In this document: positions 1 through 64,000 of the stretch, piece after piece
How the letters are laid out: every line of letters begins with the position of its first letter
Position numbering within the stretch: position 1 is the stretch's first letter
DNA from: Phaeosaccion multiseriatum
Taxonomy: Eukaryota; Protista; Ochrophyta, other classes
Assembly: GCA_965112735.1 (NCBI GenBank)
Contig: OZ218956.1
Coordinates: 2,852,001-2,916,000 of the forward strand
Length of the DNA: 64,000 nucleotides
Direction of reading: 5' to 3'
Made by a program: the position numbers and the translations under genes
Notes under the pieces: generated by a model
Database searches by the model: none
What the model was told of the DNA's origin: nothing
The model's input: only the letters and a program-made list of their open reading frames with translations

Positions 1-265
1 GAGTCGATGATGGTGAAGGGAGCCTCGCGGCACCCTTTTGCTGTCTCGGCGTTGCTGCACCCTTTATCGGGTTTCATGGCTCCGAGGGCAAATAGGCGCA
101 TGACAACTTTAACCGTTACAACTTTAAGCGTCATTCTCGCCCTCCCTCCCTCCCCCCTCCCCCCTCCCCCCTCCCAATAGAGCATTATATCAAGTGATGG
201 AAACGTTGGTTTGTGTGCTTGCACTGGCACTGACACATTCCCCCGCTGCTGCTTGGCTGCTGCAG

Positions 266-1442
<1,177 letters not shown>

Positions 1443-2366
1443 TAGAACAAGAACCGCAAAGAGGGGGCAGAAACCAACGCAGCTCTCATCTACTCGGCGG
1501 AGCAAGAGAATTCGCATCATCCGGTCATGGTGAGGCTTCATGCCGGAGCCACTGCTGCGTGCCGACTACGGCAGCCCACAAAGAGACTTGAGATTTGAGC
1601 AGCAGCAACGCAGTCGCTGCGGCGCTCATAGCGACAAGCGGCGTCCCAGTGCTTTGAAACGGAGGATGCTCAGGAAAGAAACCGCACCAGCGACGAGGCT
1701 ACCACATGCACTGGCGAGCTCTTTCAACTGCACAAACCACCCAGCCGGACATTCCCCTCAGCAAAGACGGGGAAGAAGGCACTCTGTGGCTGAGCGTCGG
1801 GTGCGAAGCGAGACTAGGCGACCAGTCCGTGCGGCAAGTAGCAAGGCCCCTTGTGGTGTGTGTTTGGTGCTCTGTGAATGGTCAGCAGGGCTGTGCAGTG
1901 AAGTGAAATCGCAAGGAGGATGCTCAGGAGAAGCGAGAAGGGTCCGTCGACATAACACGAAACGGAGCACCAGACGTCGTCACAGCGCACGCAGCGCAGC
2001 ACAGACTTCGTTGTTGCAGATGCACATCTATCACACCCCCGGGGGGTCGTGGCGCTTCACGTGTGCTTGTCCGGATCGCTCCCGGATCGCTCCCTGGTGA
2101 TTCTTCTGCTGAGTGGAGGGCTAGCCTCACGGTGACGGCGCATATACCGCATCGGTTGAAGGCAGGGGCATACAGGCATTGTCTGCCAGGCGAATCGATC
2201 TGTGGACAATGTCCACTGAGGAATGGAGGCGCTGCTTCCCCGTTCGGCAATTCGTCCCATTCGATTACCGATAGTGGAATGCATTTTGGGTCTTACCACT
2301 CTTTCTATACAGTGCTGGCCCACTCTTCATTCTCAGTTCTTTGAATAACGTGAATAGAGGTGTATG

Positions 2367-3105
2367 CTACACTTGAGCAAGCAGCGCAAGCACATCTCCA
2401 GTGCTCACTACCGAGTCGTTCGAAAAATGAAGCCTCATCCTCTGCAGGGCCTCCGTGTGGCCGGCCTTGCCCCTGATGGAGCTACAAGCGTCCCCTACCA
2501 CGAAAACGTCGTACTCAACCCTGTAGAAAGCGTCTAGAGCGGTCGCGAAGACGCAGAAGTCGGTGTTAATGCCTGAGATGTACACCTCACTTACTCTCTC
2601 TTCTGCCAGCCGTCGCTGTAGCTGCGAGTTGAAGAAGGCGCTGTAATTTGTCTTCGCGACGAACTCGAGGCCCAGAGCCCGCAGCTCCGGCAAGAGCCCT
2701 AGATTGAAAGAGAGATAGCGAATGGGGAGTCGGGGGATGGGAATTTGGTCGCAAATAAGAGAGAACTGACTCCCGCAAACCTGCGCGAGGAGAGTCTGCG
2801 TGTCCGACGTCGTTGTACACGCAGCTGAGAGTCGTCTCCTTCGGGTCTTCAATCCACAAGCGGCAGTCGAAGCACGCGTTGAAGGCACCGCTCCGCGATA
2901 ACTGTTGTATATTATCTATCACCTCCCCCCTCATGTAAAGATCGCTCTCCACTTGCTCGATCGTCATGTCCACCACAAGCAAGGCTCGACGCACGGGTTC
3001 CTCTCTCTCTCCTCGGCCCGCCTCCGTCTCTATCTTGCTGCTGCCATTCTCTTCCTGCCTCATCACCCTTTCCGAACCCGCGGTTTTTTCAGGAGTAGGC
3101 TGCAT
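2367..3105 (-). CDS. Isochorismatase/nicotinamidase-like cysteine hydrolase
   Basis: Two exons (3105-2781, 2698-2367; intron 2699-2780). Motifs ALLVVDM, K..YSAFF, GINTDFCV.ATA.DA and VVGDACSS supply the Asp-Lys-Cys triad. The start codon is uncertain. Confidence 0.88.
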
Positions 3106-3384
3106 TAGGAGGAGCGGAAAGAGAAAGAGTCGGCGAAAGTCGAGAAAAGAGCCATGTAAAGGCTCTACCATTTGTGAGTCGCAACGTATTACCACCTTCC
3201 TTCCTTTCCGCTCTCTCCCCTTTTTCTCCTTCCAGTACAAGCGCTTCCCCGCCCTCTCTTGCGTGCACTTCCGTTAGTTGAAAGCGTGCGACCCTCTCTA
3301 CCAGCTTCTCCTTCGTTCCATGCCACCAGGCTCTGGTAAAAGGTAACTTTACCCGAAAGTAGGCCCGTTGAGCCACAAGGAGAG

Positions 3385-5134
3385 ATGGCATCTCGGTTGC
3401 TTCTACGGAGGCTGACGAGACTGCACCCCAGGGTCATCAGCGTACAAAGAGCAATATCCAGTCTGGACCTATCCACGAAGCACAGCAGTGGAAGAAATAC
3501 AGCCATCGACGGGGGCGGGCGAGTAGTTGTGGGCACCAGCTTCAACGTTGAAAAAAGGAGGAAGGGAAGCAAGAGCAAGAGCCGTCGCAGGGCGCTGTCA
3601 TCGACATCAGAAGCAGGAAGCGATGACACGGGGAGTTATGATCCGCGCTGGGCGGCTGCTGCCAAGAAGGAGCTGAGAGGCAAGGTTAGTCCATGCCGGG
3701 CGAAACTTCGGCCCTCTCCTCGTTTCGTGGGCCAAGCGGACCCTTGGGTGTCCCGAACCAGAGCTTCTTCCTCTCTCACCCGACCCCTTGAATTCTCTTG
3801 CTCTTCCGAACTGCCACCTCTTCTTGTCCCCCATCAACCAACACAAACACGACCTTTGATGTTGCTGCTGCTCTGGTGCTGATGCTGCCGCCTACCGTTG
3901 GGGGCGTTCTGATGCTGCCGCCTACCGTTGGGGGCGTTCTGATGCATCAGCCCATCAAAGACACCCCAACCGCCGAGGGTATTCCTCTCAAGCCTATGTA
4001 CGCCGCAGCACCCCCCTCTCCGGACGGTGCCCAGCAGCAGCAGAAGGAGCAGGAGGATGGGTACCCCGGTGTGCCCCCTTACACCAGGGGGCCATATGCC
4101 ACCATGTACACAGCGCGGCCGTGGACCATTCGGCAGTACGCAGGCTTCAGCACAGCCGAGGAGAGCAACGCCTTCTACAAGAAGAACATCTTGGCGGGGC
4201 AGCAAGGCCTCAGCGTCGCCTTCGACCTCGCCACGCACAGAGGATACGACTCCGACCATGAGAGGGTCGTGGGGGACGTGGGGATGGCAGGTGGGTGGGG
4301 GGCTGGGTCGAGCAGGCGGGGAAAGGGTTGGGTGGGTGACTGGGTGGGTGGGCGGGGAAGGGGGTGGGGTGCCATCGGGAAGTACCCTGAAGCCTTGTAT
4401 CGAAGGGGGGGGGAGTGCGTTGTCTATGTGAGCCAGCTGTGAGCCAGCCTCCATATAGAGCGGCACAGCAGATAATCGGGCTCTCCTGTCCCGTCCGTAA
4501 CCCCACCCCACCCCATGTTGACATACGTAATCGTTCCCACCCGCCCCTCCCCCTCCCCTCTGCGGCCCTGCGGCTCTTGTCTCCACAAACAGGGGTGCCA
4601 ATTGACACCGTGGAGGACATGAAGCTCCTCTTCGACGGCATCCCCCTCGACAAGATGAGCGTGAGCATGACCATGAACGGGGCGGTGCTGCCCGTGCTGG
4701 CCATGTGGGTGGTGGCGGCGGAGGAGCAGGGCGTGCGGCAGGACCAGCTCAAGGGCACCATCCAGAATGATATACTCAAGGTGGGGCGGAGCGGGGCGAG
4801 GTGGGGTGGGGTGGTGTGGTGTGGGGCAAATGATACCTAGAAAGATGGATGGGTAGAAACATGCCTGTACTCTTTGTGTGCCCCCTCTCACTCCTCTGCT
4901 CTCCTCTCCCCTCTGTCCGCTGCCCCTCTATCCTCCCGTCCCACTCACTCCTCTTCTCTCTGTCTCTGTCTCTGACGTCAATGAAATCAGGAGTTTATGG
5001 TGCGTAACACCTTCATCTACCCCCCCTCCCCCTCCATGCGCATCGTGGGGGACATCTTCGGTTACACGAGTGTGCACATGCCCAGCTACAACAGCATCAG
5101 CATCAGCGGGTACCACATGCAGGTGCGATGGGTC

Positions 5135-5181
<47 letters not shown>

Positions 5182-5712
5182 CAGAGGGGAAGGTGGAGGG
5201 AGTAGTTCGATAGTGAGAAGGAGCTAGTGAAGTGCAGGTGAGAGAGAGAGAGGTGGAGGTGTGGTTACGGAAGGATGAAGGATGGCGATATACACATCTC
5301 TCTTCTCTTTCTCAATCTCTCTGTCACACACACACACGTCTGACAATGGTCGTCCTCCCTCACCCCCCCCCCCTCTACTCTGCGTCTCCTTCTCTTTCTA
5401 TTCGCTGCTGTACAATTACCAACAAATTTCCGCTGCTGTTGACCCCCTGTATCACCACCCCCTCCTGCAGGAGGCGGGTGCGGACTCCAAACTGGAGCTG
5501 GCCTTCACCGTCGCCGACGGCCTCGAGTACCTGTCCACAGCCGTCAAGGCGGGTCTCGAGGTGGACAAGGTGGCCCCTCGCTTCTCCTTCTTCTTCTGCG
5601 TGGGCATGAGCATGTACATGGAGATTGCCAAGCTCAGGGCCGCCAGGAAGCTCTGGTACACGCTCGTCACGGAAAGATACAAGCCGAACAACCCCAAGGT
5701 GCGGTGTGTGTG

Positions 5713-5791
<79 letters not shown>

Positions 5792-6206
5792 GTGTCTGTC
5801 TATCTGTCTGTCTGTCTGTCTGTTCTGTCTGTCTGTCTGCCTGCCTGTCTGTCTCTTCTGTCTGTCTGCCTGCGTGTCTGCCTGTCTACCTGTCTGTCTA
5901 TCTGTCTATTTGTGTGTCTGTCTGTGTGTCTGTCTGTGTGTGTGTCTGTCTGCCTGTCTGTCTGTTCTGCCTGTCTGTCTGTTCTGCCTGCCTGTCTGTT
6001 CTGCTTGTCTGTCTGTTCTGCCTGTGTCTGTCTGCCTGTGCGTGTGCGTGTGCGTGTGCTTGTGGCGCCGTGTGTGTGCGTTTGTGTGTATGCGTGTGTA
6101 CACTCGTCATCTCCCTGTCTCATGTCCATCCCTGCCCACGCGCCTCTGTTTGTCACTGCCCATGTCTTTCGTCGTTGCTGTTGCTGTGCTGCCTCTCTCT
6201 CGTTCC

Positions 6207-6238
<32 letters not shown>

Positions 6239-9200
6239 TTCTCTCTGTGTCTCTCTCTCTTTCTCTCTCTCTCTCCCTCTCTCTCTGTGTGTGTCTCTCT
6301 CTCCCTCTCTCTCTCTCTGTCTCTCTCTCTGTTCTCCAGAGCGCCATTTTGCGCACGCATTGCCAAACCTCCGGCTACTCCCTGACCGAGCAGGACCCCT
6401 ACAACAATGTCGTGCGGACAACTGTGGAGGGCATGGCCGCCGTCATGGGAGGCACGCAGGTGCGGTGTGACAGTGTGGTGGGGCGTGATGTTGGGGGGGG
6501 GGGGGGGGAAAGCACAAGCGGACGGACGAGGAAGCTTCCTCATTAGACTCACAGGCTCGACGACTGGAGACTGAGTGCTTGTACTTGCGCACCACCACTG
6601 CGTCTCTTTTGCCTTTCGCAGTGCACTCGCTCACCTGCTTCTCTGCTTCCCTCCCCCCCTCTCCCTTCTTCCCTCCCTCCCTCCACCCGCAGAGCCTTCA
6701 CACCAACTCGTTCGATGAGGCAATGGGCCTTCCCACGGCGACCAGCTCAAGAATCGCTCGCAACACTCAGCTCATCCTTCAAAAGGTGAGGGGAGGGGAT
6801 GGCAGTGGATGGGGAAGGATGCGAGGGGATGGCAGTGGAGAGGGAAGGATGGCAGTGGTGGGGAGTGAGCTGAGGCTGCGGGAGTCATGAGGGACGGCAG
6901 TAGATAAGGGATAATGGGGAGGGGATGGCAGTGGATGGAGAGAGCTGAGGCGGCAACAGTCAAGACGAAAGGGTGTGCAGAAAACAGCGACCGACGGGCA
7001 TACCCTCTCTCTCTGCGTGTCTCTCACACACAACACACACGCTCTTTGTGGCTCTCTCCTCTGCTGCCCCCTTCGCAGGAGACGCTGTTGTGCTCAGTGG
7101 CTGACCCTTGGGGGGGCAGTTACATGATGGAGGCCCTGACGGATGACATGTTCGAGGGGGCCATGGACATCGTCAGGGAGGTGCGTGTATCACAACAAGA
7201 GTCAACAAGCGTTACGAGAGTGTAACGTCTATCAAGAGAAGGCGGCCTTCCTTCCTTCCCTTCCCTTCCCTTCCCTTCCTTTGCTTTGCCCAAGCACGCT
7301 TTTAGAGGGAGGTGGATGTGCGACAACGAGAGAGGAATCATCCAACCTCCCCGGCAGAGAAAGTGCCTGTGCCTCACGTCCCTTGTAACTGCCACCCCCC
7401 CCCCCCCCCACTCCTCGCGGGACGACTGACCGATCCCCCCTCCCTCCCCTCCCTCCTTCGCCCGTCACACACAAACACACACACACACACACAAGGTGGA
7501 TGAGGCAGGAGGCATGACCAAGTACATTGAGAGTGGCTCTGCCAAGCTGCGCATCGAGGAGAGCGCCCTCCGCAAGCAAGCACGCATCGACTCCAAGCAA
7601 GAGGTGGTGGTGGGGGTCAATGCGCACAGACTGCCCGAGGGATCGAAGGATGCCGACTCGGAGGTCAACGTGCTGCAGATTGACAATACAGCCGTACGAC
7701 TTGGTCAAGTGCAGCGCCTGGAGGAGGTGAAGCGAACAAGGGATGAGGCCATGGCTCAGGTGTGTGTGTGTGGGTGCGTGCGTGCGTGCGTGCGTGGGTG
7801 GGTGAGTGGATTGGGTGGGTACGTGGATGCGTGGATGGGTGGGTGGGTGGGTGGGTGGGTGAGTGAGTGTGTGTGTGTGTGGGTGAGTGAGTGGGTGTGT
7901 GTGTGTGGGGTGGCTGAGTGGGCGGGTGCGAATCCTGCCTGATGGCTTTGTGTGTGTTTGCTTTGAAATATCATGTTGGTGTGTCGGGGGAGGGATGGAT
8001 GGCAGTGGATGGATGAGAGACACACAGCACCACTATTCCCTCCTATCCGCGGCCGAGACACGATCGGTCCTTGCCCTCTCCCCGTCTGCCTAAGCGTACA
8101 ACCCCCTTCCTGTCTCACGCACTTTGTCTGCCCCACATTCCCTTCCCTTCCCTCCCCTCCCCATCCACTGCCATCAATCTTCATCCACTGCCATCCCTCT
8201 CCATCCACGACTCAGGCGTGTCTGGAGCAGCTCCGCGAGTCGGCACGCATGACTGAGTCAACAAGTGCCGGTGACCACCCCATGAACCTTCTCGGGCTGA
8301 GTATCGCCGCGGCAAGGGCGAGGTGCACACTTGGCGAGATTTCCAGGTAGGGTCAGGAGAGGGAGGGTGGCTGTGAATGAAGAAGAGGGGGAGGGGAGGG
8401 GAGGCGCGCAAGAGGTGAAGACTCTCATCACTCTCATCACACAAGCGGAGAGGAGGCGGCGATGAAGGGGGCTTGGGCTGTCGCCTCTTGTCTCCGTCTC
8501 CTGATGCCTCTGAATCGCTTCCCTCCCCTCTTTCCCTTCCCTCTCTCCCTCCCCCCGTCCCTCCCTCCCTCCCTCCCTCCCTCACTCACTCTCTCTCTCT
8601 CTGTCTCCCTCCCTCTCCCTCCCCCAACCCCTCCCTCCCTCCTTCCTTCCCTTCCTACTACCGCAGCGCTCTCGAGGACGTGTGGGGGCGCCATCGCCCC
8701 ATTTCCCAAGTCGTGAGCGGTGCCTACGGCAGCGAGTTCAAGGGGGAGGAGGGGGAGGAGGAGGGGGAGGAGAGCGGGGCCCAGCACGAATATGCAGAGG
8801 TGCTCAAGAGCGTGGGGGAGTTTGCGGAACGGGCGGGCAGGCAGCCGCGGATACTTGTCGCAAAGATGGGTCAGGACGGTCACGACCGGGGTGGGAAGGT
8901 GAGCGAGAGAGGAGTAGGAGGGGCAAGAGACGAGCCACCTCGCCCCTCCGCGCGGAAGGAGAGAGTAGAGGCGAGGGTAGAGGCGAGAGCAGAGGCAAGG
9001 GGCAGCCGCTCCACCACCCACCCCACCTCTCCATGGAGGTTTCCAAGAGGAGTGGCGAGGGATGGGGGTGAATCAGCGGCTTGAGGGGGGTGGGCGACAC
9101 CCATGAGCGACGGTCGGCGACGGTCGGCGACGGTCAGCGACCAAATACCACCGATGTCTGCCGATGCCTCGCTGTCCCCGCCTCTTCCCTCCCTCCCTCC

Positions 9201-10499
9201 CCATCCTCTGCCGTCCTCTAGCGAAGCAGCGCTAAGCCTCCCCACCCTCCCCTTCCATCCGCTGCCATCTTCTCACTCTCGCGAAGGTGATTGCCTCAGG
9301 CTTCGCTGACTTGGGCTACGATGTGGACATTGGGCCCCTGTTCCAGACACCAGCGGAGGCGGCCAGGCAGGCTGTGGACGGAGACGTGCATGCCGTTGGA
9401 GTCAGCACACAGGTGGGTGGGGTAGGGTGGGTCGGGGGAGGGGAGGGGAGGGGAGGGGAGGGGATGGCAGTGGATGGCAGGGGAGGGGAGGGGAGGGGAT
9501 GGGAGGGAGGGGGAGAGGGAGGGGAGGGAGGGGAGGGGATGGCAATGGACGGGGCGGAGGGAAGGGAACGGGAGGCGAGAGCATGCTGTGCTCGGATCTG
9601 TATCTCCCTTTCCCCTCACTGACGTGCGTTGATTGCTTGGTTGGTGTGGCTCTTGCCCTTGTCTTTTTGTGCCTTGTGCCTCTACCGCCCGCCTCCCCTC
9701 CTCGGGCCGTGCCGGTCTCGCCGCTGCTACAGGCCGCGGGGCACAAAACGCTGGTTCCAGCGCTGATTGCGGTGAGTATTGAACCAACCAACCAACCAAC
9801 CAACCACCCAACCACTCACTGACCATGTTGTGAGACGAAGGAAGGCTCTGCTCTCTGCTGCTCTGCGCTGCGTCCTCCCTTGGGGGCGATGTCCTGTCCT
9901 GCTGCTGCTGAGGGCTGTGCTTTGCCTGTCACTGCCCGTTCGATGAATTGAAAGATGCCCGTGAATATGCCCATTTGCCCGTGAATAGACCCATATTATC
10001 CTGAACGTGCCCGTTGGCCCGTGAATAGACCCATGTTATCCTGAACATGCCCATATTCCCCTGAATGTGCTCACATGCTGCCCGTGCAGGAGCTGAAGAA
10101 GCTTGGGGCCGAGGACATTGTGGTGGTGTGCGGAGGGGTCATACCCACTCAGGTGGGGCTTAGGCTGAAGATTGGCAGGCCCCTCGTCCCCCCTCATCAC
10201 CCCTACTCTGCTTCAATCGCCCCCCCCTCCCCTCCTCCTGCAATCGCCTCCCCCTCCCCTCCCCCTGCTTCAATCGCCTCCCCCTCCCCTCTCCCTGCTT
10301 CAATCACCTCCCCCTCCCCTCTCCCTGCTATCGCCTCCCCCTCCCCTCCTCCCCCCGTCAGGACTACGCCGACCTCTACTCTGCGGGAGTGGTGGGCATA
10401 TTCGGGCCGGGCACGCGCATCACAACGGCCGCCCTGGACGTGCTCAAGGCCATCGATGCCAAGCAGCAGCAGCAGCAGGGGGGGGGGGGGGCGCGTTGA
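3385..10499 (+). CDS. MMUT: Mitochondrial methylmalonyl-CoA mutase (adenosylcobalamin-dependent), ~15 exons
   Basis: Arg-rich mitochondrial-type presequence. Motifs: [122 protein letters not shown] and the B12-binding [10 protein letters not shown]. Exons begin 3385-3684, 3951-4290, 4593-4780, 4991-5122; the last ends at TGA 10497-10499. Confidence 0.97.
5701..6335. repeat. Intronic (TCTG)n/(TG)n and (TC)n microsatellite block
   Basis: Directly visible simple repeats filling the MMUT intron between ~5699 and 6339. Confidence 0.9.
9956..10356. repeat. Two intronic minisatellites in MMUT
   Basis: Degenerate TGCCCGTGAATA..CCCAT..TATCCTGAAC units at ~9956-10085, and ~27-bp CTGCTTCAATCGCCTCCCCCTCCCCTC units at ~10205-10356. 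Confidence 0.8.
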
Positions 10500-11073
10500 G
10501 GCAGAAGGCTCTGGTGCACTAGGCCTGTGGTCCCTCTGGCTCTGCTCTTGGTCGCTGGTCTCTTGCTCGTCCCAGCTTTGGTTGAGGATCCGCGACCGCG
10601 GCGAGCTCCGCTTCAGATAGAGAAGAGAGCGAGAGAGAAGAGATGGAGCAGAGAGAAACACTTTTGACTGAGCTGCCCCCACAGTTACAGAACAGTCGAG
10701 AACAAAGAAGAAAAATGAAACTCAAACTGGGCCATTCATCTTTTTCACTTTTCCACTTTTCCTTCACCCCGACAGAGAGAAATAAAAAACCGCGCCCTAC
10801 TTTTCTCTGAGAAAGCCTCCAAGTGTAGAGAATGTCTCTCCTCGCACGTCCGCTCCGCAGTGGCCTTCGCGCCAGGAATCGCCTCGGTCCGCTGGTAGGA
10901 AAAAGGGGGTCAAAAAAGAAGCCGGGGAAGGAGATGGGTTGAAAGGTTGAGAAGGTCAAGGCTCCTCTCCGCAATTTCCTCCACCCGCGTTCTCCTTGAT
11001 TCCCTATCCCATTCTTCATCTAACATCTGATTGGACTTGCGATGAACGCCGTGTGGGAATATAGGGGCAGCAG

Positions 11074-12229
11074 ATGGATGCTTTCAGGCGAAGCTTCGGC
11101 CTTGAAGACATGCTCGAAGGTACGGTTGAGCAGCGGGGCGCCAGCAACTCTTGAGCTCACAGCCTCTTCCATCTTTATCTTACTACAATACTTCAGATAT
11201 GCTGGACTGGAACGCCGAGACTGCGCGCTTCGCCATGCCTGTGCCCAAAGTGAGCTGCTCAGGTGCGTATCTTCTGTTATTGAAGGGGAGCGGAGCGGCG
11301 CCACAAAGGACTTCCTCACCCCAGACAACGTGTTCTGCCTTGTGCCTTCCTCCTCTTCGCGCTTTGGTGGCATCTTACTCTCGAACTGTATCTTCAGAGA
11401 CGGACAAGGCCGTACACGTGTCGGCGGAGCTACCGGGAGTCAAGAAGGACGACATCAAGTAAGTGTCTTTTGGCTTCGGCTCGATGCTCCGCTCAGTATG
11501 GGCTGCCTTCGGTGGACTGTTCCCCTGCTGCTCCACTCACCAAACTCTTCTGCTTCTGCTTGCTTGCTTTTGGAGCAGCGTCCACTTCGACCAAGCCTCT
11601 CGCAGACTTACCATCACGGCGGAGACCAAGGACGAGCTCGAAGAGAACGACGAAACGAAAGACCATACCTTCCACTTCTCGGATCGGTGCGTGCGTACGG
11701 GCGGGTGGGCGTGATGCTCAGGGCTCTTGTAAGCCGCCTGGCGTCTCGCTTGTCTCTTAACAAGTCCTGAGTGAAGCATATGACCTAGCGAGCGAGCGGA
11801 AGGCGTGCGTGTGACTTGGCGCGCCCCTCATTGCCCTTCCTCCCCCCCCCCCTCTCCTTGGGGTCCCTGTGCCGCCGCCACCCCCCCTGCTCTCTGCCTC
11901 CTTTTGTCGCCCGCTCCTCCGCCCTCTTTTTGCAGCGTTTTCGGGAAGGTCCAGCGGGCCTTTACCCTTCCCGAGACCGTCACCTCGGCGGAGGGCTCCA
12001 AGGCCACCTTCGAAGGGTGAGTTGTGACTTGCTGGAGCGGGTGAGGCCGAGCCACCCGCGTGCTGCGTCTCTCTCGGCCCGTTCCCCTTACACGTTTGCT
12101 TCTGTCGCTTGTTGCCTGCCTGTCTGCTCTGACTGCTTGCTTCGTGTGCCTGAAAGGGACGGAGTCCTCCGGCTGGAATTCACCAAGAGCCAGCCCTCCG
12201 CGAATGTCTCCAAGATCGAGATCGATTAG
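11074..12229 (+). CDS. Small heat-shock protein (HSP20/alpha-crystallin domain), copy 1
   Basis: Spliced product MDAFRRSFGLEDMLE/DMLDW..PVPKVSCS/ETDKAVHVSAELPGVKKDDIN/VHFDQASRRLTITAETK..FSDR/VFGKVQRAFTLPETV..KATFEG/DGVLRLEFTK..KIEID*, with a C-terminal I-x-I motif. Confidence 0.9.
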
Positions 12230-13227
12230 GGTAGGCGCCAAGAGCAGAGATCGGTAGGCGGCCCGGGGGGGGGGGGAGGGCACCGTCGGCACACAAGCTC
12301 ATCATGCCTCATGATGATGATGATCATCATCATCATCACCACAGTGCTCGGGGTTTCACGTGAAGCCTCTTGGCTGTCGTCTGGTGTTGAGGCAGAGAGC
12401 GGTGGTGCACTCGTCCGGCGATGAGGCAGCGAGGTCGTAACCGTCACCTGAGAGCGCCGGGGGGGGGCTGAGGGATGGCCTGCCGTGGGGGCAAAGGGGA
12501 GTGGCTCGGAAGCCCAAGTGTATAAGCCCAAGTGTATATCGGGGGAGGGGATGTGGAAAGGCAGAGCAAGGCAAGCGAGTAGTATGAGAAGGGGAGCGAA
12601 AAAGCACACACACACGCACACACACACACACACATTTTGGTATACTTTATTATTGGCACACGGAGTAGCGAATGAAACACAATAAGAGTAGAAATTTGGT
12701 GCACGTATCCTTACGGCCCCATCTGGTTACTGATTACGGCCGGCCGGCTGGCTGCAGCAGCCGTGCCTGATTACTGATTATGGCCGGTGTTAGCCGGGCC
12801 TGATTACCCGCACACTGTAAACCTTGTCCAGCCCCGAAAGTAGGACGAAGAGGCTCAATTCGCCTACTAGTCTCCAGACCCAAAATAGAAAGAAAAGGCT
12901 ACTAGTGGCCTGGGCTGGTCTGTCTACAACTGAAACTGGAACGAGTAAGGCAGTGAATGGACTCGACCCCGCCATGCCCCGCCATGTCAAGCCGAGCCCA
13001 GATTTTTAACCCTGCCACCCAGACGCCCCCTCTCTGTACAAAAGATGCCTTGGCAGCCCATGCGGTGGTTCCCTAACCAGTACTATGGCCAAGGTCCGCC
13101 CGCCAATCCCTTTGGGCCTCCCCCCTACGCGGTACGCGAGGCAACCACTTTTTTTTGGCATCGATGCATTGACTGACTCTCAAACCCTCTCCGCTCTTGT
13201 TCCCAGCAGCAGCAGCAGCAGCAGCAG

Positions 13228-14639
13228 ATGATGATGATGGACAATGTTCATGAAAGTGAGTCGAGCCGAGTCACGATTTACGAGGGGGGGCAGAGGCTGT
13301 CTCTCCCTAACAAATGGGGGCCTTCCTCACTTCCTCCCTCCGAGGGGAATCTTCTTGTATTTTGACTTCCGATCTCTCTGTCCACCTCTATATCGCTCCC
13401 TCGGTCTGTCTCCTCCTTGAGTAGCGGATGTTTTCATGGGGATCAGGGCCTCAGTATCTTTTGCCCCTGTCCCTTGCGTGCTTTTATCATCTTGACTGAC
13501 CCCCGCTAGGCTCTGCTGGTGTCGACTTCGACGGGTCGGCTTGGAGCAGCGCAGGCCAGTGGGACCACGGCGATGGCGGTGACGGCGGTGGCAGAAGCGG
13601 AAGTGATTTCTCTATGACGATGGGCCTTTCGGGTGCGTAGTACTCATTGAATAAGTTCCTCTAGCTCCGCAGCCTGGACTGATGGACTCGCTCTTCTTGA
13701 CTCGCGCATACTCATTGGTGCCTTGCTTGCCTGCTCGCAGAGCTGGCCGACAGTGTCCTAGTGACGGCCCATTTTCTCGGCGAGGTGCATAGAGAGGATA
13801 TCAGGTGCGAAGCCAATGGTGCCGGAATGGTGCCGGGGGTCGTCGTGTGTTCGCTCGCCACCTCCTGCTCGCGGGGCAACGACGTATCTAAGTATACCCC
13901 CCTCTCCTGTCCCGCTTTTGTGCACACACAACCACACAACAGCGTGCAGTACAACGCGAGGACGAACGTTGTCAGAGTCCAGGTGGAGCGCTCCTTCCAT
14001 ACCGAGTTCTCCAGGTACATGTACACGCAGGTGGTCGGTGGAAGGGAGAGCCGGGCGACTCGAACGCGCGGGAGTCAGCTCACCTCCAAGTCAGCAAGGC
14101 GAGGAGGCGAACGGGAGTGAGACTTTTGGGTCACGAATTTGCTTCCGAGTAGCCGCGCCTGCTTGTATCCTCTCCAATGCATTCTTCTTCTCTCCCCTGT
14201 CCCCCCACACTCACATGCTCGACCATCGTGCGCCGCAGCTCTTCCTCTCAAGCCGAGCAGTCTCTCTATCTCCCACCCGAGGTCAGGTCGGCGGAGGGGG
14301 TCGAGGCTCAGCTCAGGTAAGAGCGTTGGTTCTTTGCTGTGACGCGCGGTCCTCCGAGAGAGGCGCTCAGACGCATCAACGACCCTGATGGGCGCCTGTC
14401 TCCATCTTGCCTCATGTTCACTTATACTCTCCGTCTACCACCCCCCCTCATTTCGCACTACTTGCTTGTCTGCTTGCCGGCCTATCTGCTTGCGTGCGTG
14501 CCTGCCTGTCTGTCTGCGTATCTATCTGCCTGCCTGCCTGCCCTCTAGTGAGGACGGCCTTCTCACGCTGAGCTTCGCCAAGAATGGCCCTCCGAGCACG
14601 ACTTCCATGACCTCCATCGACGTTGTGGCGTCCTACTAA
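13228..14639 (+). CDS. Divergent small heat-shock protein (HSP20), copy 2
   Basis: Exons encode ELADSVLVTAHFLGEVHREDIS/VQYNARTNVVRVQVERSFHTEFSS/SSSQAEQSLYLPPEVRSAEGVEAQLS/EDGLLTLSFAK..SIDVVASY*. They align with copy 1 and share its intron positions. The 5' exons are uncertain. Confidence 0.72.
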
Positions 14640-15058
14640 GAGCGGAAGGGGCCTGCAGAAGGGGCCTCCCCTTCCCTTCATTCAACCCTCTCTCGCGTGT
14701 CGAGTGTACATAGTGTACATTTAGGGAGGACCGGGGGATTTTTGTTTGTTTGTAAAAAGATGGGTACCTCAAGGATGTAAAAAAGAAACCTCTCTCTCTC
14801 TAAAATGCTCTGCTTTTCGTGTGCGCGTTGAACCTTTGCATCTACACTCCTACTCCTCGCGATTCTATCGACCCCTGACGCACTATCGCCCACATTCTCG
14901 ATAGCGGATAGCAGATCGGCTGGCGCCGGCGATAGCGGGTAGCACGCCCCCACAATCCCCCCCAAAGCCGGCTGGCGCCGGCGATAGCGGATAGCGCGCC
15001 GGAGCGGATAGTGAATAAGGCAGTGAGCGTGAATAAGGCAGTGATTACTTTTAGCCCC

Positions 15059-15076
15059 TTCTCGAAAGATCTTCAA
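15059..15076 (+). promoter_or_regulatory. Candidate heat-shock element upstream of sHSP copy 3
   Basis: TTCtcGAAagATCttCAA is an alternating nTTCn/nGAAn array with mismatches, ~100 bp upstream of the ATG. Confidence 0.45.
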
Positions 15077-15174
15077 AAGAGCTGTTTTTTTTTTCCATCA
15101 AGGCCCAGGCATCACAACCTTTTTTTCAACTGAGATCATCGAATTACAAACAAACAACAACAACAACAACAACA

Positions 15175-16247
15175 ATGTCTTGGGAGCTCGGACAACCGCG
15201 CAGGCAGATGCAGCCCTACCGCCCCATGTTGGTAAGTCAGGCTGCTTGAGACGGAAAAAGGAGAAGTCCTTTTGGCGGTGGGTCCGCCCTTTCATGCTCC
15301 ATCCTCATCTTGCTCCTCTTGCTCCTCTGCTCCCACACAGGGCCAGCTGGATCTCTTCCGCAACATGACGGACCTGTTCAACGGTGAGTGAGGGGTGGAG
15401 CCGTGGCTGGTGGCTGACCGAGGAGAAATAGGGTTATTTATGTAGAGGAGTTGAAGTTGTCCATCTCCGCTCTCCTCTCTCCCTTCCCCCTCCCTCTCCT
15501 TTTTCTCTTCCTCACGCTCTCGCTGCCCTCACACTCTTTTGCCCCGCAGATCTGGACATGGCCATGGCAGCTCCGGGTGGCCTCGGCCTTACGACGCCAA
15601 GGACGGGGCATCGAGCGGGATTGACCGGCATGAACGTGGACGTCAGGGAGACGGATAACAACATCGTCGTGATGGGTAAGGAAATGAGAAAGCTAGGGGA
15701 AAGGCAAGCTCTCATCGTCTCACCATCTCACTCCGGTCAACCCCCCCATTCCAACCCCCTCTTCAGCTGATCTTCCAGGGGTGAAGAAAGAGGACATCTC
15801 TGTGGACTTCAACAGCGACACCCACATGCTCACAGGTGCGGAACTTGCTGCCCCCCTCGTCCGTCAGCCTGTATCTGCAGCCTAACCCCCTCTGTTCGTC
15901 TTGTTGCTCTGGCAGTGAGTGCTCAGCGGGCGGAGGAGAAGGAGGAAGATCGTGGTACCACCCACATCTCCGAGAGGAGCTACGGCCAGGTTCAAAGGTC
16001 CTTCACCCTCCCCGAGACCACGAGCGCCGACTCGGTCAAGGCGGACTACCAAAGGTACGAGCGATACGACTGCGATGGATAGGAAGAGGACTCCATACTG
16101 ACCCCTCTCTTTCCCTCCGTCCCTCCCTCCCTCCCTCCCTCCCTCCCGCGCCGCTTGCCCTCTCCACCCATCAGCGACGGCGTGCTGAAGCTGACCTTCG
16201 ACAAGAAGCCCGTCCACGAGAACATTAAGAAGATCACCATCGGCTAA
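15175..16247 (+). CDS. Small heat-shock protein (HSP20), copy 3
   Basis: Six exons: MSWELGQPRRQMQPYRPML/GQLDLFRNMTDLFN/D..MNVDVRETDNNIVVM/ADLPGVKKEDISVDF..LT/VSAQR..ERSYGQVQRSFTLPETT..VKADYQS/DGVLKLTFDK..KKITIG*. This is a canonical alpha-crystallin domain. Confidence 0.95.
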
Positions 16248-16784
16248 GCAGGAAAGCCTCTTGCCTTTCGTCCGGCGATGAGGCAGAGAGGAAGTGACCT
16301 ATGCCGAGGGGGGCTCGGAAGCCCATGCGCCCAGCAATGTACAGTGTATCAGGGAAAGTAGAGAAGCAAGCAAGCAAGCAGCACGACCAGCTGTGGCCGC
16401 GACAAGGGCCGACTTGTGAACGCACACACATTTTGTATCGTAGTTTTGTGTTTATGTTATGGTGCAAGAGAGCTTAAGAACAAAATAAGAGTAACATTTG
16501 AATGGATTGAGCAGTCCCCACTCCCCCTCCCTCCCCTCCCCCACTCTGTCCACGGCCCTCCTCGTCCTCACCCCCGTCCTGACACCCGCCGTACTTGGAG
16601 CCTGCCCGGGTTGCCCTCCACGTGCCGCGGCTGCAGCCCCAGCTCCTCCCTGCACTTATCACCACGACCGTAGGCTCGCCCCTCACGGGAAATGGAGCAA
16701 AACATTCACCCCCACACCCCTTGCCACGCACACTCTGCCGTCCCATTCCGGCCCCGAGAGCGCTGCCCCCGTCATCACCCGTCA

Positions 16785-17686
16785 TCACCAGGCACACGAC
16801 TGAAACAAGGTCTTGACGCTCTCCTTCTGCTCCTCAGACAGCGTCTTGGGGAACACAATGTTGAACTTGACGTGCAGCGCCCCGTGCAGATCCGGCCTGC
16901 CTCTCCTGGGCATGCCCTCCCCGGCCACCACCATGACCTCTCCAGGGTACGTTACGGACGGCTTATCCAGCGTGACTGCGTGACCGTCGAGATGCTGGGG
17001 AAGGAGGCGAAGGGGGCGGTGGAGGAGTGCAGTGCAGGGGACAGGGTAAGGTGAGGGTGAGGGTGAGGGTGAGGAGACGGCGAGCATTGAAAAGCGAAAA
17101 CGGGTTAGTTTTCTCTTTTCCTCACCACTTCGTTTTAGTTGTTATAAGTCAAGAAAAGGAGAGGGATTAGGAGAGCCACAGAGAGCAACGCGCACACAAA
17201 CATACACACACATACACACACACATACACACACATACATACCTCGAAGGTGATGCTGAAGCCTACCAGCGCCTCCGTGAGCGGAATCTCGTAAATGAGGT
17301 GCAAGTCGTCGTGCCTCCTCACGAATTTCTCGTGCGGCACAGACTCGATGAGCAGTACCAAGTCCCCTGCCTTGTGGCCCGGAGCTTCGTCTGCCACCTC
17401 CTGTGGAATAGACACACACGGGATGGGATCACGCACACAAGAGGGGAAAACGTGGAGGGAGGGAGGGAGGGAGGGAGGGAGGGAGGGAGGGAGGGAGGGA
17501 GGGAGGGAGGGAGGGGGGTTGAGCCTGCCGATACGGTGACAGAAGAGAGGGGGCGGCTGCCGTGGTTGCAGGACAAAAGTGGCTTGCGAAGAATCAGCAG
17601 ACGAGAATGAGGAGGAGGAGGACGAGGAGGAGGCTTCCCCATCCGTGTCTTATCGTGCCATGAAGAGGGGGGTACTGCGGCCGCAT

Positions 17687-17732
<46 letters not shown>

Positions 17733-19790
17733 CTCGAAGACGATGGGGTCGTTGTCCTGCATGCCCTTTTGCACCTCCAGTGTGAGGTTCACGGCCTCCT
17801 TCTCAGTGGCGCCCCCGGGGCAGGCTTTACAGTTCTTCCTCCAGCACTTGCCTCTCGCGATACACTTGTCGTCTTGCACCTGAGTGGGCAGGCAGACAGG
17901 CAGGCAGACAGGCGGGTAGGGGAAGGAGATGGAAGGTGGAAGAGAATGAGTCCGGACGCGCGAGAAAAGAGGGCTCGCTGATGCGGCGCAGAGAGTGATG
18001 ACCACTGGAAATCATCTTAAGAGGCAGCAGGGGCCTGGCAGGAGATACAAACGGGATCGTCCCCGCCTACCCCGCCCCACCCACCCCATCCCATCCCATC
18101 CCACTGTAGATGGAGTGAGAGCCTTCTCTCCACCATGCCCCCCCCCCTTCTCCACCTCCTTACTACATTACTTCCATGTACATGCGTACCTGCACTTGCT
18201 GGATGAAGCCCGGCCCCAGCTGCTGCGTGCGGATGGCGATGCCCGGCCCCGCACACTCCTTACACTCCTTCTCGCAGTCACTCGCCTGTGGGGCAAAAGA
18301 TGGATGGAAATGGCGACAGGCATATGGGTTTGGCAGACCAACGCATCAGGCCACGGACGTTACAGACAGTAGCAACACTGGGAGGGACTGTGGAGTGAGT
18401 ATACGCCTCTGGTCCCCATTCTCGAATGTGCCACTCTGTGGTGAGCGTGCGGTTGTATCTTGGCGATGGGTCGTGCGCGACGAAGCAGAGTATATAGATG
18501 TATTACTCTCTCCTCTGCCACCTCTGCCATGCACTGCTCTCCCCACACCACTCCTCTTGTACGCGTGGAGAGAGAGAGAGAAGAGAGAAGGAGAACAGAG
18601 GGGAGAGAAAGAGAAGAGAGACAGACAAGAGGGAGAGAAACAGAGGAACCCACAGCAGACTACGGGGCAATGCTGGCTGCACTTACCCTTGCGCACATGG
18701 CCTGTCGGTAGTACACAATCTCCAAGGTGGCTCCCACATAGAGCTGGCGCAGGGACACTCGAAGAGGTATCTCTACGTTAGGGGTGCGGCGCTCTTCGTC
18801 CCTGTGGGGAGGGGAAGGCACATGAGGCAAGGGAGGGAGCGACTTATTAGGAGGGTGTGGTTCCATGTTCATGCGACCTTTGGGGGTAGTGCTGGAGAGG
18901 AGAGAGGGGTCAGCAAACAGTGCAAGGCCCCTCCCTGCTGCTCCACTGCATTGTGTCTCTCATTCGGACAGCGACTTCCCTCTCCAGAGGCAGATGAAGC
19001 GTTCAGCCCCGTACGGTCTGCCGTCCTCGTACCGCTCGCTCCTCTACAACGAGCGAGCATTTCCCCCCAGATGCCCACCCCCCCACGCTTGCTCCTTGAA
19101 TCCTCCCCCCCCCCCACACACACACACACACACGCGCGCGCGCGCGTTCACCACAGTTCTCTCTTACCGCCTCCCTCTTCTTCCGAAGCCCCCGAATGGA
19201 TTGAATCCGCCGAACATATCCTCGAAAGGATCCCCTCCTCCGCCCCCCTGCGACTGCTGCTTCAAACCCTCCTCTCCGTAGCGGTCATAGGTTTGCCTTT
19301 TTTTGGTCGAGAATCAAGGGCAGGAAGGATGGACAACCAAGCAAGCGAAGCGCGGAAAGAAGGGGTCAGTCCGGGCAGCATGATGGAAGGAAGGCGTCAA
19401 AGAGCAGGGGACGTTCAGGAGCGTCAGAACGACATCCTGCAACTTTGCATTCCCTCCACACTTGATCGCCCACGCACCCCACGCACTGCCCCAAGGAACA
19501 AGTCCGGTGAGGGGCAAAGCTCACCGCCTGCTGCTGACGAGCGCTCACCTCTTGCTCTCATCCTTGAGAACCTCATACGCGGCAGCCACCTCTGCAAACT
19601 TCCCTGCGGCATCTTCGCCCTTGTTCTTGTCGGGGTGATACATAAGCGACATCTGCCGGTAGGCTGACTTGATCTCCTTGTCGCTCGCTCCTCGAGCCAC
19701 ACCCAGCACTTCGTAATAATCGCGGCCGGCCTTCACCATCACTGCCATGTGTAGCACCATCGCCAGCAGCACGGAGAAGAGGAGAGCCAT
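16785..19790 (-). CDS. DNAJB11: ER-luminal DnaJ co-chaperone ERdj3/DNAJB11-like
   Basis: Signal peptide [21 protein letters not shown]; J-domain ([21 protein letters not shown]); G/F region; Cys-rich segment ([24 protein letters not shown]); C-terminal domain ([26 protein letters not shown]). Confidence 0.88.
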
Positions 19791-20144
19791 GGAGGTCTGC
19801 GGTCTCTCCCTCTGGTGGCGCCTTCGCTTCTTCGAACATCGTTGGCAGGTGGATGCATCCATGGGTGGAGGGAACATCGTGGCCCTGCACCCAGGCAGCA
19901 GCGTATGCCCTCAGAAACTTCCACTCTCAATAAAAGCACCAGCAGCACTCAGCACCCAGCAGCAGAGGAGAGAGAGAGAGAGAGAAAGAGAGAGAAAGGA
20001 GAGAGGAGGGGGGTGTAATTTTTTGCCTCGTGGAAGCTGAGTACCGATTTTTCATGTCGATCTCAATTTTACTGACTTACTCATCGCCCTTCCAGCTCTT
20101 GATCGCCTGAGAGAGAGGAGAGAAAGCCACCCAACCAAGCAGCA

Positions 20145-20568
20145 ATGATTCGCCCTACCTACGCCCGTCTGGCGCGGGTGGTGTCCGCGCAGCCTCGGCA
20201 GGGGTTCCGCTCTTTCTTCTGGTCCAAGGATCCGGACAAGGAAGCGGAGGAGGTGCCGGTTGAGAGGGAGCACCAACCTGTTGACCCCAAGCTTCTGGAG
20301 ATTCTCTGCTGCCCCTTCACCAAGGTTTGCCCTATGTGGAACCAGCTCGCTTCCCCATCGTTATGCTTTGACGTTGTGGCCCCTTCCCCTTCTCCTCCAC
20401 TTGCATCGTCTCACTCAGGAGCCGCTCGCGTACGACAGGAGCAAAGGCGAGCTTGTGTCTGACAAACTCAGTGTGGCCTTCCCCATTGCCGCGGACGGGG
20501 TACCCAATATGATCCCCACCAGTGCGCGGTTCACGAACCAAGCAGAGGGGGACGAAAAGGCGACGTGA
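20145..20568 (+). CDS. Mitochondrial PreY/PYURF (UPF0434, Trm112-like) protein
   Basis: Arg-rich presequence followed by LLEILCCPFTK/EPLAYDRSKGELVSDKLSVAFPIAADGVPNMIP; one intron at ~20325-20419. Confidence 0.85.
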
Positions 20569-21106
20569 GAGAGAGGACAGTGCTTATGAGCTGAGCGATG
20601 GAAAGAGAGGGGCTGCTGCTCCGGTCGTTCCGCGGCTGTGTAGTGGGTCCTTCGCGTCACCCAACAGCCGTAATAGCAAAAGTAGCAGCTGAAGCAGAGG
20701 GCCGGCACGGGAGGCGGAGAGTTAGACCTGAGAGCTTAATTTTTACGAGCGACAGGGCGTGGACACGGTATAGAGTCGGCAAGCAGAGGAGGGAGAGCAG
20801 GACTCTGGTTTTGCTGCTGGTATGATGCCTCTCTCACTCTCGCTGGGCCCCTTTATCCTAGCAAAGGTTGCCTCAGGCCGCCCTTGATTGTCATGTGTCC
20901 CGCCCTGAAGGATGGCCCGGGAGGGCGGGGGAGGTGGAACAGTCGTCTTTGCCCATCATGGCAGAGAGCACGTGGAAGCCGCTGGGCTGCATGCACGAAG
21001 AGCACCCACTGCAGCGCAGCCCTGGAGGCAAAGCACAGCACCCGAGCTGAGACTCTCCCGCTTCAAGGAGACATAGAGAGGAGACGGCCCCAAGCTACCA
21101 CCACGC

Positions 21107-21180
21107 GCCTTTCGGCACAAGAGCCTTTCGGCACAAGAGCCTTTCGGCAAGAGCCTTTCGGCAAGAGCCTTTCGGCAAGA
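21107..21180. repeat. Five tandem 14-16 bp units with core GCCTTTCGGC
   Basis: Directly visible, between the convergent 3' ends of PreY and the large minus-strand gene. Confidence 0.9.
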
Positions 21181-21390
21181 GGAGTGGAGCGGAGGGGCCC
21201 AGGCTGATATGCCACACGGGAGAGAGAAGAGAGAACGAGCCATGCGTAGTGTGGCAAGGGTGATGATAAATGGCAATACGAGTTTTTTTTATTCCGAAAA
21301 GACCCAATTCGAATCGCCACTCGACTGAAAGGACGGGTCGCATGGCCACAAGAGATGTATCTCGTCGGATCTGCCTGTGATGTCTGCAAG

Positions 21391-22762
21391 TCAGCGCCCC
21401 CGCGCCATTCGCTGCCGCACGGGGCTCGCGGTGGCCGGGCGCACCGTCTCCACTCGAATGAGCTGATTGAAGATCTCCTGCTCGCTTGTGGACACCTCCA
21501 TCGACACACAGGCCGGCTGCTGCTGCTCCTGCTGCTGCTGCTGTATCACTAGCTGCTGCTCCTGCCAAGCTCCCTCGCCCCGCCAAAGCTGCCCCTGGTC
21601 GTAGACTGGATCGAGCAGATAGCCCCGACCGGCGAAGCGCCCTGCGACGGGACCATGCTTGGGGAGGCCATCATGCTTGGGGAGGTCCGTGTTTGCGCCT
21701 GTGCTTCCGTTTGCCGAGCCTTTGCCCTCCCTGTGGGTCAGATGCGCCGTCGGACGGGCGAAGGTCACATATCCCTTCTGCGGCTGCGGCTGCGGCTGCG
21801 GATGCGGCTGCTGTACCACCAACTGCTGCGGCTGCTGCTGCTCATGATGAGCGAGCCGGTTGCTGGCCATCGCCTCCTCTAGCGACTGAGACAGCGACAG
21901 GGACTCTGAGAGGGACACGGCTTTGGCCGAGCGCTGATGCTGCCGCCCTCTCTTGCGGTGCTTGTGCTTCTCCTGCTGCTGTTGCTGCTCAAGCGCAGCG
22001 GGTACCCCTTCGTCTCGGGCCAACGCCGCAGCCGTAATGTCCCGCAGCGAAGGGGAAGACGGGCGGAGCGCCGTGCGGGGGGCGCCTGGGGGCCTCGTCT
22101 TGGCGAAGATTGAGCATCGAGATGCGTCCACCACCACGACGGGGGACGGGCATAGGGTACCCGGCTGTATCACCGACTGCTGCTGTTGGTGGCTCTTGTG
22201 GTGCTTGTGGTGGTGCCTGTGGTGGTGCTTGTGGTGGTGGTGGCGGCGGTGCTTCCGCAAGTGTGTGGCACTGCCGCTCTCTGTCATGCTCATGCTCACG
22301 CTGCCGCCCCCTCTGTGGCGCACCGGGCTGTGACTGTTGCTTCCACGCCCCCACCGGTGCTGCTTGTGCTGCTGCCGCCGCCCCTTGTCATCAACCGGAC
22401 ACTCTTGATCAAACGCGTAGAAGCCGTCCACCGCAGCACTGGTCGCCGCAAGAGGAGCACCAGTGCCAGTTTCAGTGCCAGTTGCCTTGGCCGTTGCCCC
22501 CCCCGGGAGGAGGCCGTAGTGCAGCTTGCGATGCGTAAGTTCGGCCCTAAAGTCCTCCTCCCTCGCACTCAGCACAGCCAGAGGGGTCCGCGGTACCCCG
22601 TCCTGGTCAAGCGGAAAGGCGAGGTTTCCGGTGTCCTTGGCTATTGCAACGTCGATGGCGAGAGGACCGGGGGATTCGGCGGCCTCCCCTGTCGCCCCCC
22701 TTCTTCCTCCTCCTCCTCCTCCTCCTCCTGCTGCTGCTCCTCCGCCACCTCCTCCTCCTCCC

Positions 22763-22825
<63 letters not shown>

Positions 22826-25404
22826 TCTCCATATCCGTGTGGCTCCTTTCTGATGAGGCTGCCACAGCTTGACACTCCACACGCTGTGTAGGTGCCTGGT
22901 TTCACGCAAACCGTGGCTTTGCTCGCCCCCGCTGATGATGCCGCCGCACTACCGGAGTTGGCTGTAGTAGCAGTCGCCAGCGAGGAGGTCAGACTCCTCT
23001 CCTCATCGCCGTGCTTGCCCTGGTCTTCGAAGACCTGCTGGTGCTGGTGCTGCTGCTGGTGCTGCTGCTGCTGCTGCGCAAGTGGAGAGGGTGAGGTCTC
23101 AATGGGGTTGTGGCGCGCCGCTTTAACTCTCTCCCCGAGGTCGGACGCTGCGCCTCTTGCCTCGGCCGCGATGGCGCTAAAGTACGCCATCCTCACCCGC
23201 TGTCGTTTCTCATTCGCGGCTTTCAACTCCTCACTCTCCTCCTTCCCTGCATCAGCGAGGATGCTGATGGTGGTGCTGCTGACGCCGCCCCCAGCACCGC
23301 CGCGTCTCGCCCCACTCTCTCCTCCTCCACTACTTCCACTGCCATCTTCTGGCCCGTATACCTCGGATGCCCTGCGTATCTGCCTCTGCTTCATGCTGTG
23401 CTCATCAAGGCGAGGGTCTGCCGCAATGCGCTGGAGCTTGGGCAGGATCTTGGCTCTGTGCAGACGAAGCAGCGTAGACGTGTGTGGTGACATGGCGGCT
23501 GATTGTGCCACCGCCACCACCTCTCTAGTCAGCGGCAGCGACAAGGAGCTGTCCCCCAGCACAATGGCGGTCATCTCAACCCCCCTACCCTCCTCAAACA
23601 CGGGGAAGAAGCGCAGGTGGTCCTTACTCAGCCTCGCCAGCGCCACAGCCGCCCTATACCGAGCCTGCGCCACCACCCTCTGCACACTCGCGCTCAAGGG
23701 TAAGCCCTCTGGATAACCAACCGGTCCAGGCGTCGCCAGGACCCCCACCAACACCTGCACGGCCTTGTAGCGGTCGCTCAGGATGAAGTCATTGGCCACG
23801 CCCACGTCTCTGTCGAACGTGTTGGCGATGCGCGCCACAATATTGGCAATCTCTCCCCGGCAGCGCAGGGTGTTGACCGCCGTCCTTGCTGCGGCTGGAA
23901 GCTGCGCCTGGTCGGCATCGGCTGCTCGGTAGCCACCTCCCCCGCCCCCTCCGGTGCCGGTGTTGGAGCTGGTGTGACGGAGGCCTCTGGTGTGGCCGAG
24001 GCCTCGGCCGTCCTCCCAATGCACATGCAACGCTAAACGCTCCAGGCTCCGCTTGAGAAGGCCGCTCGTCATGAGCAGCCTACGACCCGCGGAGATGCTG
24101 GCTAGGTTGGAGAGCACGCGGAAGAAGGTCCAGGGCAGCTGCACAAGCTTGCACGTGGCGGCGTCCGAGGGGAAAGGCGGCGTGGAGAAGCCTCGCCAGA
24201 AGGTGCGCACCCCCCGGGGCTCAGGCCTTGCTCGCTGTCGTCTTGCTGTCGTCGTTGGTCGCTCAGCGCCGCCATCCCCTTCCCCTTCCGCTTCTCCCTT
24301 GCTGCTGCAGTCCTTCTCTCCTCCTCCTTCTCCTCCTCCTCCTCCTCCTCCTCCTCCTCCTCCTCCTCCTCCTCCTCTGTCTTCCTGCTGTCTTCGTCTC
24401 CTTGACGGGTTACCGCTGGAGCTGCTCTCGTCCATGGCGGCTAGGGCTGCCTCCCCCCTGTTGACAATGGCAGGCACCATGGGAACGAGCCGCAGGAGCG
24501 CCTTGACGAGATCGTAGTTGTCCAGCAGATTGCTCGTGGTGATGTTGCTGCTCATGAGCCGAGAAAGGGCCAGGCAGAGGTTGTGGATCATAGGGATGTC
24601 GTCCGTGAAACTGGGGCAGCGGTCAGGTCAGCAGGGCACATGAGGCCGGGGGGGGGGGAGGGGGAGGAGAGGAAAAGGGGAGGGAAGGAGGGAAGGGGAA
24701 GTGCACCAAGCAAAGGATGACAAGAAGCACAAACAAGGGAATGGATGTGAGATCGAGAAGAGAGGAGGAGGGGTACACATGTCGCCAAGTAGAGAGGGGA
24801 GGATTAGCACGGCACATCAGCGGGTTGTTCCACCCACCCCTCCTCTCCCCTCCCCTCTAGTGGGGCAGTACCAACAAGTCCGCCAAGTCCACTACGCAAC
24901 GCAACCTCCCATGCTACGCCGCCCCAGCCCCACACGCAATCACAGAGTCGACCGCCGACGGAGCACTGACTTACGAGAGCGTGGTGAGGAGCGGCTGAGC
25001 AACATTTCGCACAATCCTCTGCAGGATGGGCACCGCCACCTCCTGGGGCATGTAGGCCCCCTCGGGCTCGGGCTTAAGAAGGCCCGTCACCACCTCATCC
25101 TCCTCCTCAGGGGATGGCAGTGGACAGAGCGTGGCCAGGCAGATGGAGGCGCAGCTGACACACAGCACCTGCTGGCGGAAGAAGTAGGACTCCGAGTCGG
25201 CAACACAGGGCACCTTGAGCATGATCGAGAGGTCCTGAATGGCGTTGGTGGTCAGCACGCAGTCCACAACGGCACTCAGAGCGGCGCTGGCGGGCTCCGT
25301 GGGGGCGCTCGCCATGACTGCCAGTGCCCTGCAGCCGAGCTGCACGCAGAGGAAGGCTAGCTGGACCATGGCACTTACTCCTGTCGCCGCCGCGCCTGTA
25401 TCAC

Positions 25405-25437
<33 letters not shown>

Positions 25438-28400
25438 CTCTTGCTGCTTTGGTAGGACCTCTAAGGCCGCTGAAGCTGCTCCCCCCTGTGAGAGCCATGT
25501 TGTTATACTTGCCCTCCATGAGCTCCAGAAAATTTGTCTGCACCGCATGGCAAAGGTAGTGCAGGACGGGCTTGCTGGGCAGGACCAGATTCACAGTTGC
25601 CGGCGACGACCCCTTCTGGCCCAGGCTCCCACTAGCCCCACGGGTAGCGCGTCTACTGCCGCTACGACCGCTCTCGCCGGCGGTGTGTGAGCTGACTCTT
25701 GGCCCCGTCTGTTCTCCTTCACCTCCTACTACTGGTGCTCCTGCTGCTACTCCTGCTGCTGCTCCTGCTGCTGCTCCTGCTGTTGTTGCTCCTGCTACTA
25801 TAGCCTCATCGCTGCTGCCGACGCCATTGATTGCACCGCTACCGAATTGGACGGATCCGCTCTCTCGACTCGCCCCACTCAGCGCGGCGCTGCCGAACCG
25901 AGCAGCGGACCCCCCTTCTTCTCGGCTCGCTTCACTCACTGCGCCGCTCTTCCTGTTGTCATCTTTGCCCTGGCCGTGGCTGTGGTGGGGATGGTGATGC
26001 CCGTGGCTGTGGGTGCGGTGACGATGCTGCTGCTGCGGATGGTCGTGGTCGTGTTGGTGTTGGTGGTGGTGGTGGTGGTGGTGGTGGTGGTGGTTCTGGT
26101 GGTTATGATTATGGTGATGATGGTGGTGGTGGTGGTGATGGTGGTGGTGACCATGATGGCGCCGACCGTGATGAGAGCGGTCCTGATGCGCACTCTCGCA
26201 GTGAATCCCATACAACGCGAGCACATACAACAAGATGGCACCCTGCGCCCCGAGCTCCGGCGTGAGGCCGTAGTAGTAGCCCGTCTGCTCGGGACGGACG
26301 AGGAAGCGCACCACGGGCTCTAGGGTGTGCATCCGAATCAAACTCAGGACCGTCTCCTTGGTGTCAGGGCCGTCTACACGTAGCATAAACGCGAGGTATG
26401 CGTACAAGTGCGTTTGGAGGTCGGAGGCAGCGGCGGCCCCTGCGGCCCTGCTGACCATGATGTGAGGGCTTGGGTTGTGGCTGTGGTTGTGGCTACGTCC
26501 TCCTTCTCCTCCTCCTCGTCCTCCTCCTCCTGCTGCTGCTGCTGGTGCTGCTGCTGTTCCTGCTGCTCCTGCTGCCTCTCCCCCGTTTGCACCGCCAGCC
26601 CCTCCTTCTCCTCCTCCTTCTCCCCCCCTTCCTCCTCCCTCTGAAGAAGAGACAGCGACGCCCCCAACCCCCACCCCCACAGTTGAAGAGTAATTCGCCT
26701 CCCTGCTCCTCTCTGCTCCTCTGTGACACACCCTGTGCTTCCCTGACGAGCATCTCCTGCGAAGTGAGAGCCACCCCATACCCGCTGCTGTGTGCGTGGC
26801 TGTGGACCTTGGCGGCCTCAGCGAGGGTTTGTATCACCCCTACCACCTCGAGCAAGCGGTCCTGAGAGCGCTCCTTGGCCATGGCAAGCACGCAAGAGAG
26901 ACCCTTGGGGACTGAGGCGCGCAAGAGCTCGAACAAGAGCGCAGAGTCTCCAGCCACCTGCCCCAGACAGAGCACAGCCATCCAGACGGAGGGGTCGCCC
27001 GGCTTGAGGTGCCGGTTGAGGGCAATGAGGCCCTTGTTGGCCACCAGAGTGATGCGGTTGAGTTGGTAGAACTCGTGGCAGTAGACGGGGTGCATCATGC
27101 CATACAGCACTTGGAGGAAGTAGTGCATGGTCTCTGTGGGCATGGCCCCAAACACGGGGTCCTTCTTGAGTTGCCGCCACTTGTTGGTCAGGCTGCTCGC
27201 CTTGACAATGTACGTCATCTTCTTGTACACGCGAATCTCCTGCGGTAGGGATGCAATGAAGGCCTGCTCGCGGCGGTGGTTGTAGCGGTAGACGATGAGC
27301 CGAGCCGCTGTGTCGAGCTCAAAGAGCATGAGTCTCAGCAGCCGGGGAATGGCGTTGAGCTTGGACAGTTCGTCAGCAAAGTGCTTCGACAGGGCTCCGA
27401 GCAGAGGGGCAATGTTGAACAGCACGGGGTCCACATGCCCCTTGATCAGACTCGGCAGCCCCACATTGACCAAGGCCTCCAGCTTCCGACTCAGCCACCT
27501 GCAGCAGGAGTCGTGTTGATCCGACAGCTGCAACAGCATGGCGATGGCCAGTTTCCTCCTCCGCTGGTCGGGCGTGTGGTATATATCGTCCAGCAGCGAG
27601 GTGCTGCTTGCCTCGAGTTGCGTTTGAGACCACTGGGCAGTGTGCCAGTCTGTGACTGTGTCCAGCAGCTGCTTGTCGCTGCGGGTGCCTCGCTTCCCCC
27701 CTTGGGTGCCGTCTTGTACTTCTTCATCGCCGAAGTCCATCTCCTCGGCGCTCTTGGGAGCAGGAACGGCACGCTTTCTCGTTCTGCCCTTCCTTGACTG
27801 AACCTGGCCCTGCTCCGCCTTGGCTTCACCTTCTGCTGCTGCTGCTGCTGCTGCTCCTGCTGCTGCTGTCGTTGTCCCTTCCTTTTCTCCGTCCTCGCCC
27901 CCTGTCTCGCCCTCCGCCGCCGCACACATCGCATCGATATCATCCTGCAGCTCAGACTCGTTGTTACACTCGCTCCCATCACTCGAGCTCCTGCTGCTCC
28001 CCCCACTGCTACTACTTGAGCTGTCGTCGCTGCTCTCCAAGCTATCAAGACTTCCAATACTCACGGCATCGTCCTCCTCCTCGGCACTGTTGTCCCCCCC
28101 CCACTCCCCCTCTTCCGGCTTGGGCTTCGGTTTGGGTTTCTGAGCAGACAACACCGGCAGTAGTCTCATCTTCTCCACGCCCATCTCCTGAACATGGTCG
28201 GCTATGGGGTTGTTGGCTCCAGCCAAGCTCGCCTCGTGCACACCCTTGTCTTGCATTTGCTGGGCGTACTCCATCACTGCTCTGCCCTGTGCTCGCACCC
28301 TGCCGGTCACGTCGGCGTGCTGCTCCGCCTCCCAGTCCTGCACAGGCATGTCTTGAGCCCCATCCCCGGTCTTCCGCTGTTCTTCCTCAGCCCTATCCAC

Positions 28401-28442
28401 CAGCTCCGCCAGAGGCGGAGGAGGGGCGGCAGGCGTCGGCAT
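21391..28442 (-). CDS. Large (~2,200 aa) hypothetical protein with armadillo/HEAT-like helical segments and extensive low-complexity tracts
   Basis: Three long ORFs join in phase through GT-AG introns at ~26641-26731 and 24611-24974. Leu-rich amphipathic helical blocks alternate with poly-His, poly-Ala, poly-Gly and poly-Gln tracts. The ARM fold is inferred from pattern only. Confidence 0.65.
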
Positions 28443-28831
28443 GATGAGGCAAAAAAAAGGAGAAGAAAAAGGCCTCGCCTCCTCGCCTGCCCGCCGTTTT
28501 CCGAAAAGTTAATGGCACATCAGCTCTCTACTTAGTCTTACCAGTCCCCTCTCTGCCCTCTTCCCCAGGGGAGGGTACATGGCCCATAAGCTATCTCATT
28601 TGGTAGGTGTAGTAAGTCAGGGAGCGTTTCACTTTTATTTCATTGACTGTCCAGAGATAATCGTCCAGAACATGATGGTCTCTTGCCTCATGGGTTGGAG
28701 TAAAGACATGGCTATGGAGTAAGATAGAAGAGAAAGAGGCGGGGTAACTTCTTGAGGGCGTCTAAGGTGGAACACGGGGAGAAAGTAGAAGGCTTTGGCG
28801 CGAAGGAGGGCACTTCGGAGGAGGGAGGGGG

Positions 28832-29629
28832 ATGTTTCGTCGGGATGTGGCGCTACGGAGAGCCAGGGAAGAGGAGGAGAAGGCACGGGAGAAAGTGGAG
28901 AAGCCCACGAAAGAGAGGAGAGAGAGAATAATGCGAAGCATCTATGGGAGGGGAGTGACCCAAATGGCGGAAGACAACAAGGTTGGTGAAGTGGGTATGT
29001 CCGGCATTCAACAGGAGTCAAGCAATCCTAATCAGCCCCTAACAATGCCCAAATAAACGCAGGCTAGACGACAGCGCTGGATAGAAGAAGAAGAACGGGA
29101 CCCCCAAAGTTGGACGTTGCGACAGCCCGACAAGTCTGTCCTCGACCACACTTTCAGAGACAGGCAGCCGTCCATGGAGGTGGGTCGGGAGGATGGGACT
29201 GTGTCTGCCCAGAGATACGTACCGAGGGCAGCGTACAGAGGCGGAGGGCAGCTTGACGAGGACAAGACGGCCAAGTTGCAGGCGGAGAAGGACCGGCAAA
29301 GTGTCCTGCGAGGCAACGATGACTGCGCCCTGTACAACCCAGGCCGAGGCTCGTCGATGGTGTTGGACACCGCAGGTATACGGGGACGGATAGAGCATCC
29401 ACAGTACTGCCCTGCCCAGCTTCTACTGAGAGAGAGGAACCAGGTATGGATGGATGGATGGATGGATGGATGGATGGATGGATGGATGGATGGATGGATG
29501 GGCAGGGCAAAGGGAGGGGGGGGTCTTTGATTCAGAATAGCGGGGGTGACCTTTCCCTTGGATTAGTATGTTACTACTATTACAGCACCGTCGCCCTCAT
29601 CGTCGAAGTCTTCTTCTTTCTTCTTTTCT

Positions 29630-29697
<68 letters not shown>

Positions 29698-30645
29698 CTA
29701 TTGTTGCTGTCGTTCTTCCTTCTTCTTGGTCTTCTTCTCTCCTTCTTTTTAACCCCCCCCCCCCCCGTCCTCTCCCCAGGCACTCGAGCTCGGTCATGAC
29801 ATGACCTTCCAAACCAAAAACGACATGGAGAGGCTGTGGGAGACCGTCCAGAGAAGAGACGTTCTCGACAGCGGCGAGTACATGGGAGACAGCGATCCGC
29901 AGGGACAGCCGCAGTGGAGGGACAACGACCCGTCCAAGTGGAGAGGGGTTACAGACATGAGGGTGGGTACCCGGGCCAACGACAACAAGACTAGGTAAGA
30001 TTACGTATGTATATATAGCGAGGTTTGCGGGCAGGTCTCTGGAAAGTCCTCAGTCTTTGTTTTCCTTGAATCACTCCTCATTTCCCCAGAACCGTAGCGG
30101 GATACAAGTTCCCTGCCAGCATCTTCCACAATCGGAAGTACTCGCCCCCTGAGGGCCTAGAGAGGACGCGGCACCCTGACAAGGAGCTCTCCATGCACTC
30201 GCGCTTCCTGCCGCGGGCTCCGCTCGGAAGGTACATCCCCGCCCCAGAGTCGTCATATCGATCAAAGTTCAATTGGAAGGAGGAGGACGCCGACCCAACG
30301 AGATACCCACCCGATAAGGTAACCTGCTGCTGCTGACTAGGAGCGAGCGCCTCGAGGAGCGTACATCCCATAGCTAACATTGTGCTTGGTGTGGGCCTGG
30401 CTCGATTCGTGGGGTGCTGGCTGGAGGCTAGTGCCACAATACTGGGCAAAGTGCTGTGTTCTGCTCCTTGGGGTATTTTGCTGAAGGCCCTTGCCTACTA
30501 CATCGCGCCGCGAAGTACTTCCGTTCCCTCCTCACTTGCTTGCTTTTGCTATTACCTAGACTCATCGCATCCCCTGTTCTCTTCTGTTTTCTCCTTGACT
30601 GCACAGACATACTTCATTAGCTGGAAAGGAAGAAGGTCGTCCTGA
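28832..30645 (+). CDS. Hypothetical hydrophilic Arg-rich protein (4-5 exons)
   Basis: In-phase exons at ~28832-28981, 29063-29443, 29780-29994, 30090-30318 and possibly 30607-30645, with GT-AG borders. No family recognised; both ends uncertain. Confidence 0.55.
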
Positions 30646-30770
30646 CTGCTCGGCCCATGATAATGATGAATGAAATAGCTCAAACGCGAGGAATAATGAA
30701 CTAATAGTAATTTCAAGTGCACCTGTTGGTTCGTCATGTTGGTCTCCTTCCACTTTTTCTCCCTTCAGCA

Positions 30771-33755
30771 ATGGGCAAGGCTTCCTTAGCGTGGTTATTC
30801 TCTGTGCTTCTCATTGTTCTCTTGGTTACTCTCGGAAGTGGATTTCGAGGTGCTGTTCTCAGCCGTACGAATGCCAGGGGAGGGGAGCGATGGGGGGGAT
30901 TCACCCATCATCACGGAGCACCAGGAGCAGTAGCAGCAGCAGGGCGAAGGTTAAAGGCTGTCAGTGGCGAGGAAGAGAAGGAAGAGGTCACTGCAGCTCC
31001 CGCCGGCACGCGTCAAAAGGTGGGTACTCCTTCAAATGACACATGTTCTCTCTCTTCCCCCCTTCAACTCGTGGAAAGAGCTGACAAAGCCCCCTTGTGA
31101 TACCCCACACAGCTGAATCCCCTGACAGTCCTTCAAGCCGTGTACTCCGCTGTCTGGGGTGGTGCGGATGCCAAAGAGGGGAGAAAGGACCGCCAGTACC
31201 CGTATTTTATCGGCCTCCCCTTGAAACCCGCCTTTAGCAGGAAGACGGTGGTGAGCGAGGCAAGCGAGGACATTTGGATGCTCGAACAGGTACAACAGAC
31301 GAGGGGGGCTGCTGCGCGTAGGCAATGATGCCACTCAGAAAGGACCCGTTCTTTCATCAAGTCTCTGACATCGCCCCCCAACCCACCGTATGAGCAGGAG
31401 CTGGGTTTCTTTAACGTTAGCACGAACATCCGCATGACGGTGGTCCGTCTCGAGTCCGGAGGCCTCTGGGTCCACGCTCCTATAGCCCCAAGTGAGTACT
31501 CTCCGACACCCTTGTCCCATCAGAGTGGCGGCAGCGTGAGAGGAGGGGGGCGATGCTTATGGAGATGGAGGAGAGGGAAGAAATGCAACTGCCCCAGTGG
31601 TCCAGCCGCACCTGCCGGTCTCACCCTTCGCCCCCCTTTGTGTGTCTGTCCTTCCTTCCTCTCTTCCTCCCTCCCTTCCATCCGTCCTTCGCAGCACAGG
31701 AGTGTCTGCAACAGCTGTCGGACATCGGCGGAGAGGTTGAACACGTCATCCTACCCACAACTGCGGTAGAGCACAAGAGCTTTGTTAAGCCCTTCGTCCG
31801 CAACTTCCCCAAAGCAAGGGGTGAGTGAGCGACCCTGCCCAGATTATATCCCCCTTTTGATCTTTGGATGCCCTTTGAATCGAATGGATCGGCTAGACAC
31901 TGACCTGAAGCACACGTCGCTGCTCTATCTGCATCTGTTCGTACGACCAGTTTGGGTGGCTCCGGGGCAGTGGTCCTTTCCCTTGAACCTACCCTTGGGG
32001 TTCCGAGTCGACGGGTACCTGTGCCAAGACGCCGCTCCTTGGGATGGAGAGATTGAGTCTTTGCTCTTCCGCCCCCCGCTGAAAGGGGTGGGGGAAAGCA
32101 ACGAAGTGTACTTCTTCCACAAGTGAGTTGTGCTTGGTGGGGAGGAGGAGGAGGAGGAGAGAGAGAGGGGGGGGGGCTTGATTTGTAGATACCCCCTGCA
32201 ATGCGTCATCAGGTATTTGTTACCTTGGCGTGGACCCATCCATCCACCCTTGGGGGTCACCCCCCTGTCGATATTCCCTGTCGGTGGTATATCCTATAGC
32301 GTCTCGCCTCCCGACCGCCGTACCATTCTGTCAGGCGCTCTGAGACCCTCATTGTCACGGATGCGGTACTTAAAATTGACGTGGAGCCACCAGAGGTAAG
32401 TAAGCCCTGCATGTAACGCCTCCTCAGCAAAGTGTGTGGTAGGGACGTGTGGACAAGGGCTCCATTTGTCTCCCGTAGCAGAAGGTCCCGACCGACTCCG
32501 AACTGACGTGAACTGTCTCTGCTGCTTCAGGTCATCCCTGTGCCGGAGCTGCTGGACTCTGCCAGAGGAGAGGACGGCCTCGAAGTGCCTGACACACTCG
32601 AGAACCGAAGGGCAGGGTGGGTCAAGAAGTCCCTCCAGGTGGGTGGGTGAGCGATGGGAGGCTGAGCAAGAGGGGGGGAAATGTCTGATTTAGTCTTTTA
32701 GTTGAGACACACGTGTGTGGAGCAGCGCTGCACTGCTTTGGCGAGGGAGTTGCGCCTTTCTACTCTGTTGCGCCTCATCCTGACTCCACTTCGCTCTCTC
32801 TTCTCTCTCTCTCTCTGTGTGTGTGTTCTTCCTGTGGCGATGGCCCAGATCCTGTTCCTTGGCCCCGCCCAGCCGCAGACATTCGATCTAGTGGGCCAGA
32901 AGCTCGTGGTCAGCCCAGTGATTCGCACGCTGGTGTTCAACCGCGTCAAGCCCTACGTCAAGGAATTCATCGATGAGGTCACCAAGTGGCCGTTTAAGGT
33001 GAGAGAAATGTGTGTGTATGTGAAATGAGTGTATGTGTGTATGTGCGTGTGTGTGAGTGTGTGTGAGTGTATGTATGTGTGTGTGTGTGCGTGTGTGTGT
33101 GAGTGTGTGTGTGTGTGCGTGGGTGCGCATGTGCGTGTGTGTGAGTTCTTCTCCTTCATCGTCACACGAGTGTGTTGTTGGAGTGTGGAGTGTGGAGGGG
33201 GCAGGGTAGAGCTCAACAAAGACCCTCGTCCCCTCCGTCCAGTCCCGTTTAAATACATGTCGAGGCTTGTGGTCGGTCCTGGAAACTTTTGGACACACGT
33301 CTTTCTTTCTCTCTCTCTCTTTCCCTCTCGACTGACGACCCCAACCACCCAAATCTCCGTACAATGGTATGCATCAATGTGCCTCCAACCACCAGAGCAT
33401 CATCGCGGCTCACTTCACCTCGCCAATAGCAGCGTCACCAATGGACCTCAAGCAGGCCTTTGCGTTCGCGTACCTAGCACAGGAGCAGGACTCCGCTTCC
33501 AAAGAAGCGTCCAGCAGTAGCAGCAGTAGCAGCAGCAGCAGTAGCAGCAGCAGCAGCAGATTACCGGCAGCCCCAGCCCCGAGCCCGTGGGAGGGCGTCT
33601 TGAAGTCTCTGGGACTCGCTACCAAGGGCAGTGGCCGAGAGCGGCAGGCGCAGAAGCTCGAGCTGGTGGATGACCTGGAGCGCATCCCCGCCTCGGACCT
33701 GGAAACCCTCAACTCCATCAATGACTTCATCAATGACGCAGGCCTCGCGGGCTGA
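30771..33755 (+). CDS. DUF4336-family protein, probably plastid-targeted
   Basis: Signal peptide ending ..LGSG-F. Motifs RKTVVSE..IWMLEQ, IRMTVVRLESGGLWVHAPIAPT.EC, V.HVILPT.AVEHK, VWVAPGQWSFPLNLP, EVYFFH..TLIVTDAV and II.AHF. Confidence 0.85.
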
Positions 33756-34198
33756 AGAGCGATCGAACTGAACAGACCCTCGCTGGCTGGGGACTCACTC
33801 AGCCTCACAGCCCCAATACCATGCATGTACGTGCCCACTTGGGTTGTTCCGCCCTTCCCCCTTGTGCCACACAATTCGCTGTCCCCTCCCCCGAAACGAC
33901 CCGCGCAGAGCAGAAGGGGCCAAGCGGGCCCCAAGTGTACCAAGGATGTAGGGGTGTTTGTGGCACACAGCGCCACAGACCTCCTCCTCTCGTCCTCAAG
34001 GCACGCTCTCATGTCTTCTCGTGTATGCAGAGCTAAACAACTGCTCCGCTAATCGCGGTGGTGCTGGTGCTGCTGCGGTTGATACGAAACGCTCTCGACA
34101 GTTCCACACGGCGCCTGTAAGGCTCTGTCTCCCACATCATGCACCGGCCGCGCGAGGAGTGTCTGTAGTGTCTATAGTCAACCCTTGTCATGTCAGAT

Positions 34199-38061
<3,863 letters not shown>

Positions 38062-39096
38062 TTTATTGTTGAATTAATTTTGACAAGTTTTTGTTTGTTT
38101 GTGTTTTTGTCCGGGGCTTTTGTTTGGATGTACCATTACCACGGTACACTCTCGACCTTTTGTGGTGTATTTTTTTAAGGTGCTCCTTCTTCCTTCCGCT
38201 GCCACCTCTCCGACCTTCACTCCTGCTGTGGGACCTTTTGGGTGTTTCAGCTTATAGACCAGCCCTCCCCCCCCCCCAAAAAAAACCCGTCCAGCCGCAG
38301 CCCCATCTGGAGCCTTGTGCCCACTCGGAGTCCGCTCATCCCCTTCAAGCGGCGGAAGGAGTTGCTCATCCGCCCCGATCGATCGCCGATCGGTCCGCTC
38401 CTCAACACCCTCCTCGAGACCAAGTGGTGTTGACTTTGTACCGCTCCCCAATAGGGCGAAAGTAGGTCTTGTCGTGCCAATGCTCTGCTGCTGCTGTCCT
38501 CCGCACCAACCAGCTTTTGCGTGGGTCCGTACGTGCGTGAGTGAGTTCCCCTGTGTTGGTTCTGTACTTGGAACCCTACTGTACAGGGTAATGCATGTAT
38601 GTACTGGTGCTGTAGAGGTGCCGACCTCTTTGCCTGTGCAATCAATGTAGGTTTCGATGCACAGTTGCGTCGTCACCTCTCCGCCTCTCCTCGAAGGACA
38701 AGGCTCCTTCCCCAATTGGATGACACCACAGCCACCCAGCAAGGATGGAACGAAGCAAGCAGACAGAGCCAACAAGCTCTGCTCTGGTCAGCAGGGTCGT
38801 TCGACGATCGGCCCCATCGCTCACGCCGCGCTATTGCCGCATCAATGCTCTGTCGCCGCTGTCGCTGCTGCTACCGCTGCACCTCAGTCCAAGGCCCATC
38901 AAGACCAGACGCCTCTGGGGCTCTGTCGGTCTCGCGTCGAGCGACCGCCGCAGGCCGGGGGGGGGGGGCAAGGCAGCGAGCTGGGCTGTCCCATGCCTGG
39001 CAACAGGGCTCCTTGCCCGATGACGAAGCGACAATAGGCAGGCATATCGGCTGGCATGCCGGGCCCCCATGCACCCACCCGTTTTGCTTCACCTAG

Positions 39097-41594
39097 TTAG
39101 TCCTTCTTGCTGTCTACCCCAAACAAGTTCTTGACGGCCTCGTAGCTGCCGAACTGGACGGCTCCGCTCACCACCGCGCGCACCAGGCGAGGCGTCAGGC
39201 CCAGGAAGAGCGCTTGCCAGCCCTCCCCATCCACGATCTTCCTCACGGCGTCTCCCATGCCCTCGTAGCGCTCTCCACCCCCTTGTACCACCGCCGCATC
39301 AGCAGCATCAGGGGTTGTAGAGCCAGACAAAGATGACGCTTTGACAGCAGCAGTAGGTGTAGCAGCAGTGGAAGGAGCGGAGGAGGAAGCAAGTGCTGCT
39401 GCAGCTTCTCCCCTTTCCTTGGCCCCCTGTTCATCATACCGCACATTGCAGCACCGCCAAAGAACCGACTAAGATGGATGCATGGGCGGATGGATAGATG
39501 GGAGGGAGCAAGCGCAAGAACGAGCACACACACACACGCCCCAGGAAGCCGCACGCACGCACGCACTACGCTCAGCTCGTATCCATCGTCCACGCCCGCA
39601 AGCCCATCACAGGAAAGGCCAGCAAAGCAACACCACCATCTCGAGTGGGTGCCTCTCTAGTCTCTGTGGGGTGGGCACTTGCTGTGTACCGATGTAGTTA
39701 CCCTGCAGTGCCCTGCCCTGCCCTGCCCCGCTCTCCTCCTACCTGAGTCATGACCCGTGTGCGGATAACGTCGAGAGGGGTGGAGGCAGCCTGGGAGATC
39801 ATCGTCGCGACGGCTCCGACGACGGCCGCTTCTACCGTGGACAGCTTGCCCCCGCCTTTCTGGGCCCTGGCATCCCTGCAGGGGAGAGCGAAGCGAGCGA
39901 GAGAGAGATGGGGAGAGAGAGGGGGAGTGTGTGAGAGAAAGAGATGAAGAGAGGGAGACAGAGAGAGAGATGGGGGAGAAGAGAGAGAGAGAGGGAGAGA
40001 GAGAGCGTGAGAGAGTGTGTGAGCAGATAGAGATGAGCCGAACAGAAAGAGTTAGCGACAGCGACGAAGATGCCGCAAGACGGCATCAAGCAAAAAGACA
40101 CACGGCACCACCGCAACTGCACCGCACCGCACAGCGTCTTTGGTTTGGCATTCTCTTCTCATCTCACCGCTTGAGCTTCTCGTACACAACGAACTTGAGG
40201 GCGTCCGCGGGGAAGGCGTAGGCCACATTGAAGTAGTAGCTCTTCAGGTATTCGCCGATGCCCTCCTCGTCCAGGATGCGCCGCATCTCGCGTATGGCAC
40301 CCCTCGCCGCCAGCCCTGAGACACAGGGGCAGCCACATGCACAGCGGTTGGTGACACAAGCAAGCAGCAGCGGTAGCAAGGCGTGATATCGTAGGCAGAC
40401 CCGAAAAGATGAGTGAAGGGAGGAAGCGTGCTCGCTCCGGTACATGACATGCTTCGTAGATGAGTAAGGAAAGAAGGAGAGAGAGAACAAGAATAAGAAG
40501 AAGAGAGAGAGAGAGAGCAAAGAGAGAGAGAGAGAGAGAGTAGGTTTCGCAGAGACCACAAGACGCGATGGAACATGCACGGAGCCCACCTGTTTGCTGC
40601 CTGGTCTTGACCATGTCCGGCGGGGTGAGGAGCACCCAGTAGGGGAGGTTGGCCACTCCGACGGCTGCGATGGTGGTCCAAATCTTCGTAGAACCGCTGC
40701 TACCGAACCTGCCCGCGAGCTCTTCCTTCATCAGGTCCTGGGAGAGAGAGGTATGGGGGGAAGGGAGGGCTGAGGAGGGCTTGGGAATCAAGAGACCGTT
40801 GGAGTACGGAAAGGACACGAAATTGAATGAAGACTCCGATGCAACCTACCTTGACGGCGAAGAAGACACTGCCCGCAGGGATGCCGAGCACCAGGGGAGG
40901 CAGAACCCCGTCGTATAGGTTCTTGAACAGATCCGGTGTGACTGTGGGCGGAGAGTAGGAAAGCTGTGAGCGAGAAACATCAGGAAGAGCAAAACAAGTC
41001 GCGTCGCTCACTCTTTCTCTTGGACTTGCTCGCCACTTGTATCCTAGCCTTGACTGTCTCGATGGGATACAGCGTGAGCTGTTTTGTCACGCGCACCGCG
41101 GCGCCAGAGGCCGCCCCCGAGATGAAGGTCTTCCACGCCCCCACATCAACCGCCGCCTCCACAGCAGCAGCAGCTGGAACGGTGGAGCCAGATCCACTTG
41201 AGGCAGAAGTTGCAGCTGCTGCAGCTGCTGCTGCTGGTGGAACGCTTGATGAAGCTGCGAGGTATGCATACAAGCGAAAGGAGTCGCGGCGGAGGAGCGT
41301 CTCAAACATGTGATCGTGTTAAGGAACACCCCTCATGTGTGACGTACCCACTGCCAAAGTCGCCACCCCTGCAATGGTGGCTGCAGCGGTGGTATGCAAC
41401 AGCTGTCTTCTGTTCAACGGTGGCATCACGGCAACAGGGTCGTGGTTGTGCTGCTCTCCCCTCCCGCCACTGCCCGTGGACTGACTCATAGCCAGCATGG
41501 GCAAACGCCGAGAAGACGTCGCACGGAGGTGAAATGCGACAGCCAGGTCCACAACCACCATGAGTGCCACAATCAGCCCTCGCTTCATGGCCAT
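39097..41594 (-). CDS. SLC25 mitochondrial-carrier-family protein, S-adenosylmethionine-carrier-like, with plastid-type presequence
   Basis: Three carrier signature repeats (YPIETVKARIQ, TPPDMVKTRQQ, TPLDVIRTRVMT) and GLTPRLVR..GAVQFGSYE. N-terminal signal peptide ends ..LAVA-FH. The substrate assignment is inference. Confidence 0.82.
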
Positions 41595-41825
41595 GACGGG
41601 GGGGGGGGGGTGGAACAACGGAAGGGTGGGTAAAGATAGATGGGAGGATCGCGAAAAAAGAGTTTGCGCTTCTTCTGCTTACTTTTTGAAACGGCTGAAT
41701 TTCTGAAGTGCAGGCTCACCGATAAAGAGGGCCAGTCTTGCTGCACCTTCAGGGAAAGCTTTTGCTGTGTTGGTCAGGAGGGTGGTGTTCTTTGCCGGGA
41801 CGCAGGAGAGAAGGCGCGGAGAGCC

Positions 41826-41922
41826 ATGGTGACTCAAGAGGACGAGCTGCCGCCGCCAGATGCTGGCGAAGGGGAGGAGGGTGAGCACGACGAGCTGGAA
41901 AAGGCGCACGTACAAGCCCAGT

Positions 41923-41958
<36 letters not shown>

Positions 41959-44900
41959 CGCAGCAGCAGGCGCAGCAGCAGGAGGAGGAGCAGCAGCAGC
42001 GCCAAGGGCAGCAGGAGCAGCAGGAGCAACAGCAGCAGGGAGAAGGCGACACCCACCCGAACGCGCAGCAGGAAGGAGCTGGGGCTGGAGAAGAAGCGGA
42101 GCGGGAGCTGAAAGGCATGGATCTCGACTCCTACACGAATGGAATGCAGGTGGAGGGGTCACAGGCCGGCGGAGACGCCGGTCTGGACGGAGTTAACCCC
42201 GACCCGAATGGAGGGGAAGGATCTGCTTACAGCACTCGCTTTCGCACCAGCAGTAAGGGAGACACCGGATTTGAGGGCGGATTCGAGGGGGGCAGGGATC
42301 AGCTAGAATCACGAGATAGTGGCGAAAGGGATGAGTATGGGAGGGAGCTGGGAGAGGATGGGATGATGGGGGGGGGGGGGCAGCAGCAGGAGCTAGGGGG
42401 GGGGGAGGAAGGAGACGAGGAAGGAGGGGGAGCGGAGCAAGAAGACGAAGAAGAAGAAGAGGAAGGGGGGGAAGAGGGAGCGGAAGACGATGAGGATGAG
42501 GAAGACGACTTGGATGAGCTCCCCATATTCGCAAACGACCAAAGCAGAGCTCTGCACGCCGAGATCAAGAAGCGAGAGAACCGAGTAGAAGAGATTGAAG
42601 AGCTAGTGGTGGAGCACACAGACCGGGTGAGGGTGATGGAGGAGCACTTGCGCAACGTGCACCAGGAGGTGGAGCTGACCAACTCCCTCATGGAGGCCAA
42701 AGAGAAGGAGAGGAGGACAGAGCGTCATATGGCCCAACTCGCAGCGAGAGAGAGCGGACGGTACCTACAGGAGGTCAAGGCATTCGACAGGGAAGGAGAG
42801 GACATGCAGGACAAGTTCAACATTGCGCAGAATGCAATCTTCAAGGCCAACGAAAAGATGGACCAGTTCAAGCTGCAGATGAACTGGAACCAGGAGGAGC
42901 TCGAGCAGTGGGCACTGGCCGCGAAGCAAAAGGACGACGACAACCTGCAGCTGCAAAAGTACACAAGGGCGGACGAGGTCAAGAGCAAGGAGCTGACTCT
43001 CATGATTGAGAAGCTTTCCAAGGCTGCTGTGGAGAAGAAGGCGCTCCTTCACAGCACCACAGCTTCGGCGGCGTCCAGACAGGTGAGGAGAGGGGAAGGG
43101 GGGGAGTATCAGGAGGGGGAGATGGAGAGGTGGAAGGAGCCGGCGGAGCCGCGTCGCGTGCCGGCATGGAGTATATATCTCGTAGGCTGCCATCTGCGCC
43201 ACTCGCACACTTCGCCGCTCACCACGCTGTTCATTGCCTCTGCCGAGCTGTTCCCTCTGCAAGAACATGACACGGTATAGGACGGACGAAGCGACAAACA
43301 ACCTAACCTTCCCCCCCCCCCCCTCCCCCCATCGGCCTGCTGTGTACGGTACCGGATACATACACAGGTGGAGCTCGATCGTGCGGCCGAAGAGTTCCGT
43401 CAGATGCATGCCGCCCGTCAGGATCTTGTGGTCAAGTGGCAGGAGAACATTGAGACCATGCGCCAACGCGACAGGGAGATCAATGACATTGGCACACAGT
43501 ACGCAGCTGCGAGGAAGCACCGCTTGCAGCGACACGAGCTCTTGCAGCAAAATGTCGAGCGGCTCAAGATGCAGGAGGACGACAACCAAGAGGTCAAGTC
43601 CAAGATTGAGCAGTTGGAGAGAATCGTCGCCAATCGGAGGGAAGAGAACCTCCGCGCACAGCTCCAGCTTGCGGACTTCAAGGACGAGCTAGGTGCGGAT
43701 TGGTTCATTGATGGCTGAGGAATCTCTCTCTCGCTCGCTCGCTTTCTCTTCCTCTCTTATGTTTTTAACTCCTACCCCATCCTGCTCTGTGCTGATCATG
43801 TGCGCAGAGGTGCTGAAGAGCAACTTGAGCAGCAGCGCCTCGGCACTGGTGGCAAAGAGGGCGCGGAAGGAGATGCTGGAGGAGCAAGTCGAGGGCAAGA
43901 AGAAGGCACTGGACGTGGCTCGCAACCGTTACACGGTAAGTGAGCGCGTGCGTACGGCCGAGTCGTGCCGAGTAGTCAGGACAGGCAGTAGTACTCTGGG
44001 CAATGGTTTGGCGTTGATGTCAGGAGATTGAACGGCAAGCAAGGCAGGCAAGGCAAGCAAGGCAAGCGAGCAACAGTGCCATCAAACCCAACAACAAAAG
44101 TGGTCCTCGTGACTGTGGAATTCCTCCCCTGCGCTGATCTGCTCGCTCCTGACGTTGTGATGATATTCCTTGGGCTTGTTTGGCACTTGCGCGGCGAGCA
44201 GGCGGCCAAAGAGAGGGTGGCCAACGAAACAATCAAGACTATGACGGCAGAAGAGGCAGCCAAGACCGCCACGGACGACCTCCGAAACGCCGAGCTTAGC
44301 CTCAAGACGTGCGAGAAGCAGCTCGCCCACAGCAAGGACACCATGTTCAAGGAGAGTCAGAAGCTCTATGCGTTTCGGCAGGAGGAAGCTAACCTCATCA
44401 ACGAGATTAGCTCCTCTCAGAGCGCCATTCGCAACCTGCAGGGCCGCGTGCACCAGCTGGACCTGACACAGATTAAGCAAATGGAGCAGATTTACACGTC
44501 GGAGTTTAAGATTCAACAAATGGAGCGCAAGGTAGCGAGGGGGTTGGGGGAGAGGAGCGATGAGGAGAAGACGAAGCTCAACCAACGCATCCAGGAGCTT
44601 GAGGGGATTGTGGAGCAAGCCAGGGAGCAGAAGAGAGTGCTCGTGTCACAGACCAGGAAGCTCAACAATGAGCTACGCGCGGCCATCCGTTCGCGTGACT
44701 TGAGCATCAAGCAGCAGTCCGAGCTCGAGGAGAGCATCAACGAGATTAGACTCGAGTGCGCGGCGGAAGAGACGTCGCTCAAGAAGGTGATGCGGCGGAA
44801 GGAGGAGCAAATGGTCAATAAGGACGTTCGTCGCTTGGAGATTAAGCGTCTCCGTGACATTTTGAACGGGCGCACGGACGAGGTGTATAGCCTGGAGAAC

Positions 44901-47335
44901 AGACAGGAGCAGTTGGCCATGAGTATGGCCGAGCGCAAGAGCGAGATTGAAGTGCATACGAATGTGCAGACGGCCATGCTTAGAGCTGCCGAGGAGGAGA
45001 GGCACAACGTCAGCCTCGAGCTGGGCCAGCGCAAGCAGCAAGTCATCAAGCTCCGGGCCAAGTATGAAACGCTCGCCAAGACGTCGTCGTCGGACGGAGG
45101 AGGCGGGGGTAACTCCGAGGACCAGCAGCACACGCAGGCCTATCTCATTATCAAAGCGGCGCAGAGGCGAGAGGAGCTCCAGCGAGAGGGTGATGAGCTC
45201 GATCACTCCATCCGCAAGTGCGAGCGTGAGATGAAGGCGCTGGGGGCCACGCTGCAGCACCTTAACGCGCGCAATGTGGACTACCGCATGAGTTTCAACA
45301 AGGCCGACCCCAATAGCGAGGAGGCGGACCTGCTAAAGCACCTCGAGCAGCAGGCCAAGATGGCACAGGACGCGCTCTTCAGGAAGAAGAAGGTAGGTGA
45401 TGCAAGGTACAGGTCGGTCGATAGGTTGGTTGGTTGGTTGGTTGGTTGGTTGTTTGGTTGGTCAGTCGGTCGATTGGTCAGTCGGTCGGCCGTTCGGCTG
45501 TTCGATCGGTCGGGTGGTTGGTTAGTCGGTCGGCCGGTCGGCTGTTCGATCGGTCGGGTGGTTGGTTAGTCGGTCGGTCAATAGGTCGCTCTGTACGTCT
45601 CGGTCGAAGTGTACGGTCGCTCGATCGGTCGGTTGGTTTGTCAGTCGGTCGGTCGATTGATGGATCGATTGATCGGTCGGTTGGTTTATCAGTCGGTCGG
45701 TCGATTGATGGATCGATTGATCGGTCGGTTGGTTGGTCAGTCGGTCGGTCGATTGATGGATCGATTGATCGGTCGGTAGGTCGGTTCGTTGGTCAGTCCG
45801 TCCGTCGGTCGGTCGGTCCATGGATCGGTTGGTTGGCCCGTCGGTCGATCGATCGGTCACTCGGCCGGTCACTGGGTGGCTCTGTACGTCTCGGTCGAAG
45901 TAAGAAAGCATAGACAGATAGATCAGAGATGGGGTCATACTCTGTTTGGTCGAAGTAAGGAAGCACAGATGGATCGATCATCGATCGTTTGTGGGGTCAT
46001 ACTCTATCTGCGCGCTAGGGTTTCCGGTGTCTGCCTGTACGCATGCCTCTACTTCACATCCACTCCGCTCCCTCCTGTCCCTTCCCCCTCCCCCCCCCCC
46101 CCTCCCTCCTCCTCCTCCTCCTTCTCACCCTCATCCGCCCCTCCTCCTCCCCGTGCTTCTCTTGTCACCGAGCAGGAGCTTCAGCGGCTGCAGACCGACT
46201 TCGAAGAAGATGCTTCTCGCCTCGATAGCGTCATGGAGAGGAGCGCCCGCCTTGAGGAGCAAAATGAGCAGCTACTCAACGCGCACGATCAGGTGCGAGT
46301 GTGCGTGTGTGTGTGCGTGTGTGAGTGCGCGTGTGTGTGTGCGTGTGTGCGTGTGTTTATGTGTGCGTGCGTGCCTTCTCGCTACCTCCCCTCCTCCTCC
46401 TCCCCCTCCTCCTCTCCTCCTCCTCCTCCTCCTCCTCCTCCTCCTCCTCCTCCTCCTCCTCCTCCTCCTCCTCCTCCTCCTCCTCCTCCTCCTCCTCCTC
46501 CTCCTCCTCCTCCTCCTCCTCCTCCTCCTCCTCCTCCTCCTCCTCCTCCTCCTCCTCCTCCTCCTCCTCCTCCTCCTCCTCCTCCTCCTCCTCCTCCTCC
46601 TCCTCCTCCTCCTCCTCCTCCTCCTCCTCCTCCTCCTCCTCCTCCTCCTCCTCCTCCTCCTCCTCCTCCTCCTCCTCCTCCTCCTCCTCCTCCTCCTCCT
46701 CCTCCTCCTCTTCCTCCTCCTCACTGTGTCCCTACACCCTATCTGTCCGCTGCCATCCATCCCTGCCCCCACAGGTGGAGCACGACCTCGTGGCTCAGGA
46801 GGAGCTCCTGCGCAAGGCCACTGCCAAGCTTGAGAAGGTCAGAGCAGAGCACAGAGGCGCACCAGCTCCGGCGGCGGACGGAGGAGGGGCCTCGTCAGTG
46901 GCAGGGGGCAGCGGCAGCAATGGCAGCAATGGCAGCCCAGGCAGCCAGGGAGGAGGAGGGGGAGCAGGAGGCACACCGACGGTTACAGAAAAGAAGCTTC
47001 GCGCGGAGGCCATGAACGAGACTGTGGGCAACGCGCTGTACACGCTGGGGCAACTCGCCAAGGAGTTCCCGGAGATACAAGACACACTGACAGTAGGGCT
47101 GCAGAAGGTTGGGCTTAGTGTGCCATCCAAGCCCCCATTGAGAGGCGGGGGTGGAGGGAGTAGCTTAGGGCGTGGCGGCGGAGGAGGTGGAGGCAGTCGA
47201 TTGGGATCGGCGCGGAGTGATCACAGCTCCATGAGCAGTCAGCAGAGTCTACTCAGTACGGCCAATGGTAGCGCCGCGGGCGATAGAGCAGAGGGAGGTG
47301 TTGCGCCTATGCGAGAGTTCAGCCCGCCCTTCTGA
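41826..47335 (+). CDS. CCDC39: Coiled-coil domain-containing protein 39 (FAP59), axonemal 96-nm ruler
   Basis: LPIFAN, EEHLRNV.QE, E.HMAQLA.RE.GR, FKLQMNWNQEELEQW..AAKQK.DDNL.LQKYTRADE, ELDR.AEEFR..H..RQ.LV..W, F.IQQMERKVAR..GERS and QAY.IIKAAQ.REELQREGDELD..IRK.E.E.KAL. Confidence 0.92.
45410..45900. repeat. Intronic (GGTC/GGTT)n satellite with higher-order repeats
   Basis: A ~49-bp unit containing GATTGATGGATCGATTGATCGG occurs three times; GCTCTGTACGTCTCGGTCGAAGT occurs twice. Confidence 0.85.
46388..46721. repeat. (CCT)n trinucleotide tract, ~110 units, intronic
   Basis: Directly visible. Confidence 0.95.
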
Positions 47336-47544
47336 TTGATCTGAGAGCTTCGCTGGTTGATTGTCTTCTTGTCTGGTTTGAGCTCTCCCCTCGTGGGTGA
47401 TACTCGATGACACAGTGTGCAGTACATGAATAACACTATCAGAAGCACGAAACTCTTGTTAACTCGGCTTGGAAGGTGCAAGTATTTGCGTGCGTATTCA
47501 TCAGCTTGAGCCCACCCAGTGAGAGAGTCAGCGAGGTGCGCGCG

Positions 47545-47692
47545 TGAGTGAGTGAGTGAGTGGGTGACGGTGTGTGTGTGAGTGGGTGCGTGGGTGAGCG
47601 AGTGTGAGTGAGTGAGTGTGAGTGAGTGAGTGAGTGAGTGAGTGAGTGAGTGAGTGAGTGAGTGAGTGAGTGAGTGAGTGAGTGAGTGAGTG
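47545..47692. repeat. (GAGT)n microsatellite
   Basis: Directly visible between CCDC39 and the NHX gene. Confidence 0.9.
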
Positions 47693-47841
47693 AGGAGCAG
47701 GCCCTCCTTCTGACCCCGAAGTTCCAGCTCGAACCAATGCCAAAAGTAGCAGCTTGGGGGGGGGGCGTTTGGACAGAAGGCGGCGGTCTTGGTGGATAGA
47801 ATAGATAGAATAGGGTGTTGCTTACTATTGTAGACACGAAG

Positions 47842-50800
47842 ATGTTTCTTGTGGGTTATCAGTGGGGCATCTACAATGACGAGGTGCGTGATGATCGCAA
47901 GCAATCCCCTTCTTCTCTTGGGGGTGTTCTGTCTCTTGTTGGACGTACCATTCCTCATGCGCTCCACCCCTTCGTCTTGATTTCTGCGTCTAAGCTCGTC
48001 CTCGTCGTTCCATACTTCTCCACGTTCCACTCTTCTGAACGATGAGCCGTTTGTGTGTGCATTGTGTCTGCATCTCGATATCATCTCCCCTCCCACCAAA
48101 AGACCCAAATCTCGGCCTTTGTGGCAGTGTTCCTGTCCACGCTGCTCGGCGTGATCCTCGTCAGCAACTACCTGGTGGGGCAGAAGTGGAATGGCCGCAA
48201 CAGGATCTACATCCCGGAATGCGCAGTCACCATGCTGTTCGGGCTTTTTGTGGGCATGCTCATCTACGTGTAAGTCGGCCTCTGTAAATCATACTTGTCC
48301 ACCAGAGGAGTGGATGGGCAGGCGATGTTGTCTCCTATACGCGCCTTTTGTGTGCTAGGAACTGACTTATTTATACAGTGGCTTTTATGCGACATCCGGC
48401 GAGGCTGAGAACAAGACGAGCCAGCGTGATAGAAGCAGCTTGGGGATCCCGTTGGACGCAGTCGGGACCGCGCTTTGCCTCTATTCGCTTTACCTCTCGG
48501 GGGAGACGACCCCCCATGCACATGCAGTGCATGCCTTCGCACCGACCTCACCCACACCCACATGCCCATCCGTTCCCCTCCCCCCCCCGTCCGGAATTTA
48601 TTCGATGGGTGCACCCCACACAGGTCTTACGCAGGCAGTAGCTACGAGCTGAAGCATTCACTCTCTTTCTCCTCGTCAGTGTTCTTTGTGGGGCTTCTGC
48701 CTCCCATCCTCTTCAACGAAGGGTACCACATGCGACTGAACCTTCTCGGGGCATACATTATGCCGATCTTCGTGTTTGCCGTGTTCGGAGTCGTCATCAG
48801 CACCTTTGTGCAGGTACTACAAATGAGGGGGCTGGAGGGCTGCCAGCGGAAGGGAGAAGGGGGAAGAAGGATACGACCGGGCAGCAGAGGGGATGGGAAG
48901 AGTGCTCGAAGTGCCCAACGAGCGGAACAAGAATGCTGCAGCGACAAACCAACCACCCCCCCCCTTTCCCCTCTCCTTCCTTCCCTCTGTCCCTCGCCCC
49001 TGAGACAACAACCGTATTTAATTTGTTCCCTTTCGTCCTGGATCCCCACGACAGGCTATCTGGACATTCACTACTCAGTTCACCGTCGGCTCGGGCGTCG
49101 ACCTGACCTTCTCTGAGAGCGTCACCTTTGGCGGCCTGCTCAGCGCCACAGACCCGGTGGCCATACTTGCGGTCTTCGCAGCCCTACGTGTAGACCCCTC
49201 TCTCTTCTACTTGGTCTTTGGAGAGGCTATCCTCAACGATGCAGTGGCCCTCACAGTGTTTAACATTGGAGCCAAGTTCGTGGCTGGGGACGAGGCGGCG
49301 GGAAAGGCGTGGTTGGCGGTGCTGGACTTTATCGTCATGCTCGGAGGGAGCACTCTCCTCGGGGCTGCCATCGGATGCTTCGCGGCACTCGCTCTCAAAT
49401 ACTCCGACTTTACGGTGAGGGAACAGGGGACGGACGTGGGGGGGGGAAGAGGAATCGGAAGGGGAGGGAGAGGGAGGGGGAAGGAGAAGAATGAAGTCTT
49501 GGTTCAGAGGTCGCGAGGCCGAGGCGGGAAGTGGAAGTGAGGGGCTGAGCGTGAGACAGGCGATGAGCGATCGGGACGGAAGAACGTTACGCGCGGCAAA
49601 ATGGTTGGGCCCCTCTGTCCAGCCAGGCGGGGAGAGCCTTCTTGTTTTTGTGTGTGCGCGAACGACAAATGAAAGCCCGGACGGCCCCATGGAGAGAGGG
49701 CTCTTTCTTTCTTTCTTCGATGACTTCTTCCTCTCTGTCAGAGCCTCCTTTCTCTGTGATGTCTTATCTTATCATGCTCTAGCTATTGCTGATATCTGTC
49801 CTGTCCCTCTCCTCCTCCTTCTCCTCCTCGTCTTCCTCCTCCCCCTTTTCACCACGTGCTGCTGCTCCGTATCACCAACTGCTGTGTAACCCCCAGACGA
49901 TGCCCACCCTGGAGATGGCAATGTACGTGATGCTTGCGTACCTCCCCTTCGTTGTGGCCCAGTGCGTGGGGCTGTCCCCCATCGTCACCATCCTACTCAC
50001 GGGCATCACCGCCCGGCAATACGCACACCCAAACCTCTCCTCGGCCAAGATTCAAGAGTTTGCAGAGGCCACCTTCCGCGTGCTGAGCTTCTTGGCCAAC
50101 AACGCCGTCTTCCTCTATCTGGGAATGAGGTACGACGACGACCTGACGACCTGTACACACCTACCTACCCGTATGCCTCTATCTGCATGTCTTTCTTCTG
50201 ACATGCGTCTGGGCATGGTTGAGGAGAGGAGGGAGACGTGTGTAGATGTCCTTCGCTGAGGACCGCAGACAGTCTCATGTGCATCAAAGGGTCGGGGTCT
50301 TTCTCTTCTCGCCCCTCCTTGCGTGGACCAGTGCTTGACCTTGACTTCCTTCCTTCGCTCTCTCCCTCCTTCCTTCCTTCCTTCCTTCCTTCCTTCCTTC
50401 CTTCCTTCCCTCCTTCCTTCCTTCCCTCCTTCCTTCCTTCCTTCCTTCCGTTCTTCCGTCCCCCGTTCCTCGTCCCATGTTCCTTGCGGTCACCGTATCC
50501 TCACCTCCTCTCCTTCTCCCTCCCTCCCACCACCCCGCCACAGTGTGTGGGGAATGCAGAAGGCTACTTTTTCCGTGGTGGCCTTTGTGCTGTGGACCTG
50601 CCTCGGCTGCGTGGTGTCGCGGGGAGTCGCCATCTTTGGTTTGTCAGCGGTGATCAATCTGTGTGCCAAGTATGGCTCTGCTCGGCCCGTCAGCTGGAGG
50701 AACCAAGTGGTCCTTTGGTTTGCCGGTACGTCCTCCAATTCAGGCAGAGTGTCATCATGCTGTACAGTGTATGGTATATTGCACAAGCTGTACACCGAAC

Positions 50801-51408
50801 GAACGAGCGGGGTAGGGGGTAGTACCATACCATGGTAGCTGCTGCATCTCTTCTGTCATCACCACTCGCACCACACGTACCACACGACCGCACCGACGTG
50901 ATAGGATGGGAAGTGCCCCCCCTCCTCCGCCTGTTTGTGTGTTGGTGCATCATCTTATCCATCTGTGTTGGTGCATCATCTTATCCATCTGTGTTGGTGC
51001 CATTTGGTGCCTTGTCCTCTCTCTGTCCAGGCCTTCGAGGGGCCATTGCTTTCGCCGCAGCGTCCACCTTCCCGGACGACAAAGGCAACCGAGACGTTAT
51101 TCTTTCGACCACGGCCGGTGTCGTGCTCATCTTCAACTTTGTCGTCGCGCCCTTCACCCAGCCCCTTCTCAAACGCTTGGGTGTGCCTCTCGATGTCGAG
51201 TATAGTGACTATGTAGCACCTGCGGTGAGTGAGCGCACACAGAGAGCATGGAGAGCATCGGTCGGTCGGGAGGGAGGGAGGGAGGGAGGGAGAGGAGCAG
51301 TGCGCTTTTCCCGAGTAGTGGGGCGGTGTAGCTTCTCAAATCTCATGTGGCGCTGAGCTCCTTCTCACGGTTGTTGTGCTTGCATTACTCTCATCTCTCT
51401 CTCATGTC

Positions 51409-51451
<43 letters not shown>

Positions 51452-51945
51452 CGCGCCCCCCTGGGCACCGATTGTTTTTTACCACCGCGTCGCCTGCCAA
51501 CGGTACCTCCGCCTTTTGTCATCTCACGTGACCCACCTGCCCTTGCTTGACTCGCCCCTCCCCCGCCTTTGTCCCTTAGCCCAACGCTGCCGTGAAGTTC
51601 GTGGACAAGCTCGACAAGGTCCACCTCCAGCCCTTCTTGCTCTCCACGCGCGCAAAGGCCACGCAACTGGGCGAGAGCGGTGATGAGCGGGCAGGAGATT
51701 CCGCCTCCGAAGAGGGATTGGGTATGGCAGATGGAGCAAGCGGCGGCGAGGCCGATGGAGGAGGAGGGGAGGGGGAGGGTGGTGGCAAACAGGACAGCGC
51801 GGCCGACGGAGCTGCGTACGACTTTGGGGGGGCCATGCACAATCGCCGCGGGTCGCAAAGTAGAAGGCAGTCGAGGACAGACGAGAGCGATCACGGAAGC
51901 AGAGGGACGTCCCCGCTTCAACGGAGAAGTCTGGACAGCGTATAG
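47842..51945 (+). CDS. Na+(K+)/H+ exchanger, CPA1 family (NHX/NHE8-like)
   Basis: IPECAVTMLFGL.VG, FFVGLLPPILFNEGY, FGGLLSATDPVAILAVF, LVFGEAILNDAVA, SFLANNAVFLYLG, LWFAGLRGAIAFA. The start is uncertain. Confidence 0.92.
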
Positions 51946-52518
51946 AGTGGGCGGGTGGGTAGATTGGTGGGTGGGTGATTGGGTGGGTAAGCGGGTGAGT
52001 GGCAGGTGCACAGAGCAAGGAGGGGGGGGGGGCGACGATGATGGTGCTGGGTGCGGGTGTGTGGGGGTAGACTTGCTCTAGACTTGGCTCTTTATTTTAA
52101 GGAGGGCTGCACAAAAGAAAGGCTGTATATGGTCCCCACTTTACGCGCTCCTGCTTGGAGTGGAGACAGAACAGAGCGGCGGAGGAGCCCCGTCGCACTT
52201 GAGTCTGATTGGCGTCAGCGGCCACGAGCAAGGCTTGGCAGGCCCAGTCAGAATTTGGGGTGTGCTTCCTTGACTTGTCTTTTATACCTTTCTTTTCTTG
52301 TTGTTAACTTGTTCTTCGCCCTGGTGGGGCGCTCTTCTCTCTCTCTCTCTCTCTCTCTCCCTCTTTCTCTTTCGCTTATAATAAAAAATACTTGGAGTAC
52401 CTGTTAATAAATGACAAAACTAAATCACAAAGACGAGGACGCTGTCTTGCCAGTGTGCTTGCCTGCCCATACGCCTCACGCCTGCCCGTCAGTCCTGCCC
52501 GGCCACCCCCCCCCGGCC

Positions 52519-54163
52519 TCAGTGCTGCTCCCTTGGAGAAGGCCCTGCCGCTCGGGCCCTGGTGAGCCAAGCCCATCTGGACGGCTCCGTGGGCAGTGCC
52601 AGTGCCGGAGGCTGCTGCTGCTGCTGCGATGACTCCAGCGGCCTCTCTCTACTGGCGACCGCTGGAGCCTTCTTCCTCCGAACGACCTTTGGCTGCTGCT
52701 GCTGCTGCTGCTCAAGGGTCTGGTTAAGCAAAGCGCTCGGTGGGGTGCTACTGCGCGCGGCCTGTGAATCTCCTCCTGCTGAAGTGCGTGATCGGCCCGT
52801 CGCTGCTCGTGTCCATGGTGCTGGTTGCGATACCAGCTTGTCGGGCCCATCCCCTGCTGCCCCTCTCCCCACCACTCCCCGTCCTTGCCGCGATCGGGTC
52901 GGCCCAGGCTGTGTCTGTGTCTCTGTATTGCCCTCCCCACTTCCCACAGTCACGGCCCCTGCCCGACTGTGGTCGGCCTCCAGCGTTGCCCGGTACGCTT
53001 CAGTGCTGGACTGTTTCGACTTGCCTTCCTTGAGGAGTCGTTCCTGCCGCTGCTCCCACCCCCGCTTGGCCATCCACTCCAGCAAGGGCTCTGGAAATCC
53101 TTGATAGCTCCAGTAGACAAAGGGCACCACAGCACAGGCCACGGCTCCCATCCAGCTCATCCACAGCACGTGCATCGCCTGCCGCCAGCGGAAGGCGCCA
53201 CCACCCTCGGCTCTTCCTTCCTCACCCGCTGAATATCCATCCTTCCCTGCGCTATATGCACCACCCCCTTTACCACCCCCCCCCCCAGCAGCAAAAGCAG
53301 CAGCAGTAGCGGCGGCGTTCATATGTGCCCTGTGTGAATGTGTTGCGCTCGACATTGCCACGCTGCGCAGACCCGCTGCCGACCTGGCTACTGCCTCCTC
53401 CGATGACGGTCTGCGAGAGAGACAAAGCGATGGGGTGCGAGAAGAGAAGCAGATGAGCAAGCATACACAGGAATGAGTGGCGGACCGTGGGTGCGTTCTC
53501 TTTAATCTTGTCACGAGCGTGCAAAGCCTGGGGGTCGCAGTCTCCAATGGCCGCCGCCTCTGTCTCTCCAGTCACCGCACCTTTCCATCTTTCGCTGGTC
53601 TCGCCACCGCTTTGTGGCGCTCGCCGCGGCCACCTTGGACGCTCCGGGCCTCGTACCGACCTCCAGAGCGGCGGTTCCCGGCATCCTCCGAGGCACTGCC
53701 ACTTCCGATACTTTGTCCCAGTCTGTGGCCGACTCGGAGAGCAGGCGCCGCCGCTGCTCGCCAGGTGACTGCTTTCGAGGGGGGGCATTGCGACTGCTGC
53801 TGCTGCTGCTGCCGCTGCTGCTCCTGGAGGTTCTCCCATCCCTTGTCTGCTGCTGCTGGCGATGCTCAGCTCTGTTGACAAGGCAGGGCGAACAAGGTAA
53901 ACAGTGAGCAGATCGTGAGCAGGGGATGAGGGGACAAAACAACAGCCACGGCGTATTTCTTTTGGCACCTCATCTCCCTTCTCCTAAACCGACCTCTGGC
54001 TCGACGTCGCGCTGGTCGAGTGTGCCTGTGACGGCCTCCATACCACCCCTTTCCCGCTATCACTATCGCTGCTAATGTTCCGAGTCCTCGTCCTCGCCCC
54101 AGTCGTATTCCAGCAGCGTCTGGGTCGAGCAGCTACTCTACTGACGGCCACCCTCAGCGCCAT
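52519..54163 (-). CDS. Hypothetical mitochondrion-targeted single-pass membrane protein (left member of the inverted pair)
   Basis: Presequence MALRVAVSRVAARPRRCWN; two GT-AG introns mirrored in the right copy; TM segment VLWMSWMGAVACAVVPFVYW followed by a charged C-terminus. Confidence 0.6.
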
Positions 54164-55210
54164 TGGAAAGAGCTTCTTTCTTTCTTCTCTGTGTGACCAA
54201 GTGGGACTTATTTTCCCTGCTTTACTCCGTAACCTCTCCCTCGACAAGCATAGGGGAGCAATTTAAGGAAAGCAGAAAATGGGCTCCCAACCACACCCAG
54301 ATCATTTTTTTCAAAATTCCAAATTCCACTTTTGATCCACTTTTCCACTTTTCCACCTTTCCCCCCCTCCCCTACTGGAGGAAAAAATGGCGCTGAGGGT
54401 GGCCGTCAGTAGAGTAGCTGCTCGGCCCAGACGCTGCTGGAATACGACTGGGGCGAGGACGAGGACTCGGAACATTAGCAGCGAAAATGATGGCGGGAAA
54501 GGGGTGGTATGGAGGCCGTCACAGGCACACTCGACCAGCGCGACGTCGAGCCGGAGGTCGGTTCGGGAGAAGGGAGATGAGGCGCCAAAAGAAAGACGCC
54601 GTGACTGGTATTTTGTCCCCTCATCCCCTGCTCACGATCCGCTCACTGTTTTGCCTTGTTCGCCCTGCCTTGTCAACAGAGCTGAGCATCGCCACCAGCA
54701 GCAGCAGAGAGGGGATGGGAGAACCGCCAGCAGCAGCAGCAGCGGCAGCAGCAGCAGCAGCAGCCGCAGCAGCAGCAGTCGCAATGCCCCCTCTAGAAAG
54801 CAGTCACCTAGCGAGCAGCGGCGGCGCCTGCTCTCCGAGTCGGCCACAGACTGGGACAAAGTATCGGAAGTGGCAGTGCCTCGGAGGATGCCGGGAACCG
54901 CCGCTCTGGAGGTCGGTACGAGGCCCGGAGCGTCCAAGGTGGCCGCGGCGAGCGCCACAAAGCGGTGGCGAGACCAGCGAAAGATGGAAAGGTGCGGTGA
55001 CTGGAGAGACAGAGGCGGCGGCCATTGGAGACTGCGACCCCCAGGCTTTGCACGCCCATTAAAGAGGACTCCCACTCATTCCTGTGTATGCTCTCTCATC
55101 TGCTTCTCTTCTCGCACCCCATCGCTTTGTCTCTCTCGCAGGCCGTCATCGAAGGAGGCAGTAGCCAGGTCGGCAGCGGGTCTGCGCAGCGTGGCAATGT
55201 CCAGTGCAAC
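53341..55210. repeat. Large inverted repeat: arms ~53341-54163 and ~54387-55210, ~223-bp spacer
   Basis: The arms are near-identical reverse complements, including both introns; they differ by scattered substitutions and small indels. Confidence 0.95.
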
Positions 55211-56075
55211 AGGCCTCTCCAGACACCTCGATCCCGGGGGGGAAGGCGGTAGAGTATGCAGCGGTAGCAGCAGCAGCACTAGTGGGAGTGGGTTTGGGGC
55301 GGCGGGGCCCGCGGATACATCTTCTGGGCTGAGGAACGGAGCCAAGGTGTTGACATGTGGATTGCTTGGTGTGTTGTGCTACTGGACTTTGGCAAATACC
55401 TCCCCAGTGAAGGCCTCTGATAGGTCCGATCAAAGGGGCGGCGGCGGTGGTGATGATATTGTTAAAGTGGGAGGCTTGCGCCGTCGAGCGAGGGACAGCA
55501 GCGAGACACCAGCATGCATACTCTCGAGTGGAGCTGGGAAGCTGGGGGGTGGAGAGCGGGCAGGAAGAGAGGCTATGAGAGAGGCAGATATGATGTCATT
55601 CGTGGTTGAGGACGGGGATAGAAGACGAGCGAACGCAGCACCACCAGCAGCAGCAGCAGCAGGAGCAGCAGCAGCAGCAGCAGCGGAAGAAACAGAAGAA
55701 GCAGGTAAAAGGGCAGCAGCAGCAAAAATCGCAGCAGAAGCGTCAGCACGAAGCGTCGCCGCACCGGCAGCAACACAAGTAGCAGCTAAAAGGGCAGCAA
55801 CAGACTTAGCAGCTAAACGAGAAGCAACAGAAGTAGCAGCTAAAGGAGCAGCAACAGAAGTAGCAGCGAAGAGAGCAGGAGCAGCGTCAGCACAGAGAGC
55901 CGCAGCATCGGTAGCAACAGAAGCGGCAAAAACAGAAGCAGCAGCAGCGGCAACACTGTTGGAGCGGCAGCTAGAGGCGACAGCGAAGAGCGCGGCGAGC
56001 AAGAGGAAAGCCCAGGAGGAGGCAGACATGCAACAAATGCAGCCGCTGTGGCTGCAGAGGCCACGGCGGGGCTAA
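54387..56075 (+). CDS. Chimeric paralog: duplicated N-terminal half fused to a different TM segment and an Ala/Lys/Glu-rich tail (possibly non-functional)
   Basis: Same N-terminus as the left gene; introns 54557-54679 and 54992-55141. It diverges after VAMSSAT into GAKVLTCGLLGVLCYWTL and AAKxAATEV repeats. Confidence 0.5.
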   Translation: MALRVAVSRVAARPRRCWNTTGARTRTRNISSENDGGKGVVWRPSQAHSTSATSSRRSVREKGDEAPKERRRDWYFVPSSPAHDPLTVLPCSPCLVNRAEHRHQQQQRGDGRTASSSSSGSSSSSSRSSSSRNAPSRKQSPSEQRRRLLSESATDWDKVSEVAVPRRMPGTAALEVGTRPGASKVAAASATKRWRDQRKMERCGDWRDRGGGHWRLRPPGFARPLKRTPTHSCVCSLICFSSRTPSLCLSRRPSSKEAVARSAAGLRSVAMSSATGLSRHLDPGGEGGRVCSGSSSSTSGSGFGAAGPADTSSGLRNGAKVLTCGLLGVLCYWTLANTSPVKASDRSDQRGGGGGDDIVKVGGLRRRARDSSETPACILSSGAGKLGGGERAGREAMREADMMSFVVEDGDRRRANAAPPAAAAAGAAAAAAAEETEEAGKRAAAAKIAAEASARSVAAPAATQVAAKRAATDLAAKREATEVAAKGAATEVAAKRAGAASAQRAAASVATEAAKTEAAAAATLLERQLEATAKSAASKRKAQEEADMQQMQPLWLQRPRRG

Positions 56076-56403
56076 CTGTATAATGAGAATCAAGAGGAGC
56101 CGGCTAAATCTATCCAATGCTGGGCTTGCCGCCTTGACAACAGGCAGGGAGATATCTCCCATAGGATGAATGACTGCCCTCATGGCTACAGTGAAGAGCA
56201 CAAGAAGAAGGCAGTAGAAAAGTTTCGCTCCAGAAGGCGTGCGAGGAAGAGGGGCGGTGGCAGGCATGGCAGGGTCCAGGCGCCTACCCTTCCTCCTCTG
56301 GCACCCGTGGGGGCAGATGGTAAGAGATTTGCCGAGGTGAAGGTACCTCAGAGTGAGTCGGCGGCTGAGGATGTCCTCGCCCTTGTGTCGATTCAGCCTG
56401 ACC

Positions 56404-56551
56404 ACCGTGTCGATAAAGGTATGCCAATTCTTCTCCATCTGATGAGCTGCTGGGACGTTCTCCTTGGAGTGCCCTCGCTCATGTACGCCAAAGATAACGT
56501 TCCAGCAGATTATAAGATGGAGAAGAATTGGCATACCTTTATCGACACGGT
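56404..56551 (+). ncRNA. Long fold-back hairpin; candidate pre-miRNA or hairpin RNA
   Basis: 56404-56440 is the exact reverse complement of 56515-56551 (37 bp). The stem continues without gaps for 32 more positions (24 Watson-Crick, 3 G-U, 5 mismatches) to a 10-nt loop at 56473-56482. Confidence 0.55.
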
Positions 56552-57487
56552 TGCTTGCGCTCATTGCTAGTCGGAAAGAACCTGCTCAGCCAGTCGTACC
56601 ACAGTCATACGGGCACGCTCAGTCGGCGAGGAGAGACCCGCGGCCCTGTCAAGCCCACGCCCTCACGCCCTCACGCCCCTGTATACACAGACCTGAGCAC
56701 GCTCTGCTCTGCTGTGAGCATTGGAGGCTTGGCGAATCGACCCGTACCCAAGGCCTGTGTACCAGGACTTGGCGTCAAAGAAGGCCCTGCCTACGCTCTA
56801 CCGTGCTCTCCTCTCCGCTGATGCGCTGCTCTCTCTGTCTCATCCGTCTGTCTCATCTGTCTGTCTGACTGGCAGCCGCTGCAAGGGAGTCATTTGCTCC
56901 CTCGTCCCGCCTTTGGACCAGTAGCACGCTTCTCCCTGGCATATACTCTGATGCTGCTGCTGCTGCCATTGCGCAGCCAGTCCGACCGACGCGTCAAAGC
57001 GGGGGCAGATGCGGCGTGGCGAGGCGAGGCAGTCCACACAAACAGACGCTCCTACCCGCGGCGCTCATTGGCGTGCTGAGTGAGGGCCGAGGCACTCATA
57101 CTGCCCTTGGACTGGCTCGCAAGTGCGCTGCCCTCGTAGGAAGAAGCCATCTCCGGCGGCAGACTTCCTTTTACCCAGTCCAGCACCAGCTCCGAACATA
57201 CGTGTGTGCGTGTGTGTGCGTGTGTGTGTGTGTGCACGCCTGGCCTCTCACACTTAGCTTCTCATGGACACGGCACAGCCAGCCGTCAAAAGGCCTCCAT
57301 CTCTATGTTGCTCCTTCCAGGGCCAAGAAGCGGCACTCACTCATCCTCCAGCTCAGGCATATGGAAAGGAGCATTGAGGAAATTGTTCGTTCCTGGGTGC
57401 TCTCACTGTCTGCTGCAGCTGGCTTTCGCTCCCCGCGAGGACACTTGGAGGGTGGTGCTTGCCGGGCCCCACATCGCTGCACTGCAC

Positions 57488-58870
57488 TCATTGAAGAGCC
57501 TTCTCTCCCTCACCGCTGCTTCTTGTGTCTTGCACGTCGCCGTTAATACCCGCCGCCGCTTCTTGCTCCTCCTGAGCCTGCCGATATATCATCCAGTCTT
57601 CCCTACTCAGCTCCAGCGACGGCAGAACGAATATTCTTGAATCCTCCTCACTCTCTTGCTGCCCCTGAGCGGCTCGGCCGTTGGGAAAGACTCCGTGCTC
57701 CTCTACGTATCCCGCCAGCTCCATCGTGCTCCTCCACGCCTGCACCATACTGCTGTCATCGTCTTGAAGCTTCTCGGCCAAGGCCCTCGCCTTTCCTTCA
57801 ATCTCCCATCGCCGCGTAGCGTTTCGAATGAGGTCACCGGCGATTCGGGGCATGTCCTCCAGCTCAGCAAAGACGACAGCTCCCTCGTACAGCTTTTCTA
57901 GCTCGGGGTCATCCCCTCTCTCACTGATCACCACCTTGCCCATCGAGAGGAGGTAGTGAAGCCGATGGACTTCGAGTTGCAAGTAGTCACGGAAAGCGTG
58001 AATGTTCAGCACGACCTTGCTCAAAGTAACCACTTCGTCTCTTCCTGAGCCGAATATGTTGAGGTGTCTGTATATCGTCTCATAGCCGTGCTGTTTGTAC
58101 GTCGCCTCCATGCCCTGGAAGAAGTCGTCCCGGCGCTCGGTATTTGCACCATACCACAGCACATCGATCACCCGAAGCTCATCAGGCACTGGCGCGGACA
58201 CATTGGCGAACGCGTGTGGAATACCAAGGTACGCGGAGTCCGTGGGCATTCCTATATCGAACGCGTAAAGACCCGCATCCCGCTCCAGCTGGACCGCCAC
58301 GGGGCTGTAGTCCCAAATGGCAAGCGCGTCTCTCATTGTTTTTTGGTAGAATGCCTGAGAGAACCAGTTACTCATCGTTTGCTCCATCTGAATCAGGACA
58401 TACTTGAAACGCAGTGGCATCACCGGAAAATCGTGGTTACAGCCCAGGAGTATAAACAGGATGGATGGATCGAGCATGTCTGCTTCCCATAGGAAGTAGT
58501 CCTCCAAGATGGAGACGTGCGCCGTGACACCTTGGGAGGCAAGCACCCTTTGGATCCCGTAAGAAGTTTCCTCAAAGCAAACGCCTTTAAAGAGGATGTA
58601 GACTCTCTCAAAGCCTCCTGGAAGCTGGTGGGAAAGGTCTGCGCCTAAGCCTCCCAGTAGCTCCTGCTGGCCATCCCCTCCCTCCTCTTCAGAACACTGC
58701 TCGTGAAGTTGCTTAGGTCTCGGCTGCTCCTCCTCCGTCTCTGCCGATGGCCTCGACAAGGCAGTCACGAGAAGCTTCGCACCCTCCACTGCCACTTCGG
58801 ACGAAGGAGGTGGTGTTCCCAAAGCCTTCGATGCAGCTGCCAGCAGTAGCATCAATTGGGATGAACGCAT
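57488..58870 (-). CDS. Intronless, signal-peptide-bearing GT-B glycosyltransferase-like protein
   Basis: Signal peptide MRSSQLMLLLAAASKALG. Motifs YVLIQMEQ, IWDYS, IDVLWYG..ERR, IFG..RD....SKVVLNIH, LE.HRL.YLLS.GK.VISE resemble Glyco_trans_1_2/CgeB-like GT-B proteins. Confidence 0.7.
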   Translation of the reverse strand: MRSSQLMLLLAAASKALGTPPPSSEVAVEGAKLLVTALSRPSAETEEEQPRPKQLHEQCSEEEGGDGQQELLGGLGADLSHQLPGGFERVYILFKGVCFEETSYGIQRVLASQGVTAHVSILEDYFLWEADMLDPSILFILLGCNHDFPVMPLRFKYVLIQMEQTMSNWFSQAFYQKTMRDALAIWDYSPVAVQLERDAGLYAFDIGMPTDSAYLGIPHAFANVSAPVPDELRVIDVLWYGANTERRDDFFQGMEATYKQHGYETIYRHLNIFGSGRDEVVTLSKVVLNIHAFRDYLQLEVHRLHYLLSMGKVVISERGDDPELEKLYEGAVVFAELEDMPRIAGDLIRNATRRWEIEGKARALAEKLQDDDSSMVQAWRSTMELAGYVEEHGVFPNGRAAQGQQESEEDSRIFVLPSLELSREDWMIYRQAQEEQEAAAGINGDVQDTRSSGEGEKALQ

Positions 58871-59119
58871 CTTTGGCCTCGTAGGCTCGGCTATGTCGCA
58901 CATCCCGTGATTTCCAACGAAAAGATCGACATCGCACGCTCCCAGAGCTGACACGAACGCTTCCAAGAAGGTTCGTGAGGCTTAATAGCGCGTGTGAGGC
59001 GTGTGATTTGGCCGGTGATCGGCCGGTAGCTGGAAGTTCGTGTGTTGGTGTTCTAGACAAATCACAATTGGCATTTTTCCCTTTTCTTTCTTGGCTCATA
59101 GATAGCCAAACGCCCAAAG

Positions 59120-59817
59120 ATGGAGACGGAGGAGGTTAACCCCGAGTCCCTTCTCCTTTATCTCACGCTAACAGTGAATCTATGGCAAATGTTCCTTAGT
59201 CTCCTCGCCCTGTTGCTGGTGGAAGCACTGTGCAGGCCCCTGACTTTAAACGGGGAGAAGCTGAGCTGCCTCGTCCTTTTCATGGCCGGAGTTGCTGTCT
59301 CTTTCCGGGTAAGTCCAAATTTCAGTAATTTCCGTCGTTCCTGGCGTGTCCACCCAACCCATTTCTCTCCACTTCTTGCTGCCAACGGCAGACGGGTTTG
59401 ACGGAGGGTTGGTGGTGGATTCTCTGCACTGTGGGCTATCTCGGCTTTGCCCTCTCTGCGAGCACCGCTCAGCAAGTGGCGATTCAGTCAGCTGTGGCTT
59501 TCTTCCTCACGTCGCGAGTCCTGGGCTGGGGCGACGTCATGCCCTCAATGTGGATATTATTCGCACTGCCAAGTGCGTTCTACATGACGCGACATCCCCG
59601 CCAAGCCCGCCAAGTGGTGTTCGCTCCGCTCGACTGGCTCGTTGATCTGTGGAGGGCATGGAAGGGCACACGGAAGAGAGCGCCCATCACAGTACTGGCC
59701 CTGGTGGAAGATATGGTTCTTAGGCTCGGCCTCCTCGGGAGTGTCTTTTGCGTCTTCCCGTACTACGGAAGAACGGAGCAGGTAGGGTCTTTTGGGCTGG
59801 AGGAGGGGCACATGAGC

Positions 59818-59871
<54 letters not shown>

Positions 59872-61265
59872 CTCATGGACACGACCACGGGAGGAGTCGC
59901 GTCTTGCCTCGAGTATCGATGCTCGGGGAGCAATGCTGCTCTGCTGCGACTGAACCACTATGAGGGAGGAGGGACACGACAGCTGCACAATGCCACATTT
60001 GTGCATGCCCTGATGGCCCTCTCGCTTATGGTTGGCTGGCCTGACATGTGCTGCTGCTGCTGATAGGTGGAGGAAATGGCGGAACACATGCACAAAGTAC
60101 TACTATTCTTCGAGGGAGGGGAGACCGAAGTGAGACTCACGGGGCGCGCACCCCATTGGAATTCAAACCTAGCAATGGCAGTGGCCAACACACATGCCCA
60201 CGCAGGTACGAATCGACTCCGCTGTGTTCCATGCGCCTCTTGCAGAAAGTTAGCTAAGCTGCACGACCTTATTTCGATCCCCTTGCTCTCGTTCGTACTT
60301 GCTTTTTATGCATGCTGCGCATGGCACCTCACCCCAACACCGCAACAGTGAGTTCTTTGCTGTTCCAAGTGTGCCAAGGCTGCTTAGCCTATAGCGCGTG
60401 CAAGGCAGCCGTGATGATCGCGGTACATCTCCACATCTTCCCACGCACACACAACATGGGCCATCAGGCAGACGCTGTGCCCCTCTTTACGAGGGTCTTG
60501 AGAGGAGAGAATAGGGCAGGGGAGGGAGGAGGCGGAGGAGGAGTAAGAAATGAACCTTTCGGAGGGGAGGGAGAGGAGAGGTGGGGAGGAGCAGGAGGAG
60601 AAGCGGCTGTGATAGCGAGGGGGTATGAGGTACCAGGAGAACAAGGAGGAGCAGTCATACACAGAGGAGGAGGAGGAGGAGGAGGAGGAGGAGGAGGAGG
60701 AGGAGTCGCAGTTGAAGTAGACACTCCCGGAGTTGAGGAGGCGCCGGGGATGGCACGAGCAGCAGCAGGAGGAGGGGGAGGGGCGGGAGGAGCAACAGAT
60801 GACGACGAAATAGACACAGAGCACGAAGTTGGTGCCCAAGAATGGACGATTGCTCTGTCTTTAGGAGGAGGGGACGGAGGACAGGAAAGAGAAAACAAGG
60901 GAGAAGATGACGTGATGGGAGGAGAAAGAGGCGGAGGGCGGGAAGGAGAAGATGGGGGAGAAGAAGGTGTGATGGGGAGGGAAAGCTGGGGAGGAGATGG
61001 GAGTGGGGAGGGGGGATCAGAACCGAGTGATGATGCAAGAGGAGAGGCGAAGGGTGGCGACAGAGAGGGAAGCACGGTTACCGAGGAGGATCTAGAAGAT
61101 GGCGCATCTGCAAGTACAAGGCAGACTAGAGCTCGCGCAGGGGAAGAACGCGGAGGGGACGCGAGGGAGGCCGCAAAAGACAGACTAGGCGGTACTAGTG
61201 CAGGCGAGTCGCCCGGGCAGACGCCCGCGACAGAGGAGGAGCCAAGGCAGCAAGAGGAGGAGCCA

Positions 61266-61304
<39 letters not shown>

Positions 61305-62859
61305 GAAGGTCAGTATCGAGGGCACGAAGAGGAAGCGAAACAGCAGCAGGAACGCGAACGTGAGCAAGAGCGGCCAGCAGAGGCACCAGCAGAGGCACCA
61401 GCAGAGGCACCAGCAGGGGCACCAGCAGAGGCACCAGCAGAGGCACCAGCAGAGGCACCAGCAGAGGCACCAGCAGAGGCACCAGCAGAGGCACCAGCAG
61501 AGGCACCAGCAGAGGCACCAGCAGAGGCACCAGCAGAGGCACCAGCAGAGGCACCAGCAGAGGCACCAGCAGAGGCACCAGCAGAGGCACCAGAGGTGAT
61601 CGGCCTCAGCCCGGACGACGTCATTGGCACCCGAATTATCGCCCGAGCCGCTCCTGCGCTGAGCGTTTTGGCATTGGAGGCCGCCATCGGAGGGGTCCTG
61701 GGAATGTGGGATGAAGGAGGAGAGGGGGGGGGCTCGTCGTCCACCGAGGGTGCTGGCGCTACTGGGGACGGGGGCGGAGGAGGGGGGGGCGATGTTGGGC
61801 TTGGTGAGGACTGGCTGGGCTATCTTACGTACTGGTTGTGGGCCTTTCCCACGCTCCTGCTCCTCCTCACGCACTTTGCGTTGCAGCGGGGAGTGGAAGA
61901 GGAGCTGAGCGAAGCCCTGAACACACTGTTCGCAGTGGGACAGGTCAGCACATCAGTCAGGTTCCCCCCCTCTCTCTCTCTCTCTCTCTCTTTCTCCCTC
62001 TCCCTTCCTAGATGTATGTCTCTCCCTGTCTCAACCGCTTCCCCTCCCCCTTGGCCTTCCCCCCCCCCCCCTCTGGACAGGTCCGGCTGGTCGTAGCGCT
62101 GCAGCTGCTCGTGTCCTATGCGCTCCTCCTCGCGCTCGTCATTTTGCCCATGCTCTACATCATTGACGTCATCGGGCACTTGGGTACGTGTCGTGTGGCA
62201 GTGTATAACATTGCTGTGGCCGATATTTCTTCCCGTCTATCTTTCTGTCCATCTTTCTATCCATCAAGCAATCTATCGATCTTCTGTCTGTCTATATATC
62301 TATCTATCTCTCTATCTGTCTATCAATGCATCTTTCTATCTCTCTATCTATGTATCTACACCAACCCCCCCCCTCTTCTCACCCAATGCCGCTCTCAGCA
62401 AAGCTGCCTTCACTGAATCCTCCTGTCGCTCTCCCTGCCCTGCTCTGCTGCCACCCTGCCCTGTTCCGCTTTGCCCCTTCCCCTCCCCACACATGCACAC
62501 ACGTAGGCCCTATCTTGAATCTGATTCTCCTGCGCAACCCCATATTGGTCGTCGCCAACACCGTCATTGGAGCCGGTGGAAAGGCCTCGGTGTACGCGTG
62601 GGACTCACTCACGGGAAGGTTCTATGGTCACAGAAGACCCGACGTCTTGTGTCCGACAGGTGCGCACGAGGGACCGACAGACGAACAGGCCAGCGATAGA
62701 CAGCCCATCCTCCGTCCTGTTGGTCTTGATCCCATACCCGATCCCATCTGATCCGTTTTTGGGGTGTGTGAGAGAGGAGGAGGTTGGACGTGCTGCACGT
62801 CGAGGAGGACGTGGGGTATTTCCCCGACCGCCCCTCTTCTCCTCCTCCTCCTCCTCCTC

Positions 62860-62894
<35 letters not shown>

Positions 62895-63624
62895 CTCCTC
62901 CTCCTCCTCCTCCTCCTCCTCCTCCTCCTCCTCCTCCTCCTCCTCCTCCTCCTCCTCCTCCTCCTCCTCCTCCTCCTCCTCCTCCTCCTCCTCCTCCTCC
63001 TCCTCCTCCTCCTCCTCCTCCTCCTCCTCCTCCTCCTCCTCCCCCTCCTCCTCCTCCTCCTCCTCCTCCTCCTCCTCCCCGACTACGCGTCCTCTTTGAG
63101 CCTGCTCTCCCCCTTCCAAAACTGGACATGTTGCTGCTCCTATGACATGGTCTGACGTAATGAGATGCGTTGCCCCCCCCCCCCCTGTACACTCCATACT
63201 CACACTCACGACCCGACGACATAGGGCTGCTCGGCCTGGACACATTGCTACAGGCAGTGGAGGGTGTGTGTGTGGCCTTCAAACTGGCGATGGGGTTGCT
63301 GGTCATCGTGGTGGGGCTGCAGCTGGGAGGCTTTGGACCAGTGGGAGGAGGTTTCACCATCCACTGGACCTTCCGCTCGCTGCAGGTACGGTCCACTGCC
63401 TGTCTTGTCTGTCTTGTCTGTCTTGTCTGTCTTGTCTGTCTGCCTATCTGTCTTTCAGTCAGTCAGTCAGTCTTTCAGTTTCTTTTTCCTCTTTTTGTCT
63501 GTCTGTCTGTCACCACAGAAGTATTGTGTTTGTTCCTCATCCGTATGTCTCGCACCCTCTCTCTCTGTATTGTGCGATTGTCTCCTCCCCCTCCTCTCCC
63601 GTCCCCCCACCCCCCTCCTACAAT

Positions 63625-63681
<57 letters not shown>

Positions 63682-64000
63682 AACAACGACAACGACAACG
63701 ACAATCAACAGGTGTGGTGGACAGAGGCCTCGACGCGATTCCTCCAACTCCGCACCTTCTGTCGAGCCGTGCGAGCTCGGCCGAGAATGGCCCGGCCCAC
63801 GCAGGCGGAGCTCGATGCCTTTGCCCCCGACGTGTGCGCCATCTGTATGGAGGACATCACCGAGTGCGTAGGGGCGGCCAAGACGCCGTGTGGACACCTG
63901 TTCCACGCATCCTGCTTGGGAAGGTGGTTGTACAGAGCCAAGACTTGTCCACAGTGCCTCAAGGATTTGTTCAATCCTCCTCCTGCTCCTCCTCCTCCTC
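59120..64000 (+). CDS. Multi-pass membrane RING-H2 E3 ubiquitin ligase (TRC8/RNF139/RNF145-like); 3' end beyond the window
   Basis: Many TM-coding exons, then the C-terminal RING-H2 CAICMEDI..KTPCGHLFHASCLGRWL....CPQC at ~63835-63957. Confidence 0.85.
61374..61595 (+). repeat. Coding 12-bp minisatellite (CCAGCAGAGGCA) x~18 encoding (PAEA)n
   Basis: Near-perfect in-frame tandem array within the RING E3 gene. Confidence 0.95.
62835..63079. repeat. (CCT)n trinucleotide tract, intronic
   Basis: Directly visible. Confidence 0.95.
63621..63710. repeat. (AAC)n tract immediately before a splice acceptor
   Basis: Directly visible; ends at ..TCAACAG|GTG. Confidence 0.9.

Follow-up and report, generated by a model that had tools for sequence, protein, structure and literature searches.

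Template switching can produce a perfect hairpin in a single event, and it also corrects and expands imperfect inverted repeats (PMC10710096, PMC13100816). Such a switch has expanded an inverted repeat in a yeast promoter (PMC13100816), and hairpins formed in this way can become miRNA genes, as in the births of miRNAs in primates (PMC10710096). At induced breaks in yeast, inverted insertions of ~5-34 bp templated by fold-back have been recovered, in which polymerase delta extends one end and the other end is joined; they occur alongside templated insertions from elsewhere (PMC11724301). Breaks can also capture Ty1 cDNA, in pieces of 140 bp to 5.6 kb with microhomology at the junctions (PMC1976456). 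The miRNA fold-backs of the brown alga Ectocarpus have a mean length of 170 nt and are found mostly in transcribed introns; three of the four criteria applied to miRNAs depend on small-RNA reads, namely that both miRNA and miRNA* have reads, that these are offset by 2 nt at the 3' side and that their 5' ends are precise (PMC4513859).

The window analyzed here is the 64-kb stretch C7:2852001-2916000 of a 67-Mb algal genome in 22 contigs. At positions 56404-56551 it contains a 148-nt fold-back, which pair counting and folding resolve into 69 paired positions closed by a 10-nt loop (56473-56482). A repeat finder gave 90% complementarity between the arms 56404-56470 and 56485-56551. Counted pair by pair from the outside in, stem positions 1-37 are Watson-Crick throughout and form a perfect outer stem (left half 56404-56440, right half 56515-56551). 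The 74 nt separating the two halves span an inner imperfect inverted repeat (56441-56514) with arms of 32 positions, where stem positions 38-69 comprise 24 Watson-Crick pairs, three G-T, one C-A and four other mismatches. The bases flanking the fold-back (56403 and 56552) are unpaired, so that the stem has an abrupt outer end. A sequence-only reading of this locus had proposed a 69-position fold-back with a 37-bp perfect stem, 24 of 32 Watson-Crick pairs in the remainder and a 10-nt loop, and had taken it for a candidate miRNA or hairpin-RNA precursor; the pair count reproduced this architecture in full.

The same reading had expected a single stem on folding, and this was obtained for the + strand RNA, with a free energy of -112.2 kcal/mol compared with -52 ± 4 in 200 shuffles (z -14.4). 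The - strand RNA folds at -106.1 kcal/mol (z -12.3) and the single-stranded DNA at -62.8 kcal/mol (z -17.3), and the stability of the hairpin is far outside chance expectation. Taken alone as single-stranded DNA, the inner repeat 56441-56514 has a folding energy of -16.3 kcal/mol on the + strand and -15.9 kcal/mol on the - strand (z -4.4 and -4.0, respectively), and no second repeat of this quality was found in the 64-kb window. Outside low-complexity sequence, the window holds just one other fold-back, at 53341-55211.

Mismatches are distributed very unevenly along the stem. None of the 37 outer positions is mismatched, compared with eight of the 32 inner positions (38, 41, 43, 51, 57, 60, 65 and 68), a difference with p = 0.0013 under a uniform spread. 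The confinement of all mismatches to the loop-proximal half, noted before, therefore holds for eight of eight, and the clustering is at odds with uniform decay of one inverted duplication. A coding origin of the mismatches was also rejected, as their positions follow no single codon phase. The earlier proposal that the basal stem is either under selection or recently homogenised can be narrowed to its second part: recent re-copying is favored, because of the sharp switch in the mismatch pattern and the rearrangement junction at the end of the stem (see below). At seven of the eight differences between the arms (56441-56514), the left arm has G/C where the reverse-complemented right arm has A/T (two-sided p = 0.07), a skew that has no account in the snap-back model described below.

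On its left side, the hairpin adjoins a piece of a retrotransposon. Positions 56094-56412 (+ strand) are a 319-bp internal gag fragment that is 97.5% identical to C9:2018262-2018580 and 95.9% identical to C14:1536462-1536772, within two loci that have more than 4 kb in common. The C14 element carries direct repeats of ~250 bp (LTRs) that start with TG and are 93% identical, a purine-rich tract preceding the 3' repeat, and a downstream ORF with integrase zinc-binding, integrase core and chromo domains, features by which it is classified here as a Ty3/gypsy chromovirus-type LTR retrotransposon. The gag fragment spans a Cys/His knuckle-like motif of the upstream gag-like ORF, for which a Pfam search returned no match. 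Both ends of the fragment are breakpoints, since the full copies extend past it on both sides and continue the gag sequence for hundreds of bases.

The right-hand breakpoint falls inside the hairpin. Gag homology ends at 56407-56412 and the fold-back begins at 56404, so that the two edges coincide within 4-9 nt and the first 4-9 nt of the left outer arm still match gag. In the overlap (56404-56412) eight of nine bases are gag-matching and at the same time form the outermost stem pairs, which would fit either a microhomology or a template boundary. The gag fragment contains, 22 nt upstream, an 8-mer identical to one in this overlap, and the region around the junction shows an abundance of short homologies to the stem end. 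The sequence to the right of the hairpin (56552-57100) matches only itself in the genome, contains short ORFs only and is apparently non-coding. The hairpin thus marks a rearrangement junction, because the gag breakpoint lies within its first 9 nt and its right flank is unique.

Past the first 9 nt of the arm, nothing in the retrotransposon, in its LTRs or in the rest of the genome corresponds to it. Derivation of the arm from the neighboring retrotransposon was discarded after a sensitive BLAST against the 20 kb surrounding each full copy returned nothing, and the LTR ends are different. The hairpin is single-copy, its sole match in the 67-Mb genome being itself: a 26-mer and a 24-mer covering 56408-56446 hit only the two hairpin arms when searched on both strands of the whole genome at up to three mismatches. 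An exact 23-mer of the arm was not found in public metagenome and viral contigs. No known structured RNA family matched either, in a search of 55000-58000 with Rfam covariance models at E <= 1. Within 15 nt on either side of every hairpin boundary there is no direct repeat of at least 4 nt, except for a self-complementary TCGA internal to the stem. A MITE or fold-back transposon, an origin that could be checked by copy count and target-site duplications, is ruled out by the single copy and the absence of a duplication; for the MITE type with TCG...CGA ends and a 6-bp duplication, the 6-nt flanks proved to be inverted rather than direct repeats.

We propose that the hairpin is probably a snap-back (template-switch) scar, formed at a junction where retrotransposon DNA was captured as well. 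In this scheme, the inner repeat 56441-56514 is an older quasi-palindrome, which would fold back in single-stranded DNA, either at a resected double-strand-break end or on a nascent strand during replication, and act as the primer stem. Its paired 3' end would then extend along its own strand and, by copying 37 nt, create the perfect outer stem at once. The end of the outer stem would be joined through the short patch of microhomology to the 319-bp gag fragment, which would serve as filler DNA. A perfect outer stem over an imperfect inner one is the pattern that snap-back synthesis predicts, because the outer part would be newly synthesized from a primer stem formed by the inner one. The stability of the inner repeat as a single-stranded DNA hairpin on either strand also counts in favor of snap-back. 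The extension of 37 nt is a little above the typical length of the yeast events, and a pre-existing repeat with 24 of 32 positions paired is itself rare, with an estimated few per genome by chance.

We infer two possible versions of the event, which differ in the arm that would be new. In a break-repair version, the left outer arm is the new one: a break would have occurred beside the old repeat, the 3' tail would have folded back and copied 37 nt, and the copied end would then have been joined to retrotransposon DNA at a place where eight of nine bases agree. This version accounts for the stem ending at the junction, and it leaves to chance (about 0.02) the four further matching bases that follow the first four. 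In a replication version, the right outer arm is new: the gag fragment would have been present first, and in a later template switch the right arm would have been copied from the left side with its 4-9 gag-derived bases. This one accounts for the gag-like bases and leaves the coinciding boundaries to chance (about 0.1-0.2). The snap-back core of the proposal is common to the two versions. Arm polarity is therefore ambiguous, the gag-like bases of the left arm suggesting that the right arm was copied and the coincidence of stem end and junction suggesting that the left arm was synthesized.

More than one fold-back event has rearranged this locus, as the second fold-back in the window shows. That fold-back (53341-55211), 1.2 kb upstream of the hairpin, is an inverted duplication of ~820 bp with a 221-nt spacer and arms that are 91-98% identical; it is a head-to-head pair of one 5' gene half that has no other copy in the genome. 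On contig C9, a 1462-bp inverted duplication with 100% identical arms (C9:2016153-2017614 and C9:2020340-2021801) disrupts the C9 retrotransposon copy and is a very recent fold-back-type rearrangement. Both count for reading the hairpin as a scar.

The hairpin lies between a + strand open frame (54387-56570) and a convergent 492-aa ORF (57491-58966, - strand). Apart from one TAA at 56073-56075, the former is open throughout and links an Ala/Gln-rich ORF to the gag fragment and the hairpin; it could be a chimeric pseudogene or a coincidence, an open frame through the palindrome having a roughly 10% likelihood by accident. For the 492-aa ORF no Pfam family was detected and a word search produced no homologue, and it is an orphan or fast-evolving gene. 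Exact look-up of five ORFs gave no match.

The other reading with a functional outcome is that of a young hairpin-RNA or proto-miRNA gene, which would be transcribed, diced by RNase III and loaded by the single Argonaute, with its basal stem under selection. The great stability of the hairpin on both strands is consistent with it, as are a length of 148 nt, which lies within the brown-algal and plant fold-back range (PMC4513859), and its presence as a single-copy sequence that is not a MITE. Every 21-mer within the outer 37 bp is completely paired, the property considered in the precursor-pairing criterion (PMC4513859), and miRNA genes are known to arise from template-switch hairpins (PMC10710096). 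Part of the required machinery is encoded in the genome, which has one Argonaute locus (C13:416749-420865), its only locus with PAZ and Piwi domains, and three loci with RNase III domains (C1:4947333, C2:3563452 and C4:3820038). However, a search for a second PAZ locus found none, and no PAZ-carrying Dicer was detected in the genome. The arm search for a source or target gene was likewise negative: no site outside the hairpin matches 56408-56446 on either strand at up to three mismatches, which leaves no plant-like target or founder gene, and the DNA- and protein-level matches are to the hairpin itself only. The model of an inverted duplication of a target gene, on which the precursor proposal had drawn, consequently does not apply, because no founder or target gene has the arm sequence. 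The suggested bias of G-U pairs to the + strand is present in number, since the three G-T pairs become G-U in the + strand RNA and the one C-A becomes G-U in the - strand RNA, but it amounts to only 6 kcal/mol (-112 versus -106) and is indecisive. The location at a rearrangement junction, moreover, can be explained without function, and we regard a selected small-RNA gene as unlikely.

Transcription across the hairpin is conceivable from its position, for example as read-through out of the upstream duplicated 5' gene half or as part of the convergent gene's 3' region. A transcript of this kind would contain a 69-bp double-stranded RNA stem that RNase III could dice, and the hairpin would then be at most raw material for a small-RNA locus. 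An origin as a scar is compatible with later use as an RNA gene. The more specific idea of a newborn small-RNA locus, in which the duplicated 5' gene half, 2 kb upstream, would drive transcription of a 37-bp double-stranded stem made by snap-back and Argonaute would load the products, appears very doubtful.

A third explanation connects the hairpin to small palindromes that are found elsewhere in the genome, 92-94 nt long and ending in TGTT...AACA. One mobile family consists of 92-nt near-perfect palindromes with TGTTA...TAACA ends, present at L032:5211-5302 (C14:1541210-1541301) and at least 40 other loci, often in arrays near contig ends. A 5-bp duplication (CCCCT) borders the C14:1541210-1541301 copy, and the family has paralogous empty sites, for example C14:2733295-2733401. 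These palindromes look like miniature elements composed of two inverted LTR termini. The C14 retrotransposon copy contains a ~295-nt insertion at C14:1535962-1536269 (the L030/L032 boundary) that is missing from the C9 copy. In it, a 94-nt TGTT...AACA palindrome is accompanied by sequence with a tRNA-like T-arm motif and by 22 nt that partly repeat the start of the palindrome. A third palindromic family of about 92 nt with TTGTTAGAAGTCG... ends forms arrays spaced about 250 nt (L021:1895-2761; L025:432-1402, the same as L029).

The hairpin might accordingly be a diverged single-copy relative of these LTR-end mini-elements, inserted by a retrotransposon integrase. Its stem starts with TGT...ACA 4 nt inside the edge, and over the first ~20 nt it agrees with the end of the multi-copy family at 16 of 19 positions and at an identical offset (score 21). 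Of 500 shuffles one scored as high, and of 1720 window segments none did; the family is also truly mobile, as the 5-bp duplication and empty-site paralogues attest. The similarity is nevertheless confined to about 20 nt, the palindrome extends 4 nt past TGT/ACA, and the length of 140-148 nt compares with 92-94 nt for the mini-elements. Moreover, no target-site duplication is present at any hairpin boundary, the flanks being CACCG and CGGTT, and a second copy of the hairpin is absent from the genome even at three mismatches. We judge insertion as a mini-element to be quite improbable, while an older palindrome descended from an LTR-end insertion is possible on the sequence similarity. Finally, fold-back chimeras that join both strands in one read do occur in long-read data, but an assembly or sequencing artefact of this type is very unlikely for a hairpin of just 148 nt that lies 2.9 Mb inside a chromosome-scale contig, away from the contig ends, whose arms differ at eight positions in a structured pattern and which has a unique right flank and, to the left, a repeat fragment that aligns well.

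Read as a snap-back scar, the hairpin would be a clean natural example, from a wild algal genome, of two repair signatures known from yeast in adjacent positions, snap-back inverted synthesis and the capture of retrotransposon filler, and its mismatch pattern would mark the start point of the new synthesis. By itself, it would be one more fold-back scar and is an ordinary proto-hairpin candidate. If its transcript were diced, the locus would document, outside animals, how template switching gives birth to a hairpin-RNA gene. If a newborn locus were indeed present, this stramenopile microalga, whose genome seems unusually prone to fold-back scars, would have in them a steady supply of new hairpin-RNA genes. 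A question bigger than this single locus is what makes fold-backs and palindromic LTR-end elements so numerous in the genome.

Among the systems compared, the palindromic LTR-end mini-elements (e.g. C14:1541210-1541301) share with the hairpin a near-perfect palindrome, TGT...ACA near the ends and a similar terminal ~20 nt. The hairpin differs in being unique, in exceeding their length of 92-94 nt and in having no duplication, whereas they occur in many copies, with 5-bp target-site duplications at their flanks. The Ectocarpus miRNA loci resemble it in having a long fold-back (mean 170 nt, compared with 148 nt here) of genomic-hairpin origin, with most of the arm unrelated to transposons or protein-coding genes. 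In contrast to those loci, which are mostly in transcribed introns, the hairpin is located at a rearrangement junction between convergent ORFs.

Break-repair insertions and Ty1 capture in yeast have these features in common with the hairpin: a short inverted duplication at the junction, retrotransposon filler of a few hundred bases, and microhomology. The yeast events were obtained in the laboratory at induced breaks, whereas the hairpin is a fixed natural algal allele; the priming stem proposed here would be an unusually long, pre-existing imperfect repeat, compared with the few bases of microhomology used in yeast. Inverted repeats produced by template switching (Ripley-type quasi-palindrome correction) were compared as well. 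Their described cases differ from the hairpin in that its event is read from one genome, its 37 nt are at the long end of reported events, and it adjoins a captured retrotransposon fragment. Both present a perfect reverse-complement copy beside its template with a short spacer, and both combine an imperfect inner repeat with a perfect outer extension, a possible origin in one event and the size of a miRNA precursor.
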